Positions 1-64,000 of a stretch of DNA of 64,000 nucleotides are shown in pieces. The DNA is taken from assembly GCA_964016885.1 (NCBI GenBank), contig OZ024751.1, positions 44,578,001 to 44,642,000 on the forward strand, read 5' to 3'. Both the position numbers and the translations under genes were made by a program. The notes beneath the pieces are model-generated. The model saw only the letters and a program-made list of their open reading frames with translations, was not told the origin of the DNA and searched no databases. Numbering within the stretch: position 1 is the first letter of the stretch; each line of letters opens with the position of its first letter. The stretch comes from Eledone cirrhosa (taxonomy: Eukaryota).

Positions 1-14
1 TAGGTATATAAATA

Positions 15-88
<74 letters not shown>

Positions 89-434
89 TATACATATATA
101 TATATACATAACACACACAAAAACAAGATGGCGTAGGACAGAACAAAGGAGGGGCACAAAAACAAAGAAAAGAATCCACAGTCACTGAAGAGGTCACAGA
201 ATGTGTGACAAAAGAACTTTCACAATATATAAACAATCATCTAGTTGTGGAACCAACCAACCAATCGGAAATTTATAAATTCCTAAATTTATAAATTTAT
301 TATAATAAATTGAAGTGAAAGCAACTGGTGCCTGTGTTTCTTATTGGCAACATGACCCTCCCAAAGTATAACAATATCGGTTTCAACACACGTTTTCAGA
401 TAAACAATCTTGCTAAACAAATTCAGAAATGAAA

Positions 435-535
<101 letters not shown>

Positions 536-774
536 ATATATATATAAACACACACACAAACACACACACTCTCTCTCTCTCTCTGACACATACGCACTCA
601 CACGCTCTCCCTCTCCTTCATACACACACACACACACTCATACACACACACATACACATCGACCTAGTAACACATAAAACAAAATGTTTAAGGGCCTTCA
701 GGAAATAAACAGATTACCTCAGACATAATAACAAAGCTGTGTGTGTGTTTACGTGTGTGTCCCTGAGTGTGTAT

Positions 775-808
<34 letters not shown>

Positions 809-952
809 ATACGTGTGTATGTGTGTGTGTGTCCGTGTGTGTGAGTGTGTATACGTGAGATACATGTGTGTGTATGTGTCTGTACATATATGTGTAAGAG
901 TGTAGGGTTTATGCATGTCTTGTCTACAGGTGACAAAGTTAGCTCTAAAAAA

Positions 953-1390
953 ATGATGATAACGATAATGATGATAATGATGGTGATGATGATGTTGATG
1001 ATGATGGTGATGGTGATGATGGTGGTGATGATGATGGTGATGATGAGGATGATGATGATAATGATGATGATGATGATAATGATGATGATAATGATGGTGA
1101 TGATGATGATGACGACGATAATGATGATGACGATAATGATGGTGATGATAATGATGGTGATGATAATGATGGTGATGATAATGATGGTGATGATCATGAC
1201 GATAATGATGGTGATGATAATGATGGTGATGATAATGATGGTGATGATAATGATGATAATGATCATGACGATAATGATGGTGATGATAATGATGGTGATG
1301 ATATGATGGTGATGATATGATGGTGATAATATGATGGTGATGATCATGATGATGATAATGATCGTGATGATAATGATGATGACGATGACT
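953..1390. repeat. (ATG)n-type degenerate trinucleotide microsatellite
   Basis: Continuous GAT/GGT/AAT/GAC triplets; explains the poly-Met/poly-Ile ORFs. Confidence 0.95.
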
Positions 1391-2851
1391 ACAAAGATGG
1401 TAGCAGGAAAACAGATAATTAGATCGAATAATACATGATCAGATGACAAAGAACAAAAAATAAAAGGCCAATAACCAATTTAAGATGGATGTGTTTTTCA
1501 ATGGGGTTAGGGTTAGGTTGCGGAAGAATTCTAGGATGTTGAGTCATTCATGCCTTTCTCCTTAACTTAATGGTTTAAATGTTTTAAAAGTATCGTGATT
1601 ATTTCATTGAAAACGTGTTGCAATTTTTGCTCTGAAATTATTTAATTTTTTCTCATCTGCAGAGGAACCTTACTCGATGTTTTTCAACTATTACTTATTG
1701 TGATGGACTATTATTAAGCTCATTTACGTTGGGATGACTACATTTAAAATTTAAAATTTTAGAAACTTAATTACTGGGTGTATAACCGGATTCTGTGAAG
1801 TCTGCTAATTCAATCAACATGGTTGTAATATTGGCAAAGGCGGTGATACTGTTGACGTTTCACAGCTATCATCACTACTAACGTTATTTTTCCAAACTCA
1901 TGAAAGCGTTTGAATATAATTTTGAAAGCAGAAGCAGAGGCTACAGAAAGGAGTTCAGTTTAGATCCTATCAATAAAGTCTTCATACGGTTTAAATTCAC
2001 AGCAAGTCTTCAATATCTGAATGGCTTATGTATATTAGAGAGTTGTTTAGAACCCTGGTGTTGAGTAACATAGATTCATTAGAACATCTGACTGATAAAA
2101 TGACAAGTCAGTCAATCATATTGGTGGCCTCCCCACAGCCCCGACGGACAGAATGGAGAAGGCGTTGCCCCGGAGGACGGCAAGGGAGACGTGTTGGTAA
2201 AGTCATTCCAGCTCGAGAGGCTCACACACGCGTCTGGCCAGCTCAGCGCCTATGGTGGTGTCAGCATAAAGGCACCCAGGAGTCATGACCTGGATGTATC
2301 CTGGTCTTCTTAGAGCATAAGAAGTTAAGTGCTGATACACTTGCATAAGGAGGGGTTTCTTTACAGAAGACCTTCTGCTGTCCAGCTCTTCTGAGAGTTT
2401 TTTCCGACTTTGATTTCTGCTAATTCAATCATCAAGAAAATATACTGAAAATTAAGTCTAATTTCCTCCAGTGAGTTCATATAATTCTAACAGTCTATAT
2501 TTCAATGGAAAAAATTATTGCACAGTTGGAAGTCATCTCATTTATTTGAATAAATCAAATATTGTAAAAAGCTTATGCTATATACATATTTATAAAGAAC
2601 TGCAGCAAGCGGAAATTAGCCACTCAGCTCTTAATACAGACAGTTCCGTAAGTGTGTGTGAAGTTTTAGGAAGGATAAATGTAGTTATATGTGCTGTTAA
2701 CAATATCAAATGTTACGCCTTCAGCTTATAACACTTGCACACACAACCAATTATACATGTACTCTTACATACATACATATATTCATATATGTATATGTGT
2801 AAGTGTATGTATATACTCAGATACTCAGATACACAAACACACACACACACA

Positions 2852-2922
<71 letters not shown>

Positions 2923-2923
2923 G

Positions 2924-3023
<100 letters not shown>

Positions 3024-3029
3024 CATATG

Positions 3030-3123
<94 letters not shown>

Positions 3124-3148
3124 CATATATATACATATACATATATAC

Positions 3149-3304
<156 letters not shown>

Positions 3305-3308
3305 ACAC

Positions 3309-3787
3309 TTGGTAAACACAGACCTACGTCGAGGGCGCTGCTGATCCGCGGTTTTTTTTTATGTAGGATTCGATGTCTCATCGGGTGGGTGTAGAAACTC
3401 AGCCCCTTTCATCACGACACTAGAGCTACACGGGGGCCACCCGCCGATAGGGGCGACGAAAGCCCTCTATAACAGTACAACATTATATGCGTCTGATGTT
3501 GTAACTCCGTCTATAGCAGCATGTGAGAACAGCGTGAAGTTCGATGAGGTGTGACGTGACACCAAGCGAGGAGACGCCACCATCACCCTGCAACGTGTCA
3601 GGCGCACTATTCCTCTTCTCTCTTGTGCCAGATGTAGGGGCTCGCTTTCTCACTGGCTCCGATAATGTCCTTAAAAGGTATTTCTTTTCTTTTGTCGCCA
3701 GTCCAAGACCCCTGAGCAGCGGGTCAACCGTGACCCTCGTTCTGAGATATCCTCGGACACCTATAACTGAAGGATACATGATGCCTC

Positions 3788-3790
<3 letters not shown>
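3309..3790 (-). mobile_element. 3' fragment of an RLE-type non-LTR retrotransposon (HERO/NeSL-like), between (TA)n tracts
   Basis: Minus strand reads YPSVIGVRGY...LLRGLGLATKEKKYLLRTLSE and, after a frameshift, ASEKASPYIWHKREEE*. This resembles the C-terminal end of HERO-type restriction-like endonuclease domains (PVEVG.RG...LSEAAEKAS..IW.KR). A GC-rich putative 3' UTR follows. The left boundary is uncertain. Confidence 0.6.
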
Positions 3791-3864
<74 letters not shown>

Positions 3865-3873
3865 AATATAGAT

Positions 3874-3926
3874 GAGATTCTACAGGACTAGAACTGTTTC
3901 ACTCTTTAGAAATCATCAGGAATCTC
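3874..3926 (-). ncRNA. type I hammerhead ribozyme motif
   Basis: Minus strand: gagattc-CTGATGA-tttctaaagagt-GAAA-cag-ttctagtc-ctg-TA-gaatctc. Intact core, 7-bp stem I, 4-bp stem III, GUA cleavage triplet, weak stem II. Confidence 0.75.
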
Positions 3927-3927
3927 A

Positions 3928-3980
3928 GGGATTCCTGATGATTTCTAAAGAATGAAACAGTTCTAGTCCTGTAGAATCTC
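3928..3980 (+). ncRNA. type I hammerhead ribozyme motif
   Basis: gggattc-CTGATGA-tttctaaagaat-GAAA-cag-ttctagtc-ctg-TA-gaatctc. Stem I 7 bp (one G-U), stem II ttc/gaa, predicted cleavage after 3973. Confidence 0.8.
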
Positions 3981-4061
3981 ATCTATATTAAAACTTTTAT
4001 ACTCTGCAATGTATTGAGTACCTTACTTACTGTGGTTACCTCCGATTCAACCCGGAATAAC

Positions 4062-4120
<59 letters not shown>

Positions 4121-4126
4121 CATATA

Positions 4127-4256
<130 letters not shown>

Positions 4257-4337
4257 CATATATATATATATACACAAACAACAAAACACATACATCCATA
4301 TATATATATATATATATATATGCATACATACATACAT

Positions 4338-4386
<49 letters not shown>

Positions 4387-4707
4387 TACAGACAGACATA
4401 CATACCCACACATATACATACATTCATACATACATGTGATGTAATCTCTTAATACCATATTTACGATAACAGTATTATTGATCTCCAACTGTTTTCATTG
4501 ATATAAACATTAGTTCTGAAGCTGTAACCATCCAACCGAATGGTAACTCTATCCATTTCAAAGCCTGAGAAGAAATACCAGTACCACTGCACGGCAACCA
4601 CTATATAATTATGTAATGCGTTAAAACTTAACCTTTAACCGCGTGTACTACCTGAACCATTATTAGCAAAACATTCTTCAAAAACACATAACAGCACTAT
4701 AACTGCA

Positions 4708-4842
4708 TTAACTTAATATTTCACTTAATATTTAACTTAATATTTAACTTAATATTTCACTTAATATTTAACTTAATATTTAACTTAATATTTAACTTAA
4801 TATTTCACTTAATATTTAACTTAATATTTCACTTAATATTTA
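4708..4842. repeat. 12-bp minisatellite ACTTAATATTT(A/C)
   Basis: About 11 tandem units visible. Confidence 0.9.
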
Positions 4843-5318
4843 GCGACCTTACTCTTATATTGCAAATTTTCACAACGATATTCCCACGAGAAAAGATTCG
4901 ATAAATATTTTAATTAACAAACAAAATGTGACGTCTTTACTCTAATAATGCAACGTATAATATTGTAATACCAAATATGGTATGTTCGATTTCTATGTCA
5001 TGGAGTAATCCAGATTTGAAATTGGACTATTTAGACAGAATTCACTAAATGTCTCGCTCCAGGCGAGGTTTTCTGTGTCGTAACGTGAATTGAATAGCCA
5101 ACTAAATATAGCTATGTAGTTGTGTGCAGAGTAAATCCCCGGATAAACAGGAGAGAAGCCTTCTTTTATTTTAAAAATAAATGTATCTTCATTGTCTTAT
5201 GTATTTCTCATACACGAGAATAGACACACACCTCTGTCTGTCTGTATGTCTGTATGTCTGTCTGTATGTATGTGTATACGTACATGCTTATTTATGCACG
5301 TATATATGTTTATATGTA

Positions 5319-5447
<129 letters not shown>

Positions 5448-5543
5448 CATACATACATATATACATGTACATATATGCATATATACATGTATGTATGTGT
5501 ATACGTACATGCTTATTTATGCACGTATATATGTTTATATGTA

Positions 5544-5601
<58 letters not shown>

Positions 5602-5934
5602 TACATACATATATACATGTACATATATGCATATATACATGTATGTATGAATATAATGCATAAAAAATAGATTTTGTATATACGTGTGCATATGTCTGTC
5701 TGTATATGTGTATGTGTGTGTAAGTGTATGTGTGTAAGTGTGTGTGTATGAGTGGATGGCTATAGTTGTGTGTGAATGCCTGTATAAAAAAAAATCATGC
5801 CCACCGGCAGAACAACAGCGAGACAAACATTAAATAAATTTCAATTAAAAGGAAAAAGAAAATAAATGAAATTTAAAAAAAACATTGTAGTGATTATAGA
5901 CATGAAGCTACTTTAGTGAATGGGCATCACTTTA

Positions 5935-7300
5935 CACATGCACAACACATATACATGGACACACATATACATGGAGACACATATACATGGACACACATAC
6001 TCACACACACCACACATATGCATGGACACACATATACATGGACACACATATACATGGAGACACATACTCACACACCACACATATACATGGACACACATAT
6101 ACATGAACACACATATACATGAACACACATATACATGGATACACATATACATGGACACCCATATACATGGACACACATATACATGGACACACATATACAT
6201 GAACACACATATACATGGACACCCATATACATGGATACACATATACATGGACACATATATACATGGACACACATATACATGGAGACACATACTCACACAC
6301 CACACATATACATGGACACACATATACATGAACACACATATACATGAACACACATATACATGGATACACATATACATGGACACCCATATACATGGACACA
6401 CATATACATGGACACACATATACATGAACACACATATACATGGACACCCATATACATGGATACACATATACATGGACACATATATACATGGACACACATA
6501 TACATAGACACACATATACATGGACACCCATATACATGGACACACATATACATGGACACACATATACATGAACACATATATACATGGACACACATATAAG
6601 TGGACACCCATATACATGGACACACATATACATGGATACACATATACATGGACACACATATACATGGACACCCATATACATGGACACCCATATACATGGA
6701 CACATATATACATGGATACACATATACATGGACACACATATACATGCACAACACATATACATGGACACATATATACATGGACACACATATACATGGACAC
6801 ACATATACATGCATACACATATACAAGGGCACATATATACATGGACACACATATACATGCACAACACATATACATGGACACACATATACATGGACACACA
6901 TATACATGCACAACACATATACATGGACACACATATACATGGACACACATATACATGCACAACACATATACATGGACACACATATACATGGATACACATA
7001 TACATAGACACCCATATACATGGACACCCATATACATGGACACCCATATACATGGACACATATATACATGGACACACATATATATGGACACCCATATACA
7101 TGGACACATATATACATGGACACACATATACATGGACACACATATACATGCACAACACATATACATGGACACATATATACATGGACACACATATACATGC
7201 ACAACACATATACATGGACACACATATACATGGACACACATATACATGCACAACACATATACATGGGCACACATATACATGGACACACATATTCACACAC
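5935..7300. repeat. 16-bp minisatellite GGACACACATATACAT
   Basis: Long tandem array with variants (GCACA, GAACA, CCCAT); source of the MDTHIHGHTYTW ORFs. Confidence 0.95.
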
Positions 7301-7640
7301 CACGCATTGCACACATTTTACATAAGAAATATGTTGTCTATTTTTGTAACATTTTTATGTATCTATCTCTGTTTTGTTTCTTGTCGAATGTCACACGAGA
7401 ATTTTTCTGTCCATTCTTTGTTTTCTTATCCTCATACATGCATCTTACCATCAACAGGTTCTTCAATCTATTGGGAAAACTGGCTTTACAATTGAAATAT
7501 CACATTAATGCACGAAATTGCATGCTGACAGGGTGGCTGATGAGGAAAAGACGTGATAATTTGTTCGTCTTATCTCTTCTAGTGTGGATATTCCGATGCA
7601 TACATACATGCGATGGGGTGAAAAGGCTGGAGTCCCTGAA

Positions 7641-7641
7641 T

Positions 7642-7674
<33 letters not shown>

Positions 7675-7694
7675 TTACTACTACTACTACTACT

Positions 7695-7772
<78 letters not shown>
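7641..7772. repeat. (CTA)n microsatellite
   Basis: Near-pure CTA run. Confidence 0.95.
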
Positions 7773-7779
7773 GATCATG

Positions 7780-7866
7780 GTTTGTCATTTAGGTACAAGG
7801 CCAACAATTTTGGTGGGAGGAGAAAGTCGGTTAAATCGACCCAGCACATTACTGGTACTTTATTTT
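7780..7866 (-). mobile_element. 3' fragment of tRNA-derived SINE
   Basis: aggtacaaggccaacaatttt...ttactggtactttatttt matches the reverse complement of the SINE 3' half seen throughout the window. Confidence 0.75.
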
Positions 7867-7869
7867 AAA

Positions 7870-9210
7870 AATATAACATCCCTTCACCCGAAACTGACAA
7901 CCATGTTCAATCACTGCTTGATGTCAGGTGAGGTACCAGAGTGGTTGACAAAAGGTACCACAGTTCTGGTAATGAAAGACCGAATCAATGGTAATGATGT
8001 TACTAACTATAGACCTATCACATGTCTGTCCGTAATGTGGAAACTGTTGACAAGCATTGTGTCTGAGGAAATCTACCATCACCTCCACACAAACAACTTG
8101 TTACCGCACGAACAGAAAGGATGCCGAAAGAAGTCCCGTGGTACAAATGACCAGTTACTTATTGATAAGATGGTAATGAGGAATTGCAAGAGGAGACACA
8201 CTGGTCTTGCCATGGGATGGATAGACTACAAAAAGGCATTTGACATGGTGCCTCATTCTTGGATCATCAAAAGCCTAGAGATCTTCAAGGTGGAAGATAA
8301 CATCAGACAGTTGTTGAGCAAAAGTATGAAGTCCTGGAAAACAGGGTTAACATCAGCTGGAGAATCCTTGGAAGGCGTGAAGATCAAGAGAGGTATCTTC
8401 CAGGGAGATAGTCTGTCCTCTCTGTTGTTTGTCCTTGCCCTGATGCCCCTGACCATTATACTGCGAAAAGTGAGAGTAGGATACAAGTTGGGAAAGGGAG
8501 AGCTTACCATCAATCACCTCCTCTTCATGGACGATCTTAAGCTCTTCGGGAAGAGTGAGAAGGAGTTGGATGTGCTTGTTGACACTGTCCGTATTTTCAG
8601 CAATGATATATGTATGCAATTTGGTATTAGTAAGTGTGGAGTCCTTGTGATGAAGAGGGGTAAATTGAGCAGAAGCAACGGAATCCAGGTACCAACAGGT
8701 GAGATGATAAAGGAAATTGACACTGAAGAAGGATACAAGTATTTGGGTGTTCTGGAGGCTGATGACATCAAGAACAAAAAAATGAAGGAATTGATAACAT
8801 CTGAATACATTCGGAGAGTAAGGAGCGTATTAAAGCCACATCTGAACAGTAGGAATGCCATAAGTGCAGTAAATTCCCGAGCTGTGTCTATTATTAGGTA
8901 CAGTGCGGGAATTCTGAGATGGAATGTTGCTGAACAAAAAGAAATGGATAGGAAGACTAGGAAGCTATTGACTATCTACAACATGTTCCACAAGAGGAGT
9001 GATGTCGATAGACTCTACTTAAGGAGATCTGAAGGTGGAAGAGGTCTTATCAGCATAGAGGACTGTGTTCAGATGGAGAAAAACAACCTACACAAATACG
9101 TGACTGATAGTAAGGAGCCAATGTTCAGAATTGTACTGAAGGAGAGGACAATAGACCAGGGGATGTCCAAGGAAGAAATAACAACGAGGAGAAAGAACAG
9201 CCTTAAATGA
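7870..9210 (+). pseudogene. reverse transcriptase domain of the R4/Dong-like element (real part of ORF 6520..9210)
   Basis: Only the C-terminal ~445 aa of the 896-aa ORF is RT; no own start codon; premature stop/frameshift near 9200. Confidence 0.88.
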
Positions 9211-9951
9211 AAAATCCTTTCATAGTTCCTTCTTTGAGAAAACTGAATTCAGAGATCCACAGACATGGAACTGGTTCAAAAGAGGAGACATTAAAAAGGC
9301 TACAGAAGGAATGCTAATGGCTGCGCAAGAGCAGGCCCTCAAAACGAAGTGGCTGAAACACCATATTTACAAGGAGGAGGCTAGCCCTGTGCAGGATCTG
9401 TGGAGAGAGAGAGGAGACTGTGGCTCACTATATCCGAGTGTAAACACCTAGCCCAGACTCACTATAAAGGCTGGAGACACGATGTGATGGGCAGGGTGAT
9501 CCACTGGCACCTATGCAAAGTAAACAATTTACCACATTCTGAGAAGTGGTATGAGCATAAGCCAGAGTCGGTGATAGAAAACGATCAGGTTAAGGTGCTG
9601 TGGGATTTTAGGATACAGACGGACAAGAAACTGGAACACAATAGACCTGACCTGGTGGTTTTGGACAAGGAAAAAAGATCGTGCCTGATTGTGGATGTGA
9701 CCTGCCCATTCGACTCGAGAGTGCAAGAGAAGGAGAGGGAGAAAATTAACCGATACCAGGACTTAAAGTGGGAGGTAAAAAGGATTTGGAACTGCCATGA
9801 AGTCAAAGTGGTCCCGATTGTCATAGGCGCACTAAGTACTATCTCAAAAAGTTTCCAGGGATGGTTAAAGAAAAAGGCCCCGCCCCACTTTTTGGAACAC
9901 TTCAAAAGGCATGCTTGCTGGGAACAGCAAGAACCCTCCGATACGTCCTGA
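9211..9951 (+). pseudogene. frameshifted linker, zinc finger and PD-(D/E)XK RLE domain of the R4/Dong-like element
   Basis: EGMLMAAQEQAL, CRICGEREETV, and ORF 9400..9951 with RHD/RPD/D/K motifs lie in different frames. Confidence 0.85.
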
Positions 9952-10036
9952 ATATCTGAGGCTGCAGGTAGTGGCTTGATATTCATTTCAACAAACTTTC
10001 CAGTTAACTAACATCAATGACTGAGACTCAAAGAAC

Positions 10037-10090
<54 letters not shown>

Positions 10091-10769
10091 TAAATAAAAA
10101 AACATCGGCCACTATCTCACACTTCCTCCACAATCTTCCATGAGAAAAGTATTCTCCTTCAGCATACTCATCATCATCATCATCATCATCATCACTACAA
10201 CCACCACCACCACCACTACCATCCCCACTACAACCACTACCACCACCACCACCACAAAAACCACCACCATCACTATGACCACCACTCTAACGTTCTCTAC
10301 CGACAACAAGTCCATTAACATCATCTATCACCACCACCACCACCACCACCACCACTATTAAACAACAACAACAACAACAATAACACCTAAGAACTCAGAC
10401 TAATGAAGAGACGTATACCTTAAAGCTGATTCCCCCTCACCCTCCTCACCCTACACAACACAAATCCTCTTAGTCTGATTTTATTAATGGGAGTCTTTTG
10501 TTTCTTGTCTGTTTTCTTCACACTGGTCAGGTACACGTAGACTTTCGTCTCACTGCTTATACATACACACATACCTACATATATACATATATACATGCCT
10601 ACATGCATATATTCATATATATACATACATATATACATACATACGTACATATATACATACATATATACATGCCTACATGCATATATTCATATATATACAT
10701 ACATACATACACACATACGTACATATATACATACATATATACATGCCTACATGCATATATTCATATACA

Positions 10770-10801
<32 letters not shown>

Positions 10802-10908
10802 CACACACATACATCTATATATATGTATATATATATGTGTGTGTGTGTGTGTGTATATGTATATAAATCTATCTATCTATTGCACTCTCTCTTTCTGTAT
10901 ATATATAT

Positions 10909-10989
<81 letters not shown>

Positions 10990-10995
10990 TATATG

Positions 10996-11122
<127 letters not shown>

Positions 11123-11298
11123 GTGTGTATAAACATATGTATATATATGTGTGTGTGTGTGTGTATCTATATATGAAGAAGATAGAGGAGAGAGGAAAAG
11201 AGAAAATGTAAAAATATAAGAAAGTTTATATATACATGGGAAGATTTAATGTTATGGCTTGCATTGTATAGATTTAGTCGCAAAAGCACCACACACAT

Positions 11299-11406
<108 letters not shown>

Positions 11407-11496
11407 ATGGCGAGCAATACCCGAAACAAATCTAAACTCTATTCTCTGTTTGTGTTCACCGTAATCTTGTTATCTTATATAACTAATTTTACAATC

Positions 11497-11560
11497 AACA
11501 CCTGAAGAAATTGCCCATGATCGGATGATGAAACTGGGCCATTGAAATACGTATAGTGTT
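11497..11560 (+). ncRNA. type I hammerhead ribozyme motif with palindromic stem III
   Basis: aacac-CTGAAGA-aattgccca-(17 nt)-tgggccatt-GAAA-tacgta-TA-gtgtt. Stem I 5/5, stem II 8/9, ATACGTAT palindrome, AUA cleavage triplet. Confidence 0.8.
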
Positions 11561-11612
11561 TTCGCAAAATTATAACTTTAAAGAATGGTTCCACTCTGGC
11601 CTTCTGTTGCTT

Positions 11613-11648
<36 letters not shown>

Positions 11649-11655
11649 CAGACAT

Positions 11656-11740
<85 letters not shown>

Positions 11741-11744
<4 letters not shown>

Positions 11745-11802
11745 GGAAAAAATGAAACGAAATTTCATTTCCTACTCTTAGTACGGCTGTTACTTAAAGT
11801 AG

Positions 11803-11842
<40 letters not shown>

Positions 11843-12262
11843 CAGGCACACATATATATATGTACGTATGGATTCACCGAACATTTATTATAATGCTCGG
11901 TGTGTACATACTTATATTTAAGTAACAGCCGTACTAAGAGTGAGAAATTAAATTTCGTTTCATTTTTTCCGTTTATCGTTTTCGTTACTCCGGCCTATTA
12001 ACTCACTCGATATGCAAATTAGGCTGCTCAGCCGTTAATATGCATAAGGTAAGTATATACTTTCAGACGTTCAACCATCTGGCAGGAAAGTATACGTTGC
12101 TGACGATAGCTAATAAGCTTGAAATTAGTACAGCGTTCCTTTGTCAGTGTTGAACAAATGAGCAACGCTGGTTGCTAGACACTGTACGGCTTAATTCGGG
12201 ATGTTTGTTTACAAACACACCGAGTATTATAATAAATGTTCAGTGAATCCATACGTACATAT
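11741..12262. mobile_element. Penelope-pLTR-like rearranged repeat with nested inverted segments and a hammerhead
   Basis: 11741-11808 is inverted at ~11905-11975; ~11856-11905 is inverted at ~12215-12262; hammerhead at 12094-12136; (TA)n flanks. PLE assignment is inference. Confidence 0.55.
12094..12136 (+). ncRNA. minimal type I hammerhead ribozyme motif
   Basis: acgttg-CTGACGA-t-agct-aata-agct-t-GAAA-ttag-TA-cagcgt. 6-bp stem I, 4-bp stem II, stem III one change from palindromic ACTAGT. Confidence 0.72.
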
Positions 12263-12277
12263 ATATATGTGTGCATG

Positions 12278-12334
<57 letters not shown>

Positions 12335-12375
12335 TACTGTACGTCTGTATACATATATGTATGTACGTATACATA

Positions 12376-12426
<51 letters not shown>

Positions 12427-12427
<1 letters not shown>

Positions 12428-12618
12428 TTATTCCGGGTTCAATCGGGGGTAACCACAGTAAGTAAGGTACTCAATACATAGCAGAGTATAAATGTTTTAA
12501 TATTGAAAAGCTGCTACAGGTCTAGAACTGTTTCATTCGTGAGAAATCATCAGGAGCTTCCTGGTGATTTCCCACGAATGAAACAGTTCTAGTCCTGTAG
12601 AAGCTTTTCTATATTAAT
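12427..12618. mobile_element. palindromic double-hammerhead element (copy 2, opposite orientation to copy 1)
   Basis: Same unique arm and hairpin. The minus-strand motif 12508-12559 has intact CTGATGA/GAAA/GTA. The plus-strand motif 12555-12605 has CTGGTGA with perfect stem I agcttc/gaagct. Confidence 0.85.
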
Positions 12619-13627
12619 ATATATATATATATGTATATAAAACATACAACACACGCACATCTTTCTTTCAAAGTGTGAAACTAAGAAACTAATAAGCCTA
12701 ATTGTTTTTGTATGTCTGTGTTTGTCATTTTGTAAATTATATACATATGACTAGAAAGAAGAAAGAGGGGGTTTGTGTGCATATGAGAACGTCGATCTCA
12801 AGATTCTGCAGTGCACCTCATTCGAAGTTCCAAGGTTTTTGTGGATCAGACTGATTTACACATAATTGTACCCTCTATGCACTTTACTAGCTAGAAACAG
12901 ACCTACTCGCTCGAAACTATACATTGTTGCATTAATTAGTCATATACACTGAATTTTGAAACTTTTGTAAACGTCACTCATTAGAGACGGACGTGTTCAA
13001 GATAGAGTGAAACATTTGTTTGTGTATTTTATTAGCTGTTAACCTCTGTCAGCATAATTTACTCCTCGTGTTACTGGGTTAGTGTTTTAGTAGTCTTACT
13101 ACATAGTTTGGTTATTAATATAGAGACTGGGTCAGCTAGTAGACCACGGTAAACAATCTAGAATAGATATTTAATAGAATGTAAAAATAAACAAAACGAA
13201 TGCTACACCACGACGCCCGACAAATCCCACCCTCACCACCACCACTCTCACCACCATCACCACCACCTCTCTCACCACCACCACCACCACCACCTCCACC
13301 ACTGTCACCAAATAACTACAAAACAACTAAATAATTAACAATACCGAAATGAAAAGTTAAGAAAAGAAAACAAGAAGGAATTACATCAGAATCTGATGTC
13401 TGAAATAACTGGTAGGGTTAAAATAATAGGAAAACACTGTGGTATATATATATAAATCTATCTATCTATTACTCTCTCTCTGTATATATATATATATATA
13501 TATACACTCACACACACACACACATATATATGTGTGTGCGTGTGTATGTGTGTATAAAGAACTTCGTTTTCAAATATAAAAATTTGAAAAAAGATTTGAT
13601 GTGAAATTGTATTTGATAATATATATA

Positions 13628-13930
13628 TCTTAGTCTTAGATTCTTCCGCGCTGTTCGGCGCATCGAGCAGTAAGAACTCGCCAACGGTCACGATCAGCGG
13701 CAACTTTTTCGAGACCGTACCAGGTGATGTTGGCTGCCATCTGGTCCTTCCGGAACGTTCGTCGCCAGGTGATCCTTGGGCAACGCGGCCTCCGTTTACC
13801 GCCAAGCGGAGTCCAGTTCATCGCTGTTTTCGAATGCCGTTCATTTGGCAGACGCAGAATATGGCCAGCCAGACGGCACTGACGCTACGTGGCCATTCTC
13901 TTATCAGTAACCACACAGCCTAGTCTCTCT
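13628..13930 (-). mobile_element. 3' end of an RTE-clade LINE
   Basis: LAGHILRLPNERHSKTAMNWTPLGGKRRPRCPRITWRRTF...DRDRWRVL...* is a typical RTE C-terminus; short (CTAAGA)2 tail. Confidence 0.85.
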
Positions 13931-13998
13931 CAATCCATATTTTTGTATATATATATATATAAGTGTGTGCTTATATATATATATAAGTGTGTGCATGA

Positions 13999-14034
<36 letters not shown>

Positions 14035-14756
14035 ATGTTGATAATCGCTTTAGTTAAAGATGACGCTCTGATATTGGTTACTGAAGACCAGATTCAGTAA
14101 GCCCTAACCAGAGGTAGGGAAAAATATGAAAGTATACAGTTAAATATTCTATAGAATACCTGTTACAATCGCGAAAAACTATAGGATTTGCTACTTCGGC
14201 CGTTATAAGGTGGATTAAACCACCTAATGTGTCTAATGTCGATAAACCACATATAATTTTTAGAAGTGTTTATTCAGCATCTTTTTTCCTCATTTGAGAA
14301 AAACGAATTTATAGTGAAATCGTTTCCACGACAGTACAGACATTTACATACACAAACTTACCATACAAACACGCATACCACAAATACACACATACATACA
14401 CATATATAGATACATTTATGTAAGCATTCCTACATCTATGCATGTATACATGCTTGCTTGCATTCAAGCATGTATGAATCTATGTATGTATGTATTCATG
14501 AATATATGTAAGTATATATGTGTGTATGTATGCATGTATTCATGTACGTATGCGTATGTATGTATGCATGTATGTATGTATGTATGTATGTATGTATGTA
14601 TGTATGTATGTATGTATGAATATATGTATATATTTAGGTATTCATGAATTTATGTAAGTATATATGTGTATATGTATGTATGTATGTATGTATGTATGCA
14701 TGTATGTATGCATGTACGTACGTATGTATGCATGTACGTACGTATGTATGTATGTA

Positions 14757-15085
14757 TGTTGACTTGTTCTTCTTTTTGGTAAATATCATCTTGGTTAAGA
14801 GAGTGGCACTGGCTTTGTGCAGTGCCTTTGCTCACTATAAAAGCTTCACGGCACAGGCATTGCTTTATATCTGGAGATCTCTCTGCACTTGTCGTCACAT
14901 GGTGCCATGGGCCTAGCACTATGTGTCAATAATTGTCACAAGTGTAGTGTTTGTACCAGAGTTTTCAAGTCGCTGGCTGGACTAAAAAGTCACACTCGTT
15001 CAGCGCATCGGTAGGGGTTCTCCTACATGGATATAAAGTAGTGGCCGTACTCGAAAACGAGTTGGCAGCCACCATGTATGTATGT
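14757..15085 (+). mobile_element. ~320-bp dispersed retroposon with (TATG)n tail (copy 1)
   Basis: Near-identical to 37855-38161 and 57735-58050; ends ...GTACTCGAAAACGAGTTGGCAGCCACCAT(GTAT)n. Confidence 0.85.
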
Positions 15086-15088
15086 AAG

Positions 15089-15120
<32 letters not shown>

Positions 15121-15488
15121 TGTATATATGTATATATGCATGTATATATGTATGTATGTATGCATGAATGTATGTATGTGTGCATGTATATGTGTGTATA
15201 TATATGTATATATATATATGTAGATATATAGATATTTACACACGCTCAGCTCTAAACACCTTGAACCCATACTAAACAATTAACCCAACCCTTTTTCCCA
15301 GGCCCTATTCGCCGTCTTAAACTGCCCCCCACCACCGCCACCCATACCTTTTCTGCAACAGAAATTCAATTTGAATATCATCTGCATCAATCTACGTCCT
15401 TGGGATGAAGGCCTACGTAGGTTTTATAACATTGCGTTAATACCTCACCTCCTTGTAACTGACGCAATGTCACTATTCATAAACATGA

Positions 15489-15568
<80 letters not shown>

Positions 15569-15598
15569 TCATACACACATACATATATACATATATAC

Positions 15599-15676
<78 letters not shown>

Positions 15677-15694
15677 TCATACACACATACATAT

Positions 15695-15727
<33 letters not shown>

Positions 15728-15754
15728 CTCATACACACATACATATATACATAT

Positions 15755-15888
<134 letters not shown>

Positions 15889-16039
15889 GTATATATATAT
15901 ATATATGCATATATATATATATATATATATAAAGTGGGAGAGAGAGAGTGAATGTGTGTGTGTGTGTGAGAGAGAGATACGTACACACTCATGCTTAAAT
16001 ATATATGCACATTTATACGTACAGACACACACACACACT

Positions 16040-16122
<83 letters not shown>

Positions 16123-16487
16123 ATGTGAGTGTTTGTGTGAGTATGCAACGTTCATTCGCTGTAGGCAAGCAAACATAAGTTTAAAGAAAATAATAGCTAT
16201 TCAGCGTTCTGAAACTTAATTTCTTCTCTCAATTAACCCAAATTATTTAGTAATTGAGGGATTAATCAAATCAAAATACTATACATTATTAAAAGATTTA
16301 TAACATATGCTACTGGATGTTTTCTGGTTCAACTTTGGGCTTCATTCATGTGTTTCTTGTTGGGCTTCCTTCACGCATATTCCCTTTCTAATATACTTAA
16401 AGGAGTTTTGGGGTTTAACTACTGTGCTACGAAGGCTCGTGGAATGTTGGGATATATTCATAGATCTTTACATGTTCATATACTTAA

Positions 16488-16842
16488 CCCTTTAGCATTT
16501 AAACCGGCTGTATCCGGCCAGAATTCTCTCACCCTTTTCTGTTCAAACTGGCCGTAACTGACTGCTCATACTGATGTTAAGGTACTGTTCTCAAAATAAA
16601 TAATTGTTTCTACTTTTGGCACAAGGCCAGCAATTACCCAGTGTATTACTGGTACTTTATTTTATCGACCCCGTAAGGATGAAAGGTAAAGTTAACCTCA
16701 GCGGGATTTGAACTCAGACCGTTCTCAAAATAAATAATATCAAAATCTCATAGATTCGATATTATGTGGGATGATTATGTAAGATAAAGCATTTACTGTG
16801 AAAATACAATAGTATATATTGAGTAATGTAAATGCTAAAGGG
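16488..16842. mobile_element. piggyBac-type MITE
   Basis: TTAA at 16484-87 and 16843-46; perfect 14-bp TIR CCCTTTAGCATTTA/TAAATGCTAAAGGG. Confidence 0.88.
16605..16720 (-). mobile_element. 5'-truncated tRNA-derived SINE nested in the MITE
   Basis: SINE body flanked by an 18-bp TSD GTTCTCAAAATAAATAAT (16587-16604, 16721-16738). Confidence 0.9.
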
Positions 16843-16889
16843 TTAAAAGAGTTTTTCTGAGCGTAACTCTTTGTTGTATTACGAAGGAT

Positions 16890-17000
16890 CGGGGAACTAG
16901 TATTTAGGATGTTGGACACACGATCATCACGTCGTCGGTTCCATTCCTGGGCCAGGTGGTGTGTTGTGATCCTGAGCAAGTCACTTCATTTCACGCTGTT
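16890..17000 (+). mobile_element. degenerate CORE-type tRNA SINE
   Basis: B-box-like ggttccattcc followed by gtgatcctgagcaagtcacttcatttcac, resembling the CORE domain. Confidence 0.55.
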
Positions 17001-17162
17001 TTCATGATAGGACTATGACCACTCTCCATAAAACACCCGAGAAACCTACTATGAGATGAAAACTCGTAAGAGGCCAGCTAAATCTTCATTGGTATGGGCT
17101 GTAAATTTCATTTAATTTCAGCTGGCATTTCCCACTTTTGACACCCAGAAGAGATTTTTACC

Positions 17163-17195
<33 letters not shown>

Positions 17196-17497
17196 CTTCG
17201 CTGGTTTTCAGTTGTAACTGGCTCTGGTACCAAGACTGGAGAGTATCAGGTTTCGAGTTTCTGGTTTGTGATATGTCTATGCTATGTGCCGAGTGTGTTA
17301 CATGTGTGTGAGTGTGAGTGTGCGTGTGTGTGTGTGTGTGTGTGGCAAGGAAATCTGATCTTAGTCAATCAAATAGAAAAGGAGAAATGTAGAGTATTAC
17401 ATATATAAACAGATACACATTTTCATATGTAATTAATATTTAAATACTTCTCTTATCATTACACATATTACTTGCAAACAATATATATATATTTATA

Positions 17498-17710
17498 AGG
17501 GCGTTGGATTGGCAGTATCAATAGAGGGTCGGACACCATGCTTTGAAGCATAGAGTTACGGCCGTTTATGATCTGAATTCAAATCCCGCTGAAGTTAACT
17601 TTGCCTTTCATCCTTACGAGGTCGATAAAATAAAGTATCAGTCACGCACTGGGGTAGATTTCCCCTCCCCCAAAATTGCTGGCCTTGTGCCTATATAAGA
17701 AACCATTATA
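17498..17710 (+). mobile_element. tRNA-derived SINE, full length
   Basis: ttggcagtatc...ttcaaatcccgc...ttgcctttcatccttacgaggtcgataaaataaagta...ttgctggccttgtgcc. The central segment resembles the Meta/OK-type SINE domain. Confidence 0.85.
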
Positions 17711-17869
17711 TATATATGTATTTATATACAGATATACATGTACATGCATTTGTATATATACAGGGGAGTAGAGAGTCCCCCATCCCCCACCCACCAATAC
17801 ATATATTTTTCTCCACAAACTATTAAAACACATCTTTTTGTAAAGGCGCAACAATTTATGTATATGTTA

Positions 17870-18040
17870 TATAGAGACTGATGGGAGAAATAGATAGAGA
17901 GGGGGAGAGTTTGCTGGTAATTGATATAGAGAGGAAGGTTGGGAGAGTGTCTTGTATATTAGATATATAGAGGGGGAAAGATTGGTGTTAATTGATATAG
18001 AGGGGGGGATTGGAAGAGAGTTCCGTGTAGTAGATATATA
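17870..18040. repeat. purine-rich minisatellite, left part (interrupted by Tx1-like LINE)
   Basis: Units with aattgatatagagaggggg and gagagttccgtgtagtagatata, identical in type to 23740-24395. Confidence 0.8.
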
Positions 18041-18279
18041 TTTCTATTTATTTGCCACCAGGGCATCAAAGATTGGGACAAATACAAAGGGGGGAGTTTA
18101 CATACATTTAAAAAGACGTGTAAAAAACATATAACAAATTAAATTTAACAATCGATGTCCTCAATAGGGAGGGGCGTTGACATGGGTCGCACACACCCCC
18201 GAAAAAATGTGCAACCCTCCTCTTCAGGGACACAAAGAGCGGGTGCTTCCTTCCTCTTCTCATTCTTCTCCTCTCTCAC

Positions 18280-21200
18280 CTACAGGCTGATATAGAGAGA
18301 AGGCCCATTCACTCGGGCCATTCTCGCCACTTTCACCCACCTTTCATAAAACTTGCTGGGGTAGAGCACCTCTCTCTCCATTCTGATCCTTCTTCTAAAG
18401 TGGTACTTGAAAAAAAAGACCAGTTGTTGGCCGGAGAGAAAGGTGTCTGTCCTCAGCCCTTTCAACCTTGTCCACCATACAACTTCTTTCGCCATAGCTA
18501 TCACACAGAGGAAAACCACCTCTCCTTCGTTTTTGAAAGGGGAAGGTGGTTTGATCGTGACAATGTTCTCGGTGGTCAACCGGATTGGTCCCACCCGCGA
18601 CAGTAATCGTTCCACATAGCCCCGCAGGTCAGCAACGCCCGGGCACTGTACGAATGCGTGTGCGACGGTTTCCTCGTCACGCACGCATCTCGGACAGATT
18701 TTCTTCGAGGGGTCCCTACCCGGACGCCCGTGTCTGTAGAGCTTGTCCCGAACGGGTAGAGCTCCTCGGTAACATTGCCAAGCCAGGGACTTTTGGAAGT
18801 TGTCCATCGGTCCCGGGCGGAAGGTCCTACCGAACAGACTGGCCAGCTCATCTTCCTCCATGCCCAGAGCGTCGTCGCACTTACTGCGCACCAACCCTCT
18901 ATAGAATGTTGAGGTTGAGTCTCCACTGATTGCCGGATCCGCTTGCCAGAGGGCCGTGAGCGCCTGGGCACATTCAATGTGCCAGTCGCCCACTTTTCTC
19001 GGTCTTTGCTTGACCCAGGATTGCAGCTCGGTGAGTGAGACGAGTCTCGGAAAGGCTCGCCTCACAAACAGGGCCCACACCGGCTGACCGGTGAAGAATA
19101 CCTGGAGGTGCCGTAGCCTTAATGCGTGTCTACGCATCGTCAGCCACGGCAACCCCAGCCCTCCGTCCGAAGGGTGTTGACAGAGATGGATCTTCTCACC
19201 AAAGGAGCCCGCTTCTTCCAAAGAAATCGGAAGAGCGCGTGCTCCATTTTGGCGAGTGTTTTCTCTGCGCAAGGCACGACGGTCAAGCGGTAGTAGATGA
19301 CGGACGCTATATAAACGTTCGCCGCCTCCGCTCGACCTTTCAGGGATAGTTTGCACTTGGCCCACTTCTGGGCGAGTGCAAACACCTTTCCCGTTACCTC
19401 ATCCCAGTTTTTCTCCACCTGGAGGTCCGGTCCGAACCAGACCCCGAGCAGCTTCACCGGTCTCTCCGTCCAGCGTCCGACGATGCCGTCGGAGGGCATC
19501 GTTTTGCCCCTCCACGTCCCGAGTTGCAAACCGACGGACTTGTCCCGGTTCAGCTTGGCTCCTGTGAAACTTTCATATTCCTCCAGTAAGGTGCCGATCT
19601 GCCCGATATCCGAGGCGCACGACACCATTACTGTCATGTCATCGGCGTAGGCCGACACCGCTTTCCGCAATCCCGGTTCCAAGGGGATGCCCTGCAACAG
19701 CTCCAGCTTCAGCAGTAGTGGCTCGAGAGCCAGCACATACAGGAGGGAGGAGAGAGGGCATCCCTGTCGGATGGATCGCGTGATTTGGAACGGCTCCGAG
19801 AGGTAGCCGTTCACCTTGACCCTCGAGCAGGTGTTGCTGCTGTGCATTGCAGCAATCCAGCCCCTGAAAACGAGTCCGAAGCCTGCCGCCGCGAGCACCG
19901 TATCCAGGTACCGATGATCAACCCTATCGAACGCCTTAGATTGATCCAAGTTGATCAGGGCCCCACCAAAGCCGGGTTCGTTCCCTACCCTCTCTACGAT
20001 GTATCGCATGAGGTGGAGGTTGTCGTGTATAGACCTGGACGGGATTGCGCATATCTGCGCTTCTCCCACCAGGTTCCCGACGACAAGCGCCAACCTCTTC
20101 GTTAACACCTTGGCCAAAATCTTTGTTTTGCAGAGCTATGGGCCTGAAGTTATCTATGTCATCCCCCTTGTTCTCGTCCTTCCTCACCAGCGTGACTACG
20201 CCCTTGGTCACAGAACTGGAAATTCTCCCGTTCTGTTGCCAGTTGCAGTAGACCGCCTTGAGGAGACCGGAGAACAAGACCGGCATCGCTACATAAAGTT
20301 CGTATGGTAGACCATCGAGACCCGGAGATTTGCGTTTGCCGCATTGGCTCAGCGCTTCCCCTATTTCAGCGGCTGAAATCGGCCTCTCGTAGGACTTCGC
20401 CTCCCCGTCCGAGAGCCGCGCCACACCGTTGAGGTATGGACCGAAATCCATGGCCCCACCCGGCCCGCCGCCCCTCCCGAACATTCGTGCAAAGCGCCGT
20501 TGAAAGGCCGCGCTCATCCGCTCAGGTTCAAGGATCACGCGTCCATCCTGGTCCTTCAACGACCGAATCGTGGACTTGTTTCCACTTTTTGCCTCTGTCA
20601 CTCGGGCCCAGCTAACAGCTTTGGCTCCCTCGTTACCCAGAGCACGTATTTTACTCCTGACAACGCAGCCCTCGTGCTTCGCATAAAAGAACTGGTCTAG
20701 GGCCGTTCTTGACGCCAGCACGCCGGCCACGTTGCCACTCCTAATCGCCTCTTCTACTCTATTTGTTAATTCCCTTTCAGTTCTATTCCTATCTGATGCT
20801 AATTCCCGACTAAAACCTATTCTATTCTAATTTCTCTCTTGAGAGAGCCCCACCACCTGCTGTTGACAATTGCCCCCGTCAAACGCTGCTTAACTAGTGT
20901 GCTAATCCGCTAACTGTAAGCATTGTTTGTCGGTAAAGACAAGTTTAGCTTCCAGTAACCGGGTCCCTGTCTATGATTTCTATCAAGGTTGACCACTCCG
21001 GTCACCAACTTGTGATCCGAATAGTCAACCATGAACATTCGTGGACAGCGTAATATGTCCCTATCCTTATTTCTAACTAGGAATCAATCTAGGTACGACC
21101 TAGGTGTTTCGCTGAGATTAGTCCACGTCCACAGTGGCACAGTCGGAAAATCTAGTCGATATCTATCGGCCAGATCAAATCGGCCGATTAATCGTTTGAG

Positions 21201-21685
21201 GCTGTTACACCCCCTCTATCGGGACATGCCCCTACATAGTCCCAACGTGCATCCAGGATACCATTCCAGTCCTCCACTAAAAGCAAGGAGCGAGACGTTC
21301 CCAGGAAATTCTCCAGGCGTCGGAAGAAGTCCGGTCGCGGTGTCCCAGATGGGGCATACGCTGCCACCAGCCTGAAAGCCCCACCTTCACCACTGCCGAC
21401 GTCTAAAACCACCAGTCGACCCTCCGGGTCCAGGTGTACCTTCTGTGTGGAAAGACCCAGGTATTTTCGCAGCAGAACGACAACCCCACCCCTCGGCTGA
21501 CAGAGAGATGCGTAGATCTCAAAGTCGTCGAAGATGGGGGCCAGTTGGCGCTCGCTGCTGATCCTGAACTCGCAAATAACCATTACATCCACTCTGTGCG
21601 ACCTGAGGTCATTTAAGAGTTTGCCCTGTTTCCAGGACATCCCCAGGCCGCGTGAATTCACACATCCAACTCTTATATTGGCCAT
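18280..21685 (-). pseudogene. Tx1-like ORF2 (APE endonuclease-RT-zinc finger), frameshifted
   Basis: MANIRVGCVNSRGL, GRLVVLDV, YAPS, DWN, SDH (EN); KSPGLDGLPYE, NFRPI, LDQSKAFDRVDH, QGCPLS, AYADD (RT); CPRC..EETVAHAFVQC. Split over ORFs 21188-21685, 19936-20730, 19140-20117 and 18280-19365. Confidence 0.92.
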
Positions 21686-21741
21686 ATTGGTGCTGAAGAG
21701 TTAAAAGGAAGAGGAAAGGAAATTACTTACCTCTTCGTCTC

Positions 21742-23509
21742 CTAGGGACCAGGCTGCACAATTTCAATGGGGGTGTTGGAAGGGTTGTTTGGTGGGGTGG
21801 TGGTTTGTGGTGGGGTGAGGACATCAGTGTGTGGTGGGATTAGGGTGTTTGGTGGGGTGTGGATGTCTGGTGTGGGGGTGGGGAAACATCTCAATAGGAC
21901 GCTGTTAAGTGGTTTGGTGCAGTTGGTCCCCACATGCATTGGATGGTTCTTTTTCAAAGTTACATAGGTTTCCGTTGGGACCCTAATCATCATTAGGCGC
22001 GGTTTGTTCGCTGCGTAGGTGAAAGTGATCCCTTCGGTTTCCACCGAAGGGTTATTTTCTATCGCTTTCATTAAAGTTTTATTGTTCTTGTTAATGTATG
22101 TATAGAGTTTTTGTTGTGTTGTGTTTGTTTTTGTTTGTTGTTCTTGTGCGTGTTTGCGTTTTGTAGTATGTGTTATGTTTTGGGGAGGGGAGGGGGTTTT
22201 TGTTTGTGATGTTTGTTCTGTTTGTGCTGGTGGTTGTATGTTTGTAGCATTTTTGTTAATGTGGTGCCTTTTTTTTCCTTTTCACCTGTTGAAAGGGTTC
22301 TCCCTCTTCGTCACTGGGTGACGTTGATACGGAGTCCTCTTCCGTGTTGTTGGGGAGGGGTATATTTTGGGGTTTTGTTGTGGTTGCTTTTGTATTTGTT
22401 TTAGGTGGGGAGGGGTTGGGTGGAACAGTGTTTTGTGTTGTTATTTTTCCGTGTTGTTGTGGTTGTTGTTGTTGTTGTTGTTGTGGTGGTGGTGGTAGTG
22501 GTGGTTGTGTTGTATTTGGGGTTGGCAGAAGAGCCTTTTTTTTTACTCGTTAATTGAGGACAGGCAGCCCTCAGGTGACCCCTGCTTAAGCAGTGGTAAC
22601 ATGACGGCCGCCTTCCCTCCACTGAAATGTTTATATAAGTTAGCCCGTCCAGAGGCACGCGTTGTGGGATATTCGCTATTCGTTCTGGGCTCATTTGCAC
22701 CAGAACTTCTACGCTGGTCCCACCAAATACACCTCCGGAGCACTTTCCTATTGAAATTATCTTTTCTTCATCAAAGTCAATGATTCCACATAGTATCTAC
22801 CAAATATTTACATTTGGTGTGATACTCATTATTTTTATTCTTTGTGTCCTTTTTCCCCTGTATGTGGGGAAAAAGGTGAAGCGGGGGGACACAATGGGTG
22901 ATACCGAGTAATTTTGTGCTGTTGACTGGTTGTTCATTAGCACCGAAATGCTACCAAACAGTTTACCTTTGTGTATGAAGGCTATGTCCTTCATTGCATC
23001 TTTTAGAACCAGCACAATTTCATTTTGTGATAATTGAGCTGGTTTTCTTGTTTCGTTCGATATTGTCCTGAAAACTGTGGTTTACAGGACAGCCTCTCTA
23101 CGTAATTCCTGTGGGGAATTGATGCTAAAAGCACCGTTTCGCCAAAAGTCACGAATTGTTTTGCGTCCTGTAGTAGTTGTTTAGCATTTGTTATGTCTAT
23201 TGGCGTGTATAGTTCGTTTTTTTTTACAGTCTGTGCAAATGTTGTTTTGGTGTTGTTGTCTCTTTTGTTGCTGCTGTTGTTGTCACTGTTGGTAATATTG
23301 TTCATGTTTTCCTTGGTGTTGCTATTGTTGCAGTTGTTGGTTGTGGTGTTATTGTCATTGTTCTTGTTGTTGGTGCTGGTATTATTTACCGGGTTTGGTT
23401 TCGTGGTTTCAATATTTTTAACGTTTTTCGATAATGCGAGGGGGGAAGGCTGCAAGCTTTGTACTCCTACCTTCCCTCCACCACTTTTCTTAGTGGGCGT
23501 GGCACTCAC
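21742..23509 (-). pseudogene. Tx1-like ORF1 (gag-like, zinc knuckle), frameshifted
   Basis: Fragments 23003-23509, 22797-23015, 22401-22700 (VEGRRPSCYHCLSRGHLRAAC = CX2CX4HX4C) and 21742-22071, with Asn/Thr-rich low-complexity linkers. Confidence 0.75.
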
Positions 23510-23739
23510 GACAGTGTGCTAGGTGGAAATGGCATCCATTGCTGACACCAAGTCTACACAATTTTGAGATGAAAATGAAAATTTCACCCCAGAAAGGGGC
23601 GAAAATTAGTTGACTCAACGTCTGAAGGCCCAGGCAAGGGGTTAAACTAAACAATGCTATTAAATTGAGCAATGAACTCACAGTTTTTTTGACAATAATC
23701 CGTAAAAATCCGGAGCGAAGTAATTCACGTCTATATCAA

Positions 23740-24395
23740 GTGGTAATTGATATAGAGAGGGTGAATGGAAGAGAGTGCCGTGTAGTAGATATAGAGTGCC
23801 GTGTAGTCGATATAGAGAGGGGGAGAGTTTGGTGCTAATTGATATAGAGAGGGGGAATGGAAGAGAGTGCCGTATAGAAGATGCAGAGAGGGTGAGAGTT
23901 TGGTGCTAATTGATATAGAGAGGGGTATTCGAAGGGAGTTCTGTGTAGAGAAGGGGGGGGGTTGTGTTAATTGATATAGAGAGAGGTATTCGAAGGGAGT
24001 TCCGTGTAGTAGATATAGAGAGGGGGAGAGTTTAGTGTTAATTGATGTAGTGGGAAGTATTGGAAGAGAGTTCCGTGTATTAGATATATAGAGAGGGAGA
24101 ACTTGGTGTTAATTGATATAGAGAGGGGGAATGGAAAAGAGTTCCGTGTAGTAGATATAAAGAGCGGGACAGTTTGGTGCTAATTGATATATAGAGGTGG
24201 AGAGTTTGGTGCTAATTGATATATAGAGAGAGAATGAAAGAGAGTGCCGTGTAGATGATTTGGAGAAGGGGAGAGTTTGGTGTAAATTTTTATAGAGAGG
24301 GGTAATGGAAGAGAGTTCTGTGTAGTAGATATAGAGAGGGGGGGATTGGCGTTAATTGATATAGAGAGGGGGAGAGTTTGGCGTTAATTGATACG
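23740..24395. repeat. purine-rich minisatellite (alternating ~30-bp subunits)
   Basis: Repeated gatatagagagggggagagtttggtg(c/t)taatt and gatatagagagggggaatggaagagagt(g/t)ccgtgtagta. Confidence 0.88.
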
Positions 24396-24781
24396 ACATT
24401 ATAAACACTTTATAAATCATACGTCCAACACATTTACCACTAGCCCAGGCACCTCTATTTCCTTGAGATACAGGCACGAGTCATTTGGTGCAAGCTGTGC
24501 GGAATGGAGCAAGAAATAAGAGTCTAGCTGAAGGAATCGAACTGACGGCCAGGAGGCAAGTATGTTATCCACTAAGCCACGCGCCTTAAGACATTATCTT
24601 TAATATAAGTACACACAGACAGAGATATATTCATGTCACACGTGGAAACATTAAAATTCTTGGTAGACTGTTAAGATTTGAGAGCCACTTGTCGTAAGTG
24701 TGTAGATAAAACATGAAAGGACACGTAAAATAATACGTATATATAAATATATATATATATTATATATATATATATATATAT

Positions 24782-24825
<44 letters not shown>

Positions 24826-24958
24826 TATATATCATGTATACACATATATATATATATATATATTATATATATAGATATATTCACACGTAATTAATGTTTA
24901 AATACTTTTATTAGCATTATATATACTTGCATACAAATAAACATGCGTGTATATATAC

Positions 24959-25019
<61 letters not shown>

Positions 25020-25102
25020 ATTTATATATATATGTATACACAAACACACACACATGTATAAATATATATATATATATATATTTATTAAAATAACAGATTA
25101 AA

Positions 25103-25192
25103 GTTTAAGCAAAGAATCGCTGCCTTTATATCTTATGTATATATATATATATATATACATAAGATATAAAGGCAGCGATTCTTTGCTTAAAC
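25103..25192. repeat. perfect palindrome centred on (TA)n
   Basis: agtttaagcaaagaatcgctgcctttatatcttatg-(TA)n-cataagatataaaggcagcgattctttgcttaaact. Confidence 0.9.
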
Positions 25193-25201
25193 TATGTATA
25201 C

Positions 25202-25257
<56 letters not shown>

Positions 25258-25279
25258 GTATACACAAACACACACACAC

Positions 25280-25320
<41 letters not shown>

Positions 25321-25601
25321 TATGTGTGTATTAACATTATAGGCGGCGAAGTGGCGAAGCTAGAACGTAGAATTATATACATACATATGTAATGTTTATG
25401 TATGCATATATGTATGTGTGTATGTATGTATATAAGACTGAGAGTTCGATTCCCTGAGTTGTTAAAATGCCAATTCCCTAGAGTCTTTATTTCAAATATC
25501 ATGTATTTTTATTTTTTATTACCTCTGAAAGAGCTGCGATATAAGTCAAACTGCTAACACCCCCTACACTACACCACATATACATACATATACAGTATAT
25601 C

Positions 25602-25665
<64 letters not shown>

Positions 25666-26914
25666 CTGTGCGTGTGTGTATGTGCATGTAAGTGTATGTC
25701 AATGTATGTTAATGTATATTTGTCAATGTGTGTAGACATTCCATGAAATAGTGAATTAATAATTGTCAACCATATGCTCTCACAGAAACAACAATACATC
25801 TAATTGTATATAATTTCATGTTTTAAAATATATATAAATCAGATATACTTTAGTTTTATATCTTAATTCCATTCTTTACTATTACACCCATCTCCACCCG
25901 GTTTATATTATCGTGTACTATTCTCTATTAATTTGTTTTTAGTTTCAATGATAACATGGAAATCATTATTCGCTCTGCTTCTCAACCTCACTCTACAGTT
26001 CTTGATTCCAACGGTCTGTTTTAAACAGATCAACACCCCGCTCCTTTGTCTAAAAGTATTAATATTAATATTAATGTCTATCCTGTATCTGTTTCTGTTT
26101 AAACATAAACAAAGTCGTTTTGTTATGTGTCCATTTGTGTTTTATGTTTCTTGGTTCAATTCCTGCTGAAATTTTTGAACTGCTGTTGTGTTATTATTTT
26201 TTTTTACACTGTTTAATTGGGGAAAGCCAGGCAGAGCCCAAGACTGTTTGAAACTTGGGTAGCAGAGAGAGAAGGACGCATTCTGAAGTTGATGACCAAC
26301 CCAGAATGACTGCAACAGTGTGGACGTCACTCAAACGGCCAAAAGTTACCATTTAACCATTCACGTCGACATATTGTGGGGTTTTTTTTTAGTGGTTTTG
26401 CTGGAAAATGGCAATGCTTGCGACCTTTGTAAGATCTCACACGCGGCTAAGATTGATATTGGTTGATGTTTGGTTTGAATATATTTCAGTTGGTGTTTAC
26501 TGAAAAGAAAAGAAAGAGAGAAAATGTTGATAAGAAAGAAATTCTTATGGGTGTCTGACTGCGACTATGCATTTGTCCCGAAACAAGAACGATGATCGAT
26601 GAGGTAAGTATCAGGCCTGAATAAATAGGTACTGGAGGTCGATATGATCTATTAAATTCCTTCAAAGCACTAACACACACACATATATATATATATATAT
26701 TCAATTATTTTGTTTGATCTGTTTGGCTTGCCTCGTCTTTTTGGGTTAGGTCGTTGATGGCTTCTTGGCCGCCATCTCAGTTTGTTTGGCCTTTATAACC
26801 TATGTTTATTGCTCTGGTCTTTATTTGGTCCATGTAGCGCTTGCCAGCATAACTCGGATATTGCGTTTCGCTTTGTTCTCGACCACAGCCGAAATTCGAA
26901 TCTCGCTGAAATTA

Positions 26915-26967
<53 letters not shown>

Positions 26968-27012
26968 ACAATATTTCTTTCGACTCACCATTTCATATCA
27001 AAAACGTCGCAA

Positions 27013-27056
<44 letters not shown>

Positions 27057-27174
27057 TATATACATGAATATATATATATAGGCATATATATATATATATA
27101 TGCATATATACATGAATATATATATATAGGCATATATATATATATATATGCATATATACATGAATATATATATA

Positions 27175-27488
<314 letters not shown>

Positions 27489-27757
27489 ATATATATATAT
27501 ATATATGCATATATACATGCATATATATATATAGGAATATACACACACACACAGAGCGGAATAGATTTACTAACTGAAGAAGAGAGCCTACAACTCGTGT
27601 GTTTCAGTTTAAAAATTGTGTCAGTTTTTTTTAATAGACTCACTTAGAATTCCATGATTTAAACTTTCATAGACGTAAAAAACCCAAGTGAATTCGTCTG
27701 ATCGTTCAGAGATATATATGTTTATCTAACTAGCTATCTGTCTCTACGAGTCTACTT

Positions 27758-27873
<116 letters not shown>

Positions 27874-28080
27874 CAAAAAAGAAGAGTGACATGGTTTGCT
27901 ATACAATAAGGGCTTTATTCACATTGCTGACAATTGTTTCTCTGAACTGGTAGGTCTAGAGATCGCTACCCGCCTGTTTTTGCGTCAATCGATCACCAAT
28001 ACTTTGTTATAACCAATCAGTTGTTATAACCAGTCATCTAAGTGGACTACCTATAACAATAATTTGTTATCCCGTATATA

Positions 28081-28146
<66 letters not shown>

Positions 28147-29157
28147 TAGATAGATATGTTTCTTTATTAGCCACAGGGGCACAAAAGAAGAGGACAAATA
28201 CACAGGAGGAAGTTTACATACAATAAAAACGTGTAAAATATTATCACAAATATAGAGATATAGATCGATAGATAGATAGATAGATAGATTTATATATATA
28301 TATATGTGTGTGTGTGTGTATAACCATATTTTTTTCTCTAATAGATATCTGTATCTATTTGTATACAGCCTGCTCATAAGTTCTTAATCATTCTTGAATC
28401 CACGACCTCTTCTCGGTAGAACTATTTTGAGCTAAGTAGCTTCTCTACTTAGCGATCTTTACGTAGCTGACTTTAGTAATAATATGGTCATTAAGATAAT
28501 CGAAAACACAAGACACAGACGTCAAGTCGTATCACAGAAGATCATAAAAATACAATGACCGAATTCATCTGAAGGTTTGTCACAGACACTTGGTTTGTAT
28601 GTGTCGTCAGGATGTGTATACGTGTGACTGCGTGCGTCTCTCTCTCTCTCTCTCGGATGCTATCCACATGTTTATGTGGTATGTGTGTATCTGTGAGAGT
28701 GTGTATGTGTGACTGTATGTGGTGAGGGTGCGTAGCTTCATGGTTAACGTATTCGTCTCAGAATCGCATGGTCGTGATTTCGATTTCCTGTGTGGCGTTG
28801 TGTCAGGGCTGTGTGTACATATTGTGTTTGCGTCTCTCTCGTCTGTTCCTGGTTACTTTCTTTGGGCGACGGTGTGAGGGAAGTGGTGTTCTTGGTGTAT
28901 GTAGTAAAGGAGCATAGCTAAATAGTTAACATGTTCGACACATTGATCGTAAGGAAACCGGAATAAGGACCGGCTTGGTGAGCTTTCGGCTTTAAACAGA
29001 CTTTAACTAACTTACATTAATTATTTTGATACTATATTTCTAATGACAGATATTAAATATGATTTTCAAATAATTTTGAAAATATTCAAGGATATGGATA
29101 GATTTAGAATAAATAATTTTCTCATTTAAGTATGTTTTGAAACAGCGAGAGAGTTTG

Positions 29158-29365
29158 AAATTAGAAATAGAAACTTTCGCCGTATTTTTTGACTTAAGAA
29201 AATTTCAGCCCGACAGTGGGGTTTAGAACCCTCTAAGAAATGGATAAAGATGAGTATTGATCTTCAATACTCATTTTTACCATTTCTTAGAGGGTTCTAA
29301 ATCCCATTATCAGGCTGAAATTTTCTTAAGTAAAAAAATACGGCGAATGCTTCTATTTTTAATTT
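29158..29365. mobile_element. ~210-bp hairpin (fold-back) dispersed repeat, copy 1
   Basis: About 100-bp inverted arms around gagtattga-tct-tcaatactc; second copy at 60152-60399. Confidence 0.8.
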
Positions 29366-29459
29366 TCCCATTATCTATCTGGTGGTTCGAGCATAAATGC
29401 AATGTGCATGACAGGGTCGTACCTTTGTATTGCAGAAACAGCTCATTTTTGTCAGCTAA

Positions 29460-29580
29460 AGGACTGGACTGGAGCAATATGAAATAAATTGTTTTACTCA
29501 AGGAGACAACGTACCGACGGGAACTGAAATCACGACCTTACGATGGGGAATCAAACAGCCTAACCATTGAGCCACATATT
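29460..29580 (-). mobile_element. degenerate CORE-type tRNA SINE
   Basis: Reverse strand gtggctcaatggttagg...gtgatttcagttcc...cttgagtaaaacaatttatttca; related remnants at ~24500-24587 (-), 28726-28805 (+), 53585-53690 (+). Confidence 0.55.
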
Positions 29581-29783
29581 TGCATATGTGTACGTCTGTA
29601 ATTTGGAGATAAAATAACATTTTATCAAACAGAACCACCAATGAAGCAGATGTGAAATGTTGTCATCCGTGCTGATTTCACTATCATCTTAACACATATG
29701 ACTATCTGCGTCTGTGTATACATATTGAACGGGTTTATATATGTTGCATGAGATGTATGTAATATATACATAGACACAACGTT

Positions 29784-29870
<87 letters not shown>

Positions 29871-30350
29871 GTGTTTATGTGTTCATGTAAATGGGTTTAA
29901 ATGTGATTCATTAGGTGTATATAATATATACATAGACAAAACAAACTCATATTTATATGATGCATACATATAAATGTATATATGTGTGTGTAGGAGTATG
30001 TCAGGGTGCATGTGTGTGTGTGTGTGTGTGTGCATATATACAGGGTTGTTGGATTTAGGTAAAAGAAAATACAGGAGGATCAGTTAAATATGATTTTATT
30101 CAGCATACTCCCCTTATTTCAACGGCCCTACCACCCATATAGACATGCGAAGGAGACATACATATATAAATGTATATGATGGTATATATATATATAAATT
30201 TTGAGTATATGTTGGTTGTATACCAACACCTCAGTATGCAGATTGGAGCACTCGACGAAGTGCGCAGGTTGGTTTGGTTACTCCGGAGTAATGTAAAATA
30301 AAATAAATAAGTCAAATGTTTAAAATTTTTTTAATTTGGCTTCGTTTATT

Positions 30351-30405
30351 ACTGCTATATATATTTCAATGACAGCCATCTTTGGCTGTGACCCCTTCAG
30401 GCAGT
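30351..30405 (-). ncRNA. type I hammerhead-like motif (A9>G variant)
   Basis: Minus: actgc-CTGAAGG-ggtc-acagcc-aaagat-ggctgt-catt-GAAA-tatata-TA-gcagt. Perfect stem I, palindromic stem III, one core deviation. Confidence 0.62.
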
Positions 30406-30539
30406 CCGAATTAGTGTGGTAGAGACGAGTACACATGTTGTTGAGGTGTTTAACTTTGTCAATACTCTGATATGCCCAGTTCCTGGTTGGGTTGTTATTT
30501 CACTGAGGAACTGGAATCATATATGTATATATATATACA

Positions 30540-30569
<30 letters not shown>

Positions 30570-30570
<1 letters not shown>

Positions 30571-30788
30571 CAGTGGCGGACAGGGTCTAAAAATATTGGT
30601 TGCCAGATGAAGGGGACCCACCTACATATAAAATGCTATCATTTAATTTTTATAATGAATAAATAACATTTTCGAAAAATACATAGGTGGAAACAAAACA
30701 TTGCAATCAAATTTTTGCGGGAAAATATCTTACCTTCGCCAATAAACAATATTATGTATTTTGCGAAATCCAAAGACTTTCAATAATG
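30570..30788 (+). repeat. ~220-bp direct repeat starting CAGTGGCGGAC (DNA-transposon-like end), copy 1
   Basis: Repeated at 31530-31744; both start right after (TA)n. Confidence 0.75.
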
Positions 30789-30791
30789 ACC

Positions 30792-31230
30792 AGAAGTCGA
30801 CCCTAAATATTACTAAAAGCTTTAGGAAACCACATCTTTTAAACTTTGATTTTGAAAGTAGGTTTATAATTATCAATTTTCATTATGCGCTTGTAGCTGT
30901 CTCGGTGGCCTAGTTGGTGGAATCATAGATGGTGGTGATCCTGGTCTGAAGTTCGATCCTGTTCGGGAACAGGGTTCCCGGTAAACCTTTTCAGCTTTTT
31001 CCTATTGGTTGTAAAATAAAAACTGAAAAAAATGTTTCTCTTGACCAAGATTGAACCCAAAGCCAGGATCTCCACCGTCTCTAGTACCTACCGCTAGGCC
31101 ACAGAGACAACCACGAAAACCATATGAAAATTCATACTTATAAACCTACTTTCAAAATTTTCAAAATAAAGTGTTGGGGTGTCGTTCATGCCTTTCTTAA
31201 TGTTATTGCTCCTACTTAAGGTCGACTTCT
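30792..31230. mobile_element. diverged inverted-repeat element whose arms contain tRNA-like A/B boxes
   Basis: agaagtcgacc/ggtcgacttct, tttgaaagtaggtttataa/ttataaacctactttcaaa and tggcctag/ctaggcca pairs; tggcctagttgg and gttcgatcc boxes at ~30896-30970. Confidence 0.65.
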
Positions 31231-31529
31231 AAATCATTTGGGTGTTCCATAAAATACATCCTCGTTTTGTTTCGCATCTATCTAGACTACATTTTAACCT
31301 GTAGTCCATGTTTCATTTCTGTTCCACCTCATTTCACCTCCTCCTTCTCCTCCTTCTCTTCCTCCTCCTTCTTCTCTCTCTCTCTCTCTCTCTCTTTCTC
31401 TTTCTCTCTGTGATATTTGAATCTACTATTGATTTGGGCTTACTTTATTCATATATATATATATATGTCTTTGCATGTCAGTTAGATTCAAACTTACAAT
31501 GATTGGCATTATATATATATATATATATA

Positions 31530-31744
31530 CAGTGGCAGACTGGGTCTAAAAATATTGGTTGCCAGAAGGGGACCCACCTACATATAAAATGCTATCATTT
31601 AATTTTTTAAATGAATAAATAACATTTTCGAAAAATACACAAGAGGAAACAAAACATTGCAATCAAATTTTTGCGGAAGAATATCTTACTTTCTCCAATA
31701 AACAATATTATGTATTTTGCCAAATCCAGAGACTTTCAATAATT
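31530..31744 (+). repeat. direct repeat copy 2, cut off by a SINE
   Basis: High identity to 30570-30788. Confidence 0.75.
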
Positions 31745-32188
31745 GTTTCTTCAATTGGCACAAGGCCAGCAATCACCCCAGTGCATTACTGGTACTTTAT
31801 TTCATCGACCCCGTAAGGATGAAAGGCAAAGTTAACCTCGGCGGGATTTGAACTCAGAATGGCAAGGGCCGTAACTCTATGCATCAAAGCATGGCCTCCG
31901 ACTCTCTACCGATACTGCCAACCCACCACATATATATATATATATATATATGTATATGTATATATGTATATATATATGTATATATGTATATATATATATA
32001 TATATGGTGGGTTGGCAGTATCGGTAGAGGGTCGGAGGCCATGCTTTGATGCATAGAGTTACGGCCCTTGCCATTCTGAGTTCAAATCCCGCCGAGGTTA
32101 ACTTTGCCTTTCATCCTTACGGGGTCGATAAAATAAAGTACCAGTAATGCACTGGGGTGATTGCTGGCCTTGTGCCAAAAGTAGAAAC

Positions 32189-32192
<4 letters not shown>
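31741..32192. mobile_element. head-to-head inverted pair of tRNA-derived SINEs (31741-31929 minus, 32005-32192 plus) around a (TA)n spacer
   Basis: Arms nearly identical; mirrored ORFs 31859-32056 (+) and 31877-32074 (-). Confidence 0.92.
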
Positions 32193-32227
<35 letters not shown>

Positions 32228-32265
32228 CGAATCTATGAGATTTTGATATTATTTATTTATATATA

Positions 32266-32302
<37 letters not shown>

Positions 32303-32333
32303 ATATATATAATGATATATGTGTGTGTGTGTG

Positions 32334-32339
<6 letters not shown>

Positions 32340-32364
<25 letters not shown>

Positions 32365-32491
32365 GTGTATATATATAATGATATATGTATGTGTGTGTAT
32401 ATATATATATGTGTGTGTAATATTTTTTCTTTGATAGCGAAGTTCTCATATGTGTATAGTGTATAAACGTATAGCTTATGCATTCATATAG

Positions 32492-32550
<59 letters not shown>

Positions 32551-32551
32551 C

Positions 32552-32584
<33 letters not shown>

Positions 32585-32588
32585 TATG

Positions 32589-32661
<73 letters not shown>

Positions 32662-32788
32662 CTATATGAATGCATAAGCTATACGTTTATACACTATACA
32701 CATATGAGAACTTCGCTATCAAAGAAAAAATATTACACACACATATATATATATACACACACATACATATATCATTATATATATACAC

Positions 32789-32820
<32 letters not shown>
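32340..32820. repeat. long palindrome centred on (TA)n
   Basis: Unique ~75-bp core taatattttttctttgatagcgaag...gcattcatatagc is perfectly inverted across 32494-32660, along with the flanking microsatellite pattern. Confidence 0.92.
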
Positions 32821-32861
<41 letters not shown>

Positions 32862-32881
32862 CCGCATGGATGGCTGAATGG

Positions 32882-32914
<33 letters not shown>

Positions 32915-33219
32915 TGTATGTATGTATGTATGTATGTATATGCGGGGCACATGTAATATAATATTATATTATATATCTTTATATACCAAAATGAGAATGC
33001 AAAGAAAGAAAGTAGGAAAGAAGAGAAAGAAAGGAAGGAAGAAAGAAAGAAAGGTATCGTTTGTATCAGTGAATAAACCACACTACCAAATATCCGAACA
33101 AGATATTGGTCTCTATCTAAGATATTAAATATGTTGGAATGGTACACTTTACACTTGGGTGCTTACACATTAATGTGTGTTTGTCTTTCAGTGTGTGTGT
33201 ATGTATGTACGACAAGGTG

Positions 33220-33250
<31 letters not shown>

Positions 33251-33356
33251 ATATGTGTGTATGTATGTACGACTAGGTGTATATATATATATATATGTAT
33301 ATGTGTATATGTGTATATGTGTATATGTGTATATGTGTGTATGTATGTACGACAAG

Positions 33357-33444
<88 letters not shown>

Positions 33445-33629
33445 ACGACTAGGTGTATATATATATATATGTGTATATGTGTATATGTGTGTATGTATGT
33501 ACGACTAGGTGTATATATATATGTATATGTGAATATGTGTATGTGTGTGTATGTATGTACGACTAGGTGTATATATATATATGTGTGTATGTTAATAGTT
33601 ATGTCTGAGTGAGCGTTTATTGAGGTTAA

Positions 33630-33693
<64 letters not shown>

Positions 33694-33750
33694 GTGTGTG
33701 TGTGTGTGTGTTTATTTATTTTATTTTTTCTTCCTGTAAATCAGTTTTCG

Positions 33751-33785
<35 letters not shown>

Positions 33786-33854
33786 ATTGTTGTTGTTGTT
33801 GTTGCTGTTGTCATTTTGTTGCATTTGTCATCATTGTTATTATTATTATAAATA

Positions 33855-33898
<44 letters not shown>

Positions 33899-34165
33899 AT
33901 ATTTTTTCCATGGAAATATTTCGAAGATTAAAATCAAGAAAATGATTTTTTATTATTTCAATATGAAACATATTAAAAAAAAATGCTTATCTAAGCTTCC
34001 AACCTATTTAATCATTGCCACTCCCCACTCTATCCCACTCTATCCCTCTCTCAACCCTTCTCTCACTCTTTCTTTCTTTCTTTCGTTCTTTCGCACTCTT
34101 TCTTTCTTTCCCACTCTTTCTTTTCCCGTCTCCCAACAACTCACAGACACAATTATGTACGGACA

Positions 34166-34254
<89 letters not shown>

Positions 34255-34364
34255 GCGTGTGCGTGTATGTATGTGTGTATGTATGTGTGTGTGTGTGCAT
34301 GTGTGTGTGTGTGCATGTGTGTGTGTGTAACATGCAAATTATATACACACACACACACACACAC

Positions 34365-34441
<77 letters not shown>

Positions 34442-34685
34442 GTTTAGAAAACTTATTGAACTCAATTGAATATTTCAATAGGCATAACTGAATCAAGACC
34501 CCAAAAATGGGAAGTGAAGTGTATTTTGGAAAGGTTCAACCTCTTTGACCCCTTACGTTTGTAATTAATTCCAGGGTGTCCCTAGGAATATATCTATTAA
34601 AATGGCATATCCCGATAAAGGAAAAAGAATTTGATACATACATACATTATATATATATATACACACATATATATATGCTTATATA

Positions 34686-34717
<32 letters not shown>

Positions 34718-35607
34718 CTGTATATGCGTATGTGCATGTGTATATGCGCGTGTTTGTATTTGTGTGTGTTTGTGTTAGTGTGTGTATGTGTAAGTGTGTG
34801 TGTATGTGTGTGTGCCAGCGTATGTGTTTATGTAAATATAAATAGCGGAAGACCTCACCAGGAAAGTTTAGCTTAAACACTCCTACTTAATCTGTTTAAT
34901 ATAGAAGTAATCTATAATGTACCCTTGGTGAATCGTTTTCGATTTACACCGAATTCAACTTAATCTACGATGTTTCCGTCTCCCCGTTCACCAGACCTTA
35001 ACTCATCCTACAGTAATTTAATGAGTTGTCTTCCATAATGGCTTCTGGGATGGACATCCGTCGATTTCTACGATGCGCATTCCACTTATTCGACAATGTG
35101 TGTTTCATTTGTTTCGATCAACGGAACAATCTGCTCATCTCATTGATGTGTAAGTTGGCTGGGCATTCCATAGACACGAGTACTCTTAACGTAATTCTCA
35201 GGGACTTTCGGCGTAATGAAAAGAAGTTTTAACTACGCAATTTCACTGACAAGGCTCTGTACTCATATTCTACGGATACGTATTCCCTTAACGTTGTTCA
35301 CAGGGAGAGTCAAGGGGATAAAATGATTCTAACTACACAATTTCACTGACAAGTCACTAATTGGAGGAGGGAGTTGATTGTATCGACCCTCAGTATTTAA
35401 CTGGTACTTTGTTTTATCGACCTCTCAATGATAATATAAAAGTAAAGATGAGTACAACACAACCAGCATCACTGACACCATCCCAATATCACCAACACCA
35501 ACGCCACCCATAAAACAATTAAAAAAACGACGACAATAACAAGGATGACGACGACGACAACAACAACAACATCAGAGACGACTACATCAACAACAAAAGT
35601 AATAATA

Positions 35608-35936
35608 ATTATTTCTATTTTTAGCACAAGGCCAGCAAATACCCAGTGTATTACTGGTACTTTATTTTATTGACCCCGTAAGGATGAAAGTCAAAGTTAA
35701 CCTCGACGGGAATAATAATTGCTTCTACTTTAGGCACAAGGCCAACAATTTTAAGAGGAGGAGAAAGTCGATTAAATCTACGCCAGTGTATTACTGGTAC
35801 TTTATTTCATCGACCCTGTAAGGATGAAAGGCAAAGCTAACCTCGGCGGGATTTAAACTGAAACCATAAAAGACCGTAACTCTATGCTGCAAAGCATGCT
35901 GCCCCACGATCTACCGATTCTGCCATTCCACCACCC
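35608..35936 (-). mobile_element. two tandem tRNA-derived SINEs (truncated short form + full long form)
   Basis: Two gcacaaggcca...ttactggtactttattt...aaggatgaaag blocks; head at ~35936. Confidence 0.85.
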
Positions 35937-35941
35937 TGGAT

Positions 35942-36961
35942 TTGTAATAATAATAATGTCAATAATAATATCAATAATAGAGGAATAAACAAATAAATAT
36001 ACTTTGAACTCACATATTAAAGGGCCGTAACTCTATGCCGCAAAGTATGTTGTAATAATAATAATATCAATAATGGAGGAATAAACAAATAAATATACTT
36101 TGAACTCACATAATAAAGGGCCGTAACTCTATGCCGCAAAGTATGTTGTAATAATAATAATATCAATAATGGAGGAATAAACAAATAAATATACTTTGAA
36201 CTCACATAGTAAAGGGCCGTAACTCTATGCCGCAAAGTATGTTGTAATAATAATAATATCAATAATGGAGGAATAAACAAATAAATATACTTTGAACTCA
36301 CATAGTAAAGGGCCGTAACTCTATGCCGCAAAGTATGTTGTAATAATAATAATATCAATAATGGAGGAATAAACAAATAAATATACTTTGAACTCACATA
36401 GTAAAGGGCCGTAACTCTATGCCGCAAAGTATGTTGTAATAATAATAATATCAATAATGGAGGAATAAACAAATAAATATACTTTGAACTCACATAGTAA
36501 AGGGCCGTAACTCTATGCCGCAAAGTATGTTGTAATAATAATAATATCAATAATGGAGGAATAAACAAATAAATATACTTTGAACTCACATAGTAAAGGG
36601 CCGTAACTCTATGCCGCAAAGTATGTTGTAATAATAATAATATCAATAATGGAGGAATAAACAAATAAATATACTTTGAACTCACATATTAAAGGGCCGT
36701 AACTCTATGCCGCAAAGTATGTTGTAATAATAATAATATCAATAATGGAGGAATAAACAAATAAATATACTTTGAACTCACATAATAAAGGGCCGTAACT
36801 CTATGCCGCAAAGTATGTTGTAATAATAATAATATCAATAATGGAGGAATAAACAAATAAATATACTTTGAACTCACATAGTAAAGGGCCGTAACTCTAT
36901 GCCGCAAAGTATGTTGTAATAATAATAATATCAATAATGGAGGAATAAACAAATAAATATA
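35942..36961. repeat. 96-bp tandem satellite (~10.5 units) partly derived from SINE
   Basis: aagggccgtaactctatgccgcaaag recurs every 96 bp (32-aa periodic ORF). Confidence 0.95.
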
Positions 36962-37219
36962 CATACAAATAATTAGAATTGAAACCACCAAGAACCATCC
37001 CATAGCTGAATCTCTATTGAAACAGCTGCCCCGCTTTTGAGAACTAATAAGGGCTAACCGTCTCTAAAAAGACCCCCCATCGCCGGTTTCATAAGAGAGC
37101 CGAAGAAAGCTTCAAAGTCAACATTAAACAATCTAACGTATAAGTATTTTTGCAGCTGAAAACCTCCACGAATACAGAAAACGTATACACACATGCATAT
37201 GCATGTGTGTATATGTATA

Positions 37220-37272
<53 letters not shown>

Positions 37273-37447
37273 GTATATACGTATATATGTAGGTATGTAG
37301 CTATGTAGCTATGTAGGTATGTATCTATGTATATGTATATATATATATGCATATATATGTGTATATATATATATGTGTGTGCGTGTGTGTGAGTGTGTAT
37401 GTATGCATGTATGTATATAAATGTTTATGAATGTATATATATACGTG

Positions 37448-37508
<61 letters not shown>

Positions 37509-37854
37509 GTGTGTGAGTGTGTATGTGTGTATGTATAACATAAAAAAATATATATAAGTGTGCGTGTATTTATACACAAACACACACAAATATTTATATA
37601 TACATATATATTTCTATACACAGATATACACACGCATATCTATATGCGTGTATATGTAAAATCATTATTAATAGTATTTATATTAATAATATTCAACATA
37701 TTATTGCACATGTATAAATGTGGTTATTTACTTATACGTCCATGTGTGTCTTTGTGTGTTTCACGCGTACATCTGCCACCATAAATATCCTAGCGTACTC
37801 ATCTGATCACACACTATGTATGTTATGTATGTTATGTACGTATGTATGTATGTA

Positions 37855-38161
37855 TGTTGACTTGTTCTTCTTTTTGGTAAATATCATCTTGGTTAAGAGA
37901 GTGGCACTGGCTTTGTGCAGTGCCTTTGCTCACTATAAAAGCTTCACGGCACAGGTATTGCTTTATATCTGGAGATCTCTCTGCACTTGTCGTCACATGT
38001 ACCATGGGCCTAGCACTATGTGTCAATAATTGTCACAAGTGTAGTGTTTATACCAGAGTTGGCTGGACTAAAAAGTCACACTCGTTCAGCGCATCGGTAG
38101 GGGTTCTCCTACATGGATATAAAGTAGTGGCCGTACTCGAAAACGAGTTGGCAGCCACCAT
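37855..38161 (+). mobile_element. (TATG)n-associated dispersed retroposon (copy 2)
   Basis: Same 5' start and 3' end as copy 1, small internal deletions. Confidence 0.85.
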
Positions 38162-38191
38162 ATATATATATATATATATATATATGTATAC

Positions 38192-38222
<31 letters not shown>

Positions 38223-38300
38223 CATACATATATATATATATATAAATATATATATACATATATATACATACATATATATATATATTTATACATATATATA

Positions 38301-38493
38301 AGTTTATCCCGTGTTCAATCGGGGGTAACCACAGTAATTAAGGTACTCAATGCAAAGTAGAGTATAAATATTCAATATAGAATGGTGTCTACAGTTCTAC
38401 AGGACTAGAACTGTTTCATTCTGGACAGTCGGCTTCCTGGTGTTTTTTTCCTGAATGAAACAGTTCTAGTCCTGTAGAAGCCATTTCTATATT
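38301..38493. mobile_element. palindromic hammerhead element (copy 3, decayed)
   Basis: Same unique arm. Plus motif 38431-38482 keeps stem I ggcttc/gaagcc and GAAAcag...ctgTA, but the core reads CTGGTGT. Confidence 0.8.
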
Positions 38494-38503
38494 ATATATA
38501 CAG

Positions 38504-38536
<33 letters not shown>

Positions 38537-38941
38537 ATGTGTGTGTGTTAGCTAGTTCCAAATATATTATATATATATATTATATATATACGATGGAAAC
38601 TATATTTATAAAACCATATTTATTTCATTATAAATATAGTTTCCATTTATTAATATCGTATATCTACTCCAAAAATTTGTCGAGTGCTTTATATCAGTTA
38701 TAAAAATATTTACTTGTTGTATCCCAACAATTTTAAATAGAACTTTTGCATATATTATATATATATATATATGTTAGGTAATGCTTTTTAAGAGATTTCA
38801 AATTTTCAAATCTCATTTCATATCTTTTATCTATAACATCTCTGTCTAACGACCGATCCAGACGTTTATTATTATCGTCTGTGATCCAGAAACCTTTGGT
38901 AATGGAGTGGTGATATTTTGTGTTGTTCACTTTCTAATTAA

Positions 38942-39042
<101 letters not shown>

Positions 39043-39241
39043 TGTGTGTTTGTATGTATGTATATATGTATATGTGTGTGCATGTGTGTGTTTGTGTTTG
39101 TCAATCTATACACAAATACACAGTCGTATCAAGAGTTATGTCAAGAATAATGGTGGACATGCTTGCATAATATATATTAGTTTCAGTTATATGCTTAAAT
39201 GTGTGTAGACGTATTACTTATGTATAGATACACATATAAAA

Positions 39242-39296
<55 letters not shown>

Positions 39297-39907
39297 GCAT
39301 GCACACATGCATATACACATACAGACACACACACGCAAGCACATACAAAACCACACAGACTCACACAGACACCTACAAACACAAATACATACAAAATCAC
39401 ACATACAAACACAGACACACAGGTTTGTGTGTGTGTGTGTTTGTTTACGTCTTCAGTAACTTATACACAATCACATAGAAGCACTTATATATACATAGAG
39501 AGGGAGCTAAAGAGAAAATGTAAGAGAGGGTGGTCCAGAGAAGAAGAGGGAGAGGGGGAGTATAGAACGAAATGAGAATGAGAGGGTGTGGTGAAAGATA
39601 AGAGGGAACAGAAATTCGGTGTCTGGTATTTTAAGTCCCCTTACAAGTTTATTGGACGGAAAATGATACCGAAATTATGCAAGGGTTTATTTTTCAGATA
39701 TTTTACGCTTTGACTCGAAGCAGTGACCCGCACCAGACCGTAGACGATAGCAATGGTTTAAGAATTAAGGGAACCATTTAACTCTCTCACGCCTTAGTAC
39801 CTAGTGCCCAGACAAGAATAAAGCAGAACGTCACAAAGAACCTTTACGTTGTTACCCAAGATGCTAGAAATAACACCATTTGAAAATCACATTATTATCC
39901 TCTACAC

Positions 39908-40092
39908 TAGGCATGTCAAACTGAGGGTCACATATGTGTTGTCTGAGGGCCGCACATGACAACTAATTGTGCACATGACAACTAATTTTTTTAATTTTAT
40001 GTTACGAAGATAAAACATGCTCGAACTGTAAAACCCTTTGTACGGGCCGCAGGTGTACTTGCGGCCCGTGAGCCGCATATTTGACGTGCCTG
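39908..40092. mobile_element. hAT (Charlie-type) MITE
   Basis: TIRs TAGGCATGTCAAA / TTTGACGTGCCTG, internal GCGGCCC/GGGCCGC motifs, 8-bp TSD CTCTACAC/CTGTATAC (6/8). Confidence 0.82.
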
Positions 40093-40395
40093 CTGTATAC
40101 CTTTGATCATGAATCTGTTACCTTGGTCACCGTTAACCTGGGGTTAAATAACAACAACAATAATATTTATTTATTTTCAATGTTTTTTATTGGCCACCAG
40201 CACCCTACACAGTCACACAATTTGCTAGAAATATCAGTCATGTTTCCCTCAAATTAAGTCTGACTGTCATAGAAAAGGTGAATGAAGTCCTCAGAGTCAA
40301 TGACCATCCACCCTGACAATGGATTAAATAAAGTCACCATCTGTGTGTCAGTGTGTATGTAACAACATGACAACATCTGGTCAGTATAACTGTAT

Positions 40396-40426
<31 letters not shown>

Positions 40427-40909
40427 CCAGGGCGTAACATCTGTACCTCTGTGTGACTGTGTGTGTGTCTGTGTTTGTCTGTGTGGTTTTGTGTGTCTCT
40501 CTGTGTGTCTATGTGAGTCTGTGTGTGTCTGTGTAGTTTTGTGTGTGTCTCTATGTGTCTGTGTGAATCTGTGTGTGTCTGTGAGGTTTTGTGTGTGTCT
40601 CTATATGTCTGTGTGAGTCTGTGTGAGTCTGTGTGTGTCTGTGTGGTTTTGTGTGTGCCTCTATGTGCCTATGTTTGTATGTGTGTGTCTGTGTGGTTTT
40701 GCGTCTGTCTGTCTATATGTGTATGTGTGAGTATGTGTGTGTCTCTATACGACAGCATCTGGTTTATGTATGTGTGTGTCAGTGTGTATTTAACAACATC
40801 TTCCCTCTACATCTATGTGTGTGTGAAATTGTGTGTGACAATACATCTGGTCTGTAAATCTGTGTGTGTGAGTCAGTATCTATATGTGTGTGTGAGTCTG
40901 TGGGGGTCA

Positions 40910-40946
<37 letters not shown>

Positions 40947-41128
40947 TGTGTGTCTACGCCGTTTAATCTGTGTACTTGTATGTATGTGTGCGAGTATGTG
41001 TATGTGTTATGGTTGCCTGTGTGTCAGTGTGTATGCGTGTGTGAGTGTGTGTGTGTGAGTGTATGTGTATGTATGTCAGTGGTTCAATGTGTGCACTTGT
41101 GTGTCAGTGTGTGTGTGTATATGTGATT

Positions 41129-41879
41129 CACTATATACCAGTATATACCAGTATATATCAGTATATACCAGTATATAACAGTATATACCAGTATATACCA
41201 CTATATACCAGTATATATCAGTATATACCAGTATATATCAATATATACCACTATATACCAGTATATACCACTATATACGAGTATATATCAGTATATATCA
41301 GAATGTATCAGTATATACCAGCATATACCCCTATATTCCAGTATATACCAGTATATATACAAGTATATACCAGTATATATCAGTATATACCAGTATATAT
41401 CAGTATATATCAGTATATACCAGTATATACCTGTATATACCAGTATATACCAGTATATATCACTATATACCAGTATATACCAGTAGATACCAGTATATAC
41501 CAGTATATCCAGTATATACCACTATATGCCACTATATACCAGTATATATCAGTATATACCAGTATATACCAGTATATACCAGTATATACCATTATATACC
41601 ACTATATACCAGTATATACCAGTAAATATAAGTATATATAAGTATATACCAGTATACACCAGTTTATTCCAGTATATCCCAGTATATACAAGTATATACC
41701 AGTATATATCAGTATATACCAGTATATATCAGTATATACCAGTATATATCAGTATATACCAGTATATACCAGTATATATCTCTATATACCAGCATATACC
41801 AGTATATATCAGTATATACCAGTATATATCAGTATATACCAGTATATACCAGTATATATCAGTATATCTCAGTATATAC
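41129..41879. repeat. 10-bp minisatellite CAGTATATA(C/T)
   Basis: Long tandem array. Confidence 0.95.
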
Positions 41880-41913
41880 GTACTTTTCACATAGACAATT
41901 AACAGCTCTTGTG

Positions 41914-42881
41914 TTTCATCAGCGATATTTCATCAACGATATTTCATGAACGATATTTCATGAACGATATTTCATCAACGATATTTCATCAACGATATTT
42001 CATCAACGATATTTCATCAACGATATTTCATGAACAATATTTCATCAACGATATTTCATGAACGATATTTCATGAACGATATTTCATCAACGATATTTCA
42101 TGAACAATATTTCATCAACGATATTTCATCAACGATATTTCATCAACGATATTTTATCAACGATATTTCATCAACGATATTTCATGAACGATATTTCATC
42201 AACGATATTTCATGAACAATATTTCATCAACGATATTTCATGAACGATATTTCATGAACGATATTTCATCAACGATATTTCATCAACGATATTTCATCAA
42301 CGATATTTCATCAACGATATTTCATCAACGATATTTCATGAACAATATTTCATCAACGATATTTCATGAACGATATTTCATGAACGATATTTCATCAGCG
42401 ATATTTCATCAGCGATATTTCATCAGCGATATTTCATGAACGATATTTCATCAACGATATTTCATCAGCGATATTTCATGAACGATATTTCATCAGCGAT
42501 ATTTCATCAGCGATATTTCATCAACGATATTTCATCAACGATATTTCATCAACGATATTCCATCAACGATATTTCATCAGCGATATTTCATGAACGATAT
42601 TTCATGAACGATATTTCATCAGCCATATTTCATGAACGATATTTCATCAACGATATTTCATGAAAGATATTTCATGAACGATATTTCATCAACGATATTT
42701 CATCAACGATATTTCATCAACGATATTTCATCAACGATATTTCATCAACGATATTTCATGAACGATATTTCATGAACGATATTTCATGAACGATATTTCA
42801 TGAACGATATTTCATCAACGATATTTCATGAACGATATTTCATCAACGATATTTCATCAGCGATATTTCATCAGCGATATT
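41914..42881. repeat. 14-bp minisatellite (C/G)AACGATATTTCAT
   Basis: About 69 highly homogeneous units. Confidence 0.95.
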
Positions 42882-43217
42882 ATAGATATAGTTATTTAAC
42901 ATTCTGCTATTATGTTCCCCAATTCTTATTCCATTGAAATACTTCAGTAAAATGGCGGCCTTTCAAATATATATATATATATATATAACATGAAATACGA
43001 TATGGTGCAAACGATTGTTAGGATCATGTCTTTTGTAGTTGTTGTTATTGTTGTTGTTGTGGCTGTTGTTGTTGTTGTTATGGCTGTTGTTGCTGTTGTT
43101 GTTGTTGTTGTTGTTGTCATTTTCTTAATGTATTGCCTATTATGATATTTAGCCTCGCATTAACCCACAATACGTACACATACATCTATGTGTGTGTATA
43201 TATATATGTGTAATGTA

Positions 43218-43275
<58 letters not shown>

Positions 43276-43298
43276 ACTATATATATATGTATATATAT

Positions 43299-43332
<34 letters not shown>

Positions 43333-43350
43333 CATATATGCCACCATATA

Positions 43351-43388
<38 letters not shown>

Positions 43389-43614
43389 CTATATATTTAC
43401 TATAGGTGTGTATATATATAGGTGTACATATATATATACGCACATATATATATACATATATATATATATATACATATATACATGTATATATATACATATA
43501 TACATGTATATATATACATATATAATGTAATTATATATATATAATATAAATATGTATATATATATATATATATACATACATATATACATGTATATATATA
43601 CATATATAATGTAA

Positions 43615-43650
<36 letters not shown>

Positions 43651-43781
43651 TATATTACATATACATACATATATATATATATACATACATATACATATAC
43701 ATACATACATATATATATACATACATATATATATATATATACATACACACACACATATATATATATATATACATACACACA

Positions 43782-43869
<88 letters not shown>

Positions 43870-44265
43870 CACACATATATATATTGTCAATATATTCCTT
43901 GCCCAGCCTAAGGTCTATACAGATATTGATATCACGAATAAGTCACTGTATCTTGGTGCGTTACTATAATTTCTATAAAGCCAACACAAATACACGCCAC
44001 AGAAGATTTAGAGAAAAAGAAAACAGCACATAAACAGGCAAAGAGGCACACAAGACCTAAATAAAAACAAATACGAAGGGAAAATTAAACAGAGTGTCCT
44101 GGGTGAATGAAAGTATACGACCGAACAATAACGGATATAGTTTCGATCTCAATAGACTCGTTGACATGTCTGTAGTCACTCATCAAAAATATATATAAAC
44201 ATACATATATATGTATGTATATATATATGTATGTATGAATGTATGTATGTATGTATGTATCTATG

Positions 44266-44341
<76 letters not shown>

Positions 44342-44371
44342 TATGTGTATATGTATATATATATATGTATA

Positions 44372-44430
<59 letters not shown>

Positions 44431-44602
44431 GTATATACATATATATAGATACATGTATATACATATATATGTACACACATATATGTATATATATATATAT
44501 GCACACACACACACATATATATATGTATATATATACATATATGTATATATATACATATATATATATATACAGACATATATATACACACACATATATATAT
44601 AT

Positions 44603-44641
<39 letters not shown>

Positions 44642-44794
44642 CATATATATATATATATATACATGTTTGTGCATATATATATGTGTAAGTACGTATAGAA
44701 GTTTAAATATACATAAGTATGAATGTATATATACATACATACATACAAACATACATATATATATATATCTATACATATATATACGTATATATAC

Positions 44795-44872
<78 letters not shown>

Positions 44873-45449
44873 TATATATATATATAATATACATATTATA
44901 TATATATACATATATATACATATATATGTCATATAAATAAAAGTTGGTGTTGTGGTATGTGTATATATGTATACGCGCACGTGTACGCATAAAGTCATGA
45001 AGAAAGTCAGCCACACCCTCTCGCGAACATATGTACACATGTATACGTACACCCCCAGTCATCTATACACCCTGTACACCCCCAGTCATCTATACACCCT
45101 GTACACCCATATAAACCTGAGGCGTTGTGTGGTCGTACAGAATCTTGGTCGTAATGTACACGCCATTGAACACTCACATACACGCACACACACAACTAAA
45201 CACACACACACACACACACACAACTAAACACACATACACACAACTAAACACACACATACACGCAACTAAACACACATACACACAACTAAACACACACATA
45301 CACACAACTAAACACACACACAACTAGACACACACAACTAAACACACACACACATACAAACATATATATATATATATATATATGCTTCTATATATGCTTA
45401 TATAAATATATATACATATATATAAATATATAAACATTTATATATATAT

Positions 45450-45528
<79 letters not shown>

Positions 45529-45557
45529 GTATATATATATATATATATATATTACAA

Positions 45558-45664
<107 letters not shown>

Positions 45665-45731
45665 TCTGTGTGTCTGTGTGTAGATGTATATATATATATA
45701 TACATATATATGTGTATATATATTTATTTAT

Positions 45732-45790
45732 TATAGAAGTGACTTCCACAGGACTAGAAATGTTTCATTTGTTTGAAATCATCAGGAATA
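45732..45790 (-). mobile_element. single-arm remnant of the hammerhead element
   Basis: Minus: attc-CTGATGA-tttcaaacaaat-GAAA-cat-ttctagtc-ctg-TG-gaag; cleavage triplet lost. The unique-arm remnant of the family also occurs at 61252-61283. Confidence 0.65.
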
Positions 45791-45956
45791 ATGATTTCTT
45801 AATTACACACACACACGTACACACACACAGACACACACACACACACAGAGACACACATACACACACGCACACACACACAGACACACAGACACACACACAC
45901 GCACACACACGCACGCGCGCACACATATATATATACATGAATATATATATATATAT

Positions 45957-46024
<68 letters not shown>

Positions 46025-46811
46025 CATATTTCTATATGTGTGTATGTATATACGTATGTTATACGTATGTATGTATTATATGTACACATGTATGTTTGTT
46101 TGTATGTGTGCATGTATGTATGAACGCATATATGAATGTATGTATGCATGTATGTATGAACGCATATATGTATATATGTATGTTTGATTGCATGCGTGCA
46201 TGCATGTATGTAACTATGTATGCAATAATGTATGTATGTTAACATAGACTCTCATGTGCTACAATTTGCAATAGTGCGTATATGGAGAGACGTAAAAACG
46301 CCAAGATCTCAGCTCCAAACTCGTTAAAGCATCATTTGTAATAGAGTTACAAATTATATGCTGAAGGTTCTTTCTCTTTTGTTTTATTATTTCACTTCTA
46401 TTTAGATTTAACATCTTACAAGATTTATGTAACCCCTGAAGTAATTAAAAAAGAAAGAATATTTCATTCTGCCCTCGAACGTATTAAATGATATATTTTG
46501 TGGTAGCCTTATCCTCATGAATAAAAACATCTGTATGATATGTATATTTTGGTGATATAACATCAGCTAATGGTAAACTAACGCCAGAGAAACAAAAATA
46601 ATCACCTCAGAAATTTGAATTATTGTAGAAAAACGTTGCTGTTAAGTTATATATTAACTGGTTAACTATAATCGCTAGAGTCAATTAAGTAAAGAAATAC
46701 GAAAAAAAAAAATATAAAAAAAAATAGTACGTATTAAATAAATCTGTCAAAAACATTGTTACTGCAAATAACTAACTAACATCGAGAGAAATTTAAATTT
46801 CGAAATGTGCA

Positions 46812-47070
46812 AATGGCCGAGGCGTTAATCCCGAGCAAGGGTTGCTGGATAACATCCATGAGTTCGGCTGGTTGTCTCCCTTGAGGATCCAGCCGGATCT
46901 ATTGGAGACGGTTGTTGCTTCTGACAGGATTCTGCCTCCTTCACCCCACCCAGCGACTTTCTCGGGGAGAAGAAGAAGAAGAAGAAGGCAAAGAAGAAGA
47001 AGGCAAAGAAGAAGAAGAAGAAGAAGAAGAAGAAGAAGAAGAAGAAGAAGAAGAAGAAGAAGAAGAAGAA
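46812..47070 (+). mobile_element. decayed 3' end of RTE-like LINE with (GAA)n tail
   Basis: LDNIHE and, in another frame, YWRRL motifs; GC-rich segment directly followed by (GAA)n 46967-47070. Confidence 0.55.
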
Positions 47071-48008
47071 TTAAAGGTCTATTGAGATGAGATTTCAGAA
47101 GAATTGTATAAGTCAAAAGGACAGTAACTATTTGAAATATACATAGGATGAATTACGACAACAATAGCAGACTACCACAATCCTTCGCGGCCTATTACAG
47201 CTATTAGGTGCGAGTCTCCTGTGATTGTCCCGTCGTAAGAAATTAAAACTATGATTTTATTTCCATTGAAGTTTTCTGTTTTCTCTGGGTTCTCTGGTTT
47301 CTGTTAAAAAAACAACAGGATTTCAAAAAGAAACATTAAATATTTTGTGCAATATTTGATTCAAGTATATTTATATATTTGCGGGTTTAAATGTTTTAAT
47401 TTCCTTACTAATCGTACTTATAGAAGTAAATCTAATCCAGATACCATCACCACAGATTAAACTTAAGCGTCAGTTCATTTTGTGGACCCGGCCTACAAGA
47501 TGGAGAAGCATTGCCTTTGCCCCGGTGGACGACGAATGAGATGCATTGGAACAGAGCAGTCAATCCACCTCGCGGGGTTCGCACCTTCGGGAAGTCATCT
47601 CCGCTCCGAAAGCAGTGAGCAGGGATATCGTCCAGGATGTGGGGGTGGTCAAGAACGCCCGAAGTCTCTACTGGTGTCATAGGCTCAACTACAAACCTAT
47701 CAGAGAGCAGCCAATAACATTTTTCAAGTGTTTTACCTAATCTTACTTTCACTTTCACATTCACTATTATATAATCCTAGCAACATGACGGTTACATAAC
47801 CGAATGAACTCTGCTATTTACATTGAACATTTGTATGTTATCTATACGTCCAGCCAAAAGTATATTATATAAGGCGAACGTTCACTTTACAAGAGAAATC
47901 CGATAGCGTTCTGTTAAACAAGGATATGCCTTCATTAAGTACATTTCGGGTACATTTATGTAACTAGATTTCAAATGGAGCAACGACGTGTATTGTATTT
48001 TGCTGGCC

Positions 48009-48058
<50 letters not shown>

Positions 48059-48124
48059 TGTGTGTATACATATATATATATATACACATATATATATATA
48101 TCTGTCTGTGTGTGTGATCTGTCT

Positions 48125-48174
48125 GTGTCTGTGTGTGTGTGTGTATTATATATTATATATATGTACATATAAAC

Positions 48175-48236
<62 letters not shown>

Positions 48237-48351
48237 ACATATATGCCCGTATACATAGATACATACACACACATATAACTAGATCCTTATATATACATAT
48301 ATATATATATATATCCATATACATATGGGTATATATGTACACACACACACA

Positions 48352-48384
<33 letters not shown>

Positions 48385-48424
48385 GCATATATGTACATAT
48401 ATATATATATGTGTACATATATGC

Positions 48425-48457
<33 letters not shown>

Positions 48458-48570
48458 TGTGTGTGTGTGTGTACATATATACCCATATGCATATGGATAT
48501 ATATATATATGTATATATAAGGATCTAGTTATATGTGTGTGTATGTATCTATGTATACGGGCATATATGT

Positions 48571-48638
<68 letters not shown>

Positions 48639-48690
48639 GTTTATATGTACATATATATAATATATAATACACACACACACACAGAGACAG
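48125..48690. repeat. ~560-bp near-perfect palindrome in microsatellite-rich DNA
   Basis: Mirrored landmarks aaaccc/gggttt, atgcccgtatac/gtatacgggcat, aactagatcctt/aaggatctagtt and atgggcat/atgcccat around ~48404. Confidence 0.9.
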
Positions 48691-48948
48691 ATATATATAT
48701 ATAGGTGTGTGTGTACATATATACCCATATGTATATGTATATATAAGGACCTAGTTATATGTGTGTGTATGTATCTATGTATACGAGTAGGTCCAGGCAG
48801 TAAATGATATATTGTGTTCCGGGTCGATGAAAACAGAAATAATACTGTTTAAATTACAAAATCTATTCTGCATAAAATATGGCAAGTGTATAACATAACA
48901 CATATATGCGCACACAGACGCATGTATATATTACACACACACATACAC

Positions 48949-49165
<217 letters not shown>

Positions 49166-49191
49166 CGGAGATGGAGAGACATTATTTCTGT

Positions 49192-49373
49192 GTGGATTGG
49201 CAGTATCGGTAGAGGATCGGACGCCATGCTTTCCAGCATAGTTACGTCCCCTTACGATCTGAGTTCAAATCCCGCCGAGGTTGACTTTGCCTTTCATCCT
49301 TACGGGGTCGATAAAATAAAGTACCAGTAATGCACTGGGTAATTGCTGGCCTTGTGCCTAAAGCAGAAACAGT
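49192..49373 (+). mobile_element. tRNA-derived SINE
   Basis: Full body with B box gagttcaaatcc. Confidence 0.9.
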
Positions 49374-49615
49374 TATGTCTGTATATGTATAAATTACAGC
49401 GCCGGGTAGAGCTGTGGCAGTTATGCTATTTAGTTGTGGGTTGTCGTTACCGTTTTTATAAACATGGAATTAGAGAAAACACAATTTTGTATAATAAGAC
49501 ATCGTGGACAGATATGATCGTTTGTGAAATAATCGATAATCCAATCTGCTTCACAATAAAAACTGCCTTCTTCCACATATAAACAGCCTGCTCTCTATTG
49601 ATACAATAATCTTTT

Positions 49616-50094
49616 ATTAATTTTACGTAGTTTAAGACGGTAGATTTGCAGTATCGGTAGAGAGTCCGAGACTATGCTTAGCAGCATAGAGTTAGGGTCC
49701 TCTACGGTCTTGAGTTCAAATCCCGCCGAGGTTAACTTTGCCTTTCATCCTTATGGAGCCGATAAAATAAAGTACCAGTAATGTACTGGTTTCGATTTAA
49801 CCGACTTTCCCCTGCCCTCAAATTACTTGCCTTGTGCCTGTACTAATAATCATTAATTTTACGTAGTTGGGGTGAATTAATTTTACGTAGAGGGCGGTGA
49901 ATTGGCAGTATCGGTAGAGGGTTGGACGCCATGATTTGATGCATAGAGTTACGGCCCTTGCCATTCTGAGTTCAAATCCCGCCTAGGTTAACTTTGCCTT
50001 TCATCCTTACAGGGTCGATAAAATAAAGTACCAGTAATGCACTGGGATAATTGCTGGCCTTGTGCCAAAAGTAGAAGCAATTAATTTTACGTAG
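49616..50094 (+). mobile_element. tandem SINE cluster separated by a repeated 15-bp target ATTAATTTTACGTAG
   Basis: Target at 49616, 49852, 49876 and 50080; SINEs at ~49635-49850 and 49891-50079. Confidence 0.88.
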
Positions 50095-50276
50095 TTTACT
50101 TAATGGTTAGAGAATTGGATTTCCAATCATGAGATTACTCGTTCGATTCCTGAATCCGACGCTGCGATATGCCATTGAACAAGAGAATTTGTTTTCATTA
50201 TGATTTTTCTGCCAGGAGTTGCAACCGGTATGGTAAATATCATCAGCAATGTAAAGAGTAATAGGAGTATTATTCT

Positions 50277-50424
50277 GCATGCTTTCCAGCATAGTTACGT
50301 CCCTTTACGATCTGAGTTCAAATCCCGCCGAGGTTGACTTTGCCTTTCATCCTTACGGGGTCGATAAAATAAAGTACCAGTAATGCACTGGGGTAATTGC
50401 TGGCCTTGTGCCTAAGTAGAAACA
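50277..50424 (+). mobile_element. 5'-truncated SINE
   Basis: TSD ATTATTCT at 50269-50276 and 50425-50432. Confidence 0.85.
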
Positions 50425-50741
50425 ATTATTCTCTTAATCCGATATGACATGTTATAACCCCACGCGGTAAGCGAATGAGGTATGGGATCTTCTGGTTCGA
50501 TTCCTACCAGTGAGCACAGCTTCGTTTGCCACACTAATATCTGTATATATATATATACTAGTCAAATACCCGTAAATGTAATATGGTCGGTTCATATTCA
50601 ACTACTTGTATATACGCATAATACCCTGATTGAACAGACCTTTTATCAAATACAGATAGACCACAATCATTTCGAACCTGCGTGTATATATATATATATA
50701 TATATATAGTTGTAATAAAATGAAAACGAAATTTCATGTAC

Positions 50742-50790
<49 letters not shown>

Positions 50791-50944
50791 GATATAGATA
50801 TATATGTATGAATGTACATGTACATGTACACATATGTACACATATACGCACATAGATACACATGTACATATGCATATATACATACATATGTATATATATA
50901 TATACATACATACATACATACATACATATACATATGTATATATG

Positions 50945-51047
<103 letters not shown>

Positions 51048-51163
51048 TTATATAAACATACATATAGATATACATATAGATATACATATAGATATACATA
51101 TAGATATAAATACACACACAAACATACGTATATACATACTTACACATACACAAACACACATGT

Positions 51164-51196
<33 letters not shown>

Positions 51197-51380
51197 ATCT
51201 GATATCGAATACTATATAATGTCTAGTTTACCTGTTAAACTATACTTGATTGGTAACATAACACTAAATGTTATTATTATGTTTCTATTCTTTTTCCCTA
51301 TGATTTTGTTTTCAGATGATTAACAAATGTTTTTAACGTTTTTGTTGGCGTTTCGGTTAAAGCTTTGCAGACTAAGTAAT

Positions 51381-51891
51381 TGTTTCTACGTTAGGCACAA
51401 GGCCAGCAATTAGCCAGTGTATTACTGGTACTTTATTTTATCGACCCCGTAAGGATGAAAGGCAAAGTCAACCTCGGCGGGATTTGAACTCAGATCGTAA
51501 AGGGACGTAACTATGCTGGAAAGCATGCAGAATAATACTCCTATTACTCTTTACATTGCTGATGATATTTACCATACCGGTTGCAACTCCTGGCAGAAAA
51601 ATCATAATGAAAAAAAATTCTCTTGCTCAATGGCATATCGCAGCGTCGGATTCAGGAATCGAACGAGTAATCTCATGATTGGAAATCCAATTCTCTAACC
51701 ATTAAGTAAACTACGTAAAATTAATTGCTTCTACTTTTATCCTAGTGCATTACTGGTACTTTATTTTATCGACCCCCGTAAGGATGAAAGGCAAAGTTAA
51801 CCTCGGCGGGATTTGAACTCATAATAGCAAGGGCCGTAACTCTATGCTTCAAAGCATGGCGTCTGACCCTCTACCGATACTGCCAATCCAC
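51381..51891 (-). mobile_element. composite retrocopy: SINE + ~200-bp flank + SINE
   Basis: Inverted copy of ~49900-50427; 11-bp TSD GACTAAG(T/C)AAT at 51370-51380 and 51892-51902. Confidence 0.82.
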
Positions 51892-52055
51892 GACTAAGCA
51901 ATATCTGTAAGAATACAGACTCAACATACAACAAGCATCGGCCTGTCAAAGATATATTGAGATTTATTAACCATAAATAACAATAAACCTACGCTCATGT
52001 TTCCCTATATCAAATATGACATGCGCACAAGCACAACACTGAAACACCCAACAAT

Positions 52056-52895
52056 ACACACACATGTACATACACATTCACACACATATATATACACACA
52101 TAGTTACATACACATTCACACACATATATATACACACATAGTTACATACACATTCACACACATATAAATACACACATAGTTACATACACATTCACACACA
52201 TATAAATACACACAGTTACATACACATTCACACACATATAAATACACACAGTTACATACACATTCACACACATATAAATACACACAGTTACATACACATA
52301 CACACACATAGTTACATACACATTCACACAGATATAAATACACACATGTACATACACATTCACACACATATAAATACACACAGTTACATACACATTCACA
52401 CACATAGTTACATACACATTCACACAGATATAAATACACACATAGTTACATACACACTCACACACACATAAATGCACACATAGTTACATACACACTCACA
52501 CACACATAAATACACACATAGTTACATACACACTCACACACACATAAATACACACATAGTTACATACACACTCACACACACATAAATGCATACATAGTTA
52601 CATACACACTCACACACACATAAATACACACATAGTTACATACACACTCACACACACATAAATACACACATAGTTACATACACACTCACACAGATATAAA
52701 TACACACATAGTTACATACACACTCACACACACATAAATGCACACATAGTTACATACACACTCACACACATAAATACACACATAGTTACATACACACTCA
52801 CACAGATATAAATGCATACATAGTTACATACATACATTCACACACACATAAATACACACATAGTTACATACACACTCACACAGATATAAATACAT
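52056..52895. repeat. ~34-36-bp CA-rich minisatellite (…ATAGTTACATACACA(T/C)TCACACA…)
   Basis: Regular recurrence of agttacatacaca. Confidence 0.9.
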
Positions 52896-53035
52896 ACATG
52901 CACACATACATATATGTATATATATGTATGCATGCATGTGTGCTTATATGAATATAATATATATATATGTCTTTCTCTCTCTCTCTGTCTGTCTCTCCTC
53001 TCTCTCTTCTGCATATATATATATATATACATATA

Positions 53036-53079
<44 letters not shown>

Positions 53080-53266
53080 TGTTTATATGTGTGTGCGCGT
53101 GTGTGTGTAGACACATGGATATGTGCGTGTGTACGTGTAAGCATTCGCACTTGAAGTAAATTATCCTAACGTGCCTTTACATGATTTTTATATATATATG
53201 ACTGTATGACTGTATGACTGTCTGCCTGTCTATTTGTGGTTTGAATGTGAGTATATATATATATAT

Positions 53267-53305
<39 letters not shown>

Positions 53306-53730
53306 CATATAAATATAAACCCTTTATTCTATTACCACCAATTAAACTGGTAAGAGCAAGCTCTAATGTTTGACCTTATTTTAAATCTCTTATAATACAT
53401 AGAGTAATTCTTTTTTTTATAGCTTTAAAATAGAAAAATTAACTTACCTTTTACGACCTATTTGTCAAGAATTATTTCTACATGTAGTAGATTTTGAACG
53501 ATGGAAGCGAGTGCCTCGACAGGCACTAAATGTCAGTACAAGACAAAACAAGAATTCGAATTCGGTTCTAAAATATATGTCAATAGGTGCAGGAATGACA
53601 GCGTGGTTAAAGCGTTCGATTCGCAACCTAATAACTCTTAATTGAGTCCTGCTGCACTGCCGCACATTAGTTTATTGTCTTCTACTTTAGCGTCCGTTTT
53701 ACTTTAACGCTTGGTATAGTAGGAAAAACT

Positions 53731-53767
53731 TCTTTTACGTTTCGGATCTTAATCCTTCATCAGAAGA
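53731..53767 (-). ncRNA. minimal type I hammerhead motif (Penelope-type)
   Basis: Minus: tctt-CTGATGA-a-ggat-taag-atcc-GAAAC-GTA-aaaga. Intact core, ACGT palindromic stem III, short imperfect stem I. Confidence 0.62.
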
Positions 53768-53889
53768 TAGAATGAGAAATAAAAAAATGAAATAGAGAAT
53801 GAGAAGAGAAAGAAACGAAAATATTATATATATAAATATATATATATATATGCGAATATAAGTAATATTATACTATATTTGTGTATGTG

Positions 53890-53931
<42 letters not shown>

Positions 53932-53966
53932 AATATAAGTAATATTATACTATATTTGTGTATGTG

Positions 53967-54034
<68 letters not shown>

Positions 54035-54069
54035 CACATACACAAATATAGTATAATATTACTTATATA

Positions 54070-54100
<31 letters not shown>

Positions 54101-54658
54101 GCGAATATAAGTAATATTATACTATATTTGTGTATGTGTATGTATATATATATATATTTTATATATATATATGAAAAATGGCGTGCTGCGTTGGATTTCA
54201 CACAGGTCAGACGGGAGGAAGTGAGAGAGGGGGAGTAGCAGAGAGTGAGTGAGTGAAAGTGTGGGGAAGAGGCCAGCCGAGAGAGGGTGACTGGCAGAGG
54301 GAGTGAATGAAGGTAAGAGATACAAGGAGAGAGAAAGAGGATAACAGTAAGAAAGAAACAGACTGGTCACAGCGGAGGGAAAAATATAAATGAAAATGGC
54401 GTGCTGCGTTGTTGCAAATGGGATACATATGTATAAAATTAGAACAAGAAGTCAGGACTATCCGTCATCAGTGATCTTCCAGCCATCATCGGTATTTCTA
54501 ACGAAGGAAGTGTGGTATGGGACCAGGTGGACCATAACGCACCAGAGTACTCGATACTTTGGGTAGTAGAGTGGGTAATAGGAAAAGAGGCAGAGTTCAA
54601 GCCATTTCGATGGCTATTTCTGGACTCAGAAATTGTCCAAATATAGCCATCGAAACGG

Positions 54659-54746
<88 letters not shown>

Positions 54747-54840
54747 CTTCTTGTTTTTAAATTACTCTGGAGTAAACAGAACCACCTACGCACTTCGTTG
54801 AGTGCTCTAATCTGCATACTGAAGTATTGGTAATGGTAAG

Positions 54841-54898
<58 letters not shown>

Positions 54899-55051
54899 TT
54901 ATTATTTTTATTATTATTATTATTATTATTATATATACTATATATACATATATATATACATACACACACACTATATATATATATATATATATATTGCATA
55001 AATATATATAAATATATACACATATAAATATATGTGTAGAGATATATGTAC

Positions 55052-55083
<32 letters not shown>

Positions 55084-55088
55084 GTATG

Positions 55089-55120
<32 letters not shown>

Positions 55121-55160
55121 TGTATATATATGTATATATATATATATATGTATATATATG

Positions 55161-55193
<33 letters not shown>

Positions 55194-55194
55194 G

Positions 55195-55241
<47 letters not shown>

Positions 55242-55286
55242 GTATATATATATATGTATATATATATATATGTATATATATATATG

Positions 55287-55432
<146 letters not shown>

Positions 55433-55483
55433 CATACATATATATTCTCCCGCACCACCATATGCCTACGCTTATGTGTGTGT

Positions 55484-55532
<49 letters not shown>

Positions 55533-56179
55533 CCCACTATCCTGTTCAGTTACGGTTCTGTGTATATTTCCTGTTTATACTACATTATGGCGTCTTAGAT
55601 TTTAAGTGTTCAATGTTATTTGTTCTACATTATAATCATTCTTATACTTCTTTAACTTCATAATTATCTGTGTGTGTGTGTATGTGTGCTAGTCTGTGGT
55701 TGTGTGTGTGTGTATGTCGTTGTATATGTGTGTATATGTACTATTTTTTTTATTCAATTCATTTTGTATCGGAGTATTTCTACTGAAGTAACCCAGACTT
55801 CCTGTTTGACTTGTTTTCGTAAGTTTTCATCTGACTTTGTCTCAGCATAAACTTCGAAAGAAACAGACGACCGTTGCGAAATTTCCTGTCACACGCCGTC
55901 GTCAATCGATGACTTTTATGGTTTCACACAATCCCATGATTCCTGATTGAATGATGTCATAGGACGTAGTGAGGAACATCGAAATATGATGCCAGTCACA
56001 ATATATCGGTTAATTAAAGTATGACACTGTTTATTTGAAACTCTTGCAAGAATGAAGTTAATCAGTGATACTAGTAATGACTGAGTGTCGTAATTCAACT
56101 CAATCTGGAAACAAATTTGATAAAGACAAGCCTTTGAAAAACAATATCTAACTTTATCATTTTCTTTGGATATTAAGGT

Positions 56180-56775
56180 TGGATGATTGACAACATCAGT
56201 AGAACGTCGGACACCGTGTTTTGCAGCATAGAGTTGAGTTACGTTCTTTTAGAGTCTGATTTCATATCCCACCGAAGTTAGCTTTGCCTTTCATCCTTAC
56301 TGGCTTGATAAAATAAAGCACCAGTAATGCACTCGGGTCGATTTAATCGGATTTTTTCTCCTGTAAAAATTGTTGGCCGTGTGCCTAAATCAGAAACCAT
56401 TATTTTCGTTGAAATTTCCAGGGGTTTCTATCTTCTACTATGAGTTCAGTACCAATTATTCCAGAATAGTGTTCGGTTAAAATAATCACGATAATACCAG
56501 CAGATCACTTCTCAGACAGGACAATAAATAACAACATAGTAAAATAGTTACACACTAAAGTGTTAGTCATAGAAGTCTGTAGAGCGTCGGACAAAATGCT
56601 TTACGATATTTAGTTAGGACTTTCTATTTTGCGAGTGAAAATTCCCCCGAGGTCAATTTTACGTTTCATCCTTTCGGGGTCGATAAATTAAGGTACCAGT
56701 CAAATACTGAGTAGATATAGTCGACTTTCTCCTCTCCCTAAATTTCTGTCCTTTTTCTTCTTTCAGAAATCATTA
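56180..56775 (+). mobile_element. two older SINE copies (~56180-56403 and ~56570-56775)
   Basis: Each has tttcatcctt...gataaa...ccagt central domain and degenerate head and tail. Confidence 0.75.
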
Positions 56776-57458
56776 TTTTGCAGTCTTAAATTTATAATTA
56801 TTCAATTAGTTTCCCTATCAGGTTGATGGTATTCAATAGGTTGATTTGAGAAAAGCGTCCAAATTTCACCAAACGGATTTTGTTTTCTAAATAAGCCTTA
56901 ATGGTATCAAACAGACCAATGGATTTCCGGGTGTATCGTGTTTCGGGAAATTCATTTATAATTTCATATAATGCTAATTAAATTCTTCTCTGATTCTACG
57001 TTGAATTGAAATATATGTTTTCAAGGACTGTGCTTCTGTTACAATGTAGGGCGGCCGCCTTGTATTTTTTTAGGATGTTTAACTATTAAGATAAAGGAAA
57101 TTGCCTAAACGGCTAATTTCCATAATAATTTTTTAATCCCAATTTCTTTCCAAGCTGAAGTAACACTGATAAAAATTCTGATCAACTGAAATTAAATTAT
57201 TTCGTGTCAAATGTATGTATGTATATTATTATTGTTATTAATGTATATGTGTGTATGTATATATGTGTTTGTGTATGTGTGTGTGTGTTTATATATATAT
57301 ATATATATATTTCTTTTTTTTTATTTTATTTTATTTTATTTTTTTTTTTTTTTCTCCTCGTGCAATGGCCATACTCGATAACGAGGGGGCAGCCATCATC
57401 ATGTATGTATGTATGTATGTATGTATGTATGTATGTATGTATGTATGTATGTATGTAT

Positions 57459-58060
57459 GGTGCTACTGGTAACATGTATCCCAGTACAACCTGTCTCATG
57501 GTCGGGTCGTTGGCGACTAAACTGGCAACCCCACCAAGGTTTCTTGGTGAGGAGGGTGACTTTGGACATCCTGCAGGACTAAAAACAAAACCTGTCAAAG
57601 GGCAAAGGAGCTCTTAAGAGTCAATGGCCATCCAAAATCACCGGGAGAGATGACCCCTTAGCCTTTGTCAAGGCAGAATTCTAGGAGAAGGAGAACTCTG
57701 ATATAACACCTGCAACCCTGATGGTATCCAATGATGTTGACTTGTTCTTTTTGGTAAATATCATCTTGGTTAAGAGAGTGGGACTGGCTTTGTGCAGTGC
57801 CTTTGCTCACTATAAAAGCTTCACGGCACAGGCATTGCTTTATGTCTGGAGATCTCTCTGCACTTGTCGTCACATGGTACCATGGGCCCAGCACTATGTG
57901 TCAATAATTGTCACAAGTGTAGTGTTTGTACCAGAGTTTTCAAGTCGCTGGCTGGACTAAAAAGTCACACTCGTTCAGCGCATCGGTAGGGGTTCTCCTA
58001 CATGGATATAAAGTAGTGGCCGTACTCGAAAACGAGTTGGCAGCCATCATGTATGTATAT
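57459..58060 (+). mobile_element. long form of the (TATG)n-tailed retroposon with RTE-like 5' region
   Basis: 3' ~315 bp shared with copies 1 and 2. The extra 5' ~275 bp contains ctaggagaaggagaactctga, reminiscent of RTE 5' UTRs. Flanked by (TATG)n, with an extra 3'-end fragment at 57365-57402. Confidence 0.75.
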
Positions 58061-58339
58061 ATGTATGTATGTCTGTACGTATGTATGTATTTATGTATGT
58101 ATGTATGTATGTATGTATGTATGTATGTATGTATGTATGTATATACGTATGTATGTCTGTACGTATGTATGTATTTATGTATGTATGTATTATGTATATA
58201 TTTATGTATGTATGTCTATCTGTATGTATGTATGGTCGCACTTCAGTACTACTAGTAACAATAAAAGGAAATTTCTTAAAGTCTGTCTCGACCCTGGAGG
58301 TTCATCAGGCTGGTTCTTATTCCACGACATTATGATCGT

Positions 58340-58523
58340 TCGGGCGGTGAATTGACAGTATTGGTAGAGGGTCAGACATGCTTTCCAGCATAGTTACGTC
58401 CCTTTACGATCTGAGTTCAAATCCCGCCGAGGTTAACTTTGCCTTTCATCCTTACGGGGTCGATAAAATAAAGTACCAGTAATACACTGGGTAATTGCTG
58501 GACTTGTGCCAAAAGTAGAAACA
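58340..58523 (+). mobile_element. tRNA-derived SINE with TSD
   Basis: TSD ATTATGATCGT at 58329-58339 and 58524-58534. Confidence 0.9.
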
Positions 58524-59863
58524 ATTATGATCGTAAGTTAAACATCCTTACCACTAGGCCACGCACCTCAGTGAATCAATGATCGATATTTCATCCCAGA
58601 AAAAAAATCTTCATTGTATAATCATTATCTTTCAAATGGCATTGATTATACAATGATTAAAGAAAGAAGGGAAGTATCAATGTTGACCACTACCCTATTA
58701 GAAATAACAGCCAAATCTCCCTCAGACAAGATCCCAGCTAGTGAACATTGGCTCATTTTAATGTTAGATACTCACACACACACAATCACTCCAAGTCGGT
58801 GGTCACGTCTGAAATACCTTTCAACATAGGTCTGCTTGATCAGAGTTTAAGGGTTGACTTGTGACTAAACCTCAGCAACAACACACTTTCCGGAAAGATG
58901 GGTTTTTTTCCCTCTAGAATTGCACCCTTCTCGAACCCTTTGTCTAGTTAAAGTTCTCCTTTTTCCAGTCACCGATTTACAACAATACAAACACTACGTT
59001 AACCTAATTATTCTCTGCCAGTTATCCCTACCCCTACTGCGTAGAAGGGCCCCGAAAAAACCTTTTTACTGCAGCCCATCTACCAGCCACCACACCAGAC
59101 ATACAAAAGGAAAAGTGGGTACGTGTCTCGCTGATTTTTATATACGTGTTAAGACATAATCCAATTGTTTGCGTGCGTAAGATCGTCAGTTTGGGGGTGT
59201 TTTTTCGAACTCCCCTTCCCTATTCTTCTTCTCGTTTAGCTTTAGAGAATTATTCGCACGAATCTTAGTCTTTGTTACTATTTCAATTATTCTGCTACTC
59301 TATTGAACTACTGTCCTTTACCGTTAATATATACTTAGTTTGAAAGGGATATTTTTTTCTTATTTTGTACCTTTACAAATTACGGTCATAAACATATACA
59401 ATGATTTGCTGTCGAAATTAAACGCTAGCTGAAATTAACCTAATTTTGTTTTATTGGTTGGAATCAAGAGCAAATTTTACTGAATTAAGCCAGACTTTAC
59501 CTTTTTGTTATCTCTCAATCTCTCTCTCCTCATTTTGTAACATTTCTAAACCGGTGATTAGTCACAGTCAAGTAAAAGTAGCGCACATCAAAGAAAGTAA
59601 AAAATCCTATACGTATACAGAATCAGAAGTTCAAATGTGCAGGTGAATCTACAGCGTCCTCGCTGCCGCCATGAACTTTATGAGAAGATATTTACACATT
59701 TATTTATTACGTAATATTTTCCAAAACGATACATTTAGAAATTTTGATATAAATATGGAGTCTTTAGTTAAAATGGAGTATTTCATTTTCTGATCTATTT
59801 GATCGATTATTTTACCTAAATGCCTGACTTATTACACAAACACGCATATTTATATATATATAC

Positions 59864-59910
<47 letters not shown>

Positions 59911-60151
59911 TACACACTATATATATGTATATATATATATTAGAATAATACACGTTTTACAGCTTCATGCAAAACCACGTATCAAATTTAAAAATCAGGA
60001 ATTCACAGCTCAGTGGTGCAAATATTTTTACTTTATTCTTTTGAACTGTGGGTTCCAGTTCAGCCATTTGCACCTGACTCAGGTGTGAAAATTAGGATGA
60101 ATTACAATATATTAACATTTAAGAATATTTTCAAAACAGCGAGCGAGTTTG

Positions 60152-60399
60152 AAATTAGAAATATAAGCTATCGCCGTATTTTGACTAAAGAAATTACTTA
60201 GCCTGATAGTGGGGTTAAGAACCCTCGGAGAAATGGAAAAAGATGAGTATTGACGTACATGTACGTCAATACTCATCTTTTTCCATATATATATATATAT
60301 GATCTCATCTTGTTCCATTTCTCCGAGGGTTCTTAACCCCACTATCAGGCTAAGTAATTTCTTTAGTCAAAATACGGCGATAGCTTATATTTATAATTT
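60152..60399. mobile_element. hairpin dispersed repeat, copy 2
   Basis: Homologous to 29158-29365; near-perfect arms, with a small duplication plus (TA)n at ~60270-60318. Confidence 0.8.
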
Positions 60400-61185
60400 A
60401 TATTAACATTTGTCAAATATTTACTAACATAATAACTATATAATATTTATAATTGGTTTATATTTTCTATGTTGTTCCTTAGTTACACCTGTTTTAAGTA
60501 TTCCTATTAATCTGGTATATTCAGCTTTAGCTATTTAAGTTTGTTCCTGTTACTCTATCGAGTGATATGCTTGGTTTGAAGTATTAAAACAATGTATGAT
60601 GCACGTCTGTGTGTTTAACCTGTTCAATACTAATGAAAGACATTGCCTAGGGTTTGCAACTAATTTGGGAAATTAAACAAGAATTTCGAGAAAATTAATA
60701 ATGCAGCTAGATTTCTCATTATCAAGCTGATGTTTGGAACATAATTTAACAAATATTTTTACATAAAACTATGATGGAAGGTTTTTCGAATATAACACTT
60801 TAAAAACTATAACTTTATATCATAGAATCAGGGACGATTTTAGATGGTTTGGAATCAAAAACAAAAATGTTAAATCATCATGATTGTCAATAAGCAAACA
60901 TAACCAATGGAATAAAATAGTTAGGGTTTAATAATCGCTTAAGAAAAATTATAAAACAGGTCAGGGTTTTGAATTATCGAAGTTGGAATGTCAGTGTAAT
61001 TACTAGCGGCTGAGAAAGCTGATGCTTCTGCGCAATAACACACAAAACAACATTCGATAAACTCACATACATGGTCTAAACTAACTGAGAAATAGAAACA
61101 CATATACATTACATAAACAACACATATATACACACACAAGTACACACATACACACACGTATTATATCATAATCGGCTACACAGAT

Positions 61186-61230
<45 letters not shown>

Positions 61231-61281
61231 ATGTGTGTGTGTGTGTGTGTGTGTGGTTACGTCCGATTCAACCCAGAATAA

Positions 61282-61343
<62 letters not shown>

Positions 61344-61368
61344 TACATATATATATACATATATGTAT

Positions 61369-61427
<59 letters not shown>

Positions 61428-61457
61428 TACATATATATATATATACATATCTATATC

Positions 61458-61491
<34 letters not shown>

Positions 61492-61545
61492 CATATATAA
61501 TATATATATATACATATATACATATATATATATACATATATATAT

Positions 61546-61620
<75 letters not shown>

Positions 61621-61634
61621 TACATATCTATATC

Positions 61635-61687
<53 letters not shown>

Positions 61688-61755
61688 ATATATATATATA
61701 CATATATACATATATATATACACACATATATATATATACATATATATATATATAC

Positions 61756-61849
<94 letters not shown>

Positions 61850-61926
61850 GTATATATATATATATGTATATATGTATATATATATGTATATATATATATA
61901 TGTATACATATATGTATATACATATA

Positions 61927-62001
<75 letters not shown>

Positions 62002-62061
62002 ATATATATATGTGTGTATACAGACACAAATATATATATACATATATACATACATATATAT

Positions 62062-62114
<53 letters not shown>

Positions 62115-62132
62115 ATATATATATATATATAT

Positions 62133-62211
<79 letters not shown>

Positions 62212-62573
62212 TTGTATATATATATATATATATACAATATATATACATATGAGGGAGACCTATGTAGTCGATTATGATATAATGTTCATAGCGAAAGACG
62301 TCAAAGGTAATTAATGAATTAGGCAGTGTCACGTGACACAGTGAAATGTACCTCCAATAAAGGGGTCGGGTTTGTGGTGTTTCTAAAGTCACATGTTCAT
62401 CATTGTAAACAACAGCTACTGCAATGGGTGCAGTAATTACAACTGCAGCGAATGCAACAATTGAAACGGATGACACAATTGCAGCAAGAGGTGCAGTAAT
62501 TGCAGCGAATGCCACGATTGCAGCAAAAAATATCGCCGCCGTCATCATCTACATTATAATCTCTAGAAGGCTG

Positions 62574-62795
62574 TCATCATCATCAGCGTCATCATCATCA
62601 GCGTCATCATCATCGTCCTCATCGTCCTCATCGTCATCATCGTCATCGTCATCGTCATCGTCCTCATCGTCGTCATCGTCATCATCGTCATCGTCATCGT
62701 CATCGTCATCAACATCAACATCATCGTCATCATCGTCATCGTCATCATCGTCGTCATCGTCATCATCGTCATCGTCATCATCGTCGTCATCGTCA

Positions 62796-62842
<47 letters not shown>

Positions 62843-63086
62843 AACATCAACATCATCATCGTCATCATCATCATCGTCATCGTCATCGTCCTCATCGTCG
62901 TCATCGTCATCATCGTCATCGTCCTCATCGTCGTCATCGTCATCATCATCATCGTCATCATCATCGTCGTCATCGTCATGATCGTCATCATCATCATCGT
63001 CATCGTCATCGTCATCAACATCGTCATCGTCATCGTCCTCATCGTCGTCATCGTCATCGTCATCATCGTCATCATCGTCGTCATCG

Positions 63087-63117
<31 letters not shown>

Positions 63118-63316
63118 TATCATACAGCAAGAGGTGCAGTAATTGCAGCAAAAAATATCACCGCCGTCATCATCATTATTATTATAATCTCTATAAGGCC
63201 ATCATCATCATCAGCATCATGATCATCATGATCATCGTCGTCGCCATCATCATCATCATCGTCATCGTCATCATCGCCATCGTCATCATCGTCATCATTC
63301 ATTATCATCATCATCA
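62574..63316. repeat. (TCA/TCG)n microsatellite arrays with a duplicated spacer
   Basis: Triplet arrays; cagcaagaggtgcagtaattgcagc...ataatctcta repeated at ~62482 and ~63125. Confidence 0.92.
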
Positions 63317-63417
63317 GCCACTGCAACTGCTGCAACCGCCATGTCAAAATGTAGTGCCATGTAATGTAACTGCGTCTGCAGTAAAACGAACAGCAGATAC
63401 GAACAAGGATAGCCAGG

Positions 63418-63995
63418 CAACAACAACTGCAACAACTGCAACAACTGCAACAAAAACAACTGTAGCAACAACAACAGCAACAACTGCAGCAACAACAACA
63501 GCAACAACTGCAGCAACAACAACTGTAGCAACAACAACAGCAACAACTGCAGCAACAATAACTGTAGCAACAACAACAGCAACAACAACTGTAGCAACAA
63601 CAACAGCAACAACTGCAGCAACAACAACTGTAGCAACAACAACAGCAACAACTGCAACAACAACAACAACAACAACTGTAGCAACAACAACAGCAACAAA
63701 AACTGTAGCAACAACAACTGTAGCAACAACAACAGCAACAACTGCAGCAACAACTGTAGCAACAACAACAGCAACAACAACTGTAGCAACAACAACAGCA
63801 ACAACTGCAGCAACAACAACTGTAGCAACAACAACAGCAACAACTGCAGCAACAACAACTGTAGCAACAACAACAGCAACAACTGCAACACCAACAACTG
63901 CAGCAACAACAGCAACAACAGCAACAATTGCAACAACAACAACTGTAGCAACAACAACAACAACAACTGCAGCAACAACAACTGCAGCAACAGCA
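63418..63995. repeat. (CAA/CAG/CTG)n-derived minisatellite
   Basis: Repeated caactg(c/t)agcaacaacaacag units. Confidence 0.92.
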
Positions 63996-64000
63996 GAAAC

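Follow-up and report, generated by a model that had tools for sequence, protein, structure and literature searches.

Avsunviroidae such as PLMVd carry hammerhead ribozymes of both polarities paired within one hairpin; during RNA-RNA replication, each polarity is processed and is under selection. LINE-1 twin priming starts another cDNA at an internal position of the RNA already being copied, with the second target strand as primer; microhomology then joins the two cDNAs, and the sequence is inverted but not duplicated.

For Penelope-like elements (PLEs), an inverted 5' copy, a one-sided tail and (TA)n targeting have been described in the accessible text of Craig et al. 2021 (PMC8557442). The same text lists the Hydra-clade element Penelope-13_HM with a hammerhead on both strands and the U-flanked, short form of stem II for many Hydra elements, and it names tandem and inverted PLE insertion, together with microsatellite targeting, as an open task. 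Frangieh et al. 2024 (PMC11167929) reconstituted PAc (Poseidon from Anolis) in vitro; in the accessible sections of their report, both target strands were cleaved and extended, reverse transcription began at two internal sites on either side of the tail, and RNA that had not been cut was the main substrate. The hammerheads of PLEs have low, dimer-dependent activity, and dual motifs on opposite strands, 100-700 bp apart, were ascribed to truncated PLEs in the accessible part of Cervera and de la Pena 2014 (PMC4209133). Retrozymes are defined as tandem PLE derivatives in the available text of Li et al. 2026 (bioRxiv 10.64898/2026.07.22.740005).

Here we analysed a hairpin in a 64-kb stretch of Eledone cirrhosa DNA; this whole stretch is called the window. 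An earlier note had read the hairpin as a non-autonomous, ambisense ribozyme retroelement. Our results indicate instead the 5' end of a PLE transcription unit joined to an inverted duplicate of itself made at insertion, and the PLMVd-like second ribozyme that the note placed on the minus strand is the same sequence inverted, not a separate ribozyme.

Results

Structure of the hairpin and its copies in the window

The hairpin reported by the note was recovered as one stem at 3861-3993, with computed folding energies of -112 kcal/mol for one strand and -118 kcal/mol for the other. Scanning the 64 kb with a descriptor recovered the expected plus-strand type I hammerhead motif at 3928-3980 (stem I of 7 bp, stem III of 4 bp, core at 3935-3941, predicted cut after 3973) and its minus-strand counterpart at 3927-3873 (stem I of 8 bp, predicted cut 3881), which is an inverted duplicate of the plus motif. 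The third descriptor match, at position 11497, was weak and unrelated. The plus motif has a palindromic loop III and the Hydra-type, short stem II, which is only 3 bp long, is flanked by U.U and has no G10.1-C11.1 pair. The outermost stem I pairs of this copy are junction bases, and stem I of the source element is 6 bp. An Rfam scan focused on the hairpin returned Hammerhead_3 alone (14.3 bits, E 0.71), below the gathering score of 48.5; for the whole window, the best 150 of 646 Rfam matches were all driven by the hairpin or by microsatellites, and nearly all were to miRNA families.

We numbered the source unit from the A of AGATTCC (+1), which places the TATA box at -30, the predicted cut after +45, and two terminus sites, A and B, at about +66 and at +133. 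From left to right, the locus comprises a (TA)n target run read directly from the sequence (3790-3860); the short, or A, arm on the minus strand, an inverted copy of +1 to +65 of the PLE transcription unit that ends at the upstream terminus, site A (3861-3925); a head-to-head junction of four bases untemplated by the source element, possibly a cap-derived G plus a snap-back insert (3926-3929); the long, or B, arm on the plus strand, which represents +2 to +133 (3930-4061); and a (TA)n-rich target run on the right (4063-4270). The last 67 nt of the long arm (3995-4061, plus strand), which the note had called a unique arm, are the PLE tail that lies between the two termini and contains a 3' stem-loop. 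The (TA)n flanks that it described are thus present on both sides of this copy (copy 1).

Two further copies and two remnants had also been proposed, and all four are present, but two intact motifs occur in copy 1 alone, where both cores and both stems I are intact. Copy 2 (12427-12618, minus strand) belongs to an older subfamily, with its tail arm on the minus strand at 12427-12556 and its short arm on the plus strand at 12558-12618; its plus core reads CUGGUGA and its minus stem I is broken. Copy 3 (38302-38496, minus strand) is an older, decayed hairpin in which both cores are damaged. The remnants are part of a short arm (45727-45789, minus strand) and the 3' end of a tail (61252-61282, plus strand) that runs into (TA)n.

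Other repeats share the window. Near-perfect inverted repeats at 25105-25190 and 31830-32100 have their (TA)n run at the centre and not at the flanks, and the latter resembles a SINE-like repeat found elsewhere in the genome. A MITE-like, imperfect palindrome of about 200 bp (29162-29361) is unrelated to the hairpin family. Two LINE-type retrotransposon remnants (6508-9210, plus; 18280-21700, minus) gave Pfam matches to RVT_1 (E 9e-25 and 2e-21) and zf-RVT, and a weak endonuclease match.

The parent element

The note had suggested a link to PLEs, and the long arm establishes it: 129 of 132 positions are identical to the 5' pLTR of an intact, full-length PLE copy (L179) that encodes 712 aa, in the first 133 nt downstream of its TATA box. 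Almost certainly, the hairpin is an inverted end of the pLTR of a new PLE family of Hydra type. Among 30 loci picked by the tail motif only, eight carried a CCAAT box, a CACCC tract and a TATA box upstream of stem I. At locus L158, a microsatellite-rich UTR of about 2.5 kb connects the unit to the end of the GIY-YIG ORF, and a long inverted copy mirrors the whole; the protein linked to it has at least 150 genomic relatives, the best 150 of which are 96-100% identical in protein sequence. An open frame of 758 codons starting inside the hammerhead unit was present in 15 of 20 fetched stretches, and its first ATG, at +182, yields the 712-aa protein.

An AlphaFold model of this protein (pLDDT 93) had TERT as its closest fold match (E 1.5e-9). 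Pfam detected no RT domain in the protein, and a PDB sequence search (query A2) gave no match. YRDD was present in 117/117 aligned sequences, and the motifs that mark the Hydra clade were conserved throughout the same alignment: RWR (with K in 87/117 sequences), DKT in place of DKG, the CxCX5C linker, CxxC and CxH, with CCHH absent. The IVY..YIG motif is also present, and the Pfam GIY-YIG match in a C-terminal fragment was weak (E 0.0028, below cut-off). The element has the single ORF, TERT-like RT and C-terminal GIY-YIG of EN+ PLEs, as well as their partial tandem pLTR-ORF-pLTR arrangement, inverted 5' copy and tail at one end. As in the Hydra clade, the pLTR hammerhead lies in the sense of the ORF and the element sits in (TA)n, with (TA)4 or longer directly after the tail in 57 of 70 loci. 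Its pLTR-to-pLTR length of about 4.7-6.3 kb exceeds the tendency of that clade towards less than 3 kb. We place the family in the Hydra clade provisionally, by these motifs and not by a tree.

The top 30 GIY-YIG loci and the Neptune-type families were considered as parents and rejected, because matches to the unit there were independent insertions only. Several Neptune-type families (L143, L145, L146, L149, L153) combine long open frames, the longest of 1096 codons, with extensive inverted duplication of the ORF; a first look at GIY-YIG gave 10,595 candidates genome-wide. A direct tandem array of the parent family, at L187:1-2310 (G000:C1:83679806-83691700), consists of units of about 1.1 kb, each with promoter, hammerhead, tail and microsatellite, a retrozyme-like arrangement. 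Pattern matches in the genome were unevenly split between the strands (3902 vs 1688), suggesting that a far larger array exists elsewhere.

Copy number and age

The hairpin-centre pattern had 806 + 792 exact matches genome-wide, most loci being counted once per strand, and a 25-mer from the tail had 6635 + 6626 = 13,261. Reversed-pattern controls for both had no matches, which excludes a chance origin. The best 40 of 1566 candidate matches to the hairpin were 97-100% identical over about 200 bp. The hairpin family is large and young. Because short-read contigs from three other runs of two studies cross the hairpin centre (the closest run is possibly the assembly's own sample), the hairpin is not an assembly artefact. 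If the proportion of short hairpins among tail-bearing loci (27 of 70, from one chromosome end) is extrapolated to the 13,261 tail matches, about 5,000 short hairpins are estimated. The promoter is absent from them, and they are likely dead-end products. Two neighbouring hairpins, at L014:1937-2049, represent a subfamily that has an intact hammerhead core and stem III and no stem I pairing in either arm, possibly a ribozyme-dead lineage.

Insertions end at two different sites

We scored the ends at 70 loci picked by their tail, which were the first places listed on contig C1 with three already known hairpins left out, against a microsatellite-trimmed reference. An inverted arm adjoined the tailed one at 42 of them; none of these 42 arms carried a tail, and 38 ended at +60 to +75. 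We also took 20 divergent pairs from the first 100 listed places with the tail disregarded. One A and one B end were found in 18 of the 19 assessable pairs (p 4e-5); the exception was B/B (L301), and the remaining pair runs into the ORF and was unscored. The A end of L306 is at +52.

The same rule was seen in full-length copies. Where both ends were visible, six were A/B and one was a complex B/B (L172). In L174, L179 and L180 it is the long arm that ends at A and the short inverted arm that ends at B. Palindromes of all sizes, from 130 bp to about 7 kb, have these outer termini in common.

Hydra-type motifs also mark a second PLE family (L156:6128-8590, L141:549-694 and L078:4891-5708), whose hammerhead is different and has a long stem II. 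Its copies likewise occur head to head, a short end opposite a tailed one, and the pairs (L156) were A/B in 3/3 cases. At L288:1715 (minus), the short end of this second family and the tail end of the first share one (TA)n run, an arrangement of nested insertions in the same microsatellite.

The two arms and their junctions

Sequence variants in 70 young hairpins show how the arms are related. Three recurrent variants were mirrored in both arms in 20/20 cases, where independent templates would predict about 22 discordant copies at +21 alone. Private variants, in contrast, were mirrored in 0/35 cases. Together these results indicate that each insertion makes the second arm anew, from the template of the first. 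Such concordance would also follow from one dominant source locus per cell supplying two RNAs.

Either arm may extend further 5'. Among 23 young short copies, the tail-less arm was the longer at this end in four and the tailed arm in another four; among long pairs, the A arm reached further in L297, L300, L305 and L307 and the B arm in six loci, and in L307 the tail-less arm measures 435 nt vs 20 nt. The second arm is therefore not a simple fold-back of the first. One L1-like pair, with non-overlapping arms, was seen at L119.

Junctions were diverse: 61 scored copies that are otherwise 98-100% identical had 39 junction strings of about 36 types, and some contained templated inserts. In the commonest junctions, one cDNA end may have snapped back and been extended briefly before it paired with the other end over a 3-nt microhomology.

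The 5' start and the length of the hairpin

Tail arms began at -6 to +10 in 33 of 70 loci, and the 27 short hairpins mentioned above have both arms starting about 30 nt past the TATA box. Among the first 100 of 2,536 matches in which the base before +1 was not the templated C, 76 had a G there, as expected if a cap is copied. The extra G could also be templated from the 3' strand of stem I, to which it is complementary, and in another sample G-A preceded GATTCC in only 5 of 36 hairpin arms. We infer from these start positions that +1 may be the capped transcription start of the parent PLE.

Starts at the ribozyme site are rare; 2 of 36 young arms began at +41 to +50, around the predicted cut. 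In the L121:1500 region, a tailed arm begins exactly at that cut (+46) and the other arm is complete, a start that would fit a template already cleaved, or else a deletion that arose later between direct repeats. The haplotype of the window had 2,545 matches, and in a sample of 30 it occurred in 15 hairpins and eight promoter-bearing copies and ran into the ORF start in L278; thus, no hairpin-only lineage is needed. A sample of 47 arms with no promoter-bearing copy had suggested that this haplotype lacks such sources, an idea rejected on the unbiased sample of 30. The scarcity of starts at the predicted cut and the presence of this haplotype in copies that bear the promoter or run into the ORF together support an uncut template.

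The hammerhead motif

We aligned 19 arms picked by hand for an intact core. Stem III was invariant, the core was nearly so, and loop II was variable. The covariation in stem I that the note had cited is real (9 double-change cells; 0/500 shuffles were as high, although relatedness of the copies inflates this figure), but it reflects the evolution of parent PLE subfamilies. Conservation of the core and stem III, together with the double changes in stem I, supports a conserved hammerhead in the parent.

The motif has the type I elements CUGANGA, GAAA and UH with stems I-III, and has neither a G10.1-C11.1 pair nor a stable stem II. As a monomer, its computed hammerhead fold is at -5.3 kcal/mol vs a minimum of -5.6 kcal/mol; cofolding as a dimer gives a predicted double hammerhead, held together by the palindromic loop III, at -21.2 kcal/mol. 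In modelled read-through RNA of either strand, in which the antisense arm comes first, the pair probability of stems I and III was 0.0. This agrees with the suggestion that the long hairpin competes with the ribozyme fold, and both hammerheads are predicted to be masked in such RNA. The probability was also 0.0 in the folded 5' end of the mRNA, where ViennaRNA likewise disfavours the hammerhead. The hammerhead of the parent mRNA is likely a weak ribozyme, assisted by dimerization or by protein.

Discussion

Mechanism of insertion

We consider twin priming at two internal sites on one uncut RNA to be the most likely mechanism, and a probable one. The enzyme of the active parent PLE would cut both strands of a (TA)n site, and each target strand would prime reverse transcription at one of the two sites (about +66 and +133) on the same uncut mRNA. 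This twin priming would be carried out by an enzyme dimer, with strand displacement. Both cDNAs would run to the 5' end of the RNA and their ends be joined head to head through snap-back synthesis and pairing at microhomologies. The 200-bp hairpin would result when priming falls in the cap-proximal pLTR, and long palindromes or full elements when it falls in a downstream pLTR.

We also lean, more guardedly, towards a general form of this mechanism, in which PLE integration is an obligate, asymmetric twin priming by a dimeric RT-endonuclease on the same capped, uncut mRNA. Both the one-sided tail and the inverted 5' copy would follow from it. Where priming falls in the cap-proximal pLTR, it would scatter near-perfect hairpins of 130 bp through the genome by the thousand, each without a promoter and each a ready source of dsRNA and substrate for editing.

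Alternative explanations

A single cDNA with the same PLE origin could instead snap back at its 3' end and serve as its own template, with synthesis stopping near +66 on reaching the opposite target end. The perfect mirroring of shared variants is what this fold-back would produce; fully palindromic and spacer-free junctions do occur, a few junctions (ATTC twice, GAATC) fit simple fold-back, and one rare variant is mirrored in L024. We nevertheless find fold-back unlikely, because the tail-less arm lies further 5' in 4/23 young short copies and four long pairs, by up to about 415 nt (L307), because the arm lengths and sites are exchanged in the three full-length copies noted above, and because no private variant was mirrored. 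Far less probable still is a MITE-like or other DNA foldback element, or a symmetric insertion whose centre was later edited by cruciform break repair. The repeats are non-terminal, an RT-encoding element has this sequence as its UTR, and palindromes of very different length have two identical outer termini, all of which oppose an origin of this kind, even though the TA-rich flanks and long inverted repeat are suggestive of it and the variation at the centre resembles palindrome repair.

The remaining alternative is closest to the earlier reading: a self-propagating, non-autonomous ambisense retrozyme, mobilised by a PLE, whose two hammerheads process plus and minus RNAs that may be circular. 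About 800 young, near-identical hairpins exist, they form a large share of the family, and some junctions recur (the window type in 9/61 copies, a sample biased by the query). Against this, the promoter lies outside the hairpin, both hammerhead folds are predicted to be buried in read-through RNA, the junctions vary among copies that are otherwise near-identical (about 36 types in 61 copies), no one-arm variant is widely shared, and each hairpin haplotype checked was also found in promoter-bearing copies. Nor does the hairpin fit the processing of both polarities to a unit-length circle that defines ambisense viroid-like agents: each strand has a single cut site, so no monomer circle is possible, and the folds are predicted to be masked. 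We regard such a retrozyme as very improbable and retain twin priming by a PLE.

Implications

The thousands of hairpin copies likely record the PLE insertion route. A very young, high-copy family yields a genomic rule (ends at +66 and +133, one haplotype for both arms, and either arm further 5'), and with its intact 712-aa protein this rule can be tested in an assay of the kind set up for PAc. A caution for animal genomes is that ambisense hammerhead hairpins can be by-products of insertion and not viroid-like replicons. The short hairpins could also raise the load of dsRNA and of A-to-I editing; the accessible text of Porath et al. 2017 (PMC5625713) ties palindromic repeats to hyper-editing and names one of 200 bp as the frog repeat with the most editing.

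Comparison with known systems

The note had allowed that the hairpin might match an already described Penelope pLTR inversion. It is such an inversion in kind, without an exact database match. Our searches of the literature on PLE twin priming and head-to-head insertion and on octopus and cephalopod hammerheads and palindromes, made without most subscription journals and Repbase, did not find this PLE family, the short hairpin class or the A/B end rule described. Mass-produced 200-bp hairpins were likewise not found described for Hydra-clade PLEs in the accessible text of PMC8557442.

By that text, Hydra-clade PLEs (Penelope-13_HM, Penelope-1_NV, Hydra-1_Obim) resemble the Eledone element in RW(K/R), DKT, the CxCX5C linker, the lack of CCHH, CxxC and CxH, and likewise in (TA)n targets, a type I hammerhead in the sense of the pLTR, the U-flanked short stem II and the inverted 5' copy. 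The hammerhead of Hydra-1_Obim differs from that of the Eledone PLE, which makes the latter a separate family. The Eledone PLE, at about 5-6 kb because of its microsatellite-rich 3' UTR, is also longer than the described Hydra elements, generally <3 kb, and its tail measures 67 nt vs the usual 30-40 (PMC8557442).

The minimal PLE hammerheads reported in the accessible part of PMC4209133 are alike in being type I motifs in pLTRs with a short helix I, an extra base after A9 and a palindromic loop III suited to dimers. The Eledone motif differs in its 4-bp stem III with an 8-nt loop, its 3-bp stem II, its lack of G10.1-C11.1, and the fact that the two motifs abut. Non-LTR retrozymes, as the available texts of PMC7229834 and bioRxiv 10.64898/2026.07.22.740005 present them, are similarly short, non-coding, PLE-derived and equipped with a type I hammerhead. 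In the latter source, however, their direct tandem units, each with a hammerhead, can release a monomer circle, whereas in the hairpin the two units are inverted and each strand has a single site.

Unlike in Avsunviroidae, the second hammerhead copy of the hairpin is a duplication made at DNA insertion, and unlike in LINE-1 twin priming, both cDNAs would reach the 5' end, giving a palindrome. PAc shares with the Eledone PLE the cutting and extension of both strands, AT-rich targets, two internal RT starts, an uncut RNA template and a predicted dimer (PMC11167929). PAc belongs to a different clade, and in the accessible sections of that report its start sites did not differ between strands and inverted copies are unexplained; in the Eledone PLE, by contrast, the two ends of one insertion lie at different sites.
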